64,000 nt of DNA from positions 72,478,001-72,542,000 of the forward strand of contig OX597825.1 in assembly GCA_951406725.2 (NCBI GenBank). The letters are read 5' to 3'. Both the position numbers and the translations under genes were made by a program. Positions 1-64,000 of the stretch are shown one piece after another. Position 1 is the first letter of the stretch, and each line of letters begins with the position of its first letter. Below the pieces are notes generated by a model. That model saw only the letters and a list, made by a program, of their open reading frames with translations, made no database searches and had not been told where the DNA came from. This stretch comes from Octopus vulgaris (lineage: Eukaryota).

Positions 1-182
1 CGTAACCACAAATCCTAAGCCTTTAACCTTTATCATGCATTCTTCTACATATTTCTTACTTATTTCTCTCTCCGACTTTGCTAAAGTCTTATTTGGCTCA
101 GGCAACTATTTCTTTCGGGATTAGCGTCTAAGCAATATAAGAGTGTATAGCGTGTCTATACACACATACCTATATACATATG

Positions 183-234
<52 letters not shown>

Positions 235-435
235 AACATATATGCAAATATATATACATACGAACATATATGCAAATATATATATATATATATATATACA
301 CACAGACATATACGTATATATAAATGCTAGGTGAAATCAGTGTTATGAGTGTGTGTGTGTGTGTATATACATACATGCATATGATATGAATGTATATACA
401 TATATGCATACACGCATATATATACATATATTCAA

Positions 436-466
<31 letters not shown>

Positions 467-575
467 TATAAACATACACAAAGACACGCACACATACACA
501 CACACATAAATGAATATAGATATGTCTATATACATATAGTAATATGTATATATTTCTATACATGTACAAGTAATT

Positions 576-612
<37 letters not shown>

Positions 613-1179
613 GCACATACACACATACACACACACACACACACAGACAAACACTGAGCCACACACACACAAACATGCCCAGTGCTTCAATGTTAGACTA
701 TCATAAAGAAAATAATGTCCAGCCTCATTACTCTTCTCATGATTTGAATCTTTCAATGCTTAATTATTTATGATAACCACATATTGGTCATTTCTAACAT
801 GTCTACCTCTACGCATGTACGTATCTGTCTGTGCACTCTGGCATTCACAGGATGCGCGCGCACACACACATACATACATACATACATACACTCACTCACA
901 GATACACACATATATATAGAGAGAGAATTAGGCGTAGCTGTATGTAAGAAGTTTACTTCACACTACATGTGTTCGTGGTTTGGGGTTCAGTTCCACTGCG
1001 TGGTACCTTCGGCAGGTGTATTCTACTATAATATCGCACCTGTGATTAGGTTAGTTAAACACAAACTGAAAGATTATCCTCGTCGTGTATATCTGTATAT
1101 TAAAGGAAGGGGACAACAAAACGAGGGCAGGACAAGCGTATCGGATAATTTAAAATATTTTAATTATTATAATCTTTTC

Positions 1180-1550
1180 TACTCCTTCGAAATTTCAAAG
1201 CAAGAGAAAAGAAATCCATGATGGTTCTCTGGAGGACTTTCGTTCTCAGCCGTCTGGATTACTGCTCCCAACGGTGGTCATCAAACAGTGTGAATTTGCT
1301 GACGGAACTCGAGGTAATCCAGGTATCAGTAACTGGGAGAGACTAAAAGAGTCAAGACTCTACTCCCTGGAACGAAGGCGGGGAAGATATGCAGTAATAT
1401 ACATCTAAAACATTCTAGTAATCTTGTTCCAAAATTTGGCATTGTCACTTACACAAACAGCTGGACGGGGCGCTAGTACGTGGTACCAATGGTTCCAAAT
1501 TTGCCATCCGGTAACAGGACCAGATACTGCAACAGCTTGGGTTTCAAAGG
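1180..1550 (+). mobile_element. CR1/L2-group LINE, decayed ORF2 C-terminal fragment
   Basis: Frameshifted translation reads MMVLWRTF.VLSRLDYCSQRW...WERLKE.RLYSLERRR.RYAVIYI..LVP.FGI, the post-RT region typical of CR1-group ORF2. Stops and indels are present. Confidence 0.75.
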
Positions 1551-1627
1551 AGGTTCAGTGAAAGTGTAGCAAAGCAAACAACGGTGCTCCAGCATGGCCG
1601 CAGTCCTTGAACTGAAATATAAAAGTA

Positions 1628-1659
<32 letters not shown>

Positions 1660-1666
1660 GTGTATA

Positions 1667-1703
<37 letters not shown>

Positions 1704-1829
1704 GTGGGGGGGGGGGGGGTTTGTGTGTGTGTGTGTGTGTGTATTTCTTTTTATATATATACATACATGCATACATATACATACGTACGTACATACATAC
1801 ATACATACATACATACATACATACATACA

Positions 1830-1862
<33 letters not shown>

Positions 1863-1948
1863 TTAAATAACCACCTTTTATCAATTCAATAAGGAAAAAT
1901 TAAATTATACCATTTAGAAAAATTACATATTATAGAATTATTATAAAT

Positions 1949-2016
<68 letters not shown>

Positions 2017-2587
2017 GTACTTGTTCCAAGAGTTTTTGAGTCAACTCATTTCTGAATTCCTGATAAACGAAGCCAGCAAAAAAGGTCGCGTTTTTACGGG
2101 AATCACTTCATTCCATCAACGCGTTGCACAAATTTTAATAATCTAGAAGAGAATGATACGCCGCCCACGCACGGCAGGAAGTAGAAGCCGGCATTTTCTT
2201 TCCCCAAAACACTTTGAAAAGGTAGAAACACTTTGCGTATACACCTACGGTAGTCAGACGGCTGACGTCTACTCAAAATTAGTGTAGGTGTCATACACCC
2301 ACACGCATATACACACAGGTATACATACATACATACATACATACATACATACATACATACATACATACATACATACACACATATATCTATATATGTATGT
2401 ACAGGTATGTCAGATATATATAATATCTACATACACACATACACAAATACACACAAATACACACACACGCACAAACATTTATAGAAAAAATTGCCGTACA
2501 AACATACATGCACATACATATAAGTATGCATGTAATGTATGTATGTGTGTGCATATATGCAATTGTTTTACGCATACGTATACATAG

Positions 2588-2656
<69 letters not shown>

Positions 2657-3224
2657 TATATACATATATATATATATATGCATACATATATATATATATA
2701 TGTATATATAATAATAATATGTATATATATATATATGTATTTATATATATATATGTCATGCATCCATATTCACATATATGTACACACATATATACATCAA
2801 TAAATAGGTATGTAAATTCATGTATCTGTGTGTGTGTGTGTTTTTTTGTTTGTTTTTTTTTTTGTATTTCTCTCCTAATACCATTAATTAACTGCGGTAC
2901 ATGTTTTAACGTGAATTGTCAAATCTCACTATTTAATTGCTAAATAAACATCGTTTAGAATAAGAACGTTTCCCATTGATTTCATGACAACAGCTGTTGA
3001 TACAAAGCCGCGCGTAATCTGCACATAAATAATTATTTTATAATTCGCCATCGCTTTATCTATTTACATAAGTTGGTTTCTGCAAATATTATTTATACGT
3101 CAATGATTGATTCATAACAAAAATCTATTGTTTTATGCCTATTATTTGTTTATTTAGTGCTGTCGTTATTTTCTTTGTAACAGAGAATAAATAACTTAGA
3201 GAGCTTCGTGAACGCAGGACAGAA

Positions 3225-3301
<77 letters not shown>

Positions 3302-3699
3302 TGTATTTTGTTATTAGGACTTCAAGTTCAAAATCTTGTGATGGTTTATTAGTGGCTTTGGTCTATTAAATGTGGTGTGATTGAAATAAGTGTCAGTTAT
3401 GATTTGGGATCAATGTAATCGATTTTACTATGTCTGTCAATAATGTTCGACCTTCTGCGTGTGTTTGTATTTGTATGCAGGTACGTATGTGTGTACGTAT
3501 GTGTATGTCTGTGTGTGTAAAAAGAAATTTACAGTAGATCTTACACTCACACATATGCAGACGTATAAATGTATGTATACAGACTTATATATATGTGCAT
3601 ATATATACATTTAAATATACATATATTTATACATATATATGCTTACACACACACACACACGCACACACACGCACACACACACACACATATATAAAGAAT

Positions 3700-4010
3700 C
3701 ACAACACATAAATACACTGCAACACAATTTCTTTTCCTCAACAGCCCCTGCCCTATTTCACATTGTCCCAAACAGATCAAAGAGAAAGAGGATCCCATCA
3801 CCTCCATCACCTTTAAACGGAATCTGGACAAATTTCTTCCAGGAATGCCAGATAAGCCACCTATACCTGCATACAACTCACTCAATAAAGAACTCCCTAC
3901 TAAAGTGGACCATGATACCACAAAACTCGAGTTAGAAAGGATTTACCTAATGCTATCAGGTGGTGCTATTAATTTAGACATCACCTGGACCAATCTTTGG
4001 TCGAAAACTA
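3700..4010 (+). mobile_element. CR1-group LINE 3' end (end of ORF2 plus 3' UTR hairpins)
   Basis: INTLQHNFFSSTAPALF..VP..I...ITFKRNLDKFL..PDKPPIPAYNSLN.NSLL.W across frameshifts, followed by stems CAGGTGGTG/CATCACCTG and GACCA/TGGTC. Confidence 0.7.
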
Positions 4011-4394
4011 TCAATATCTATAAAGCTGAAATGCAAATGTTTGTTTGTCTCATTTTGGGATGGGAACGGGATAAGGGGCACTAGATGGGATCGGATTGGC
4101 TCCAAAATTTACAAAGACGTAAAAGCAGGCGAGAAGTGAGTGGACTAGGTTAGAAACCCCTATCTCAAAAGCTGTGGTTACTTTGGCAACAAACCCCACA
4201 CTTTGACAAGTTTTTGTCGTTTCTTTCTTTCGGATATCACCTTCTCTTCCTCGATCTCTCTCTTTCCTCCCTTCCCTCCAGTTTTCTCTCTATAATGAAG
4301 TTTGACAGCTTCGCCGTCTCTCTGTCACTCTTTCTCCCACCACCTCTCTCAATGTGCAACTGTTTGTATCTATAGAGAGAAAGCGTTCTTCATT

Positions 4395-4806
4395 GGCGAA
4401 ACGCTAAGTTATTTTATCGATTTCGATTGAAGAACTGCTAAGTTATTTTATCGATCTCGTTGGCAAACCGCTAAGTTATTTTATCGAACAAGTTTGGCGA
4501 ACCGCTAGTTTATTTATCGTACGCGTTTGGCGAACCGCTAAGTTATTTTATCGATCTCCTTTGAAGAACCGCTAAGTTATTTTACCGATTTCCTTTGGCG
4601 AATCGCTAAGATATTTTATCGATCACGATTGGCGAACCGTTATGTTATTTTATCGATTTCCTTTTCGAACCGCTAAGTTATTTATCGTACGCATTCGATG
4701 AACCGCTAAGTTATTTTATGGATCTCGTTTGGCGAACCGCGAAGTTATTTTACCGATTTTCTTTGGTGAACCGCTAAGTTATTTTATCGATCTCTTTTGA
4801 CGAACG
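4395..4806. repeat. 34-bp minisatellite, about 12 copies, derived from SINE family A
   Basis: Unit GGCGAACCGCTAAGTTATTTTATCGATCTCGTTT is a circular permutation of the SINE A segment TTATTCTATCGGTCTCTTTTGCCGAACCGCTAAG (seen at about 27487-27520). Confidence 0.9.
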
Positions 4807-5084
4807 TTTCCGGTTACTTTTGTGTACCCACTAATACTCTATATTGGCTATAGAAAATAGTCTAAAATTGGCGCAAGGAAAGTAGGTTTTAGGAGAGTGG
4901 GGAATAGTTTATATCGGCCCTAATACTTGTCTGATGCTACCATCTACCGACCCGTGGGATGGGTCAAGAGTATACCCCAGCGAAATTTGAACTCTGAATG
5001 TAATGAACGGTAAGAAATGCCGCTAAGCAATCTGCCCGACTCGATAACGATTCTGTCAAATAATGTCTGCTGCATGTACGTATG

Positions 5085-5118
<34 letters not shown>

Positions 5119-5383
5119 TGTATGTATGTATGTATGTATGTATGTATGTATGTATGTATTGACGTATGTATGTATATGCTTTATAGGTATGCATGTATGT
5201 ATATCTGTTTGGTAAGAATTTCGTAGATTCTCCTTTCAACAGTAATTAGAGATATCTACACTTTGTTTATTATTAACTTCCATCTTCATTAATTAGTCGC
5301 TAATCAGCATCAAGGCATTTTTTCATATTTTTGTCGATATATTTCTGCATGAGATTTTGGCTTTTTGTGGGAGCCAAGGGTTT

Positions 5384-5416
<33 letters not shown>

Positions 5417-6151
5417 CACACATACACTCATTTATATATGTGTGTATATGCGTGTATGAGTGTGTGTGCTTGTGAGTGTATGTGGGTGTGTGTGTGTCTG
5501 TGTGAGAGAGAGAGGGGGAAGAGAGGCGCAGAGAGAGATTTTTCGTCGACGTCGCGCCAGTCAGTGCGCATTTATAATTTAGCGACTAAGAGGTTATGGT
5601 TATTGAATGTAGCGTATAACCTACTTCCACGACCTGATTCCACTAGTGTAGCATCTGCGATGGTAGCTTTATATTTATTGTCTGGTCTGTTAAAGTATGT
5701 TACTCACAGCTTTCATTCATCCAAAATATGGCACTGTCAAAATTCTATGCCAATATTTGTTACGTTTCTTTATTTCATTCCGTTTTTTTCCTCCCTCTCT
5801 CTCTACTACATATTAAATAATGCAACTTAGTAAATAATTTTGTGCTTTTGGCCGCTGCCTTCGACAAGATTTTTGAAATTTTTCATTTTTATAATTACGG
5901 AGATGTACTACTACACTACGCGGTCGATTGATCTTCGAGATATTGCAAGCGTATCTCCTTCGAATAACACCTTATTGTCTTAAATTAGAAGAAAATACAT
6001 TATATAATGTGGTCTTACTTACTACTCAAAAGAATAGTCAGTCGCAACTGGAGCGATGTCTATTGAAGTCCTTTTCTATACGGAATGACCTACAATATCT
6101 CCCAAAAACACCCCGAGTCTCTCAAATAACAAAATCATGCATCAAACCCTA

Positions 6152-6350
6152 TACGGAGAGTTTACGAAAAAAAAAGACGAAGACAGGGGGTGTACAAAAC
6201 AAACAGATGTATTAGTATAACGCTCAGGAATAGAAAAAGTATTTTACGTTTCGAGCCTACGCTCCTCTACAGAAAGGGACACAGAAAAAAACAAAAAGAG
6301 AAACAAGGAGAGAAAAAAATGTGTGTAGTGGCTAACGATCTATCATGGCG
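6152..6350 (-). mobile_element. Short Penelope-like non-autonomous element, copy 1 (second copy 40641-40777)
   Basis: Shares about 135 bp with 40641-40777 and contains a minimal hammerhead-like motif at 6241-6276. Confidence 0.65.
6241..6276 (-). ncRNA. Minimal type I hammerhead-like motif, atypical core CUGUAGA
   Basis: Minus strand: cttt CTGTAGA g GAGC gtag GCTC GAAA CGT A aaat. Stem II GAGC/GCTC, palindromic ACGT stem III, GUA cleavage triplet. Confidence 0.5.
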
Positions 6351-7129
6351 ACCACCTAAAATAAGGAATGGTGACGGGAGGAACGTCTTTCATTGTAGGT
6401 ATTTTCCACCAAGACTGAACTGACTTAGGCCTAACAGCAAGAGACTGGCAAAATAGTCTCTACTCACAAGCAGACCACAACAAAAAATCTTCAACTCTGC
6501 AATATGTCTTGAGTTTCATAACATTATAAACCTTGATATATCAATCAGACGAGACGAAATAAACTCACATTTTGAAACAGTTCACTTCTAAAACTGGGCT
6601 TAGTGCCTTAAATATATAAAGGTTACTCAACTTTCCCTTTTCATTTGTTAGAAGGTCCCCTGCTTCATTATTAATTATTTTATTTTTGTAAAACATGTTT
6701 CAAGCAAACTGGAACATTTTTCGTTCCGCTTTGTTTTGACAGGTATCTGCTGTCAGATGAATTTCTCATCGTATTTTTACTAACTTTTAATCAAATACGC
6801 TCTCTTATTCATCAATATCAATAAATATAATATTTTAATGAGAATATCTAAAGACTTAAAATCATGCATTTATTTTATTCTCATCCCCCAATTAAATAAA
6901 TTTAGATGAGTAATATGTGCAATAAATTTGTTTTACTTCATATACGAAGAATTAAAGATATTTATTCTTCTGAAAATAATTCTTCAGATCTTCCTACATA
7001 AAAAATATAAATTGAAAAATTGACCTTTATATATATATATTATATTATATTATATTATATTATATTATATATAATGATATATTACATTATATTATGTTAT
7101 ATCATGTTATAGTACACATATGTATATAA

Positions 7130-7211
<82 letters not shown>

Positions 7212-7697
7212 ATATATATATATATGCAGGTGGTAGAGTAAGGAATGTTAATTTGTTTTGGAAAGATATATGTAAATTAAAAAACCATTATATAACAAGT
7301 AGAGAGAAATCCTTTTATGGCGCCTCCAAATAAAAAAAAAAAAAACATACGTGAAATAGAATTTATAATTGCACATTAGATACATTTTGGATAGCATAGA
7401 AACATTTAGAGATATGATATCGAAAATGCTAGCTTTCGTGTGTGTATGTATGTATGTATGTATGTATATATGTATATATGTATGTATGTACAGGCAGAAG
7501 CGTGGTTGTGCTGTCAAGAAGCTCGCTCTGTAATCAAGTGAGTTCGGCCTTATTTCCCACTGCGTGACACCTAATTGAAGTTTTTTTCTGCTAACCAACA
7601 CCTAGGCCGACCAAAGTTTTCAGAGTCAATTTAGCAGACGGAAACTATACAGAGGTCCGTCATGTCATATACATAAATGTATATAAATGTATATAAA

Positions 7698-7980
7698 GTG
7701 GCACTCGGTCAGTTACATCAATGTCGTATTCAGTAGATCCGATCAACGGGGCAGCCTGCTCGTGAAATTAACGTGCAAGTGGCTGAGCACTCCACAGACA
7801 CGCGTACACTCAACGTAGTTCTCGGGGAGATTCAGCGTGATACAGAGTGTGGTAAAGCTGGCCCTTTGAAATACAGGTATTACAATTTTTTGCCAGCTGA
7901 GTGGACTGGAGCAACATGAAAGGTGTTTTGCTCAAGGACACAACGCGTCACTGGGAATTGAACTCACAACCTTACGATTG
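7698..7980 (-). mobile_element. tRNA-derived SINE family C
   Basis: Reverse complement of 45712-46010 (GTGAGTTCAATTCCC B box; TTGTGTCCTTGAGCAA; GCTCCAGTCCACTCAGCTGGCAAAAA). Confidence 0.85.
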
Positions 7981-8028
7981 TATATACAGTAAATATGTGT
8001 GTGTACTGTAAACCTGCATATACAGTGC

Positions 8029-8083
<55 letters not shown>

Positions 8084-8084
<1 letters not shown>

Positions 8085-8121
8085 ATTTGACAAGTTCTAA
8101 AGAGGAACGAAAACGCTAATA
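8084..8121 (+). ncRNA. Minimal type I hammerhead ribozyme, U3:A8 core variant
   Basis: tat TTGACAA GTTC taaagag GAAC GAAA acgc TA ata. Perfect 4-bp stem II with G10.1-C11.1, 1-bp stem III, short 3-bp stem I. AATAAA follows, and the element lies between (TA)n and (TACA)n. Confidence 0.5.
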
Positions 8122-9191
8122 ATAATGAAGAAATAAAAGGATTTTTTCCAAAATTCTGAGAACTCTTTTCTCAATATTCAATTCTGTACATCACACGTAA
8201 TACTCAATACATACATACATACATACATACATACATACATACATACATACATACATACATACATACATACATACATACATACATACATACATACATACAC
8301 ATTCATACCATTATATATACATACTTATATATATATATATATGTGTGTGTATGTATGTATGTATGTATGTATGTATGTATGTATGTATGTATGTATGTAT
8401 GTATACATGTATGTATGCATGTATACATGTGTGTGTATTAAATCCCCTAATCTCTAGTCGTAACTTTCTTCCTAAATAATTTAGCAGTCAACTGGTTTCT
8501 CCTTTCACAACTACCAACTCATACTCCTTTAGCTAAAAAATATTTCTATAGCCACTGACCTAAGCCATAAAACGGACACAGACCCTTACTACCTGATTTC
8601 CTTCTCAACCCGTACAAACCAAAACAACACTGGCACCCACAATTCTCTTTGAATACCTTCCATTTTACTTCATTCTGTATTCTTTACGTTATCTTCCTTT
8701 ACCTTTTCCTCTCTCCTTATTTACCCTTATATATATATTTTTCTTCTTCTTTATTTTTGTATATTATATTTCTGTATGCCTTATTTTATACTTCTTACCA
8801 ATCCTTACATTCCTCCTCCTCTCTCTGTACCTCCAGCTTCCCTACCAATACCTTTCTTTCTTTCTATCTATTTTTCGTGACGTATATTTGCCATTTAAAT
8901 GTGGCTAACACCTAAGGGTGGATGCTACTGTAGTAGCATCTATCTCATCGTTTCTTATACCCTTCACATTTTCCTTGTTGGTTTCCGATCCCAGAAACAG
9001 CTGTAAGACTTTAATATTTATCCAATAATAATAATGCATATGACTTGAGATGTTTTTCTTGCCTCAGCGTTTGTTCTCTCTTTAACAATTTTATACATAA
9101 ATATGTGTGTGTGTGTATATATATATGTATATGTATATATGTATGTATGTATATATATATATGCATATATATATATATGTATGTATATATG

Positions 9192-9249
<58 letters not shown>

Positions 9250-9500
9250 TGTGTCATGACATCTTCAGCAAGTGAATTTAATATATATATATATATATAT
9301 GTGTGTGTGTATAGGTATTTCTGTGTTTCTGTATTTGTGTGTGCGTATGTGTATGTGAGTTGTTTTTTTGTTTGTTTGTTTTTTTGCGTGTGCGTGTGTG
9401 TGTGTTTTCTTTCCTGACCGAGGCTGTCTATTCCTGCTCCTGATTACTATCTAAATAAAAACACTTCATCCAAATATAAAGTGAAATTTGTACTATTTAA

Positions 9501-9549
<49 letters not shown>

Positions 9550-10421
9550 TTCTGAAGAATTCTTAATCGTAATTCCCTTACTTTTCTATCGAATGTAAAA
9601 CTTTATTTACACATTTGTGACCCCTTTCCTTTCTTCCTTTATTTTCTTTTCTTTTCTCTCTTTATTTCCACAGATTATTCATATATTCCTAAAGGAGCCA
9701 GTTCTCCAGCAGATGAACGTTTAAAAGCAGGCCTTATTTACAATGCGATGCTGCTTGTTATCTATTTAAAAGCTCTAAAAACAGTTCTGTTAATTTTAAC
9801 AAAAAATAATTTTTTAAATGTGTGACAATTTTCAAAGATAATATCTGTTTCTTATAATTATTTCAAACAAAATCATGTGAAATGAATTTTGTCTGGCCTT
9901 ACTTAATAACACCTGACGACAGTTTTTAAAAAAATAACTAGAACGAATTATCTTGTTTGAATTTTATTTATTTAATTCATGTTATAATAATGCCAATATA
10001 CTTTTATACACCTACAGAAAATTTTGCTTCTTAAACACCACTTTTTTCGGTCAAATTAATTTTATTAAGGTTTCATTCGAACCTAAAGCATGCAGAGTGA
10101 AGCAGCATAATAAAGATAGACCTCAGACTTTGTTGTGCATGCGCAGTAAGATATAATGATGTCGCTCAGAACCGTTGTTTATAAAAGTGCTCGGCAGTAA
10201 AGTATGTACTGTGTTATCGTGTCTTATAACACCAAAAAGGATCCGTCAGTGACCATGGCAGAGAAAATGAGTGTGAATGTATGTGTGTGTGTGTGCGTGT
10301 GTGTGTGTGTGTATGTGAGTGTGTGTGAGTGTGTGTGTGTGTATGTGTGTGTGTGTGTATGTGAGTGAGTGCGTGTGAGGAAAGAGGCAAGGTTTGAAAG
10401 TTATTACGGTCAAGAATCTTA

Positions 10422-10515
10422 TCAAAAATCAAATCCCACTTGAAGGAAACAAGATTTCAAGACGTCGGCGATATCCAAAAGAATACGACGCGGTAGCTGC
10501 TCGCCCTCCCCCAAA
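10422..10515 (+). mobile_element. mariner transposase C-terminal remnant
   Basis: SKIKSHLKETRFQDVGDIQKNTTR*LLALPQ resembles the mariner K..LKG.RF...EDI segment. Confidence 0.6.
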
Positions 10516-11609
10516 ATCACGGGTGTTGCACCTTAATCAGAAATCATTATTTAGTTCCATTTGAAGGTGGCAGATTGGGCGAACCGTTAGAACGTCGGAC
10601 AAAATGTCTAGTCGTATATAGTTCAAATCCTTTTAAGGTCAAATTTTCATCCTTTGAAACTAGATAAAATATAGAGGCAGCCCGGTACTGGATTCCCCTC
10701 AAATTTGCAAGCCTCGTGCTAAAATGGGAGACCCATGTTTAGTTCTACGTGGAGCTGGAGGAATGGCTGTATAGTTGGGACGTCAGACGAAATGTCTAGT
10801 TGCATTTAGTCACAGATCTTTTTAGGTTTCGAGTTCAAATCCAAAAGATCAACTTTGCCTTTCATCCATCCAGGGTCGATAAAAACAAGATGCCAGTCAA
10901 ATTTTGGAGTCGGTCGTATCAACGAAATCCAGCCCCTTCAAATTACAAACAGTGACAAGATCAGAAAGAGTGATGTAGCTCAGTGTGCGCGGCATAATGA
11001 TTAGAGGAATAAGCTCATGGTCATAAGGTTCTTGGTTCAATTCTGGGCCTGGGCGGCGAATTGTGTCATTGAGCAAGCATTCCATTTCATGCTGCCTCAG
11101 TTTACTTAGTGGATAATGAGTACCACCAAAATGCAAATGCAGTAATCTCTCTCTCTCTCTGTCTCTCTTCTTTCTCTCTCCCTCTCTCTCCTCTTTCTCT
11201 CTCTCTCCTTCTCTCTCTCTCTCTCTCTCTCTCTATTTTTCACATCTTCGATCAAGGCCAAGACAGTGCCTATCACTGCTGACAACACCATAAATACCCA
11301 AAGCAAAAAAGCAAAAGCATAGCACCTGCTTCCAAGTCACACTTTCTTACGTGGGACGGTAGCTATGGTATTTGCATCGAGATTCAAATTCTGCTGGAAT
11401 CAACTTGTTTCATTGGATGAATTTCATGCTATAATCACGTGGCATATAAAACAATGGATTCAATGGATTTCATTCCTTTTCCCTCTTTTCCCTCCATGTT
11501 TATGAAAGTACTTTGGTGTAAAAAATCGATATTACCATTAACATTTCTATCATTTATTACTATTGTGCTTTCTGAAGTATATATATAGATATAGATATAG
11601 ATATGTATA

Positions 11610-11663
<54 letters not shown>

Positions 11664-11690
11664 CATATTGATAGATATAGATATTGATAT

Positions 11691-11742
<52 letters not shown>

Positions 11743-12104
11743 TATATTATATTATATTATATTATATTTATAATTATATGTAAAGCTAAGATCTAAGGAT
11801 CCATGTGTAGGAAGTTAGTAAACTTCGAGCAATCCGTAGAAGGTATAAAAACACAACTTTCAGGAACAAAAGTGGTTTATTGATGGAGAAGGTCGTAAAT
11901 ATTTTCCATATCGAAGTTAGATAAGCTGAAAAAAAAGTTATTTCATAGTTCACGATTAGCAACTGGCGTTGCTATGTAATGCAAATAAAAGTATGTATGT
12001 ATGGGTGTGTATATGTATATGTGTGGGCGTGCGGGGGTGTCGAGTGTGTGTATATACATATGTACGTATCATATATATATATATATATATATGATACGTA
12101 CATA

Positions 12105-12194
<90 letters not shown>

Positions 12195-12571
12195 GCAATA
12201 AAGAAAAGAAGGAGATATTGAAGAAAGAGGGGTGTTCCCATCCCCTTTTCTTTATTCTCAACAATTTTATGAGATTCCCATTCCCAAATATTTGACCTCT
12301 TCCTTTCCTTTTTCTTACTTGTTGATAAATTTATTTCTTCAAACATTTGTTGTTGTTTTTTTTTATTCTGTTCATCCAGCTTCACCACGCATTTCAAATT
12401 ACATTTACGCTGTGTAACGACAGTGTAACCTCCATGTAATTAAGGTATCCTCGACCTGCGGAGGTGCTAGCTGAGTCCTCGTTGAGTAATCATTACATCA
12501 AAGGATATGTCAGCTACGTAACATATGAAGCCTGAATTTTACCTGTTCCACTCCCTCAATTTGCGTATGTG

Positions 12572-12640
<69 letters not shown>

Positions 12641-12777
12641 GAGAGAGACAGAGACAGACAGACAGAGAGTGAGTAAGAGAGAGAATTAGTTTTATATGTT
12701 TATGTAGATAGATAGATAGATAAAGGCCTGTATAATATATATATATATACATATTTAAATGAATATAAATTTGTTTG

Positions 12778-12833
<56 letters not shown>

Positions 12834-13284
12834 CATAATATATAAGTATAATATAAAATACATAATATATATTCATGTGTGTGTGTGTGCGTGCATGTAG
12901 TTATGTATGTATATTATAATCTCGTTAGCTACCTCTTGAATTGCTATAGCCAACCCGGGGGCAACAGGTTTAGTTCTTTAGCAGCTGACTCTTTAAGTGC
13001 AATCCATATTTTTTTATGTTATGTTGTTTGTTAATATAATTCCCGTTCAGCTTTTGTTAATTTAATAAAAAAGCTTCATAGAAATTTCTCAGCCAAAGAC
13101 GCCAAACAACATACCAGATTCGTGTAATTATTTTTTAAAAATAACTTAAAAGTACTTTTGTTTGTTTATACCTCTCAACACCTGACAACATTTTGAAAAT
13201 AAAAATAAAAAATGAACCACATTACCGACGTTCGTTCGTTTGTGTATTTAATATAATAGACTTCGAGAAATGCTATTAAGCTAT

Positions 13285-14210
13285 CGTTCAGCCACCCTCA
13301 CTACACCTCCTCATCCAATTCATACCTTCTCTTCTCGTCTCTGTTGCTATCGAACAAGACTCCGCCATCATTACCATCTCCAGCTTTGAAAAAAAACACC
13401 GACCGAGTCCTACATCTACCTCGGCTCACCTCTTCCCACCTTATCCATATCAATCACTAGCCCCCCCCCCCCACTTAATTCTTCCGCCTCCTTCGTCGTT
13501 GTAACCAAAAAAAACAATCTTCATTCATGGTCCAACCTCGTTACCCTGGTCGATTTCATGGACCCTTATTTGCACCTGTGCCCAAACCTTCTCTGCATCC
13601 ACCCTACAATCACCTTCCACCCTACATCCACCCTACAATCACCTTCCTTTACCTCTTACTAATCTCCATTTCTTGTTACTGTTCTAGCGCAGTACCCTAC
13701 GTAATTTCGAATCCTTCAATCTCAACGCATCCCACCCCACATTTAAAGGTTCCAAAATGTTTACAATCTCCTCGTTCATAATCGCTCTCTAGTCCCCACT
13801 CCGTACAGGATATGATATCCTTTTTTCGTCTTCCTCTCACTGTCATATCTGTCACTCCTCCAACACCTTCACCTTCACTGGGCTCAAGTACCATTCCTTC
13901 AACATAAATTACCCCTTCACCTACACCTCTATCATTTATACCTATTGCTTAACACACTCTTTCTATAACTCCCTATATATCGGACAGACAGTTGGCCCGT
14001 TTCCTAGGGGCGTCACTAAACGTTTTCTGAACATCTGTCACGAAAATTACTCTCATTTCACGCCATTTCCTCTCTGCAGATTACCCCATCCGGCGTTTCT
14101 TGATGTTTGGTTTATTCCGGAATCACGAATCCAACTCAAACAGGAACTCATCTTTATTGTCCAAAGATTTAGCCCGATGTATTCAACCACAGCATTCCTT
14201 TACTTTCAAA
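13285..14210 (+). mobile_element. Decayed Penelope-like retroelement (RT C-terminus plus GIY-YIG endonuclease remnant)
   Basis: NSLYIGQT with YIGQT at 13976-13990, followed across frameshifts by RF.EHL, SRHF and QELIF, which is the motif order of the PLE GIY-YIG domain. Strong C/T strand bias upstream. Confidence 0.65.
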
Positions 14211-14479
14211 TGCATACCACCGCTTTCTAAACGTGAGACATATATACACACTCATTCAAACCTAGACGCAAGAAAAATACAAATACAATAATATATGAAC
14301 AAACACACATGTATCATAGTTTCTTCACACAAATACCAAAAGCATAAACACGCACGCACTGTTACACATACCCTCCATTACACTAGCACGCCAGGTGAAA
14401 TGTTTAGCGGCCTTTCGTCTGTCTTTACGTTCTGAGTTCAAATTCCGCCGAGGTCGACTTTGCCTTTCATCCTTTCGGA

Positions 14480-14633
<154 letters not shown>

Positions 14634-15447
14634 TACGCAATCTTTGTTCACTAGAAGAAAAAGAGAGTTACAATACAATTTGTAAACATTTCATCATTCA
14701 AGTAGAAAGAATATTATCAGAAACTTCATAGGTATTCATTTTTTAAATACACACACACACACACTAACACACACACTAACACACACACATAATCACACAC
14801 ACATATGTATATTCATATCTTCATATGTTGACGTGCACGAAAAAAAATAATCGATAAAAATCTGAAAACTTGTCTGTTAAACACTCTTAAACATATGGTT
14901 ATTACTTCATGTATGTAAGTAAATATTTCCACCGTGGATTGCAAAATTGCAGTTCTTGTTCATTTGCTGCCAGGGAACTATTAAATACTAACACTAGACT
15001 TGCTGTTTACTGGATATATTTACCTTCTTGTCTGTTGCATTACACCTGCTTTATCACCTTCTCCATTAGTGCGGAGATTATACATTCCAGAATAATGACG
15101 ATGGTTAATACGGCTTTTTGCAGAATAAAATACACGCAGATTGCATTTGGAAGCCATTTTGTTTTTGGCTGTTTGTGTCATTCCTTTCTTCCATAGTTTT
15201 TTTTTTTTTTATCCCAGAGCATTAACGAAATTAATGTAACAAATCAATGTGGGTTAAAAGGGAATTACGATTAAAAAAATATATTTATTTACCAAAGCTG
15301 TGAAAACAATTCATGGCAGAAATAATCCTTGATGTAAGAAAATACAAGCACAGCATTCTAATAATTCGTGTGTTTATACCTGTACACTCACACACACACA
15401 CACGCGTATTTGTTTTAGTAAAGTTATATATGAAAACAAGTAAACAT

Positions 15448-15517
<70 letters not shown>

Positions 15518-15574
15518 GACATAGACAGAGACATATATACATACATATCTTACAGTGGGACCTGTAACAAAACA

Positions 15575-15900
15575 TGTGTCACTAAACAATATTACAGCGG
15601 AATAAAGAAAATTTGAACCTCCGAACTCTCTGCATTCAATCAAACAGTGGCCCCTTAATGTGTTTGCAGTGCCAGTATTCATACCAACATTTGGGCTGCT
15701 TGACTGGACGCTTGATGAGATCCGAGCCATTAATGTGAAAACCCAAGTGATGTAGACAGCATCTACCTAAAGCGAAAATAAGGTGGCAGAGACTTAACAC
15801 CGATCCAAAATGCCTTTGAATGTCGCATCATATCCCTTCGGCAACATCTTTTAACCACCAAGTGTCGAAGTGCATCCCTTGACCAAGTTTGTATACATGA
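15575..15900 (+). mobile_element. R4/Dong-like non-LTR retrotransposon, RT C-terminal fragment
   Basis: LNVFAVPVFIPTFGLLDWTLDEIRAINVKT..SDVDSIYLKRK*GGRDL..IQNAFECRIISLRQHL. Confidence 0.75.
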
Positions 15901-16042
15901 GGCTGATAACATCATAAACTTGGAAAGCAGAAAGGGATGATAGGAAAAAATGGAGAGGGCGAAAAGCGGAGAGAGCGACAGAGAAAATAGGTAGGGATTA
16001 ACGGTTTATTATGATGAAATATATATATATATATATATATAT

Positions 16043-16451
16043 TCTTTTCTTTTATTCTTTTACTTGTTTCAGTCATTTGACTGCGGCCATGCTGGAGCAC
16101 CGCCTTTAGTCGAGCAAATCGACCCCGGGACTTATTCTTTGTAACCCCAGTACTTATTCTATCGGTCTCTTGCCGAACCGCTAAGTGACGGGGACGTAAA
16201 CACACCAGCATCGGTTGTCAAGCGATACTAGGAGGACAAACACAAGCACACAAACATATACACACACACATATACATATACATATATACGACGGGCTTCT
16301 TTCAGTTTCCGTCTACCAAATCCACTCACAAGGCATTGGTCGGCCCGGGGCTATAGCAGAAGACACTTGCCTAAGATGCCACGCAGTGGGACTGAACCCG
16401 GAACCATGTGGTTGGTTAGCAAGCTACTTACCACACAGCCACTCCTGCGCC
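16043..16451 (-). mobile_element. tRNA-derived SINE family A, full length
   Basis: Reverse complement of 52643-53056; A box TGGCTGTGTGG, B box GGTTCAGTCCC, internal microsatellite, tail GGTGCTCCAGCATGGCCGCAGTC...GAAACAAGTAAAAG. Confidence 0.92.
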
Positions 16452-17129
16452 TAGATTTGTAAAAATAATTTAACATATTCAGAATTTCTAACATCGGAAC
16501 ACCTCAGAGTTTGGAGAGTATTGTCGTTGTGAGTATCGATTTGGTGATAATTGATCCCTGATTGGTGTGGAAATAAATATATCTGTCCTCGTTCATCACA
16601 AATGTTCAGCTTCCTAGAAGAAAAAAAAAACGCGTTGAATTAATCAGCGGTAAGTGGATAATAGAAAAACGGATGTCAATCCGATCTCCACACATTGTGA
16701 ACATTGTGGTTGATCGCTGGGGCACCTTTCTTGCTGCCGATGCAAAATCTTTAACTGAAAGTCAATCCGTGTTGTCACAAATCAAATCGAGATATGCTTA
16801 ACACGATTCACAATGAGCATACCGTGTTATCCTGAATCAGCAATGAATGAATCAGTAATAAACAAGGATAGATGTAATAATTATATCTTGTGACAGCGAC
16901 CTCAGCAAAACGGTGATAATAATTGTATGGATTGAATCAACAACATTGTTTTCATTTCCGCTGGGATTCATATTAGTTCAGTGACTTCATTTATGTTCTT
17001 AAGAAATTATTCGAACGTTAGCCTCTCTATTTTTACCCTTTGTTATAAACCTGAAATATTGCGAGTCAAAAATGAAACTTATTTCTCCGTCGCTCGACAT
17101 GGGTGAAATACCAACTAAATTTTCTTTGC

Positions 17130-17335
17130 CCCTTTAGCATTTAAACCGGCCAAATCCGGCCAAAAGTATGTTCAAACTGACCAGATCTGGTCTCTCACAC
17201 TAACCCTACAATATCGTTTTAAAAATTAACAGCTACCTCATCAAAATCTCACAGCTACAATATAATGCCTGATTAGTTCAAAACAGTATGGAGGAAAAAG
17301 CATTAATTTTAGCAGAATAATGTGAACGAAAAGGG
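17130..17335. mobile_element. piggyBac-like MITE, degenerate copy
   Basis: Homologous to 30647-30867; starts CCCTTTAG and ends AAAGGG. Confidence 0.75.
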
Positions 17336-17980
17336 ATGCCTCGTTTTTGAGGGTTTCTTTGTTATATATTTTTTTGCTTTCGCTTTTCTGTTTTGTTTTT
17401 TTTTTAAGAAAAAAGAATAAGACAATGGACGAGTTGACCCTAGATATACAAATGACACGAAATGAACCCGTTTGATAAAAGGTCTGCACGATCACCGTTA
17501 ACATGGAACTAAACAAGAGCTACGACTGGCAGCAGCAAAAAACATCAGCAACGACAATTGAGGTGTTGTTCAGAGTCTAAAGTATTTGTTATTAGTTACG
17601 GATTGCGTAAAGGCGCTAAAGTATTTTGTTATTAGCTAGGGATTGTGTAGAGGCGCTGTAGAATCGAAGTAAGATTCCAAAAGTACCAAGTCAACGACCT
17701 GTTCATATCTAATTATTGCTATTTCAGTTTAATCAAATCACCTATAGAATTGAATAAAGTCGTGGAGTGACGTTTTTCCTTCTCATTTTGATGCAGGCGA
17801 ATTTCTTTCTTAAGAAACGCGAATGGTTAATTGTACTGAACAACTAAATGCGATGACCACTGACGTAGGTATATATATATTTAGAAGTAGAGAATATATA
17901 TACACATATATATATTTATATACATATATATGTACATATATATATACATACATACGTACATACATACATACATACATACA

Positions 17981-18011
<31 letters not shown>

Positions 18012-18013
<2 letters not shown>

Positions 18014-18311
18014 CACCGTGATCGCCGTGACCGACCAGGCTATTAGATGTTGATACACATCGCTGGTTACAATGCGCTTCGCATTGTTTTAGCCTTCAAA
18101 TGACGCCACCCCGCTGGTTAAGTAAGCAGGGCAACAGAAGAAAGACTGGGAGAATGTTGTGGCTAAAGAGTACAGCAAGGATCGCCACCCCACCCCGCTG
18201 CCGGAGTCTCGTGGAGCTTTAGGTGTTTTCGCTCAATAAACACTCTCAACGCCCAGTCTGGGAATCGAAATCGCGAGTCCGCTTCCCTAACCACTGGGCC
18301 ATTGCGCCTCC
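18012..18311 (-). mobile_element. tRNA-derived SINE family D
   Basis: Head GGAGGCGCAATGGCCCAGTGGTTAGGG shared with 45277; its own tail ends GGTCACGGCGATCACGGTGAT. Confidence 0.88.
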
Positions 18312-18370
18312 GTTTATATATATATACATATATATTTTATATATATATATGTGTGTGCGTGTGTGTGTGG

Positions 18371-18412
<42 letters not shown>

Positions 18413-18418
<6 letters not shown>

Positions 18419-18611
18419 TATATAGAAGGAGCTTCTACAGGACTAGAACTGTTTCATTCAAGAGAAATCATCAGGAAGCTCCTGATGATTTCTCTTGAAT
18501 GAAACAGTTCTAGTCCTGTAGAAACTCCTTCTATATAATAAATTAATTTTACTCTGCTATGTATTGAGTACCTTATTTACTGTGGTTAACCCCGAATCAA
18601 CCCGGGACCTA
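18413..18611. mobile_element. Palindromic twin-hammerhead element, copy 1
   Basis: Near-perfect palindrome 18413-18543 centred on AGCT plus a unique tail of about 70 bp, in (TA)n. Intact hammerhead fold on the minus strand (18430-18480) and a mutated one on the plus strand. Confidence 0.8.
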
Positions 18612-18764
18612 CATATATATATATATACATATATATATATATGCAGTGTTCGATGTACGGAAAATCAAAGAGTACCAATATTTATTTTAGGAGGGAATGA
18701 ACCTTTAATGTTCCCCTCATTAATAATTGGACTAATTTTTTTAACTTTGGCAAGAGACATTTGT

Positions 18765-19257
18765 CGATTACATTGAGCTCAGAATTTTAGTGGTACTTTA
18801 TTTTATCGATACGGAAAGGATTGAAGGCGAAGTCAACCTCAGTGCGGTTTGAACTCGAAGCATAAAAAGCTAGAATATATATTCTTTTCTACTCTAGGCA
18901 CAAGACCCGAAATATTTGGGGAGGTGTCCAGTCGATTAGATCGACCACAGTACGTAACTGGTACTTAATTTATCGATCACGTAAGGATGAAAGGTGAAGT
19001 TGACCTCGGCGTAATTTGAACTCAGAACATAAAGACAGATGAAATACCTATTTCTTTATTACCTAAACATAGAGGGGCTAAACATAGAGGGGACAAACAA
19101 GGACAGACAAACGGATTAAGTCGATTATATCGACCCCAGTGAGTAACTTGTACTTAATTTATCGACCCCGAAAGGATAAAAGGCAAAGTCGACCTCGGCG
19201 GAATTTGAACTCACAATGTAACGCCCGGCGTGCTAACGTTTCTGCCAGCTCGCCGCT
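18765..19257 (-). mobile_element. SINE family B tandem cluster
   Basis: Repeated TTTATCGACCCCGAAAGGATGAAAGGCAAAGTCGACCTCGGCGGAATTTGAACTC modules ending at the head CTGCCAGCTCGCCGC. Confidence 0.85.
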
Positions 19258-20251
19258 TTAGATGGATCATTCATTGTAAGGCATTGTGTTCTACACTCTC
19301 ATGATTCTTCTTACTCGCTGCATTATTATCAAAATAGTTTAAAATTTTGGCACAAGGTCAGCAGATATGGGTGGGGGGGTTAGTCGATTACATCAATCAC
19401 TGTCAGGTCGACTGTGCCCTTCATCTTTACGCGGTCGATAACATAAGTACCAGCCAAGTACTGATGATGATGTAATCGACTCCACCCTCCCATCAAAAAC
19501 TGCTAGCTCTGTACCAAAATTTGAAATCTTCATCATCATTATTTTTATATCCTTTTATCTCAACTTAAAGTTACCTCATTCCAATAAGCATTTATAGAAC
19601 AGAACCAGTTTATATGAGTTTGAGTAGCTCCTAGAGATTGTCTCGTTAACTTAATAGGTTAACGAGGTATTAAAAGTCAAAATCAAGTTGGATGTTTCAC
19701 TGAAACTAAATTTAACTTCATCAATTTCCTTTAAAGTTCATTAGAGAAAATTAAATGTAAGAAGCCTTCAAAGCATAAATCCGACATTATCCGTAATTAT
19801 ACGTTGATGTTAAAATTTGCCCCGGGTTTCATCACTGCGTCGATAAATATATGTCCTTGTGCGTTTGCGTGCTTGTTTGTGTGTTTGTGCGCTTGTGCAT
19901 TTAGTTATGTGGCTGTATATAAAATATCTTATTTGGTGTACATGCATGGTGCAATATTTAATTTCTTAAATAGACACAGAGCGTCAGCTTCGGAAACGTC
20001 AGGTAATTAGATAGCGTAACGACCGCAGGGCATAAAAACATGTGCAAGTCAAGACGACGACTGATTCCAATGGAAACCTAACTCTGGAAATTGTTTTGCT
20101 AGAAGCATTATTCTACTCTGTAGAACTTTTCTTTCTCAAAACCGATGATTTAATATCACTTATTTGGTAATTTCCAGTATCCTGAACAAATAAACTCACG
20201 AATGCTATCAGTGTTGCGCGAATTCTCATTCCTAATTGGAACTGTTTCATT

Positions 20252-20301
<50 letters not shown>

Positions 20302-20310
20302 GCACACACG

Positions 20311-20370
<60 letters not shown>

Positions 20371-20656
20371 TACATACATTCATACATGTATGTCTGTATG
20401 TATGTACATGTGTCATATAAAATTGTTGGAGAGATTTTGTCAGAAATGTCTCCGCCACATGTTCAGAATTAGCTGGTCCTCACTCATTCCTGACACTGAA
20501 GCTCTTGCTGAAGTTAGGATCACATGAATCTAAAGCATTCCTGTTAGGAATCAACTATGACAGACAGGCCATCTCATCCATACGGGTAATGAGCGCATTC
20601 TCAAACAGATGACATTTTAAAAACAAATCCGAAAAGCCTTAAATTATCTTACAATA

Positions 20657-20874
20657 TTCCGGAGATGTACTTGCATAGCAAGTGATTTGATCTGAGATCG
20701 TGTGCTGAAACGAAAACAATTGCAGCGTGGAAGGTGTTTGTAAGCCATTTAAGAAACACACAAAAGCCGTACGATTCACTTCAACATTTAAGTTTAAATT
20801 GTCAAAATAGTTTCGTCGCTTTAAGACCGCGATCTGTTCACTGACAAAAATCCGTGCTGCATCTGAGCACGTTG
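20657..20874 (-). mobile_element. 218-bp hammerhead-bearing insertion with 13-bp target-site duplication
   Basis: Perfect direct repeats TTATCTTACAATA at 20644-20656 and 20875-20887 flank it. Confidence 0.7.
20799..20847 (-). ncRNA. Minimal type I hammerhead ribozyme, G3:C8 core variant
   Basis: Minus strand: TTGTCA GTGAACA gaTCGC ggtcttaaa GCGAc GAAA ctat TT TGACAA. Perfect 6-bp stem I, stem II TCGC/GCGA, 1-bp stem III. Confidence 0.62.
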
Positions 20875-21029
20875 TTATCTTACAATAGTCTTCAATCACT
20901 TGCAGCAGATGGTGAAGTGTGGAGAGCTACGGTTTAGAGCAGTGTTAAAGCTTTTGAGCTTGAGAGAGTTAAGGCAAGCTGAAATATTAAGTAAATTTCG
21001 TAAAAAAGATAATAATAATAATAATAGTA

Positions 21030-21073
<44 letters not shown>

Positions 21074-21079
21074 TTCAAT

Positions 21080-21420
21080 GGCGTCGCAGGAGCTTCTCAT
21101 TCCGTCTTTAAATTTTCTTTATGCATAAATGTATGCATATGTCCCGCTGGTTTGAGATCGCACCAGCTTGATCATGTGGTAAGGCATACATGAACTAATA
21201 GAACTGGATTTGCGGATGACCATTTTTAATACGTCTGTCTGTCAAAAAAACCTGCAAGTCATGCGGAGGATAGAAGCAGCATTTGTTCATTAATTTATAA
21301 TAAATAGCGGGAAATGGAGCCAATGCTGGAACGAGACATTGCTGCAGTATATGCGATCAGCTCTTCAAACACCTTTCAGGGCTCAAAACTCATTTACGAT
21401 ATCCTGCTAGGAACGAGCAA
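21080..21420 (+). mobile_element. Probable RTE-clade LINE 3' remnants with C2H2-like motifs
   Basis: CSICDQLFKHLSGLKTHLR (21343-21399) and SLCINVCICPAGLRSHQLDH: isolated degenerate fingers of the kind that ends some RTE ORFs. Confidence 0.4.
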
Positions 21421-21514
21421 CTGAAGGTACAAGAAGAGGTCAAACTGTGCAAACAGCAGACAGCCACCCACACACATACACATACACACATGCTTACATA
21501 CATGCTCTTTTTTG

Positions 21515-21740
21515 TTGCCTCTTTTACTTGATTCAGTCATTTTACAGCTGCCATGCAGGAGCACAGCCTTTAGTCGAGCAAATCGACGCCGGGACTTATT
21601 CTTTGGAAGCCTGGTACTTATTCTATCGGTATTTTTTGCCGAACCGCTAAGTCACGGGGACGTAAACACACGACCATCGGTTGTCAAGCGACGTTGGGGG
21701 AACAAACACAGACGCACAAACATATATACACACACACACA

Positions 21741-21779
<39 letters not shown>

Positions 21780-21862
21780 GACGGGCTTCTTTCAGTTTTC
21801 GGAAATGAACCCGGAACCATGTGGCTGGTAAGCAAGTTACTTACCACACAGCCACTTCTGCG

Positions 21863-21864
<2 letters not shown>
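21515..21864 (-). mobile_element. SINE family A, internally deleted
   Basis: Homologous to 16043-16451 but lacks about 80 bp after the tRNA-like head. Confidence 0.88.
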
Positions 21865-21929
<65 letters not shown>

Positions 21930-21964
21930 TGGGGGAAGCGTCGAATGTTTCGTATTATATACAC

Positions 21965-22280
21965 AAGAAAGTAATATTTCGAACACAGTATAGCCGTGAA
22001 AACAGTAGAAAGATCGGCTATTTTACCTTTATAAGACGGAAAAAATTGTCAGCAGGCACCCACGGGACTCGAACCCGAACCCCTCAGATACCGGCTGACT
22101 TCTCTACCATTAAACTGAACTTAGTTTTTTTTAATTTGACGGAGATTGTTGTCAGCCGGTATATGAGGAGTGCGGGTTCAAGTTCCGTGGGTGTCTACTA
22201 ACAACTTTTTCCATCTTATAAGGGTAAAATACTCAAGCTTTTTGCTGTTTTCAAGGCTGCGTTTACAATATTACTTTCTT
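21965..22280. repeat. Imperfect foldback with tRNA-like arms
   Basis: AAGAAAGTAATATT...ATACCGGCTGAC pairs with GTCAGCCGGTAT...AATATTACTTTCTT. Each arm has a B-box-like GGGTTC(A/G)AGT(T/C)CC. Confidence 0.8.
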
Positions 22281-22367
22281 CTCTCTCTCCCTCTTTCTCT
22301 CTCTCTCTCCCGCTCTCTCTCCCTCTCTCTCTCTCTCTCTTTATATATATATATATATATATATATG

Positions 22368-22472
<105 letters not shown>

Positions 22473-23460
22473 GTAAAGTTGTTTTTTTTACCCTGGAACT
22501 CAAAACTAAAAGTAAGTAAAGCTATGAATAATAACGTTTAAATTTTGGGTCGTGAACTCTTTGGATGGAAAAGGCCGAAAGCTGCAGGTGGGACACGAAT
22601 TCACATCTTCTGTAAACGTGACAGATGTTTTACTATGAAACTAAAGCAATCCTTCCAATTTCTCTATCCATTCTCTATCCGATTTCTCTATCCATTTTTG
22701 TTGCTAATATATATTGAAAAAAGCTATGAACATTACAACTTGACAGTGTTGTCCCCTGATTATGAAAAAAAAAATCAATGCCTGTTAATTCATAAACGTA
22801 AGTAATATATAGACTCTGTTTTTTCGACCAAGAAACGCAGTAAAATTTTATTTATCCAAACATGCTTGACTTGTTTCAAAGAACTTTCTATCGATAGAAT
22901 CTCGAAAGAAACACTGCATGTTAATAAACCCCTTTGAAGCTGAAATACTCTTTAAAGAACCCAAGGTTAGCACATGCATTGATCCGTAGATGTGATCGTA
23001 TATGGTTTTAAATGTCAGAATCGTTATTCCGTTCTCGTCAGATGGGTAGTAGACGAAGAAATCCGTTTCTTATCTTACATTTAGAAAACAGAGCTAACCA
23101 ACGCGTTTATTTGATCGATAATAAGCAGAAAAATCGATTTATTATCGCATTCCGATTGCTGTATATTATGTGTTAAAGTTTCGATATATCATCAATATCT
23201 TACCAACTTGAATGCTTTCGGATTGTGTGGAAAATTCACATTGACAAATTCTGAGGGATCCCCTGTGTGTTGTTTTTAACCGAAGCAACGTTTCAGGTAA
23301 GTTTTTAGATCGCTTTTTCAGATTCGTCGACATCTAACCATCTAAACAACATGGTTCCGGATTTTGACCCACTGTGTAACACCTTGGACAAGTGCCTTCT
23401 CCTATTGCCCCGAGCCGACAGGTGCCTTGTGAATGGATTTGGATGACGGAAACTGCAAAA

Positions 23461-23535
<75 letters not shown>

Positions 23536-23539
<4 letters not shown>

Positions 23540-23718
23540 AAATAATTTTATTCTCAAACGTAGAATAATGCTAATAATATAGCATGAAAAGGATAAACTA
23601 TCCATATTTTCCGGAAAAATTTGTCGGCGGCTAGTTCGAGACTCGACCTCTCATCTCTGTGATTAAGCGTCCAGAGCTTTTTCCATTAAGCTGAACTGCC
23701 TCAACGACAAATTCTTTT
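23536..23718 (-). mobile_element. tRNA-derived short repeat (family E)
   Basis: Reverse complement of 29410-29590; shares TATGGATAGTTTATCCT...ACGTTTGAGAATAAA. Confidence 0.7.
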
Positions 23719-23801
23719 GCAAATTTAGGATATATAAATCTAGCTGTATAAGACCTTAACATACTTTAAATCCAACTTTACTGACTATCAACGTAAGTTG
23801 A

Positions 23802-23866
<65 letters not shown>

Positions 23867-23868
23867 TG

Positions 23869-23924
<56 letters not shown>

Positions 23925-23999
23925 TGTACGTACGTACGTGCGTAAATGTCAAACAATGAGAATGAGTGCTCAACATCTCGGTGGTGGATATATTCTTTA

Positions 24000-24201
24000 T
24001 TTGTGTATTAAGGCTACCATTGGTTTCATATTTAGAAAATATCTTAACAATTCTTCTAAGCAATCACATAAAGATATTGGTGTTTGTCTCCGTTTTGGAT
24101 TAAAAAATGGAGACGAATACCATTTCTCTGCGTGCTCGGTTCAAAGAATTGTTAAGATATTTTCTTAATATGAAACCAATGGTAGCCTTGTTACATACAA
24201 A
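24000..24201. repeat. Foldback with degenerate hammerhead in each arm
   Basis: AAGGCTACCATTGGTTTCATATT.AGAAAATATCTTAACAATTCTT is repeated inverted. Each arm reads ..AAGA-stem II (TGTTAAGA/TCTTAATA)-GAAACCAATGGTA-GCC. Confidence 0.75.
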
Positions 24202-24940
24202 AAAAGTATATGCGTATGAGTATGTGTGTCTTTGTGTTTTTGCTTGTCCCCCATCATCGTATGACAATTGCTGCTGGTTTACTTACGTTTCTGTAAATTA
24301 GCGGTTCGGTACACCAGACCGACAGAAAAAGTATCAGGCTTAAGGAAAAATAATTAATGTGATTGATTTATTGGACTAAAGCTTTTTCAAGCCAATAACC
24401 CAAATTAGCTGCAGTCCAGTGACTGCAACAAGTCAAAGATAAAACGTAAAAAACATTTATATTCACTCACACGATAGACGCACATATTCACTTTGATGAT
24501 GCAATACTCTCGTACACAATAATACGCCTACATCGTTCATATGTACATCAAATCAAAATATTTCCAAATCCAAATATTACCAGTCCAGTAAACATCTTAA
24601 CTCACTCAATCACTCAGTATGTTCAGCATCGTTTCACAAATTTATTAACAACAATAACTTCACTCTATAATTAGTTTAACTCATTGTCTTCAATAAATAT
24701 TCGTTTGATATTCAGATCTCATAACAAAATAATAACCATAATTAAACTATGATAATCTCTGTATGTTTAATTGAAAGATACGTTAATTCTTTCGTGTTTT
24801 CTTTCCGTATCAAACGTATGGTGAACGAAGTTTCTGTCCGCGACTTTATCCAGGTAAGACGGTAAATCTCAAGAGATTTATAAATGGCACAATATTCAAC
24901 TAGTTTCGTGAAGTGAGAAACCATCATTGCATGCATTGTG

Positions 24941-25039
<99 letters not shown>

Positions 25040-25158
25040 GATAGATAGATAGATAGATAGATGGATGGATGGATAGATAGATAGTTAGATAGATAAATAG
25101 ATAGATAGGTAGAGACAGAGAGAGATACACACATACATATATATTTACAGAGAAAGAT

Positions 25159-25203
<45 letters not shown>

Positions 25204-25460
25204 CACACACCCACGCGCGCGCATCTATATGCACATATTCAAAAGAAACTTTTACTGCGTAAAGAAGTTATTTTTTTTGTAGGGAAACATAACGTAGGCG
25301 GGAAAAGAAATGGAAGAACTTACTTATTGACTGCACTATGATTAAAAAATGATTATGCTATGTATAGTCTCTGTTTTTTTAAACTATTTATTATATATAT
25401 ATATTTATTTTTTTTTTTTTATTTTATCTAGTTTCAGCTCACGAGCTGTGGCCATGCTGG

Positions 25461-25495
<35 letters not shown>

Positions 25496-25554
25496 GCACA
25501 CATATACATACAGAAATACATACACACATATACATACATACATATATATATATA

Positions 25555-25643
<89 letters not shown>

Positions 25644-25658
25644 ATATATATATATATG

Positions 25659-25712
<54 letters not shown>

Positions 25713-26838
25713 ATATATGCTTTCGGTGCGGATGTTATTTGGATTTTAATCAATTTATCGTTCTCCACGCGTGATAATATAAAACATCACAATATCAGAT
25801 TGTTCCCGTTTGTTGAGAGATTTATCTAATTATAACCTGTACCAACACAAACATTTCTAAATATCTGATTGAAATTTCTATGGTCGAAATGCAGATTTTC
25901 TAATATTTCGCATTGAATTCATTTGAAAATGAATTCTCTTCTTCCAATTAAGTGGGCATATAAATAATTGCAATTTTGCCTCAGTAATTTGTGCAAGGTG
26001 CATAAATTGACAGGTACATGAATTTGTTCCAGGATGTAGCCTCGTTGGACTAAAATCAAAACATCATTTTATTCATTTAAGTGACTTTAATCTTAAACAT
26101 GTGCGGTCTTTTGTTTCCCGTCTCTAGCTTCTCGGTTGAATGCTTACAAATGTGTAATATTATAGAATAGCCTAGCTTTGAAAGAAAATGTTTGCGATTT
26201 TATCATAAAAGCTATTGTCATCAAGACTATATACTTGGCATATTCATTTCTCTCTCCTTTTCTTTTCATTTATTCAAACCAACTTTATATTTATTTATGG
26301 AAACAAAGAGAGAAAAAACGTTATTATCTTTTCATATTAATTTAAAAAGCAATTCGCGTTGAATCATAAATTGAAATAACATTGTTGAAAATGCCATGGC
26401 AACATTCAATCAGCTGAAATCTGTTGTTTTAATTGTATCTCACTCATTTTATATAATTTATTTCAAAATATTTCTACCCTTGTTCTAGCTGAAAGGCCTC
26501 AAATCAAGTCGAAATTGCAGTCCTTTAATTGTCAAACTGACATATTCTCTCCGGGAGTTATAAGCCCAGAATTATTTCAGAGTAAATCTAGAAATATTCT
26601 TCTCGTACAAAATTAATTAATATGCAGGCGAAGGCAGCGAACCGGACAAAATGCATGGCATTTGTCTGTATTAAGTTTCTGAGTTCAAATTCCGCCAAGG
26701 TCGCCTTTGCTTTTCAACCTTTCAGAATTGACGAATTAACTACCAGTTGGGCACATGTAATTGATGACCCTCTCCTACTACAGCTAATTTCGGGCCTTCT
26801 GTACATAGTACAAAGGATTAGGTAATATGCAGACAAAA

Positions 26839-27256
26839 GGCGGAGAGCTGGCAGACACGTTAGCACGTCGGGCGAAATGCTTAGCGGTATTTCGTCTGCC
26901 GCTACGTTCTGAGTTCAAATTCCGCCGAGGTCGACTTTGCCTTTCATCCTTTCGGGATCGATAAATTAAGTACCAGTTACGCACTGGGGTCGATGTAATC
27001 GACTTAATACCTATGTCTGTCCTTGTTTGTTCCCTCTGTGTTTAGCCCCTTGTGGGTAATAAAGAAATAGGTATTTCGTCTGCCACTACGTTCTGAGTTC
27101 AAATTCCGCCTAGGTCGACTTTGCTTTTCATCCTTTCGGGGTCGATAAATTAAGTACCAGTTATGCACTGGGGTCGACATAATCGACTTAATCCGTTTGG
27201 GCTGTCCTTGTTTGACCCCTCGGCGTTTAGCCCCTTGTGGGTAGTAAAGAAATAGG
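26839..27256 (+). mobile_element. SINE family B head-to-tail dimer with 16-bp TSD
   Basis: One head GGCGGAGAGCTGGCAGA and two bodies joined at AAATAG|GTATTTCGTC. TAGGTAATATGCAGAC occurs at 26819-26834 and 27253-27268. Confidence 0.92.
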
Positions 27257-27376
27257 TAATATGCAGACGTAGAATTGACATAGACAACAGAGCTGTTATG
27301 TCGGATCTCTGCGTTTTAAGTTCAACTCCCAACGAGTCAACTTTGGAACTCGTTCTTTCATGGTCCACAAAATATA

Positions 27377-27586
27377 CTCTCTTTTACTCTTTTACTTGTT
27401 TCAGTCATTTGACTGCGGCCATGCTGGAGCACCGCCTTTAGTCGAGCAAATCGACCCTGTGACTTATTCTTTTGTAAGCCCAGTACTTATTCTATCGGTC
27501 TCTTTTGCCGAACCGCTAAGTTACGGGAACGTAAACACACCAGCATCGGTTGTCAAGCAATGCTAGGGGGACAAACACAGACACAC

Positions 27587-27619
<33 letters not shown>

Positions 27620-27788
27620 CATATATACGACAGGCTTCTTTCAGTTTCCGTCTACCAAATCCACTCACAAGGCTTTGGTCGGCCCGGGGCTATAGCAGAA
27701 GACACTTGCGCAAGGTGCCACGCAGTGGGACTGAACCCGGAACCATATGGTTGGTTAGCAAGCTACTTACCACACAGCCACTCCTGCC
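27377..27788 (-). mobile_element. SINE family A, full length
   Basis: High similarity to 16043-16451. Confidence 0.92.
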
Positions 27789-27960
27789 ACTTATACCGGA
27801 ATTGATATAATGTAACGGTATCTCTCCAGGTTGTTTGCCTTCTGAAACCAACGTGTGCGATGAAACATACCTAGCTGTATCGGTCTTGCCTTTCCTTTGG
27901 ACATTAGTTGTGTGGAGAGACAATGTTTTCATACACTGGCCACTATTAATCTTCCACAAA

Positions 27961-28437
27961 ACAAAGTCGACCTCGGCGGAATTTGAACTCAGAACGTAGC
28001 AGCAGACGAAATACCTATCTCTATTTCTGTACTACCCACAAGGGGCTAAACGCAGAGGGGACAAACAAGGACAGACACACGGATTAAGTCGATTACATCG
28101 ACCCCAGTGCGTAACTGGTACTTAATTTATCGACCCCGAAAGGATGAAAAGCAAAGTCGACCTCGGCAGAATTTGAAGTCACAACGTAACGGCAGACGAA
28201 ATACCTATTTCTTTACTACCCACAAGGGGCTAAATACAGAAGGGATAAACAAGGACAGACACACGGATTAAGTCGATAACATCGACCCCAGTGCGTAACT
28301 GGTACTTAATTTATCGACCCCGAAAGGATGAAAGGCAAAGTCAACCTCGGCAGAATTTGAACTCACAACGTAACGGCAGACGAAATACGGCTACGCAATT
28401 CGCCCGGCGTGCTAACTATTCTGCCAGCTCGCTGCTT
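27961..28437 (-). mobile_element. SINE family B tandem array (about 2.3 units)
   Basis: Reverse complement of 26839-27256 with the same internal junction. Confidence 0.9.
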
Positions 28438-28833
28438 TAATTTAACTACATAAATTAAATCTCACTCGACACTGCCCTTGACCATGGTGACAGATTGGAT
28501 CAACTTTTAATGAACTATCAAAATAATTAAATGGATTTATGCATTAGTAAAGTCAACAAAGATACGCTGTGAAGTGTCAGGATTTGGGATTTAATTAACG
28601 TAAGCCGTTACAAGAGACATACCTTCAAAACGACCAACTGTATTGCCGTAGCAATGGATGAAATCTGATATGCTCTGCTTCACATGCCTACGAGTTCAAT
28701 GATGTTGAAACGATGTTTTAGAACATTGTAATCCAATTGGATAGGGAAGATATTCGTAATGCAACAATAGGGAAGAATCGAAGTTTCCGAGAAACGATCT
28801 GTACTGAATCGGATCATTGGAACCAGTGCTCTG

Positions 28834-28945
<112 letters not shown>

Positions 28946-29170
28946 TTTATTGTTTTACTTGTCTCAGTCATTTGACTGAGGCTATGCTGTAGCGCCGCCT
29001 TAAAGAGTTTTAGTTGAAGAAAGCGACTCCACGACCAGTTCTCTGAAAGCTTAGTACTTATTCTGCCGCTCACTTTTGTCGAACCACTAAGTTACGGTGA
29101 CGTTAACACACCAACATCGGTTGTCAAGTGATGGTAGGAGGACAAACACAGACACAAAGACAGACACATA
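28946..29170 (-). mobile_element. SINE family A, 3' half
   Basis: TTTTACTTGTCTCAGTCATTTGACTG...GAACCACTAAGTTACGG...GACAAACACAGACAC. Confidence 0.8.
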
Positions 29171-29409
29171 TGTGAATAATATATATATGCATATATACAT
29201 TGCATTTATGTGTATATATACATATATATGTATATATACTTGCATATATGGGTACAGCACGCAACAAAAACGTGAACAAAATGATAAAAGAGAACATAAA
29301 AAAACAAAAACATGGAAAACGAATTTTTTTCGAACAACGAAAGAAACAAATAGAGAACATAATCATAAAGAACAGGCAACATAAAGAACAATTCCTTCAT
29401 CAGTTGCAG

Positions 29410-29590
29410 AACAATTCGTTACTGGGCAGTTTAGCTGAAAGATAAAGCACTTGACGCGTAATCGCAGGGATGTGAGTTCGAGTTACATGGTTGGCCAGTA
29501 ACGTTTTTTTTTTCTGCAATATATGGATAGTTTATCCTGTTCATACTATTGTATTAGCATTATCATACGTTTGAGAATAAATGATTTCTG
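29410..29590 (+). mobile_element. tRNA-derived short repeat (family E)
   Basis: Head GGCAGTTTAGCTGAAAGATAAAGCACTTGACGCGTAATCGCAGGGATGTGAGTTCGAGT has A and B boxes, followed by a T-run. Second copy at 23536-23718. Confidence 0.7.
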
Positions 29591-29605
29591 TATCTTATAT
29601 ATATA

Positions 29606-30207
29606 GAGAGAGCGCTGTAGAATTAACACCCTTTTTATTTAGTAATTTTTATAGAACAAAAATTGTTTTCTTTTATTATATTATTATATAAAAGTTATAA
29701 ATATATAGTTATTATATAAAAATTTATAACAGGAGTTAAAGAAACAAAAACAACCAATTAATGAAAATATATTTCAGTAGCTTTATGAAATTTATAAAGT
29801 ATTGTTCCATCAAAACAACGTAATTTAATACGATAAAAATATAATTAACATATTCAAGAGGCTACCCTTCGTTTTTAGTAGAGTGCTGAACACCACCGGC
29901 AACACTTCTACAAATCTTTTGACACATTTCCTCGTTAATCGTAGAAATTTTATCAGAAATTACTTGTTTTACTTCAGGAAGTGTTTTCGGCTTCAGGGAA
30001 TAATAAAGATTTTTCAATACATCCCACAGGATAAAGTCAAGCGGTGTCATTTCTGGTGATCGTGATGGCCACTCAATTGCTCCCCGTCGTCCTATACATT
30101 CCCGAACGTTTATCCTACAGTGAGGCAATGCGCCATCTTCTACAATGTAGAAAGCTATAAAAAATACAAATGAATGAGAAAGGGCGTTTACTTCTGCCGC
30201 ACACTGT
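29606..30207 (-). mobile_element. Internally deleted IS630-Tc1-mariner element (transposase C-terminal part)
   Basis: EDGALPH...IGRRGAIEWPSRSPEMTPLDFILWDVLKNLYYSLKPKTLPEVK. Degenerate TIRs CAGTGTGCGGCAGAAGTAAACGCCCTTT and GAGAGCGCTGTAGAATTAACACCCTTT. Confidence 0.82.
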
Positions 30208-30221
30208 ATGTGTATGTGTTT

Positions 30222-30284
<63 letters not shown>

Positions 30285-30646
30285 CATACATACATACATG
30301 TATGCATGCATGCATGCATACATACATACATACATGCATACATGCATACATACATACATACATACATGCATACATGCATACATACATACATACATACATA
30401 CATGCATACATACATACATACATACATACATACATACATACATACATACATACATACATACATACATACATGAGTAGGAGTGCCGAAAACTAATTTGCCT
30501 GTTATCAAATTCTATACCGTTATTTATTGAAGTTTTAGCTTTTAATGAAAAACGCTCAGCTTGTTATGAGAATACAAACAGCTTCCGTGAATTTCATGCG
30601 TTTTCTAGTCGCATTAGAAATGTAAGTGGAACTAAAATATTCTTAA

Positions 30647-30867
30647 CCCTTTAGTAATTAAACCGGCCATATCCGGCCAAAAGTATTCTGCCTGTTCTAT
30701 GTTCAAAATGGCCAGATCTGGTCTCTCACACCAACCCTTCAATATCGTTTTAAAAATTAACAGCTACCTCATCAAAATCTCATAGCTACAGGATAATGCA
30801 TGATTAGTTCAAAACAATGTGGATAAAAAAGGATTAATTTTGGCTGAATAATGTGAACACTAAAGGG
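30647..30867. mobile_element. piggyBac-like MITE
   Basis: TTAA|CCCTTTAGT ... ACTAAAGGG|TTAA: short TIRs with a TTAA target duplication. Second copy at 17130. Confidence 0.88.
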
Positions 30868-33089
30868 TTAAATAATAAATGAAACCGTTTCTTGAATCAT
30901 GCGTGTCAGAAATTTACCTCTTGGCTTACAATTTTTTTTTTTGGGCTTTGTTTGTTTGTTTTTGTAAATGTCAATAAGATGTTTGATTACAAACTGGATA
31001 ACATGAGAAATGACACACTGTTCATTGAACGATGAGACACAGACCCCTTTCAAGGGCAATATTTGCGTGCTAAAATAATAAATAGATAATAGAATATTGA
31101 AATCATATTTAAAATTAGTCAGTTGAAAAATTTGAGGAGTGTCTGTACTTCAATGCAGTTGTGTTTTTATAAACTGTTCAGTAGATTTGTAAGTGAAAAA
31201 GTGTGTACGACGTTTATTTTGGGTTACTGCGTGATCTGATGCGTGTGAATGTTTATGTGCCTGTGTTTGTGTATGTGTCAGTCATACACAATCTATATTT
31301 CCTTGTTATACTTGCATACGAGTGTGAGTGAGAATCTGCGTCTGTATAATTTTATTATATTTAGATGCTTTGTTATGTTATATTTAAATATTTTCATGCT
31401 TTTTTGGGGGGGCTATAATCGTATTTGTAGTCTTCTATATTTATCAATAAATCTTTTAGACGAAGCTGTGTATTTTTCAAATTTTTGTTTATTCTATGAT
31501 CAGAGAAAATATAGAACAAAATCTAGCCGGGGACATGAAATAAAACAATATAAATAGGCGATTAATAAGTTGAGGGATATTCAACAATCAATGTCGCATC
31601 TAAAGAAACTGAGGGTTCAAAGAGTTTAATGCAGGAGTGGTTTATTGGTTAAACGAATGTTTATGGTGGGGTTTCTATTCCGTCTAAGAACATAAGCAGC
31701 AGCTACTTGCCTATTTGTGTTCAAACCTGCCAGAGAGCATAAACGTTAAATAGGTAACTTATTGTTCCGAACTCACTTTTCACAATGCGAAGAACGATTT
31801 TTCATCGGTTCGCAGATATCAGCACTGATCAGGAAACAGTTTTGCTCGCTGAAATAATAAACAAAATCTCTGTTTTGTTTGGTTAGACACAACATATAGA
31901 AATTTGATAATTTTGAGACGAAGCATTTGCATTTTCAACTAACAAGAAACCTCTTAGGTTTCGTTTGTTTTTGCTAGGTGTAACAGAACTTTAACTCGGT
32001 TCTAAAAGTTAACGAAACACTCGTTGACTTATAAGTCTTTCCATTATATTTATTAAGGCTGGGTATTTTCGGCGCCAACTGACACGACAGAATATGTCAC
32101 ATCCAGTATGTATGCTTCAAATGGAAGGGATTATTGGTGGGCGTGCCCTTTTGGGAAAGAGATTTTTGCTATGAGGATGGGCTTACAACATTTATGCTGA
32201 AGGCTTGGAAAACAACCTTTAGTTTCGCCATATAATGATGTTCATGCGTGTATATTCTGAATATGTATGCATGTGTGTCTCTTCTGTATGTGTGTGCATG
32301 TGTGAATGTGAATATTAATTACTACGTGATACTATGAATTAATACACGTGTGTGTGCGTATCTATATGTGTGTGTATTTGCACGAGACAATGTGTTAATC
32401 CGTGTAGGAGAGAGATTGAAAGAATGTATAAAATCTACTTAGTCTCTCTCTTGGAAAACAAAAAAATACCAGAAAGAGAAGATGAATGATGAAATTATTT
32501 TTAAAAGATCATCTGAAATTGTAAACATGTAGCGATATAATTAGAACGTGGAGGATGTAATTGCTAACGTGATAAAATGAAATTACAAGAGCTTTTTATA
32601 AGATGCTTCACTTTAGGTAAAGCAATATATTTAACGGTCCTATTATTTATTTTTCGTAGAAGATTAATTTTAAAATGTTACGAATGACAGAAATTTTTTT
32701 TCTTCTTCCATGTATAACGCCTCCTTTTGAGAAACACTTTGAATCAAATTTCATGCAAATTTCATATACAGTATCTTTTATTGAGCTGTGCTTTCTTTCT
32801 ATTTTGCTTTTTTAACAATTTTTCATGGTTTCATCTCCAACTAGAAGAGTGTTTACGGAGATCATTGATGTGTTTTCTGGTTTAACTAATTTTCATAATA
32901 ACCAAGACTAGAAATATATAAAACAATTCTTAGCAAATGTGTTATGTTCTATATGTTTCATTTATTTATTTATCTATATAGCATTTTAAATAATATTATA
33001 TAGCTTCAGTCAGGTACCGCAGTTCAATTACTGACTGGAATCACAGGTACTTTCTTCTAATCAATTAACATCAATAAATACAAATATAG

Positions 33090-33166
<77 letters not shown>

Positions 33167-34700
33167 TATACATCATCATTTTTGCATCATTATCATTCAT
33201 CCCATTAATGTCCGTGTCTAGCCCGCAAAGCTTCTATCTGTGTGATGCCCTTGTGGCAAATTATATGAAATAAAGAAACCTGCTTTCCAACTATAAGCAT
33301 CCGAATGCAGTCCACTACATGGAGCCTCGGGACGACCAGACTTGTGAGTAGATTTCGTATATGGAAAATGAAAAAGGACCATCGTATGCGTGTGTTAGGG
33401 ATTAACTCAGACTTCTCATCTGCATAAAAAAACAATAGTTACGTTAGTGTTAACATATTTCATGCTGACTGCATCTATAGTCCGCCATCTTATTTTGCAG
33501 AACAACGTGACGTTTCAGAGCGCTTCTCAAATATCTTAAAAGTTCTAATAGTAATGTATCTTCACTGCATATTTTTCCACTCGTCTCCATTTCCGTACAT
33601 TACACTCACCTCACACATGGAATCTAGTTTCCTGTTTATTTTTGCTTTTGTTTTTTGGGGGTTTTTTTGCAAACGTATCTATTCGTTGTATTTTAAAACT
33701 GGTATTTTCAGTTAACGTCTTTTCTTTACTACATGATACGATCTGTGCAAGTTTATTTTTTGTATTCTGACTTAGCTTAGATTTTTTGGTAATTTTTGCA
33801 ATGTTAGGAAGACAAAAAAACTTAAAAAGCTGAATAGAGCTTTGTGGCATAATAAACACGGACGTTTATGAATATGGATTTCCACGAAACGAATAAAATC
33901 CCACTTCTTTACTAAATTGACAGCTTGGATTACAAGTAAAATTATCTTCGGAAATACCTTTTCATTTTTTTATTTTTCATTTTGTTTCTTTTGTAGATGA
34001 ACGAGAATGCACTGCATGAATTAATATTATTTTGCTCTAAATATGAGAGTATATTTGCATAAAATATACAGAGTGCTAAACACAAAAAGCAAAATGTAGA
34101 TGTATTAATCCATACCTAAGAATCAGTAGTCGAAATTTTATATATGATAATATAGCTTCACTCTAAAAGAAGTTAGTTTTTCTCGTAATGTTTTAGGGTT
34201 CATCTAAAAAAAGAGGAACTTCCTAACAATTTGTCTTTATCTTCATCTACATAAAATCAGTCCTGAAACTTTATATATACTTACGTGTTCAAAATATTTT
34301 TTTAGAAATATGACGAAACGAAAAAAAAAAACAATCAATCGATTTTATCCATTCCACTAGTATAAGATAAATAGAATCCATTGATTCTCTGTTGTCAATG
34401 AGGTTCGTCTACTGATGTGTGATAATCATTTATTGATCTCAGCTGAGTGCCTTTCCAGTTATGTCTGCAGTACGATAAAAACTCGGTACTTTTAGTGAAA
34501 CAAACATTCACAAATTGTATTTATGGATAACTTCCAGAAATCCCTAGCTTGGTAATGCTACCGAGGGGCACTGCCGGTTCGAGATAAACTCTACAGACAC
34601 GGAAGTGCTGTCAGACGGACCTGACTGAGATGCGCGCAGAGCGACGAAACCGTTCTGCACGCACTCGTCCAGTGTCCTTGCATTACTGACCTGTGGGGTT

Positions 34701-34911
34701 ATGTTGAGCAGCTGTTATTACGTGAAGGGCGGATCCGAGTCCATGGTGAAGATCGATCCGCCGCCTTCCATCGGTCCGGAAGAGCAGGAAATTTTCTTAT
34801 CTGACAACAGCAGCGAAAGAGGTTGTATGGTGAACCAGGTTAAAAGGACTGAAGACACACTTTTCTCTTCGGCCAATTCCTCATCAACTTTTTCAAATTT
34901 CACTTGGAAAG
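34701..34911 (+). CDS. Candidate first coding exon of an unidentified host gene
   Basis: Locally GC-richer, non-repetitive island. In-frame stop upstream (34626), ATG at 34701, 70 complex codons, consensus donor AAG|GTGAGA at 34911/34912 (phase 1), possible acceptor CTTCCAG at 34537. No recognisable domain. Confidence 0.5.
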
Positions 34912-35239
34912 GTGAGATGTGGGTGGAGTGAGAAGTGTTGCCTCCCAGTACATTTGCTAAAAGGTGGGGGAATGTAGCGAAAATGGTCCGTGTGAGTGGA
35001 TCTACTCTAATAATGCGCCTATAGATTAGTGAATTTGAGAGGGAGAAGGGTGCCCTTCCCGAATGTCTTCGACGGAGGAAATGCCGTTGAGTATTTTTCC
35101 CGGCACGCTAACTATTCTGCCATCTCATCGCCTTAAACACATTACTATATTGTTTTATATCATTTTATGTTATATTATGTTATATTATATTATGTGAAAG
35201 CACATGGCTTAGTGGTTAGGGAATTCGGTTCGCGATCGT

Positions 35240-36080
35240 TTTTCTATTTCCTCACTCAAAGTCCCTAATTGCACCAATTATCACAGTACAATCTTTACAG
35301 ATTTCATTTTCTAAATACTCGCAATCTCTAATTTTAAGGGGTTATACTTTTTCAATTTTTCAACTTCTTTCCTCACGATTGTAGTATCATATCCGATTGA
35401 CATGACTGATCAATCAGTATGCAAATTCGATTTTCCTTGTCTGTTACTGTAATAACTGGCTTGTTATGTTCCATCTTATACATCTGAAAAGGAAAACCCC
35501 CGCAAAATCCTGCATGTTCCCAACTCAAGTATTCTTTTTAACCGACGCTTGTACCATGAACTTCTTGCTTCACCTCACTACTCCTATTTTCGACAAATTT
35601 CCCAGTGTAAAACCCACAACTTGACAATATCTCCATTTCTTACATTCTTTCTGGTCCAGCTTGGGACATTCTGCAACAATGTGTGCCTTTGTTTCATCCC
35701 AAACCCCACAAGTTGTCGACACCTTGTCCCCATGCACATATTTTCTCATGTCTGTTTGTTTGTAGTGCTGGAGCTGCTAAATACGGTTCACTGTTTCTTT
35801 TTTCAATTGTCTTCCTTTCAACGAAGCCCAGGACTTTGTTCCACACACATCCTCAGTGGCTTTTAAAAACTGATCATGCAAAGGTTTCTCTTCAACCTCT
35901 GAATTTCATTTTTATTCTTTTCACCCTTTTCCAGTTTTGATCACCTGTTCTTTTGTAACTTTTAACTTTTTTGTTATGTTTCATAATAATCAAGTAAGAT
36001 GTTTCGTTCCATCTACATCACACTCTTCCCAACCAATTAAACCTATTCCAGCCTGGTACCTCTTCAAGTACATCCGATCG
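35240..36080 (-). mobile_element. R4/Dong-like LINE, zinc knuckle plus restriction-like endonuclease remnant
   Basis: Minus strand across frameshifts: KSWASLKGRQLKKET..ALQTN..CR..CG..DETKAHIVAECPKL..LHWEICRK..WYK..EHNKPVITVTDK..CILID..KEVEK.EKYNPLKLEI..VIIGA.GTL. Confidence 0.8.
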
Positions 36081-36326
36081 ATACCAGCTTTCGAATGGTG
36101 AGTTCCATACAAAGGCACAGTCGAACTCGGTGGCATTTGAACTCAGAACGTAAAGTCAGAAGAAATGCTGCTAAGCATTTTTTTTCCGGTGCGGTAACGA
36201 CTCTGCCACCTCGCTGCCTAACGGAAGACACATTTTAGTCATAAAAAACACACACACGAAAAAAGAAATCCTGTTAACACCACTGAAACGTTTATTATTT
36301 GATTATTTGATGTCAAAAATGTTGCT

Positions 36327-36397
36327 GCACCAACTGCGACTTGGTCACTGACATGTTACCACGCGTCTCGCATAACTGACCAAATCGCAGTTGGTGC
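36327..36397. repeat. Hairpin, 21-bp arms and 29-nt loop
   Basis: GCACCAACTGCGACTTGGTCA / TGACCAAATCGCAGTTGGTGC (one mismatch), with decayed outer arms to about 36300-36425. Confidence 0.85.
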
Positions 36398-37159
36398 GAC
36401 GAAAATGTTGACGCCGAATTATAAATATGAAAATAAAATTAGCAACTTCTATGTGATTTTTTTAAAATTAGCTAAAATGCCTCTATAGTTTTAATTTCAG
36501 CACACAGTCTCAGATCAAATCACTTTCCAGACAGGCACATCTCCGAAATAACCAATTATTGCCGCCCACCAATCTAAAATATTATGATACATTTCTTCAT
36601 ACATAAATTCTTATACTGCAAATTATTTTTCTTGTCATTTACATTTTAGAGTTAATATTTTAAAAATCAAAACTGACTGGATAAATGATGAAACCATAAC
36701 ATTTCTTTTTTGAAATCTAAGCTGTTTTTATTGTTGAGTGGCTTTTCAAATCTGAGTTTCCTTCCTCCGCTTCACGATATGAAATGTTCAAATTTATACA
36801 AAAGAGAAAATGAGATACTCGTTTTTATTTTTTTATTCTTAAACTATTATATCCTTCAAGGAGGAGCATGCTTTAATGGTTTCATCGAACACAACCGACA
36901 CCACTATATTATTTATTGTTTTAAGTCTAGTATTTCTGGTGGGGGGGTGTTTTGTTTTATGTTTTCGTCTCTTTTGCCGAACTACGACGCTATCAGAAAA
37001 TAAACAAACCAATACCAGTTGCGAAAGAATGTCGAAACAAAGGCATGTACACACGCACAGACACACATGCAAACATACACACATACATATAATACATACA
37101 CACATATGAATGTATGTGTATGCATATGTGTATGTGTGTCTGTACAAACATACACACAC

Positions 37160-37216
<57 letters not shown>

Positions 37217-37220
37217 GTGG

Positions 37221-37466
37221 GGGCGCGTGGCTTAGTGGTTAGGGTGTCAGCATCATGAACGTATGATTGTGGTTTCGATTCCTGGACCTGGCGACGCGTT
37301 GTGTTCTTGAACAAAACATTTCGTTTCACGTTGCTCCAGTCCACTCAGCTAGCAAAAATGAGTAACGCTGCGATGGACTGGCGTCCCGTCAAGCTGGGGA
37401 ACACATACGCCGTTGAAACCAGGAATCCGGGCCCATGAGCCTGGCTAGGCTTTAAAAGGGCGCATT

Positions 37467-37470
<4 letters not shown>
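37221..37470 (+). mobile_element. SINE family C with GTAACGCTGCGATGGAC tail
   Basis: A box TGGCTTAGTGG, B box GGTTTCGATTCC, tail ...CCCATGAGCCTGGCTAGGCTTTAAAAGGGCGC(ATTT)n. Confidence 0.88.
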
Positions 37471-37498
<28 letters not shown>

Positions 37499-37510
37499 AT
37501 ATGTGTGTAC

Positions 37511-37552
<42 letters not shown>

Positions 37553-38086
37553 ATACGGGGTACTTCCACACAGTTTCTACTTATTGAATTCATTCACAAG
37601 GCATTGGTTGGCCTAGATCTCTAATAGATGCTATTGACGGAGTTGAGAAGATGGCCTAAGTTTTATGGCGAGCGATGTGTTCCTCTTTTATATCCATTAT
37701 TATATTGCTTTTCAATTTTGGCACAAGACCAAGAATTTCGGGAAGGGAGTGGACACACATTACATCGTCCCAGGGTTCAACTGGTACTTGTTTTCTCGAG
37801 ACACGAAAGGATGAAATAAAGTTGACCTCGGCGGAATTTGAACTCAGAACGTGGGGGGGGTGATGTTAAGTTTTTAGGCATCAGCTCAAACGTATGATAT
37901 GTGGCCATCTCATTCCGGACCTTAAACGCACTACTATATTGTTTTATATCAGTTTATGTATTATATTATGTTAAAAATGATGTAACGCTGCGATGGACTG
38001 GCGTCCCGTCAAGCTGGGGAACACATACGCCGTTGAAACCAGGAATCCGGGCCCATGAGCCTGGCTAGGCTTTAAAAGGGCGCATT

Positions 38087-38118
<32 letters not shown>

Positions 38119-38130
38119 ATATGTGTGTAC

Positions 38131-38172
<42 letters not shown>

Positions 38173-38592
38173 ATACGGGGTACTTCCACACAGTTTCTAC
38201 TTATTGAATTCATTCACAAGGCATTGGTTGGCCTAGATCTCTAATAGATGCTATTGACGGAGTTGAGAAGATGGCCTAAGTTTTATGGCGAGCGATGTGT
38301 TCCTCTTTTATATCCATTATTATATTGCTTTTCAATTTTGGCACAAGACCAAGAATTTCGGGAAGGGAGTGGATAAGTTGATTACATCGTCCCCAGGGTT
38401 CAACTGGTACTTGTTTTCTCGAGACCGAAAGGATGAAAGGTAAAGTTGACCTCGGCGGAATTTGAACTCAGAACGTAGAGACGGGGGAAATGATGTTAAG
38501 CATTTTTCCCGGCATGCTAACTATCTGCCATCTCACCGCCTTAAACGCACTACTATATTGTTTTATATCAGTTTATGTATTATATTATGTTA
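37354..38592. repeat. Tandem duplication of about 620 bp
   Basis: 37354-37973 is repeated at 37974-38592. The first part is identical including microsatellite lengths, while the end of copy 1 is indel-rich. Confidence 0.9.
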
Positions 38593-38767
38593 TATTATAT
38601 CATGGGCCAACATTGCCACTTTCTGTCACGCTGAATCTCCCTGGGAACTTAGGTAAGAGTACATGTGTCTGCAGAGTGCTCAGCCACGTTTACGTTAATT
38701 TCATGAGCAGGCTGTTTTGTTGATCGGATGGCTGGAACACTCGTCGGAATGTCACTTAATATTATGT

Positions 38768-38799
<32 letters not shown>

Positions 38800-39568
38800 T
38801 AGCCAGCTGAGTGTACTGCAGGAACAAGGAGTAAACGTTACTTACACAAATTCATAACATGCTTCCGGACCGGGAATCGAACCCTGTGATCAAGAGTTTA
38901 CCAGGTCACGCTGGTTCTCTGATAACTAATTCATCTCAGTAAAAGGTGCTCCCTTTAAAAACCATAACTGCAAACAACCTAGATATTGAACCCTTGTTTA
39001 CTGAAGCTCTGTTGAGCCTGTTTCTTGCACTACAGCATCCCGTTAAATACAATCTCCTAGATATTAACGCCGCTAGAGCAAGAAAATATCTCAAATAAAA
39101 TTTCATATCCGATTACCAACTTGACCGTTTCAATGAGAGGTTTTACAGATTAAACGCTTGAAGAAGTTTTGATTAATTTTCTCGATTCAGTAACTTTTCA
39201 ATGACTGTTCCACAGCGTTGGGATGCCTATCTGTCTCTAAGAAGCGGACTGGCAGAGAATTAACCGCAAATCTCTTCTACATTCCCTTGAGTTAGGCCAT
39301 TACTGAAGCGTTACCACTACTAATCATAACCATTGACGCAAATTATGTAGGTTTCTGTTTTAATTTGGTTCTTCGATGGTGTCTTTTTTTTTATGAAGAC
39401 GTTTAGCTCCCTTAATAAAAAAAAATTATCTTTGTTTTAATTTTAAATTTTAATTTAATTCATTGGAATAAATTGGTAACGGTTAAAAGTGTACCAAGTA
39501 GAGCATTAGACTAAAATGTTTTGCTATGCATATTTTTTTCATTCTTCACTATGAATAAAACAAGCATC

Positions 39569-39666
<98 letters not shown>

Positions 39667-39745
39667 AGATAGATGGATGAATGGATGGATGGATGGATGG
39701 ATGGATGGATGGATGGATGGATGGATGGATGGATGGATGGATAGA

Positions 39746-40033
39746 TAAGTTTCTTTATTGGCCACACAGGGCTGCACACAGATGGGACAAGTTACAAGGT
39801 AGAGTTTTTCTTTTGGGGGAGAAAAAAAAAGGTGGCATAGGTTTTCGATCAAAAGGGATCGCAAAAGGGAAAAAAGAACAAAAAAAAAGAGAAAAAAGGG
39901 AAAAGAAAAAAAGAAAAAAAGAAAAAAAAAAAAAAAAGAAAAAAAAAAAAAAGAAAAAAAAAGGAAAAAAGGGAAAAAAGAAAAGAAAAATGAAAAGAGA
40001 AGAAAAAAGAGAAAAAAGGGGGGAGAAAAAAAG

Positions 40034-40036
<3 letters not shown>
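39746..40036 (-). mobile_element. Non-LTR retroelement 3' end inserted in (GATA)n
   Basis: Minus strand: polypyrimidine tract then CCTTGTAACTTGTCCCATCTGTGTGCAGCCCTGTGTGGCCAATAAAGAAA, similar to the SINE B tail. (GATA)n lies on both sides. Confidence 0.6.
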
Positions 40037-40123
<87 letters not shown>

Positions 40124-40445
40124 TGAGTGTATGGAGGCGCAATGCGAGAAAGAACGAAAAAAATTGAGTGAAAACAGATAAACTGGAGTGAATTATCCTT
40201 ATGATTCAAGGAGTTTTACGCTTCCCGCAGTATTCAGGTGTATATATATATAATTGCAGTATTTACCGACATTTGTTTCACGATAGAATTATCAATAGAG
40301 GTACGTATAATTGTAGCAGTCATGGAAGCCGGAAGTCTCATATCACGTGATTTCCTTCCATGGGAAATCATCAACATCTTTTCAGACACCGATGTCGCAA
40401 ATAGCCTGTATACCTAATAAAAACTAATTATTTGCGACATATATG

Positions 40446-40559
<114 letters not shown>

Positions 40560-40600
40560 TGTATGTATGTTTGTGTATGTATGTATGAATGTATGAATGC

Positions 40601-40644
<44 letters not shown>

Positions 40645-40731
40645 AGAGTTTACGGAAAAAACAAAAGACAAAGACATGTGGTGTACGAAATAAACAGATG
40701 TATTAGTATAACGCTCAGGAATAGAAAACGT

Positions 40732-40767
40732 CTTTTACGTTTCGAGCCTACGCTCTTCTACAGAAAG
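40732..40767 (-). ncRNA. Minimal type I hammerhead-like motif, atypical core CUGUAGA (copy 2)
   Basis: CTTT CTGTAGA A GAGC gtag GCTC GAAA CGT A AAAG. Stem I CTTT/AAAG; the element 40641-40777 is flanked by (TA)n. Confidence 0.55.
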
Positions 40768-41579
40768 GGACACAGAAATATATATATATATATATATACA
40801 TTTCGATTTTGGATTTGATTTGTAAGGTTCTTTATGTGAGTTCGTGTGTTGAAACATATTCTGTTGTGTCTGGATAGAGTCATTTCCTTTTTGTGCTTTA
40901 TAATTTATAATTTTTATAAAAAAATAAGGAATAAGTGGAAATTTTAACGGTAAGAAGAAGAGAGAGAAATTGTGAAACCCAGAGGAATGAGAAATAGTCT
41001 ATTTATTGAAACAGGCGGGAGGACATATGTGTCTGTCGAATCGGTGTTAGAGGTGGATCCATAACTAAAATTACAAAAATATATCAGTAATGAAAATTGC
41101 GAATTATTATATTTAAACGAGAAGAAAGTATTAAATACGAAGTGTGTCTCATAAATGATATTGCATTTAATTTCTTAATTATATTTCCGTGATAATTCCT
41201 TAATTTGAAAATTAAGAAATGTAGTGAAATCAAAAAGTAAATAAATATTTCCCCAATTGCAAATATTCTAGAAATAGTGGGATTCTTTGTATTCTTTTTC
41301 GGTTTACTGCCTTATTTGGCAGTAAATGAGATTATATGATAATTGTGAATAATATAATTAAATAACACCACGGTTCGGTTAGTATGAATGTTGATACTGT
41401 TGGTAGCCAGCGGGTAACCATTACTAGTCTTGTTGTACTAAACTGTTTTTTTGTTTTTATTGTTTCTGTTTTGTTGTTCTTCTTCATCTTAATATTTTCT
41501 TTTCTTCGTTCTGTTTTGTTTTAATCTTTATTCTTCCTTCTTTTTATTTTATTTTATTTTATTTTATTTTATTTATTTC

Positions 41580-42580
41580 TATTTTGTACTATTTCCCTTC
41601 CTTTTTCTACTTCTTCCGCTACAATTATTATTCATATTTTCTTCTACTCCTACATCTTCTTCTTCTTCCTCCTCCTCCTCCTCCTTCTTCTTCCTCTTCT
41701 TCTTCTTCTACTACTACTACTACTACTACTGCTACTATTTCTCCTCCTCTTCCTCCTCCTCCTCCTCCTCTTCTTCTTCTTCTACTACTACTACTACTAT
41801 TACTACTTCTCCTCCTCTTCCTCTTCCTCCTCCTTCTTCTTCTTCTTCTCATTCTTGTTCTGCTACTGCTGCTGCGGCTACTGCCGCTTCTTTGCTTCTT
41901 TTTTTTTTCTCATTCTTCTTCTTCTTCTTCGTCTGCTGCTGCTGCGGCTACTGCCATTTTTTTGCTTCTTTTCATTTTCTCATTCTTCTTCTTTTGCTGC
42001 TCCTTCTTCTACTTCTTCCTTTTCTCTTACTACTACCACTCCTGCTGCAACTACTACTACTACTAGTACTACATCTTTTTCTTCTTTCTTTTTGGCGCTA
42101 GTAGTGACTCAGGTATAGTGGAGACGGAAGACGGTGGTCTTCCGTGTTGTATTTAAGGTGTCACTGTGGTGTGAAGCCGCGGTGGCAGCGGCACTGGTGG
42201 CAGTAGTGGTAGTGATGATAATGTTAGTGGTAGTGGTGGTGATGGTGGTAGTTGTGGTGGTGATGGTGGTGGTGGTGATGCTGCTGTTGGTGGTGCTGGT
42301 GGCGGCGATAGTTTTGGTGTGATGGAGATGGTATTGGTGGCGGTGGCTATGGTAGTTGTGGCGATAATGATGGCATGGTAGTATACCAACATCACACCAA
42401 CATTATCACTATCATCACACCAACATTATCACCACTAGTATCACATCTCTATAATCACCACCAACAAACCAACACAATTACCCCATCACACCAACATTAT
42501 CACTAACAGCTCAACATTATCACGACCACAGTAATAATGGTGGTATGATGGTGGTGATAATGTTGAGGTGATGGTCACGA
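41580..42580. repeat. Compound trinucleotide low-complexity tract (CTT/CCT/CTA, then GGT and CAC)
   Basis: Visible triplet runs; the ORFs here are homopolymeric in all frames. Confidence 0.9.
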
Positions 42581-42714
42581 TTAAACTGATGTAATACTAT
42601 TGCTTATGATAGGGATCATAAAAGTATTGGGATGATAATGTAGATTCAAGTAACAGAACATCTATATTGAACATTTTTAATCCTACATCGTATTTGTGAA
42701 CTAGTATGAAAATA

Positions 42715-43280
42715 TTGGGTTGTCCGGAAAGTTCGAGCTGATTTTTAAAGGAAAGAAAAAGGTTAATAAATACTTGCCATTACATTTTTAATCAACCAAA
42801 TATGAACGATGTTGTTGCACAATGCGTCTCCATCTTTCCTTTAACTTGAAAATACCCTCTTCCCAGAATTGAGGTTGTTTCATGGTAAAGAATTCATCAA
42901 GCTATCTTTTTATGTCATCCAAGGAATTGAAATTTTTACCATTAAGACTATTCTGCAGAGACCTGAATTAACGGAAATCCGAAGGAGCAATATCTGGTGA
43001 ATTTGGAGGGTGGGGTAATACATCCCAGCCGAGCTGCAGCAATTTTTGTCTGGTTCCCAAAGCATCAAGTGTCGAAAATGAACTTTCTTATCTTCCATTT
43101 TAAAGGGTTACAAAATCAACACAGGTTATAGGAACATAAACCTTCTTCCACAAAAAGATAGCTTAAACTGTGCTGTAAATGGAAGTGTAGTCAAATCCTA
43201 TTTTATGGACTCAACCATGTTCTAAAATAAGTCGAAAGGTAAGCTACCATAAATCGGCACGAAATTTACGGACAACCCAA
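42715..43280 (-). mobile_element. Internally deleted mariner transposon with both TIRs
   Basis: TA|TTGGGTTGTCCGGAAAGTTCG ... CGAAATTTACGGACAACCCAA|TA. Minus strand MEDKKVHFRHLMLW is joined to LLQLGWDVLPHPPNSPDIAPSDF..FRSLQNSLNGKNF...GIFKLKERWRRIV. Confidence 0.93.
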
Positions 43281-43784
43281 TATTTTAAACGCGATGCTAT
43301 ACTTCAAAAATACAAATATGTTGTGTTCTTCCTTTCCAGAAAACTACACCATACATCATTTTGAATTTGAATTCTGTTGAATAACCCCTGAAGATTTCAT
43401 CTCTAATTAGTCGCTTATATGTCAGTCAAAATCTTCATTCATAATATTTAATGAGGATTTCATTTAAAAACTCTTTTTTGTATGAGACCCTAACTAGGTG
43501 CTATGAATATCCTGTTTGAAAACACTTTAAACACACGCCGGTTTTCAAATGTGGTTCTGTTTGATTTCTGATAGTCGACTTTTGACACCTTGTCTTTTTT
43601 GTTTTATTACCTTTCAGAAAGGATTTCTTAAGGTTGGTCTTGAACTCCTTTTCATTTGATCGCTTAGGATTTTCTTTGTGATCTGACGTTAATTGCAATA
43701 ATCTCCCATTTTTGCAAAAGCTATACAGAAGAAAATCGTCGAAACCCCAAAATTTTCATTCTTTTATTTGTGTCATTTATTATT

Positions 43785-44115
<331 letters not shown>

Positions 44116-45051
44116 TTTGAATTTTGTTTCCATTTTTTGCCGAGTGTCTTCCCAACACCTAGGGCAAAGAAACTCACTGTATACATTGGTGCGCCATCAA
44201 CATAAATACACCAGATTGTTCATTTACAAAGTCATGTGATAGGAAAAAGGGGAAGAAAGACAGAGAGAAAAAGGAAAGAAAGAAAAAGATTAAAAACGAA
44301 AGGGAAAAGGAAGGAAAAATTCACAGCGACAATGCTCTTCTCAATGCGTGTAACGTACAAGTTGAGACAATCTTTTGCACTTCCTACATGGATAGTAAGC
44401 CACGGATCATCCTCAAAACCATCATTATTATTGTTGTTTTTGTTGCTGTTGTTGCTGTTGTTGTTGTTATCGTTGTCGTTGTTGTTGTCAGTTTTGTATT
44501 CACACTCCTCCGCCTTTCAACCTCTTTTCAATGTCCAAGAATATTTGCTGATTTCAATAACTGAAAAGAGTTTTTTTTTTTGTAGGTTTGACGTCATTTA
44601 CTCAAGTTAGAAGTGAGAGGATATCTATTTTCTTTTTTAATTATCATGTACATTGAAAGCTATAAAATGTTCTAAGTTTATAAAAATATGAACAGTCATT
44701 GATCATAAATCATTTCACACGAACATATTTCACATGATATAAATCGACGAGCTGGTACGAGTGCTATCGCTCTAGGCAAAATACTTAACGGCATTTCGTC
44801 TGTCTTTACGTTCTGAGTTCAAACGTCACTGCGATCGACTTTGACTTTCCTCATTCTGAGGTCGGTAAAATAAGTACCAATTGAGCACTTAGGTCGATGC
44901 AGTTGACTTAACCCTGCTCCGAATTTGATGGCTTTGAGCTCAAATTTGAAACCAGTATATTTAATTTTCTATAACTGATTCATTAAAGGAAAGTAAGAAA
45001 GTAATTAAAATGGCCCATATTAATTATTTTCACGAGAGACATATACATATC

Positions 45052-45109
<58 letters not shown>

Positions 45110-45110
45110 T

Positions 45111-45151
<41 letters not shown>

Positions 45152-45268
45152 TGTGTGTGTGTTAGATATATAAAACTGAATTTGTAAAGTTTTCTCTTTT
45201 ATGCACCCAAACAGAAATACTCCTTTCTGCAACTTCAATGATGTGTTTCGTGGATACACTACATGAAA

Positions 45269-45577
45269 GGCGCAATGGAGGCGCAATGGCCCAGTGGTTA
45301 GGGCAGTGGACTCGCGGTTTCGATTCCCAGACCGGGCGTTGTGTGTGTTTATTGAGTGAAAACACCTAAAAAGCTCCACGACGCTCCGGCAGAGGGTGGT
45401 GGCGACCCCTGTTGTACTCTTTCGCCCCAACTTTCTCTCACTCTTTCTTCCTGTTTCTTTCCTGTAACGCTGCGATGGATTGGCGTCCCGTCCATCTGCG
45501 GGGAACACATACGCCACCGAAACCGGGAAACCGGACCCATGAGCCTGGCTAGGCTGGAAAAGGGCGATGTTTATCGT
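45269..45577 (+). mobile_element. Chimeric SINE (family D head plus the tail seen on family C) with 14-bp TSD
   Basis: TACACTACATGAAA at 45255-45268 and 45578-45591. Head as in 18012-18311, tail as in 37362-37463. Confidence 0.9.
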
Positions 45578-45711
45578 TACACTACATGAAATTGAAGACC
45601 TACCAAAGCTAAGGGTGTGAGAGAATCACGGCACAGTGTGTTGAAATGCATATCAATTGCGGCCTTTTTATGAAGAGGAATTTTACTAGACTTTATTTCA
45701 TCGGCTCCTGA

Positions 45712-46010
45712 AGGCACATCGTATAGTGGATAGGGTATTCAGCTCACGATCGCAAGGTCGTGAGTTCAATTCCCGGCGACGTGTTGTGTCCTTGAGCAAG
45801 ACAATTTATTTCACGTTGCTTCAGTCCACTCAGCCTGCAAAAATGAGTTGTCCCTATATTTCAAAGGTCCAGCCTTGTCACACTCTGTGTCACGATAAAT
45901 CTCCATGAGAAATATATTAAGGGTACGGGTGTCTGTGAACTGCTCAGCCTCTTCACGAGCAGGCTGTTCCATTGATCCGATCAACTGGAACACTCGTCGT
46001 GACCGGCGGA
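45712..46010 (+). mobile_element. SINE family C
   Basis: Homologous to 7698-7980 (reverse complement). Confidence 0.85.
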
Positions 46011-46842
46011 CTTCAGTTCCTTTCATCGGCCCCTAAATTGTGTGGGAGCAAGATAATTATCATCAAACCGGAAACCTAGCAGGAATGTTTTCAACGGTGT
46101 GGACTGGTCTAAAAGCTATCAAAGTGCCAGTTCATGGTGATAGATTAAATCTTCCACCCAAGTGATTCATGGTAGGGTCTGAACTCTGTAGGCAAAGAGC
46201 CGCAACATATACCCAAAGGCGTCTGGTTCAATATTCTTACAGTTTTCGCCCCAATCCATCATCTCCTTGCATTGGTAATTTTGTTTAGCCCTACCCCACC
46301 ATACGGCCACCAAAGAAATAAAAAGCAATGTGAATTCGATAGCATTTGAAACCCGGATGAATAGGTTCGAAGCAAATCCCAAGAGGCATTCTATACGACC
46401 CTATAACGGCTCTGCTGATTCGCCGCCTATTACATTACGTATGACAAGTTATGTAACATAATGTAGACATTGATAGAAAATAGGTGTGTTTGTGTGTAGG
46501 AGCGTGTGTGTGTATGTGCACGTGAGTGTGTGCGCGTGTGTGTGTGTGTGTTTGTGCGTGTGTATGTGTGTGTAATGATTAATTCTGCAGCAGTAGATGA
46601 CAGCAACTCCCCTCCACACCCCAAAACATATAAGCAGTATTTTGTCGTTTCCTGAAGAATATCCAAACTTTTTAAATCTGTCCAAAGAAAGAAATCTTCA
46701 TCTGATTTATTTTTCTGTCCACTTTCAGCAACATTTACTCCTACACAAACACACAAACACACACATAAATGCATGTATATATACATACACACACATTAAT
46801 ATATGTATATATATATATACACACAAATATATATATACATAT

Positions 46843-46901
<59 letters not shown>

Positions 46902-46921
46902 AATATATATATACATATATT

Positions 46922-46981
<60 letters not shown>

Positions 46982-46983
46982 TT

Positions 46984-47047
<64 letters not shown>

Positions 47048-47049
47048 TT

Positions 47050-47105
<56 letters not shown>

Positions 47106-47111
47106 TTTATG

Positions 47112-47171
<60 letters not shown>

Positions 47172-47832
47172 CGTATATAAATACATATATATATACACAT
47201 ATATACAAGTATATGTATGTATGTATAAACTCGCACACACATATATTCGATACGCTATGGAGTGAAATCAGACTTTCATTTTGATAAACGTCTGTTTGTT
47301 TGAGTTTTTGCTTTTCTTGTTCCTATCTACAAATTTATTTTTGACTTTTGGGTTGGTTTTGTATTCTAGTTTCTTAAGACTGATTATCTCCTGGAAGGTG
47401 ATTTCTAAATATGACCATATAAGGATAGTCTCTAACATTCCAGGCTGTCGCTCTCTGATTCTGAGCGGCCATACATAAGCAGCTTTCTCTTGCTGTTTCT
47501 TTCTCTCTTTTTCTCTCTCTGTATATCTCTTCTTATACCTGTCGCATTTTTTCACTCCTCAAACTTAGGCAATTTCAAAATATAAGATCGTTTTAAATCT
47601 CTTTCGGAATATCCTAATCCACTTGATCTGCTCACTAGACTACGATTTCCTCTACACGAATATATGCTTCAGTTAGAAACCTTACATTTGCTGATGTTGT
47701 TGCTGCTATTGTTGTTATTGTTCTTCTTCTTCAATTTCTTCAATTTCTTCAACTTTATTTTCTTTTTCTTCAAAGGCACCGCAGTCAAGCTCAGTCGATC
47801 TGGGGTTTTTTCTTACTTTATTAAGGCATAAA

Positions 47833-48050
47833 ACGAGCAGGTGATGAAAAGTTCCTGGCTTTGGGTAAAAGAAAATACAGGTGAATCATTAATTATGAGT
47901 TTATTCAACATATTCCCCTCTCAGATTCACACACTTATTGCAGCAGTCCTTCAGGTTTTCTAAGCCCTGTAAAAGAACTCAGAAGATTAGGTCTCCAACC
48001 TGGCCTTTCGCGACACCCTTAAAGTCAAGAATTTTTCAGCTCCTCCTTTG
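47833..48050 (-). mobile_element. mariner-derived MITE
   Basis: TIRs ACGAGCAGGTGATGAAAAGTTCCTGGCTTT and AAAGTCAAGAATTTTTCAGCTCCTCCTTTG|TA. Minus strand retains TGLENLKDCCNKCVNLRGEYVE*, a mariner C-terminus. Confidence 0.82.
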
Positions 48051-48064
48051 TATACATTTTACAG

Positions 48065-48400
48065 GTAAAGACCCCCTTCGGTCATGGATGACCATGAGAT
48101 TGCACCTAGAAAGTTCTATCCGAGGCACAAGTCCGAGCAAGGTTGTTTATGGAAGACCAGCAGTTACCTATGATACCAGCCTCCAATCTCCACGCCACCA
48201 ATGTTATCCAAGGGAAAGGCAAAGGCCGATACAGCTTAGCACCTGTGACGTCGCAACTCATTTCTACAGATGAGTGAACTGGAGCAACGTGAAATAAAGT
48301 GTCTTGCTCAAGGACACAACACGCAGCCCGGTCCGGGAATCGAACTCACTACATCAGGATTGTGAGACCGACGGTCTAACCACTGAACCATGTGGCTTCA
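48065..48400 (-). mobile_element. SINE family C-type head with a third tail
   Basis: Head shares TTGTGTCCTTGAGCAAGACACTTTATTTCACGTTGCTCCAGT; the tail is unrelated to those at 37362 and 45850. Confidence 0.8.
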
Positions 48401-48449
48401 CATATATATTTTAGCGCCTTTTTTACTAAAGGAAAAAAAAAGAAAAACG

Positions 48450-48830
48450 GGTTTGATTTCGGAATACCTACCTCACGACTCTCTTGCCGCATAGATTATC
48501 TTGGATATTGGTGATACGTTTCCAGCACTCCTTCTCGCTTTGTGGGGATTGTCGATGTTCGTGGTCTTCCAGAACGCTTCTCGTGGACATTCCAAACAGT
48601 TATATCGACTTCAAACTTATCTCTAATTCGAGTGATAGTAAGTCGCGTTGGTGGATCTGTTTGAAATTCCATCCTAAATGGTCTTTGCACTTCAACTGCG
48701 TTTTCACACTTCCAATAGCATTTTAGAATGCATTTCCTTTGTTCAAAGTTAATTCCAATTGGTTTAATCTGGAATGAAAAACCATCGAGTTATCAGCTGC
48801 TAAAGTGTGTAAATACTTTTTTGGGACACC

Positions 48831-48833
<3 letters not shown>
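48450..48833 (-). mobile_element. Tc1-like element 5' end (TIR plus transposase N-terminus)
   Basis: TA|CAGGGTGTCCCAAAAAA TIR; QRPFRMEFQTDPPTRLTITRIRDKFE..TVWNVHEKRSGRPRT. Confidence 0.82.
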
Positions 48834-48872
<39 letters not shown>

Positions 48873-48874
<2 letters not shown>

Positions 48875-49069
48875 TTATTTTATAGAAGGAGCTTCTACAG
48901 GACTAGAACTGTTTCATTCAAAAGAAATCATCAGGAAGCTTCCTGATGATTTCTTTTGAATGAAACAGTTCTAGTCCTGTAGAAGCTCCTTCTATAAAAT
49001 AAATTAATTTACTCTGCTATGTATTGAGTACCTTATTTACTGTGGTTAACCCCGACTCAACCCGGGACC

Positions 49070-49071
<2 letters not shown>
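48873..49071. mobile_element. Palindromic twin-hammerhead element, copy 2
   Basis: Perfect 132-bp palindrome 48873-49004 plus the same tail as copy 1, flanked by (TA)n. Confidence 0.85.
48937..48987 (+). ncRNA. Type I hammerhead ribozyme, canonical CUGAUGA core (mirror copy on minus strand 48890-48940)
   Basis: AGCTTC CTGATGA tTTC tttt GAAt GAA ACAG ttctagtc CTGT A GAAGCT. 6-bp stem I, 3-bp stem II with U.U closing, 4-bp stem III, GUA cleavage after 48981. Confidence 0.78.
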
Positions 49072-49135
<64 letters not shown>

Positions 49136-49206
49136 AGAATTTTTTGCGTAATAAGATAAAAAACCCAAGGCTGTATAGATATTAGAACATTTATAGACAG
49201 AATGTC

Positions 49207-49238
<32 letters not shown>

Positions 49239-49274
49239 TATGTGTGTGTATGTGTGTGTGTTTGTATGTATGAG

Positions 49275-49596
49275 TGTCCATGTGGTAACGAAACTTACTT
49301 CCCAAACACATAGTTCCGGGTTCAGTATCTTCTAATATAGCCACGGGCCGATCAAAGCCTTGTGACTGAATTTGGTTGACAGAAATATACATATATCTAT
49401 GTGTGTCTGTGTGTCTGTATTTGTGTTTGTTTCCCACCACCGCTCAACAACCGGTGGTGTTTTGTTTACATCCCTGTAATCTAGCGGTTCGGCAATAGGG
49501 CCGATATAATAAGTACTAGGTTTCAGAAATAAGTCCTGGAGCCGATTTTGTTCTGCTAAAACCCCCTCAATGACTGAAACAAGTAAAAGTAAAAGA
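49275..49596 (+). mobile_element. SINE family A, degenerate
   Basis: Remnant head, AGCGGTTCGGCAA segment and tail TGACTGAAACAAGTAAAAG. Confidence 0.75.
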
Positions 49597-49710
49597 TATA
49601 TATATCTACATGTAAGTATGTATATATATGTGTATATGTCTATGTATATATATGTGTGTGTGTGTGTACACGCATATAAAAAATATGTAAAAAGTAGATA
49701 TTAGACAGAC

Positions 49711-50140
49711 CAAACACGCTTGATCGCTTTATTTATACTCCAAATGTTACTTCTTCACTTCACCAGCAAATAATTGCCGAAATATTATTATTTTATAAAT
49801 GCATTAAATTTATTACATTCCATCCGTATTATTTCAGCAACTCTAGCGAATGAAGACTCTTCGAGTGCGAGCGGAAGATATTTGCTAAATTAAGCCATAT
49901 TCCACAGAATAAATATCTAATTCAGGTGTATGTTCGATGAGATATTGTGTAATTTAGTAAACAGCTTGCTTTCGTGCCGGAGGATCTTTCATTCGCCAGT
50001 GTTGCTGAAATAATACGAATGTAATGTAATGATGTAATGTAATAAACTTAATGTATTTATTATATAATAATATTCCGGCAATTATCTGCTAGTAATATGA
50101 AGGGGAAACAATTGTAGTATTATGCAATAAAGCGTGTTTG
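49711..50140. repeat. Imperfect foldback element of about 430 bp
   Basis: CAAACACGCTT..GCAAATAATTGCCGAAATATT..CGTATTATTTCAGCAAC..GCGAATGAA pairs with TTCATTCGC..GTTGCTGAAATAATACG..AATATTCCGGCAATTATCTGC..AAGCGTGTTTG. Confidence 0.85.
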
Positions 50141-50295
50141 TTCAATCCAATCTGTCTTGTTTACACATTTTTTTTTATTATTTGCTCTAGGGACATTCAC
50201 GGATTTCAGGATCTACCTTCATTAATGCGACTGGTTTTCGTTGTGAAATTACAGATGATAGTCCAATACTCGTGGACCAGCTTTATAAAGCAAAC

Positions 50296-50362
<67 letters not shown>

Positions 50363-50404
50363 GGCATGGTCCATATCGCCTCGTGCCTATATGCTAGCCT
50401 TGGC

Positions 50405-50493
50405 TTCCTGTTGAAGATGGCAACGCCAATCGTAAATTAAAATTATTTTATTTTATTTACAAAAGATTGCCGAAACTATACATAGTCCAGGAA
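50405..50493 (+). ncRNA. Type I hammerhead ribozyme, U3.G8 core, extended stem II
   Basis: TTCCTG TTGAAGA t GGCAA-(43 nt)-TTGCC GAA ACTA taca TAGT C CAGGAA. All three stems pair perfectly; GUC cleavage after 50487. Confidence 0.8.
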
Positions 50494-50612
50494 AGATAGG
50501 GTAAACGTTTTTATTTCTCTTTCCATTTCAGAGTTACAACTATTAGTGGTTTGGAGTTTAACTGCTCTTTCTAGTGAGTCAGATGTCCTATTATGACCAT
50601 CACTTATGCGTT

Positions 50613-50665
<53 letters not shown>

Positions 50666-50793
50666 TATAAGCAAGGGCTAAAGAAGGTTGTTCTAAAGCG
50701 AATATACTGATAATCCACATTTAATCTGCTTGCTACAGAAAGTTGAACTGAAATTCGGGCAACTATACCTTTGGAACATTTAAATTTCGTTAT

Positions 50794-50852
50794 CTCAATA
50801 TTGAATCAATTTCGGAATTAACCACATAAGGGTTCGTTCGTCTTCAGTTAAG
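50794..50852 (-). ncRNA. Type I hammerhead ribozyme, canonical CUGAAGA core
   Basis: Minus strand: CTTAA CTGAAGA cGAAcgAACC cttatgt GGTTaaTTCc GAA ATTG att CAAT A TTGAG. Confidence 0.68.
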
Positions 50853-52335
50853 CTTACGAGAGAATATAAGTAAGACACTCACGTGCACCTCTGGAAAACA
50901 GCGGAAGCGAATAACACAAGTACATCTGAGTAACCCAATTATATCCAAAAATAAAAGTTTTTAGGTTAAGTCTCAGGACAACATGTTGACTTCCCGCCGC
51001 TACATATTGTAGTGATTACAAGTCCCTGCAGCAAGCAGTAATCACTTTACTACTATTAAAAGGGATGAAGTCTTTTTCTCTACAGAAAAAAATTCAGCTG
51101 GGGATCACATACGCCATTGAAACCGGTTAACCGGACCCATGAGCCTGGCTAGGCTTTAGAAAGGGCGCATTTATTTTATTATTTTTGCGACTGCATATCG
51201 ACTACATCAATCATCATATTTTTCGTATAGTTTAACACAGTCAGAGAAGTTTGAGTGAATATTTGAATGTTATTTCTAGCAAATGAAGTGACAAAATACA
51301 GGATCCCTTCCCGGCGCACGATCAGTAAATGCTTTGTTTTTTTTTTGTATGCTTGTTTATTTTAATATGTCCGTTATTACAGAAGGGGATGCGTATTATG
51401 TTGGGGAGATGGATGTTTTGGTGCTGTAGACTTAAGAATTGGAAGTAAACACGCCATCGGAGATTGTTTGTTGTTTCCGAAGTAGGTTCTTAAGTACAGG
51501 ATTTAAGGAAGAGAAAATGAGAGAAATATATATATGAAAGAACTACTTGTGGATGAGAAAAATGTAGTTAGACGCGCCGAAATGGGGATGCGGCGGAGGA
51601 AGAGGACGAGAACAACAACGCCATCGAGGAGGACTACGTGGAGGAGGAGGAGGAGGACGACGATAACGACAAGGAGGAGTTGGGGTAGAGGTGAAGGAGA
51701 TGCACAGAAAGGAGATGTCTGCGCTAGTGGCGGTGGCAGCGGCAGTGGTGGTGGTGGTCGTCGGCATGGTGTTGTTGTTGTTATTGGTGGTAGTGGTGGC
51801 GGCGACGGCGGTGGTTATGGGGGAGGTGCGGCGGCGGTATTTATGGGGGAGGTGCGGCGGCGGTGGTGGTGGTGGTGGAAGGAGGAGGAGGAGGAGGAGC
51901 AGGTGAAGAAGAAGATGTCGAAGGGGAAGGTGTTTTGTAATTCGGGATTGAAAGAAAATGTAAAGAGGAAAAAAAAATCATGTGTGAGGGGTGAGTGGGA
52001 GGGAAGTAAGGTATTACGGAAGAGATTGAAAAAGAAAAGAATAAGAGATGTGAATGAGTACCAAAGCAAAAGAGGGAAAGAATTGGAAAACGGGTAAAAT
52101 AGACAAAAATAGTCTTCTATGAAAGAATAAGGCGGAGAGCTGGCTGAATCATTAGCGCACCGGCCAAAATGCTAAGAGACATTTTTCCCAGATCTTTACG
52201 TTCTGAGTTCAAACACCGCCGAGGTTAGCTTTGCTTTCTCAGCTTCGGGTTCGATAGGATAAGTACAGCTGACCACTGGGGGGGGCATGTTATTGAAAAG
52301 ACGGAGAAAGAAAAGCGCCAACGATACACACGCGG

Positions 52336-53264
52336 TCACATATTGATATATATATATACAACACAAACACACACACACACACACACGCACACAAACACAC
52401 GCACACACAAACACATGTATATATATGAAATATACGCGCTGGGTTCTTACGCAATTTCCGCCTCTCAAACTATCCCCTCAGAAAACATTGAGAGAAGAAA
52501 GGAGAGGAAAGGAGAGTAAGAAACAAACTCAGAACAAAGGAAGAACAAAGGAAGAGCAAAGTTGTTTGATGGTAATAAACATAACAAGCTTAAATGTAAT
52601 ACAAGGTGAACGCGGGAAAATGAGTGAAAAATCATTAAGATAGGCGCAGGAGTGGCTGTGTGGTAAGTAGCTTGCTTACCAACCACATGGTTCCGGGTTC
52701 AGTCCCACTGCGTGGCATCTTGGGCAACTGTCTTCTGCTATAGCCTTGGGCCGACCAATGCCTTGTGAGTGGATTTTGTAGACCCAAACTGAAAGGAGCC
52801 TGTCGTATATATGTATATATATGTGTATGTGTGTGTGTTTGTGGATATGTTTGTGTGTCTGTGTTTGTCCCTCTAGCATTGCTTGACAACCGATGCTGGT
52901 GTGTTTACGTCCCCGTCACTTAGCGGTTCGGCAAAAGAGACCGATAGAATAAGTACTGGGCTTACAAAGAATAAGTCCCGGGGTCGATTTACTCGACTAA
53001 AGGCGGTGCTCCAGCATGGCCGCAGTCAAATGACTGAAACAAGTAAAAGAGTAAAATAGTATACAGTTGCATGGTCGTGTGGTTAAGAAGCTCGCTTTGC
53101 AACAACCATGTGATTTCGGGTTCACTCCCTCTTCGTGACATGTTGGAGTCCTATAATGTGGGATAATCCATGCCTTCTGAGGGGATAGTTTGAGAGGCGG
53201 AAATTGCGGAGGAACCCACCGCGTATATTTCATATATATACACGTGTTTGTGTGTGCGTGTGTT

Positions 53265-53346
<82 letters not shown>

Positions 53347-53374
53347 GTATATATATATATTTTTCAATATGTGA
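52336..53374. repeat. Inverted duplication; arms 52336-52482 and 53174-53374
   Basis: ATGAAATATACGCG..GCAATTTCCGCCTCTCAAACTATCCCCTCAGAA and the adjacent (CA)n/(TA)n recur in reverse complement. Confidence 0.88.
52643..53056 (+). mobile_element. SINE family A, full length
   Basis: GGCGCAGGAGTGGCTGTGTGG...GGTTCAGTCCC...GAAACAAGTAAAAGAGTAAAA. Confidence 0.93.
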
Positions 53375-54645
53375 AACATTAAATCCTCCTTCTTTCTTTC
53401 CTTTCCTGGGTGTCCAATAACATCCTCACGTTGTTCCACATCCTCACGTTGTTGTGTTTTCTCTTTGTTCATGTTTGGAGTAACTATATATATATATATA
53501 TAAACGGGGGATTGCGAGTGTCTGTGCTCATGCTGGCTTGCGTGTCTTTGTATTTGTTCCTGCCCACCACTTGACAACCGGTGCTGGTGTGTTTACATCC
53601 CCGCAACTTATTGATAGTGATGTTGTTTTGTTCCATTATAACCTTCAAACCACTGCCCCAGGATTGCCGCTTTGCAATGACATAAAGAAGACAAAGCGAA
53701 AAGGCAAAAGGTAAAATAAAAACGAAAGCCAGGGAGATTCTGAAAAAGAGAAACTTTATGAAAAGATGGAGAGAAAAAGTGTCATACAAATGTATTTGCT
53801 TCATTGAAACAATATCAGACACTTAAAAAAGACACTGAATTAGACGGAAACATAGGAGTGAGACACTATGTTTTGTTAGAGAGAAATTAAGTAACGGAGA
53901 AAAACAAGGAATACTGAGAAGCAATGGCCGTGTACTACATCTATCCTCGTTTATCACGGTCGTTTGGTTTCCCCACCAAAATAGTGTTAAATGAATCGGT
54001 AATAAATGAGTAATAGGATATATGAAAGAGAAAGGCATCGGTTCCCAGATCCTAAGTTGTATCTGCTATGTTACACAATTAGCGCCACCAAACAGTTTTT
54101 AAATAGACGTACGCAGTAGAAGTTAAATTTGTTCCTTGACCGAGCTCGTTTTACGATCCACTCGTTTTACAAATCAATTTTCCCCGTGGAAATTAACTAA
54201 AATGTAATTAATCCATTCCAGCCCCACAAAACGACTCAAAAATAATTCGGCAGGGGGTTGGGGGAGGGAGTTAAAACAGAAAAGGTGTAGTCACAAGTAA
54301 AATGACAATTATGAAAAAAAAGAGACTGCAAAAGAAATATGTAAACTGGTTTTATTAATTGAATTAATTACCTTAAAGATGGGACGATTTGTATGCTCGT
54401 AGTGCGGATTTCCGCTCGTACTTCGAGACAACAATTCGCACGAGTCTCGGCTCTTACGGCAAATTACTCGTACAATGATGCACTCGTACTGCGAGGCTTT
54501 ACTGTAATGAGATTCTTTTCATGCTTGGAATAATAGTTAAGATAAGATTTAATAACAAAGAGGCATGGCTGTATGGTAAGAAGTTTGCTTTCCAGACACA
54601 TGGTTCTTGGTTCTGTGTGTATATGTATGTATGTATGTATGTATG

Positions 54646-54679
<34 letters not shown>

Positions 54680-54895
54680 TGTATGTGTGTATGTATGTAT
54701 GCATGCATGTATGTATGTATGTATGCATGTATGTATGTATGCATGCATGTATGTACGTATGTATGTGCGTATGTATGTATGTATGTATGTATGAATGTAT
54801 GTATGTATGTATGTATGTATGTATGTATGTATGTATGTATGTATGTATGTGTATGTATGTGGGTTGTTAGGTAGGCAGGTAGGTAGGTAGGTAGA

Positions 54896-55126
54896 GGCGG
54901 CGAGCTGGCAGAAACGTTAGCACGCCGGACGAAATGCTTAGCGCTATTTCGTCTGCGTTACGTTGCGAGTTCAAATTCCGCCGAGGTCGACTTTGCCTTT
55001 CATCCTTTCGGGGTCGATAAATTAAGTACCAGTTACGCACTGGGGTCGATGTAATCGACTTAATACCTATGTCTGTCCTTGTTTGTCCGCTCTGTGTTTA
55101 GCCCCTTGTGGGTAATAAAGAAATAG
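54896..55126 (+). mobile_element. SINE family B monomer in (TAGG)n
   Basis: Full copy GGCGGCGAGCTGGCAGAAACG...GTAATAAAGAAATAGG with TAGG repeats on both sides. Confidence 0.92.
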
Positions 55127-55467
55127 GTAGGTAGGTAGGTAGGTAGGTAGGTAGGTAGGTAGGTAGGTAGGTAAGTAGGTAGGTAGGTATAGAGGCAATG
55201 CTATGTAATGGAGACCTCCTGCGCGGTATCTTGGGCAAGTTTCTTCAAACCAACCCCGGACCAACGGATAACATTGTGTATACATGTAAGTATATACGTA
55301 TATGTCTATGTGTATATATGTATGTATATAAATATATTTGTATATATATATATGTATATATGTATGCGTATATGTGTGTGTATACATACATACATAAAAT
55401 GAAGATGTAGCAAAGCCAACGGTTGCGCTCCAGCATGACCCCCATTTTTCGAGTTGAAACTGCTTAA

Positions 55468-55545
<78 letters not shown>

Positions 55546-55953
55546 CCCCAGTATGGTCGCAGTCAAATAACAGAAAAACGTATAAGACACTATGCGCAAA
55601 TATTCGTACCTACCAGTCTCCCCCCCCCCACACACACACACACCTTCAAGTGTCCTGCGATTTCTCAAAACCTCCAATCAACGAATTGCTCTCAATTTAC
55701 TTTCAGGCTGGACTATTCGCCTGATTCCACTCAATAATCTTATTTACCAAAGTTTGGACATCACCGACATTCTCCAACTCCGAACGTAATCAGTGACGTC
55801 AGCAAACTGAGAATTCCGAGAATTTTGTGAAAGCCTAACTGACTTAGTCACCCCTAGTTACCGTTGCCTATCTTGCAACCTTTACACTCACACCTCATCA
55901 GTAGTTTAACAAATAGATACAGATATAATCAAGCACACACACATATATGTATG

Positions 55954-56031
<78 letters not shown>

Positions 56032-56044
56032 CGTGTATGTATGC

Positions 56045-56079
<35 letters not shown>

Positions 56080-56152
56080 CATAGATACAAAAATCTTTAT
56101 ATATTCAAGTATGTATAAGTGTGTAAGCATATATGTCTACGCTGTATGTATA

Positions 56153-56207
<55 letters not shown>

Positions 56208-56212
56208 ATATA

Positions 56213-56279
<67 letters not shown>

Positions 56280-56699
56280 TATGTATGTATTTATATATAT
56301 ATATATATATATATATGTATACACAGACATATATTTTAGTCGTAGTATGCTTTTCTTATTGCCTTTTTTACATGTAGTACAACTAACGATAGTTCTTACA
56401 CCCCAAACAATGTTATCCAACTACATCAATCAACTTCAATCTCTGCAGGTGTAGATGACTACCAGTCAACCTGTTAATTAATCTCCTCTGATTTTTCACA
56501 CTAACAAATCATACACACATGCAAACGTTCATAGATACATACACACATATATATTTACATAAATTACTGGGTGTTTGGGTTAAATTTGGTGGGGGTTTTT
56601 TTTCGTTTTCTTTTTACAAGAACACCTTTATGTAATGGTGAAAAGTCAGCGTTGTTGGAGATGATAAAGATAAAAGTTGTAGTTGAGAAAAATTTAGCT

Positions 56700-57122
56700 A
56701 ATATGGAGGACTGGGAAACCACCTGAACATTGGGAAAACGTTATGCGTATCATGAGGATTAGTACCGAGGTGTCAAAATGCCAACATCATGATCGCTGCT
56801 CAATGCTCTTTGAATACTGTAACGGCTGTAAGATGTGATATGGACAATTGCATCGGTGACTACGAAGCCATGGCCACCAGGAAGGGACACAGCAGGCGTT
56901 CTGACTGCGTCTGCAAACTGTAATTGATCCAACAACAGCAGGATTTATATATATATATATATTTCTGAGCAACCTATTTTCTTTAGAATTAGCCACAGAG
57001 CATTTCGATTAACAGTATCGAAAACAATGGTATAGGATAAGATTCTCTTCAATGTACTTTTCATGAAACTGTCTCATACTAAAGATACAATCAACTGTGC
57101 TCCTGGACGAGTGAGAACCACA

Positions 57123-57154
<32 letters not shown>

Positions 57155-58160
57155 ATTACGCACAAAGAAGCACTTTACAATACATATTTGTATATGCGTA
57201 ATAATACGCATATACGCACATAGCTCTGTCTATATCGAAGATCCTAGCAAGCGTATCCGGGCTTTGACGAGAGATATGCGTTTTGGAGGCACCACTAGTA
57301 AGTTGGCCCCGAATGAGGACCTTCGCTGCCACTCGAAGAAGAGGTATAAGGGTAAAAACGAAAGGGAACAGCTGTTCGAAGGCAAAGAAGTTCTCGGACA
57401 AACTGCGAAATCCTGTTAAACCGGAGATTATTTGGTCCTTTGCACATGAAAGGAATTACTGGCAGGATCAGTTACACAACACACAGAACAACAGATGGCT
57501 TGCCTACAGTCTATGTGATGTACCACGTATCATGAAAACCAAGTTACCCCAAACTGTGATAGTCTTTGGTTGTTTATCCAGTGGGAGTGAGGGTATGCCG
57601 CTCCACACCCTTATATGAGGCTGCTGGAGACCGTGGTCAAATCCTGGCACGCTGGGGAGGGTGCTGCCAGAAGATCATATGTATGGAAGTAGAATTCGGC
57701 TCCTTATTTCTTTATTGTCCACAAGGGGTTAAACATAGAGGAGACAAACAAGGACAGACAAAGGGATTAAGTCGATTTAATCGACCCCAGTCCGTAACTG
57801 GTACTTAATTTATCGACCCCGAAAGGATGAAAGGCAAAGTCGACCTCGGCGGAATTTTAACTCAGAGCGTAACGGCAGACGAAATACCGGTAAGCATTTC
57901 GCCCGGCGTGCTAACGATTCTGCCAGCTCGCCGCCATATTAGCCACAATTTCTGGCCACATAATTTTCCCCAATTGTAATCGCATGGATTACTATGTGTG
58001 TGGCGCAATTGAGGAAAACCTCAAGTGCTCTGCCAGCAACACTATGACCAGCTAGTGGCAAGGATTGGGATGTTCGACACTCTTCCCAAGAACACAGTAA
58101 CACATGTTTGTGCCAGGTTGCAGAACCGTCTGATGGCAGTGGAAGAAGGAAGGTGAGGGC
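56700..58160 (+). mobile_element. Decayed DD37D (maT)-like transposase, interrupted twice
   Basis: RKGHSRRSDC..EDPSKRIRAL..IIWSFAHERNYWQDQLHNTQNNRWLAYSLCDVPRIMKTKLPQTVIVFGCLSS; after the SINE insertion, NFWP...CNRMDYYVCGAIE. Confidence 0.75.
57703..57935 (-). mobile_element. SINE family B monomer
   Basis: Reverse complement of 54896-55126. Confidence 0.92.
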
Positions 58161-58239
58161 ACCTATTTTGCATAAATTGTTATCTCGTAGCCATAATCAA
58201 GTTGATTTTGGTTTTTACTTTTTTATAAAATACTTTTTA

Positions 58240-58515
58240 TCAAGGTCTCCTTATTTTACCCCCATCTTCCACGGCAAAAGATTCAGAGAGCCTACCACCA
58301 TAATAAACTCTAGCCTTCATATCTTGATGCAAAGCCATGATCGTCTTCACAAATTTTTCTGAACAACCTATTTTCCTTAGAATTAGCCACAGAGCATTTC
58401 GATTAACAGTATCGAAAACAATGGTATAGGATAAGATTCTCTTCAATGTACTTTTCATGAAACTGTCTCATACTAAAGATACAATCAACTGTGCTCCTGG
58501 ACGAGTGAAAACCAC
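58240..58515 (-). mobile_element. RTE-clade LINE reverse transcriptase fragment (partial copy at 56962-57118)
   Basis: GFHSSRSTVDCIFSMRQFHEKYIEEN..FDTVNRNALWLILRKIGCSEKFVKTIMALHQDMKARV..GRLSESFAVEDG. Confidence 0.85.
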
Positions 58516-58620
58516 ATACATACATACATACATACATACATACATACATACATACATACATACATACATACATACATACATACATACATACATACATACA
58601 TACATACATACATACATACA

Positions 58621-58652
<32 letters not shown>

Positions 58653-58782
58653 ATTACGCACAAAGAAGCACTTTACAATACATATTTATATATGCGTAAT
58701 AATACGCATATACGCACATAGCTCTGTCTATATATGTGTATTATTGTGGATTTGTGCATCAACGAATTTGTGAATAGAGGTG

Positions 58783-58868
<86 letters not shown>

Positions 58869-58965
58869 CAGATAGATAGATAGATAGAGATAGATAGATA
58901 GAGAGGAAAAAAGACAGACAGAGAAATACTAGTTCCTTTTACTTATGCCCACACACTTATATATA

Positions 58966-59041
<76 letters not shown>

Positions 59042-59722
59042 AATAAATGAAAGAATGGTGTTGAACGACGAATTAACAAAATTCCTTTATTTTATTTTAT
59101 TCAACTCCATTCTTTCATTTATTTGTATTTAAAAAAACACACAAATTTCCACACGATAGCACGTGATCTCTGCCCTAGCTTCAACCGTGTTTTTCTGACG
59201 TGAATTTGCTACCCAGGTATCGGTTAACCGAATTATCCATAATAAGATAATTCATTCGACTACTCAATTATTCTATATATATATATATATATATCCTGTG
59301 GAAAAACAATAACAAAACCGAAAAGTTGACTCGAAAGAAAAGTGCAAAGGGAGTGAGAGAAATGGAAGAGATATGATGGGGGGGTGAATGGTGAGAGATG
59401 CGATCGTTTCTGTTCTGTGGTGTATAATCGAAGTCTGACCAGATTCCTTTAACATTTAAGACAATGAGGCTGCTGAACGCTGTGTGTCCCCTAATGATAG
59501 TGCTCAGTCACAGCAAGACTCACTGATCCTTGATATTGCATCTGTATCGCTGCAGTTAATTGCGCCTTTCCCTCTGCTGCTGTCATCGCTTTAAATGCAG
59601 TTGCTGCACAATCATGAATATAAATGCATATATACACACACACACAACACACGCACACCTGCATAGCACGTCTGTACGCATGCGCACATGCAAGCATAAT
59701 ATGTGGGTATTAATGTGTATAT

Positions 59723-59723
59723 A

Positions 59724-59777
<54 letters not shown>

Positions 59778-59796
59778 CTTTATCATTATTAGTATT

Positions 59797-59832
<36 letters not shown>

Positions 59833-59875
59833 GTTGTTATTATTATTATTATTATTACTATTATTATTATTATTA

Positions 59876-59919
<44 letters not shown>

Positions 59920-59986
59920 GTTATTGTTATTATTATCATTATTATTATCATCATCATTATCTTTATTATTATTATTATTATTATTA

Positions 59987-60063
<77 letters not shown>

Positions 60064-60092
60064 ATTGTTATTATTAGTTTTGTTGTTGTTGT
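59723..60092. repeat. (ATT)n microsatellite
   Basis: About 370 bp of triplet run. Confidence 0.97.
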
Positions 60093-60240
60093 TACGCCTT
60101 TCACAAAATGTCTTGCGATACAGCGACCCATGGTTTCCTGGTCGAAATATTAATTTATTTCCCCAGTTTATCAAACCGTTAAAGCGGCAAAACGTTTCAG
60201 TAGTGCTCTGCTACCTGTTGAAAATCATACAACACAGTGT

Positions 60241-60283
<43 letters not shown>

Positions 60284-60299
60284 CACACACACACACACA

Positions 60300-60393
<94 letters not shown>

Positions 60394-60667
60394 CACACAA
60401 GAACACACACGCACGTATCTTGAGATACATAACCACCCGAAACAAAGCCGAAGCTCCGCCTTCTATTTCCTGGGTGAAATGGAAGTAAGGAAATCTCACA
60501 TCGTGACTCGTGGATCGGAGAGTCTGGTCTCGCAGATGGACATTCAAATCTATATTTAGTGACGTGAGAACGTTGAGCAGTTTACCTTCGTTTTGAGCTA
60601 ACACTAGGGTATGTGCACTCACGCTGCCTATTCTGGACACAGCCATGTTTGATGAGATGAACGAAGA

Positions 60668-61391
60668 ATACATACCTGCGTACATACATACATACATACA
60701 TACATACATACATACATACATACATACATACATACATACATACATGCATGCACGCATGCATGCATACATACATACATACATACATACATACATACATACA
60801 TACATACATACCTGCGTACATACATACATACATACATACATACATACATACTTACATACATACATACATGCACGCATGCATACATACATACATACATACA
60901 TACCTGCGTACATACATACATACATACATACATACATACATACATACATACATACATACATACATACATACATACATACATACATACGTACATACATACA
61001 TACATACATACATACATACATACATACAAACATACGTACATACATACAAATATACATACATACATACATACATACATACATACATACATACATACATACA
61101 TACATACATACATACATACATACATACATACATACATACATACATACATACATACATACATACATACATACATACAAACATACATACATACATACATACG
61201 TACATACGTACATACATACATACATACATACATACATACATACATACATACATACATACATACAAACATACATACATACATACAAACATACATACATACA
61301 TACATACATACATACATACATACATACATACATACATACATACATACATACATACATACATACATACATACATACATACATACATACATAC
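60668..61391. repeat. (TACA)n microsatellite of about 720 bp
   Basis: Tetranucleotide array with recurring variant blocks CCTGCG and TGCACGCATGCA. Confidence 0.97.
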
Positions 61392-61740
61392 CTGGTGCTT
61401 GTCTACTCCTCATGTAGAGTCTGACCACCTCTTGTACCTAGACCTTAGATCCTCCATGGCGTCTGATGTGGCTTTTTAAACCGGACAATGTATTGAAAAG
61501 ATACCCACATAGATTTCATATCCGATTTAGACGATCAAGAGGTGTAAGTTAAGCGTTAACCATAGTGTATCTTAAAATGTCTTTTGAGAAACCTTAATTT
61601 AATTTTAGCGATGTCTGCACACGCAAAGATATCTGTGTCAGAAACAAGGAAAATGCCACTTGTTTTTGAACACTATGCAAATATTCTTTTAAAAAAAACC
61701 TTTCCTTTTAATTTTTCTAAAATTTAATTGTTTTCCATAC

Positions 61741-61782
61741 TTACAGTTGAAAAAGTATCAATGGCTGAAACCGGTACTGAAA
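61741..61782 (+). ncRNA. Minimal type I hammerhead ribozyme, U3:A8 core variant
   Basis: TTaCAG TTGAAAA AGT atcaatg GCT GAA ACCGGT A CTGaAA. Stem I CAG/CTG, palindromic ACCGGT stem III, GUA cleavage after 61776. (TA)n lies about 50 nt downstream. Confidence 0.65.
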
Positions 61783-62166
61783 TGTTTTTTTATAAAATTG
61801 TTTTACCATTTTCTATCTTGACTTTTGTTTCCATATATATATATACATCGTTGTATAATCGACATAAAGGATGGTTTAAAGCTCTCTTTAGCCGCATGCA
61901 ATTGCTATACCAAAGATTTACATCACATTATGAAAAATCCGAAAGGTACATTTGGTATTACCCATAATGGTAGGTATATCGAGTCTCACTGAGAAAGTAT
62001 GTCGATTATACAATGATGTAAGAATAGGTCGTTTATAAGGCATGAAACACGTGTACCGCGACATCCTTTGTGTTCTGTTTTTTATTTCATTTGATGCATA
62101 TACCCTCTCACCTCTGCTACTAGCTGGCGTATACAGGTGCTTACACATATCAAGTATACACCCTAA

Positions 62167-62203
<37 letters not shown>

Positions 62204-63009
62204 TATATATATATATTTATGTACATCCGTAAATTTTGATGGTGTCCACAGGGACGGTCACCATTCTAGACTAGAACTAGGTATGTATATATTGTTGTCT
62301 ACATATGTAGAAGCGTAAAATAAGTGCAGGTTCATGCTTAAACATATACTTGCATGAGTATAAGTATATATTAACAAACATACACACTTGCACACGTACA
62401 CACACACGCAGTCATGAAAGTATATATACGTGTGAGAGAGAGAGAGAAAGCGGAGAGTGAGAGAGAGAGAGAATATATAAGGTGTGTGAGTATACATGTA
62501 TATTCATAAGCAGATGTATAAAATGCATCCATATAGACATGCACACCTCCATATCTTTATAAATACATGCATACACCAAGATATGTCTATGTATACATAT
62601 AACTACGTACTCACATATTTAAAAAAATTTGCTTCTATTTTGTATTCATGTATTTTGTTATCTGTTTGTAGTCATTAATGATTCCCGCTTTGGTCCACTC
62701 GTTATGAACCCAAGCCTTATCTCATGATGCTTAACAGTTCCTATCACAACATTAGCGCCCTGCTGTGATATTGGCAAAATGCATTTAATTTCAGTCGCCC
62801 ACTAACTGGACACTTGGCTGCTAAAACGTACCCTCTGGAACTATAGATCTCTGATGTAAAAACTAGATTCAACTCATAATGGAATAACAGCTGACAAAAT
62901 GCATAAACAATTAACTGACTTCGCCATTGTCGTCGTTGTAGTTGTCAATGCTGTTCGTAAGCTTTAAATTAGCTCTGATCGAGCAAAAGTTTGTTACACT
63001 GGTGGTAAT

Positions 63010-63308
63010 TCAGTGCCTTATGAGAGCTCAAAATCTCTCGTGGAAGTGTCATCCAACCAAAATGCAAATATATGGGAAACTACCACCTGTGTCATCTCTT
63101 GTGAAAGGTAGGAGAGTCCAGTTTGCTGGATATTGTTGTAGAGCTGAAAACGAAGCAATTTCTACTCTTCTCCTCGCAATACCAGAGGGCGCACACTCTC
63201 CTACCCTGATTGAATCTCCAGGAACAGGACCTCCGTAATGCTATGATGGACCGTGAAGTCTGGCGTAGCATGGTAAATTCCATTGTCTCGACCACGGTCG
63301 AACAGTGA
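63010..63308 (+). mobile_element. RTE-clade LINE 3' end
   Basis: LMRAQNLSWKCHPTKMQIYGKLPPVSSLVKGRRVQFAGYCCRAENE...DLRNAMMDREVWRSMVNSIVSTTVEQ*. Confidence 0.82.
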
Positions 63309-63433
63309 TGGTGGTAATTCAAAAAAAACAATGAACCGTCGATATTTGTTGATCTTCCATACCTTTTCCTTGTAGAGGACCACGCATATCTCCACAGAAA
63401 ATCGCAATGGTTTTTTATCATTGGGTATTATGT

Positions 63434-63725
63434 TTGTTCCTTCTCGAGCCATGCCTGGCTCATAAAGGCCGGTTTCCCGGTTTCCTTGGCGTATAGGTTC
63501 CCCCACCTGGACGGGACGCCGGTGAGCTGCTAGATGCAGAAGGAAAGAGTGAGAGAAAGTTGTGGCGAAAGAGTCAGCAGAAGTTCGCCATTACCTTCTG
63601 CCGGAGCCGCGTGGAGCTTAGGTGTTTCGCTCATAAATACACACATCACCCGGTCTGAGATTCGAACCTGCGATACCTCGACCGCGAGTCCGCTGCTCTA
63701 ACCACTACGCCATGTGCCTCCACAC
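63434..63725 (-). mobile_element. SINE family D-type with 12-bp TSD
   Basis: TGGGTATTATGT at 63422-63433 and 63726-63737. tRNA-like head; tail related to that of 45269-45577. Confidence 0.88.
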
Positions 63726-63847
63726 TGGGTATTATGTAGGAAACCGTAAATCTTTCCATCTCCTGCTGTCCACTGCTGACTTACGCCCTTCCTGAAATTG
63801 TTGATGCCGTGCCAAAATTCGAAACCAATATTTGATGTGATAGTTAA

Positions 63848-64000
63848 AGCGGCGAGCTGGCAGAAACGATTGTACGGAGGGTGAAATGCTTGGCAGCATT
63901 TCGTCCGTCATAACATTCTTGGTTCAAATTCCGCCGAGGTTGACTTGGTCTTTCATCCTTTTGAAGTCGATAAAATAGGTACCAGTTGAACACTTGGATC
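63848..64000 (+). mobile_element. SINE family B, degenerate, runs off the window end
   Basis: GCGGCGAGCTGGCAGAAACG...GGTTCAAATTCCGCCGAGGTTGAC...GTCGATAAAATAGGTACCAG. Confidence 0.85.

Follow-up and report, generated by a model that had tools for sequence, protein, structure and literature searches.

A natural G3:C8 swap in the minimal hammerhead motif of a Penelope-like element of Octopus vulgaris

The closest described systems to the motif reported here are the minimal type I hammerheads of metazoan Penelope-like elements (PLEs), which it resembles, as these are described in PMC4209133, in its place in a pseudo-LTR (pLTR), its type I order and its occurrence mostly as solo copies, and also in the bulged nucleotide lying between residues 9 and 10.1, the G10.1-C11.1 pair, the short palindromic helix III and the common U17. 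It differs from them in its core, which is GUGANCA here and CUGANGA there. C3:G8 has been regarded as a near-invariant pair and search descriptors incorporate it, and G3:C8 motifs are therefore invisible to the descriptors and to Rfam. A compensatory change at the 3:8 pair is known in nature as U3:A8 (Perreault et al., 2011, PMC3088659); our motif shares with these core variants a compensatory 3:8 change, but theirs is not G3:C8. The U3-A8 of Schistosoma is the only 3:8 covariation reported in the accessible text of Cervera and de la Pena (2014, PMC4209133). In a PLE hammerhead, an engineered C3G/G8C double change partly restored activity (Frangieh et al., 2024, PMC11167929), partial restoration by the same double change is given in PMC8495972, and G3-C8 is stated to work better without C17 (Kalweit-type data, 'data not shown', PMC3884650). 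An earlier note on this locus had taken C3G/G8C to be the double swap that restores activity; restoration is borne out by these papers, but only as a partial one. Two U3:A8-core hammerhead motifs with a palindromic helix III (CATG and CCGG) were also seen in other repeat families, at L145:8345 (+) and L147:5518 (+).

A further point of comparison is the Poseidon element PAc of Anolis (PMC11167929), which likewise has a hammerhead pLTR adjoining the start of its ORF, two internal RT starts that define the tail, and an uncut template RNA; its hammerhead cleavage is reported to be dispensable for insertion in vitro. The natural core of PAc is C3:G8 and overlaps the start codon, and its published tail is 30–40 bp, whereas here the swap is natural, the ATG comes 56 nt after the predicted cut site and the 3' tail is approximately 55–60 nt.

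The window (the whole stretch of 64,000 nucleotides that was analysed, positions 72,478,001 to 72,542,000 of Octopus vulgaris contig OX597825.1, assembly GCA_951406725.2) holds an insertion with the following surroundings, all coordinates being those of the window.

20425..20643 (+): host left flank, the decayed 3' region of a LINE (paralogue comparison)
20644..20656 (+): left copy of the target-site duplication (TSD), 13 bp (sequence; single copy in the host paralogues)
20875..20887 (+): right copy of the TSD, 13 bp (sequence)
20888..20985 (+): host right flank, LINE, which continues the left flank in the paralogues

The earlier note had described a perfect 13-bp TSD around a 218-bp insert, and this stands. 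The direct repeats TTATCTTACAATA at 20644–20656 and 20875–20887 are identical over 13 bp with 218 bp between them, and when the insert and one repeat are taken out the decayed LINE frame becomes continuous. We take this host LINE to be RTE-like. The insert is absent at that point in all 14 host-LINE paralogues examined: the alignment of seven runs uninterrupted through the site and holds a single 13-mer-like word, two are deleted at the site and five are divergent or interrupted. Since the paralogues show an empty site with a single word, the repeats are a real TSD. No empty allele was seen in the contigs of four public runs (four organism labels, one possibly the source sample), where cover of the flanks is sparse. 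The host LINE copy is itself without approximately 65 bp that are found in its paralogues, at 20613–20614, just upstream of the insertion site.

Between the two TSD copies lie the following features of the insert.

20657..20867 (-): solo pLTR of Penelope-like element family A (95–98% identity to 39 other scored full-length matches)
20868..20874 (-): seven extra nucleotides at the 5' junction, with a G directly before the inferred start, this G lying inside a 6-nt micro-inversion derived from the 5' end of the element itself (sequence, junction survey)
20659..20748 (-): first 30 codons (90 nt) of the element ORF, reading from 20748 to 20659; the copy stops at the downstream one of two preferred 3' ends

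The insert is a high-copy repeat (1,530 candidates, of which 40 were scored, with identities of 95–98%), and several of the 40 scored repeats are adjoined by an inverted partial copy. Longer copies continue upstream across a microsatellite-rich UTR of approximately 1.1 kb and reach a GIY-YIG and RT frame on the strand of the motif. The pLTR terminus occurs twice at locus L133 (5517 and 9778), 4.26 kb apart with an RT/GIY-YIG ORF between; L148 has direct pLTR matches at 2882 and 7818, and in L152 and L155 the terminus runs directly into the ORF. Because the same terminus flanks the RT/GIY-YIG ORF and reads into the ORF start, we identify the insert as a solo pLTR. The full element is approximately 4.3 kb, with two pLTRs, an RT and, at the C-terminus, GIY-YIG. 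It follows from the ORF start and first 30 codons at 20748–20659 that the insert is not wholly non-coding, as had been supposed. The suggestion that an element moved as a unit is right in that this is a mobile insertion with a TSD, but not in that it is a self-contained unit. An open frame of 69 codons that crosses the insert was discarded, the conserved frame being a different one that starts at 20748, and a tRNA-SINE reading of the plus strand was dropped because pLTRs flank the ORF and the terminus reads into it. A transposase remnant, presumably mariner-like, lies in the 3' UTR of the element (L062:720-1608, minus strand), and a 240-bp tandem repeat with units approximately 99% identical was seen at L066:7586-9001.

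The element protein matches the GIY-YIG profile PF01541 at amino acids 915–1005, its C-terminus (E 1.8e-5); its match to the RVT_1 profile is weak (E 0.052), with the RT motifs YVDD and DKSG present. It has a CX3CxxC linker, which fits the CX2-5CxxC definition, and two Cys within GIY-YIG. Its relatives bear RT or GIY-YIG domain protein names, the best named one being an Octopus vulgaris protein near-identical to sister family B. An RT followed by a C-terminal GIY-YIG, the CX2-5CxxC linker and the two Cys are as reported for Neptune/Nematis EN+ PLEs (Craig et al., 2021, PMC8557442), as are tandem and inverted insertions and (TA)n bias; Poseidon is described as being without this linker. In the family itself, inverted 5'-truncated copies, a 3' tail and (TA)n bias are all present. 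On these protein and copy features, the insert is a fragment of an autonomous EN+ Penelope-like element of Neptune/Nematis type, an assignment accompanied by a tree without named PLE references.

Might the insert instead be an independent non-coding SINE or retrozyme-like unit that looks like a hammerhead by chance? Most copies are short and share both ends, some with TSDs, as such a unit would. We nevertheless consider this scarcely credible, and it is refuted by the ORF start inside the insert, by the flanking pLTRs, which make it the terminal repeat of RT/GIY-YIG elements, and by homologous motifs of the sister families, which occupy the same place and have a canonical core; moreover, a single unit is found here, against the usual tandem.

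The hammerhead motif lies on the minus strand of the insert.

20799..20847 (-): minimal type I hammerhead motif; its core is G3:C8 with A7, a G is bulged out after A9, and position 17 is U (sequence, alignments)
20835..20841 (-): core strand GUGAACA, with G3 at 20841 and C8 at 20836 (copies and genome pattern matches)
20833 (-): private change of G10.1 to A, which breaks the conserved G10.1-C11.1 pair (G in 28/30 copies; approximately 99% of depth in the four runs)
20810 (-): private change of A15.2 to C, which breaks the AAUAUU palindrome of stem III (ATAT in 27/30 copies; approximately 99% of depth in the four runs)
20804..20805 (-): site at which cleavage is predicted from hammerhead numbering, following U17 (20805)

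The motif is as the earlier note had drawn it, with each part in its place: stem I is formed by 20847–20842 with 20804–20799 and stem II by 20833–20829 with 20819–20815, and the strand 3' of stem II reads GAAA (20814–20811), CTAT (20810–20807) and UU (20806–20805). Rfam covariance models gave no matches at E<=10 on 20640–20900, and a further Rfam scan gave no hammerhead, only microsatellite-driven miRNA matches. In family A, a Watson-Crick 3:8 pair, U4, G5, A6 and A9, the GAAA, the A15.1-U16.1 pair and H17 are all present; among the 100 matches listed, the literal core CUGANGA is absent and GUGAACA is found in 93. A bulged nucleotide after position 9 together with a G10.1-C11.1 pair closing stem II is found in 28 of 30 family copies but fails in the window copy, which has A10.1. 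Helix III is palindromic, as AATATT in subfamilies A0 and A1 and as AATT in A2, and is broken in the window copy. Minimum free energy folds pair G3 with U17 and so lengthen stem I. With G10.1A and a broken palindrome, the window copy is probably inactive. The weak, dimer-dependent cleavage expected in the earlier note agrees with what we predict for the family, but the 1-bp stem III on which it drew does not hold, CTAT being decay private to this copy.

The swapped core is a property of the family. When the 30 closest copies were aligned, G3 was present in 30/30, C8 in 29/30 and GTGAACA in 28/30. A search of the genome with a pattern that joins the core to stem II gave 5,127 exact matches, and the reversed control gave none, so the motif is not a chance occurrence. 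Leaving positions 3, 7 and 8 free gives 6,147 genome matches, and the first 100 of these listed comprise 95 with G3:C8, five with one change and none with C3:G8. Across the core, every alternative letter is below 5% in the contigs of the four public runs. The older subfamily A2, for which no ORF was found within 1.5 kb of its copies, has G3:C8 in 11 of 15 cases, A3:C8 or A3:A8 in three, C3:C8 in one and C3:G8 in none, and one of its copies is in the window.

36310..36548 (strand not assigned): older relative of subfamily A2, an inverted pair, the inverted arm of which has a GUGACCA (G3:C8) core at 36330–36352 (-)

Stem I is 7 bp in family A and stem III is palindromic at two lengths; loop II varies among A0, A1 and A2 with core and stems unchanged. 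The fixation of GTGAACA that the earlier note had asked about is thus seen in the closest copies and genome-wide, and the G3:C8 core is natural, fixed and retained in A2. A single metagenome match to the motif, which lacked stems I and III and fell within coding sequence of a bacterium, was judged to be chance.

We compared family A with sister families that have C3:G8 cores at an equal distance from a homologous ORF start. Family B has a CUGAUGC core, with C3:G8 in 19 of 21 instances, and an RT approximately 55% identical to that of A; the core of family C is CUGAAGA and differs from that of A at exactly positions 3 and 8. Family D, known from one copy, has the core CUGAUGA and the same inner stem I as A.

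L191:2274-2322 (-): single copy of family D, canonical core, followed by the homologous ORF start

An RT tree of 48 rows (10 from this genome and 38 of 94 relatives) places A as sister to B+C in one clade with support of 99/98. The RTs are 45–55% identical across families, yet U4, G5, A6 and GAAA are invariant, and compensatory changes are seen in stems I and II. In an alignment of 11 rows, which are few, related and hand-picked, 87% of cells were paired against 22–46% in slid controls, both sides had changed in 6 of 14 pairs, and the 3:8 pair was GC in six rows, CG in four and other in one. Three covariation measures exceeded all 500 shuffles; two did not rise above the shuffles, double-change pairs (125/500) and pair types (405/500). 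In B, C and D, pairing is poor in the outer part of stem I. Catalytic constraint may be loose, because B has C at position 9 and the stem III palindromes of B, C and D are imperfect. U17 is fixed in A, and C17 is found in older B and C. Within family B, U17 is found in the youngest copies, as against C17 in older ones. This family has many near-identical copies with open frames of 1,310–1,312 aa (L139:2637 and 7225, L138-L143), and by this token is likely to have been recently active. Since G3:C8 is fixed in A and its sisters have canonical C3:G8 at the same place with compensated stems, we conclude from these alignments that the motif is a natural swapped-core minimal hammerhead. Its direction, C3:G8 to G3:C8, would follow from the published consensus, no outgroup motif having been seen.

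The junctions of the copies bear on how units such as that in the window arose. In 32 position-sampled copies, 14 of the 3' ends fall 28–35 nt into the ORF, 17 fall at 84–94 nt and one elsewhere, which resembles the two internal RT starts of the Anolis element (PMC11167929). The 112 motif instances divide into 57 with a long 5' junction, in part selected for length, and 55 with a short one; of the short-junction copies, 50 (seven of them from one tandem array) begin within a stretch of 8 nt that lies just upstream of stem I. At one position 9/9 copies, and at another 5/5, have a non-templated G ahead of the start, the window copy included. The chance of 9/9 is about 1e-4, and the G could derive from the inverted arm in at least four of the nine cases; its presence suggests that copying reaches a 5' cap. 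Among other solo copies, TSDs of 8–13 bp are clear in 4 of 18, a count that misses repeats further from the junction, those of the window copy among them. We propose that a capped transcript would start approximately 10–15 nt upstream of stem I and that the element RT would prime at a nicked AT-rich target, start internally approximately 90 nt into the ORF and reverse-transcribe approximately 210 nt of the uncut RNA as far as the cap. A pLTR-started transcript copied in this way would thereby yield a 210-nt unit like that of the window. An origin of the short copies from spliced RNA, considered on account of a branch-point-like word and an AG before the pLTR, is not favoured, as the 5' ends span 8 nt with no single junction. 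At L155:1135-1165 and its equivalents in long copies, the branch-point-like word, a pyrimidine tract and the AG immediately precede the start of the pLTR, and together they might serve read-through transcripts as a splice acceptor. A tandem array at L167:1747-3011, in which eight units of pLTR fragments of approximately 170–190 bp were seen, each with G3:C8 and with (TA)n between, would favour dimer formation within one transcript.

The explanation that we favour, and regard as probable while short of secure, is that the insert is a retrotransposed solo pLTR of a Neptune/Nematis-type PLE and the motif the element's minimal type I hammerhead, with a family-fixed natural C3:G8 to G3:C8 swap and predicted slow, dimer-only cutting. 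Helix III would be completed when two RNAs join by way of the palindrome AAUAUU, and slow cutting after U17 would follow, with U17 avoiding a Watson-Crick G3-C17 trap. U17 may be permissive rather than a defect, because helix I would be lengthened by G3-C17 and because C17 is reported to impair G3-C8. On its sequence, the family form is likely to cut slowly and in a dimer-dependent manner.

Among the copies listed that hold 21 nt after the cut site, 98 of 100 continue through it. Those broken 2–3 nt from it come from one locus (two rows) among the listed copies, two of 29 copies break near it in the computed subset, and no pile-up of genomic junctions at the predicted cut site was seen among the listed copies. 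Integrated copies therefore come from uncut RNA, and there is thus no fossil of cutting. Such a supply of uncut RNA would also be expected if the element were the same but its motif no longer cut, the hammerhead-derived fold being retained in a different role at the mRNA 5' end (in binding the RT, in starting translation or as promoter sequence). We rate this as a lesser but serious possibility. Hammerhead mutants of the Anolis element are reported to transpose normally in vitro, with no RNA-seq reads ending at the cut site (PMC11167929), functions besides cleavage are allowed for by Cervera 2014 (PMC4209133), and family B has undergone A9C. Against this stand features that a catalytic fold requires: the 3:8 pair has been preserved through a double transversion, the unpaired U4, G5 and A6 and the GAAA are invariant across families with RTs this divergent, and the palindrome has been kept at two lengths.

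The same junctions weigh differently on an efficient ribozyme in the cell, helped by a protein or by tandem pLTRs, whose cut RNAs are never integrated. Full elements hold two pLTRs in one transcript, the 7-bp stem I of family A is long, and loss of the cap would take cut RNAs out of the pool. However, thousands of copies derive from uncut RNA, G3:C8 is reported to give partial rescue only, and minimal PLE hammerheads are described as slow even as dimers (PMC4209133); we consider efficient cutting very unlikely. A bolder proposal within the favoured explanation of slow, dimer-only cutting, which we put forward as doubtful, is that selection has detuned the ribozyme through the G3:C8 swap and U17, so that a hammerhead at the 5' end of a capped mRNA would cut only when pLTR RNAs pair via the palindrome, and full-length mRNA could lose its cap in trans to transcripts from the thousands of solo pLTRs.

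A natural G3:C8 hammerhead was not found in the literature searched; beyond it, the variants of PLE hammerheads in Lunse et al. (2017) may bear on novelty, as may the first supplement file of Cervera 2014 and those of the 2026 bioRxiv preprint. None is present in the accessible text of PMC6765202, PMC6155905 or the 2026 bioRxiv retrozyme preprint, and four GUGANCA forms and 'Octopus' gave no matches in the accessible part of supplement file 2 of PMC4209133. Both the motif and the class of element are known, the finding being a variant of the former, and the laboratory double mutant was already known to be partly active. What it adds is one G3:C8 motif in more than 5,000 intact copies in a single genome, with solo-pLTR junctions that give in-genome support for internal RT initiation, and a fold that is conserved, yet uncut RNA supplies the integrated copies. 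If detuning were true, the family would have made a copy-number brake from a ribozyme. The C3:G8 and G3:C8 sister families in one genome amount to a natural experiment on the function of PLE hammerheads.
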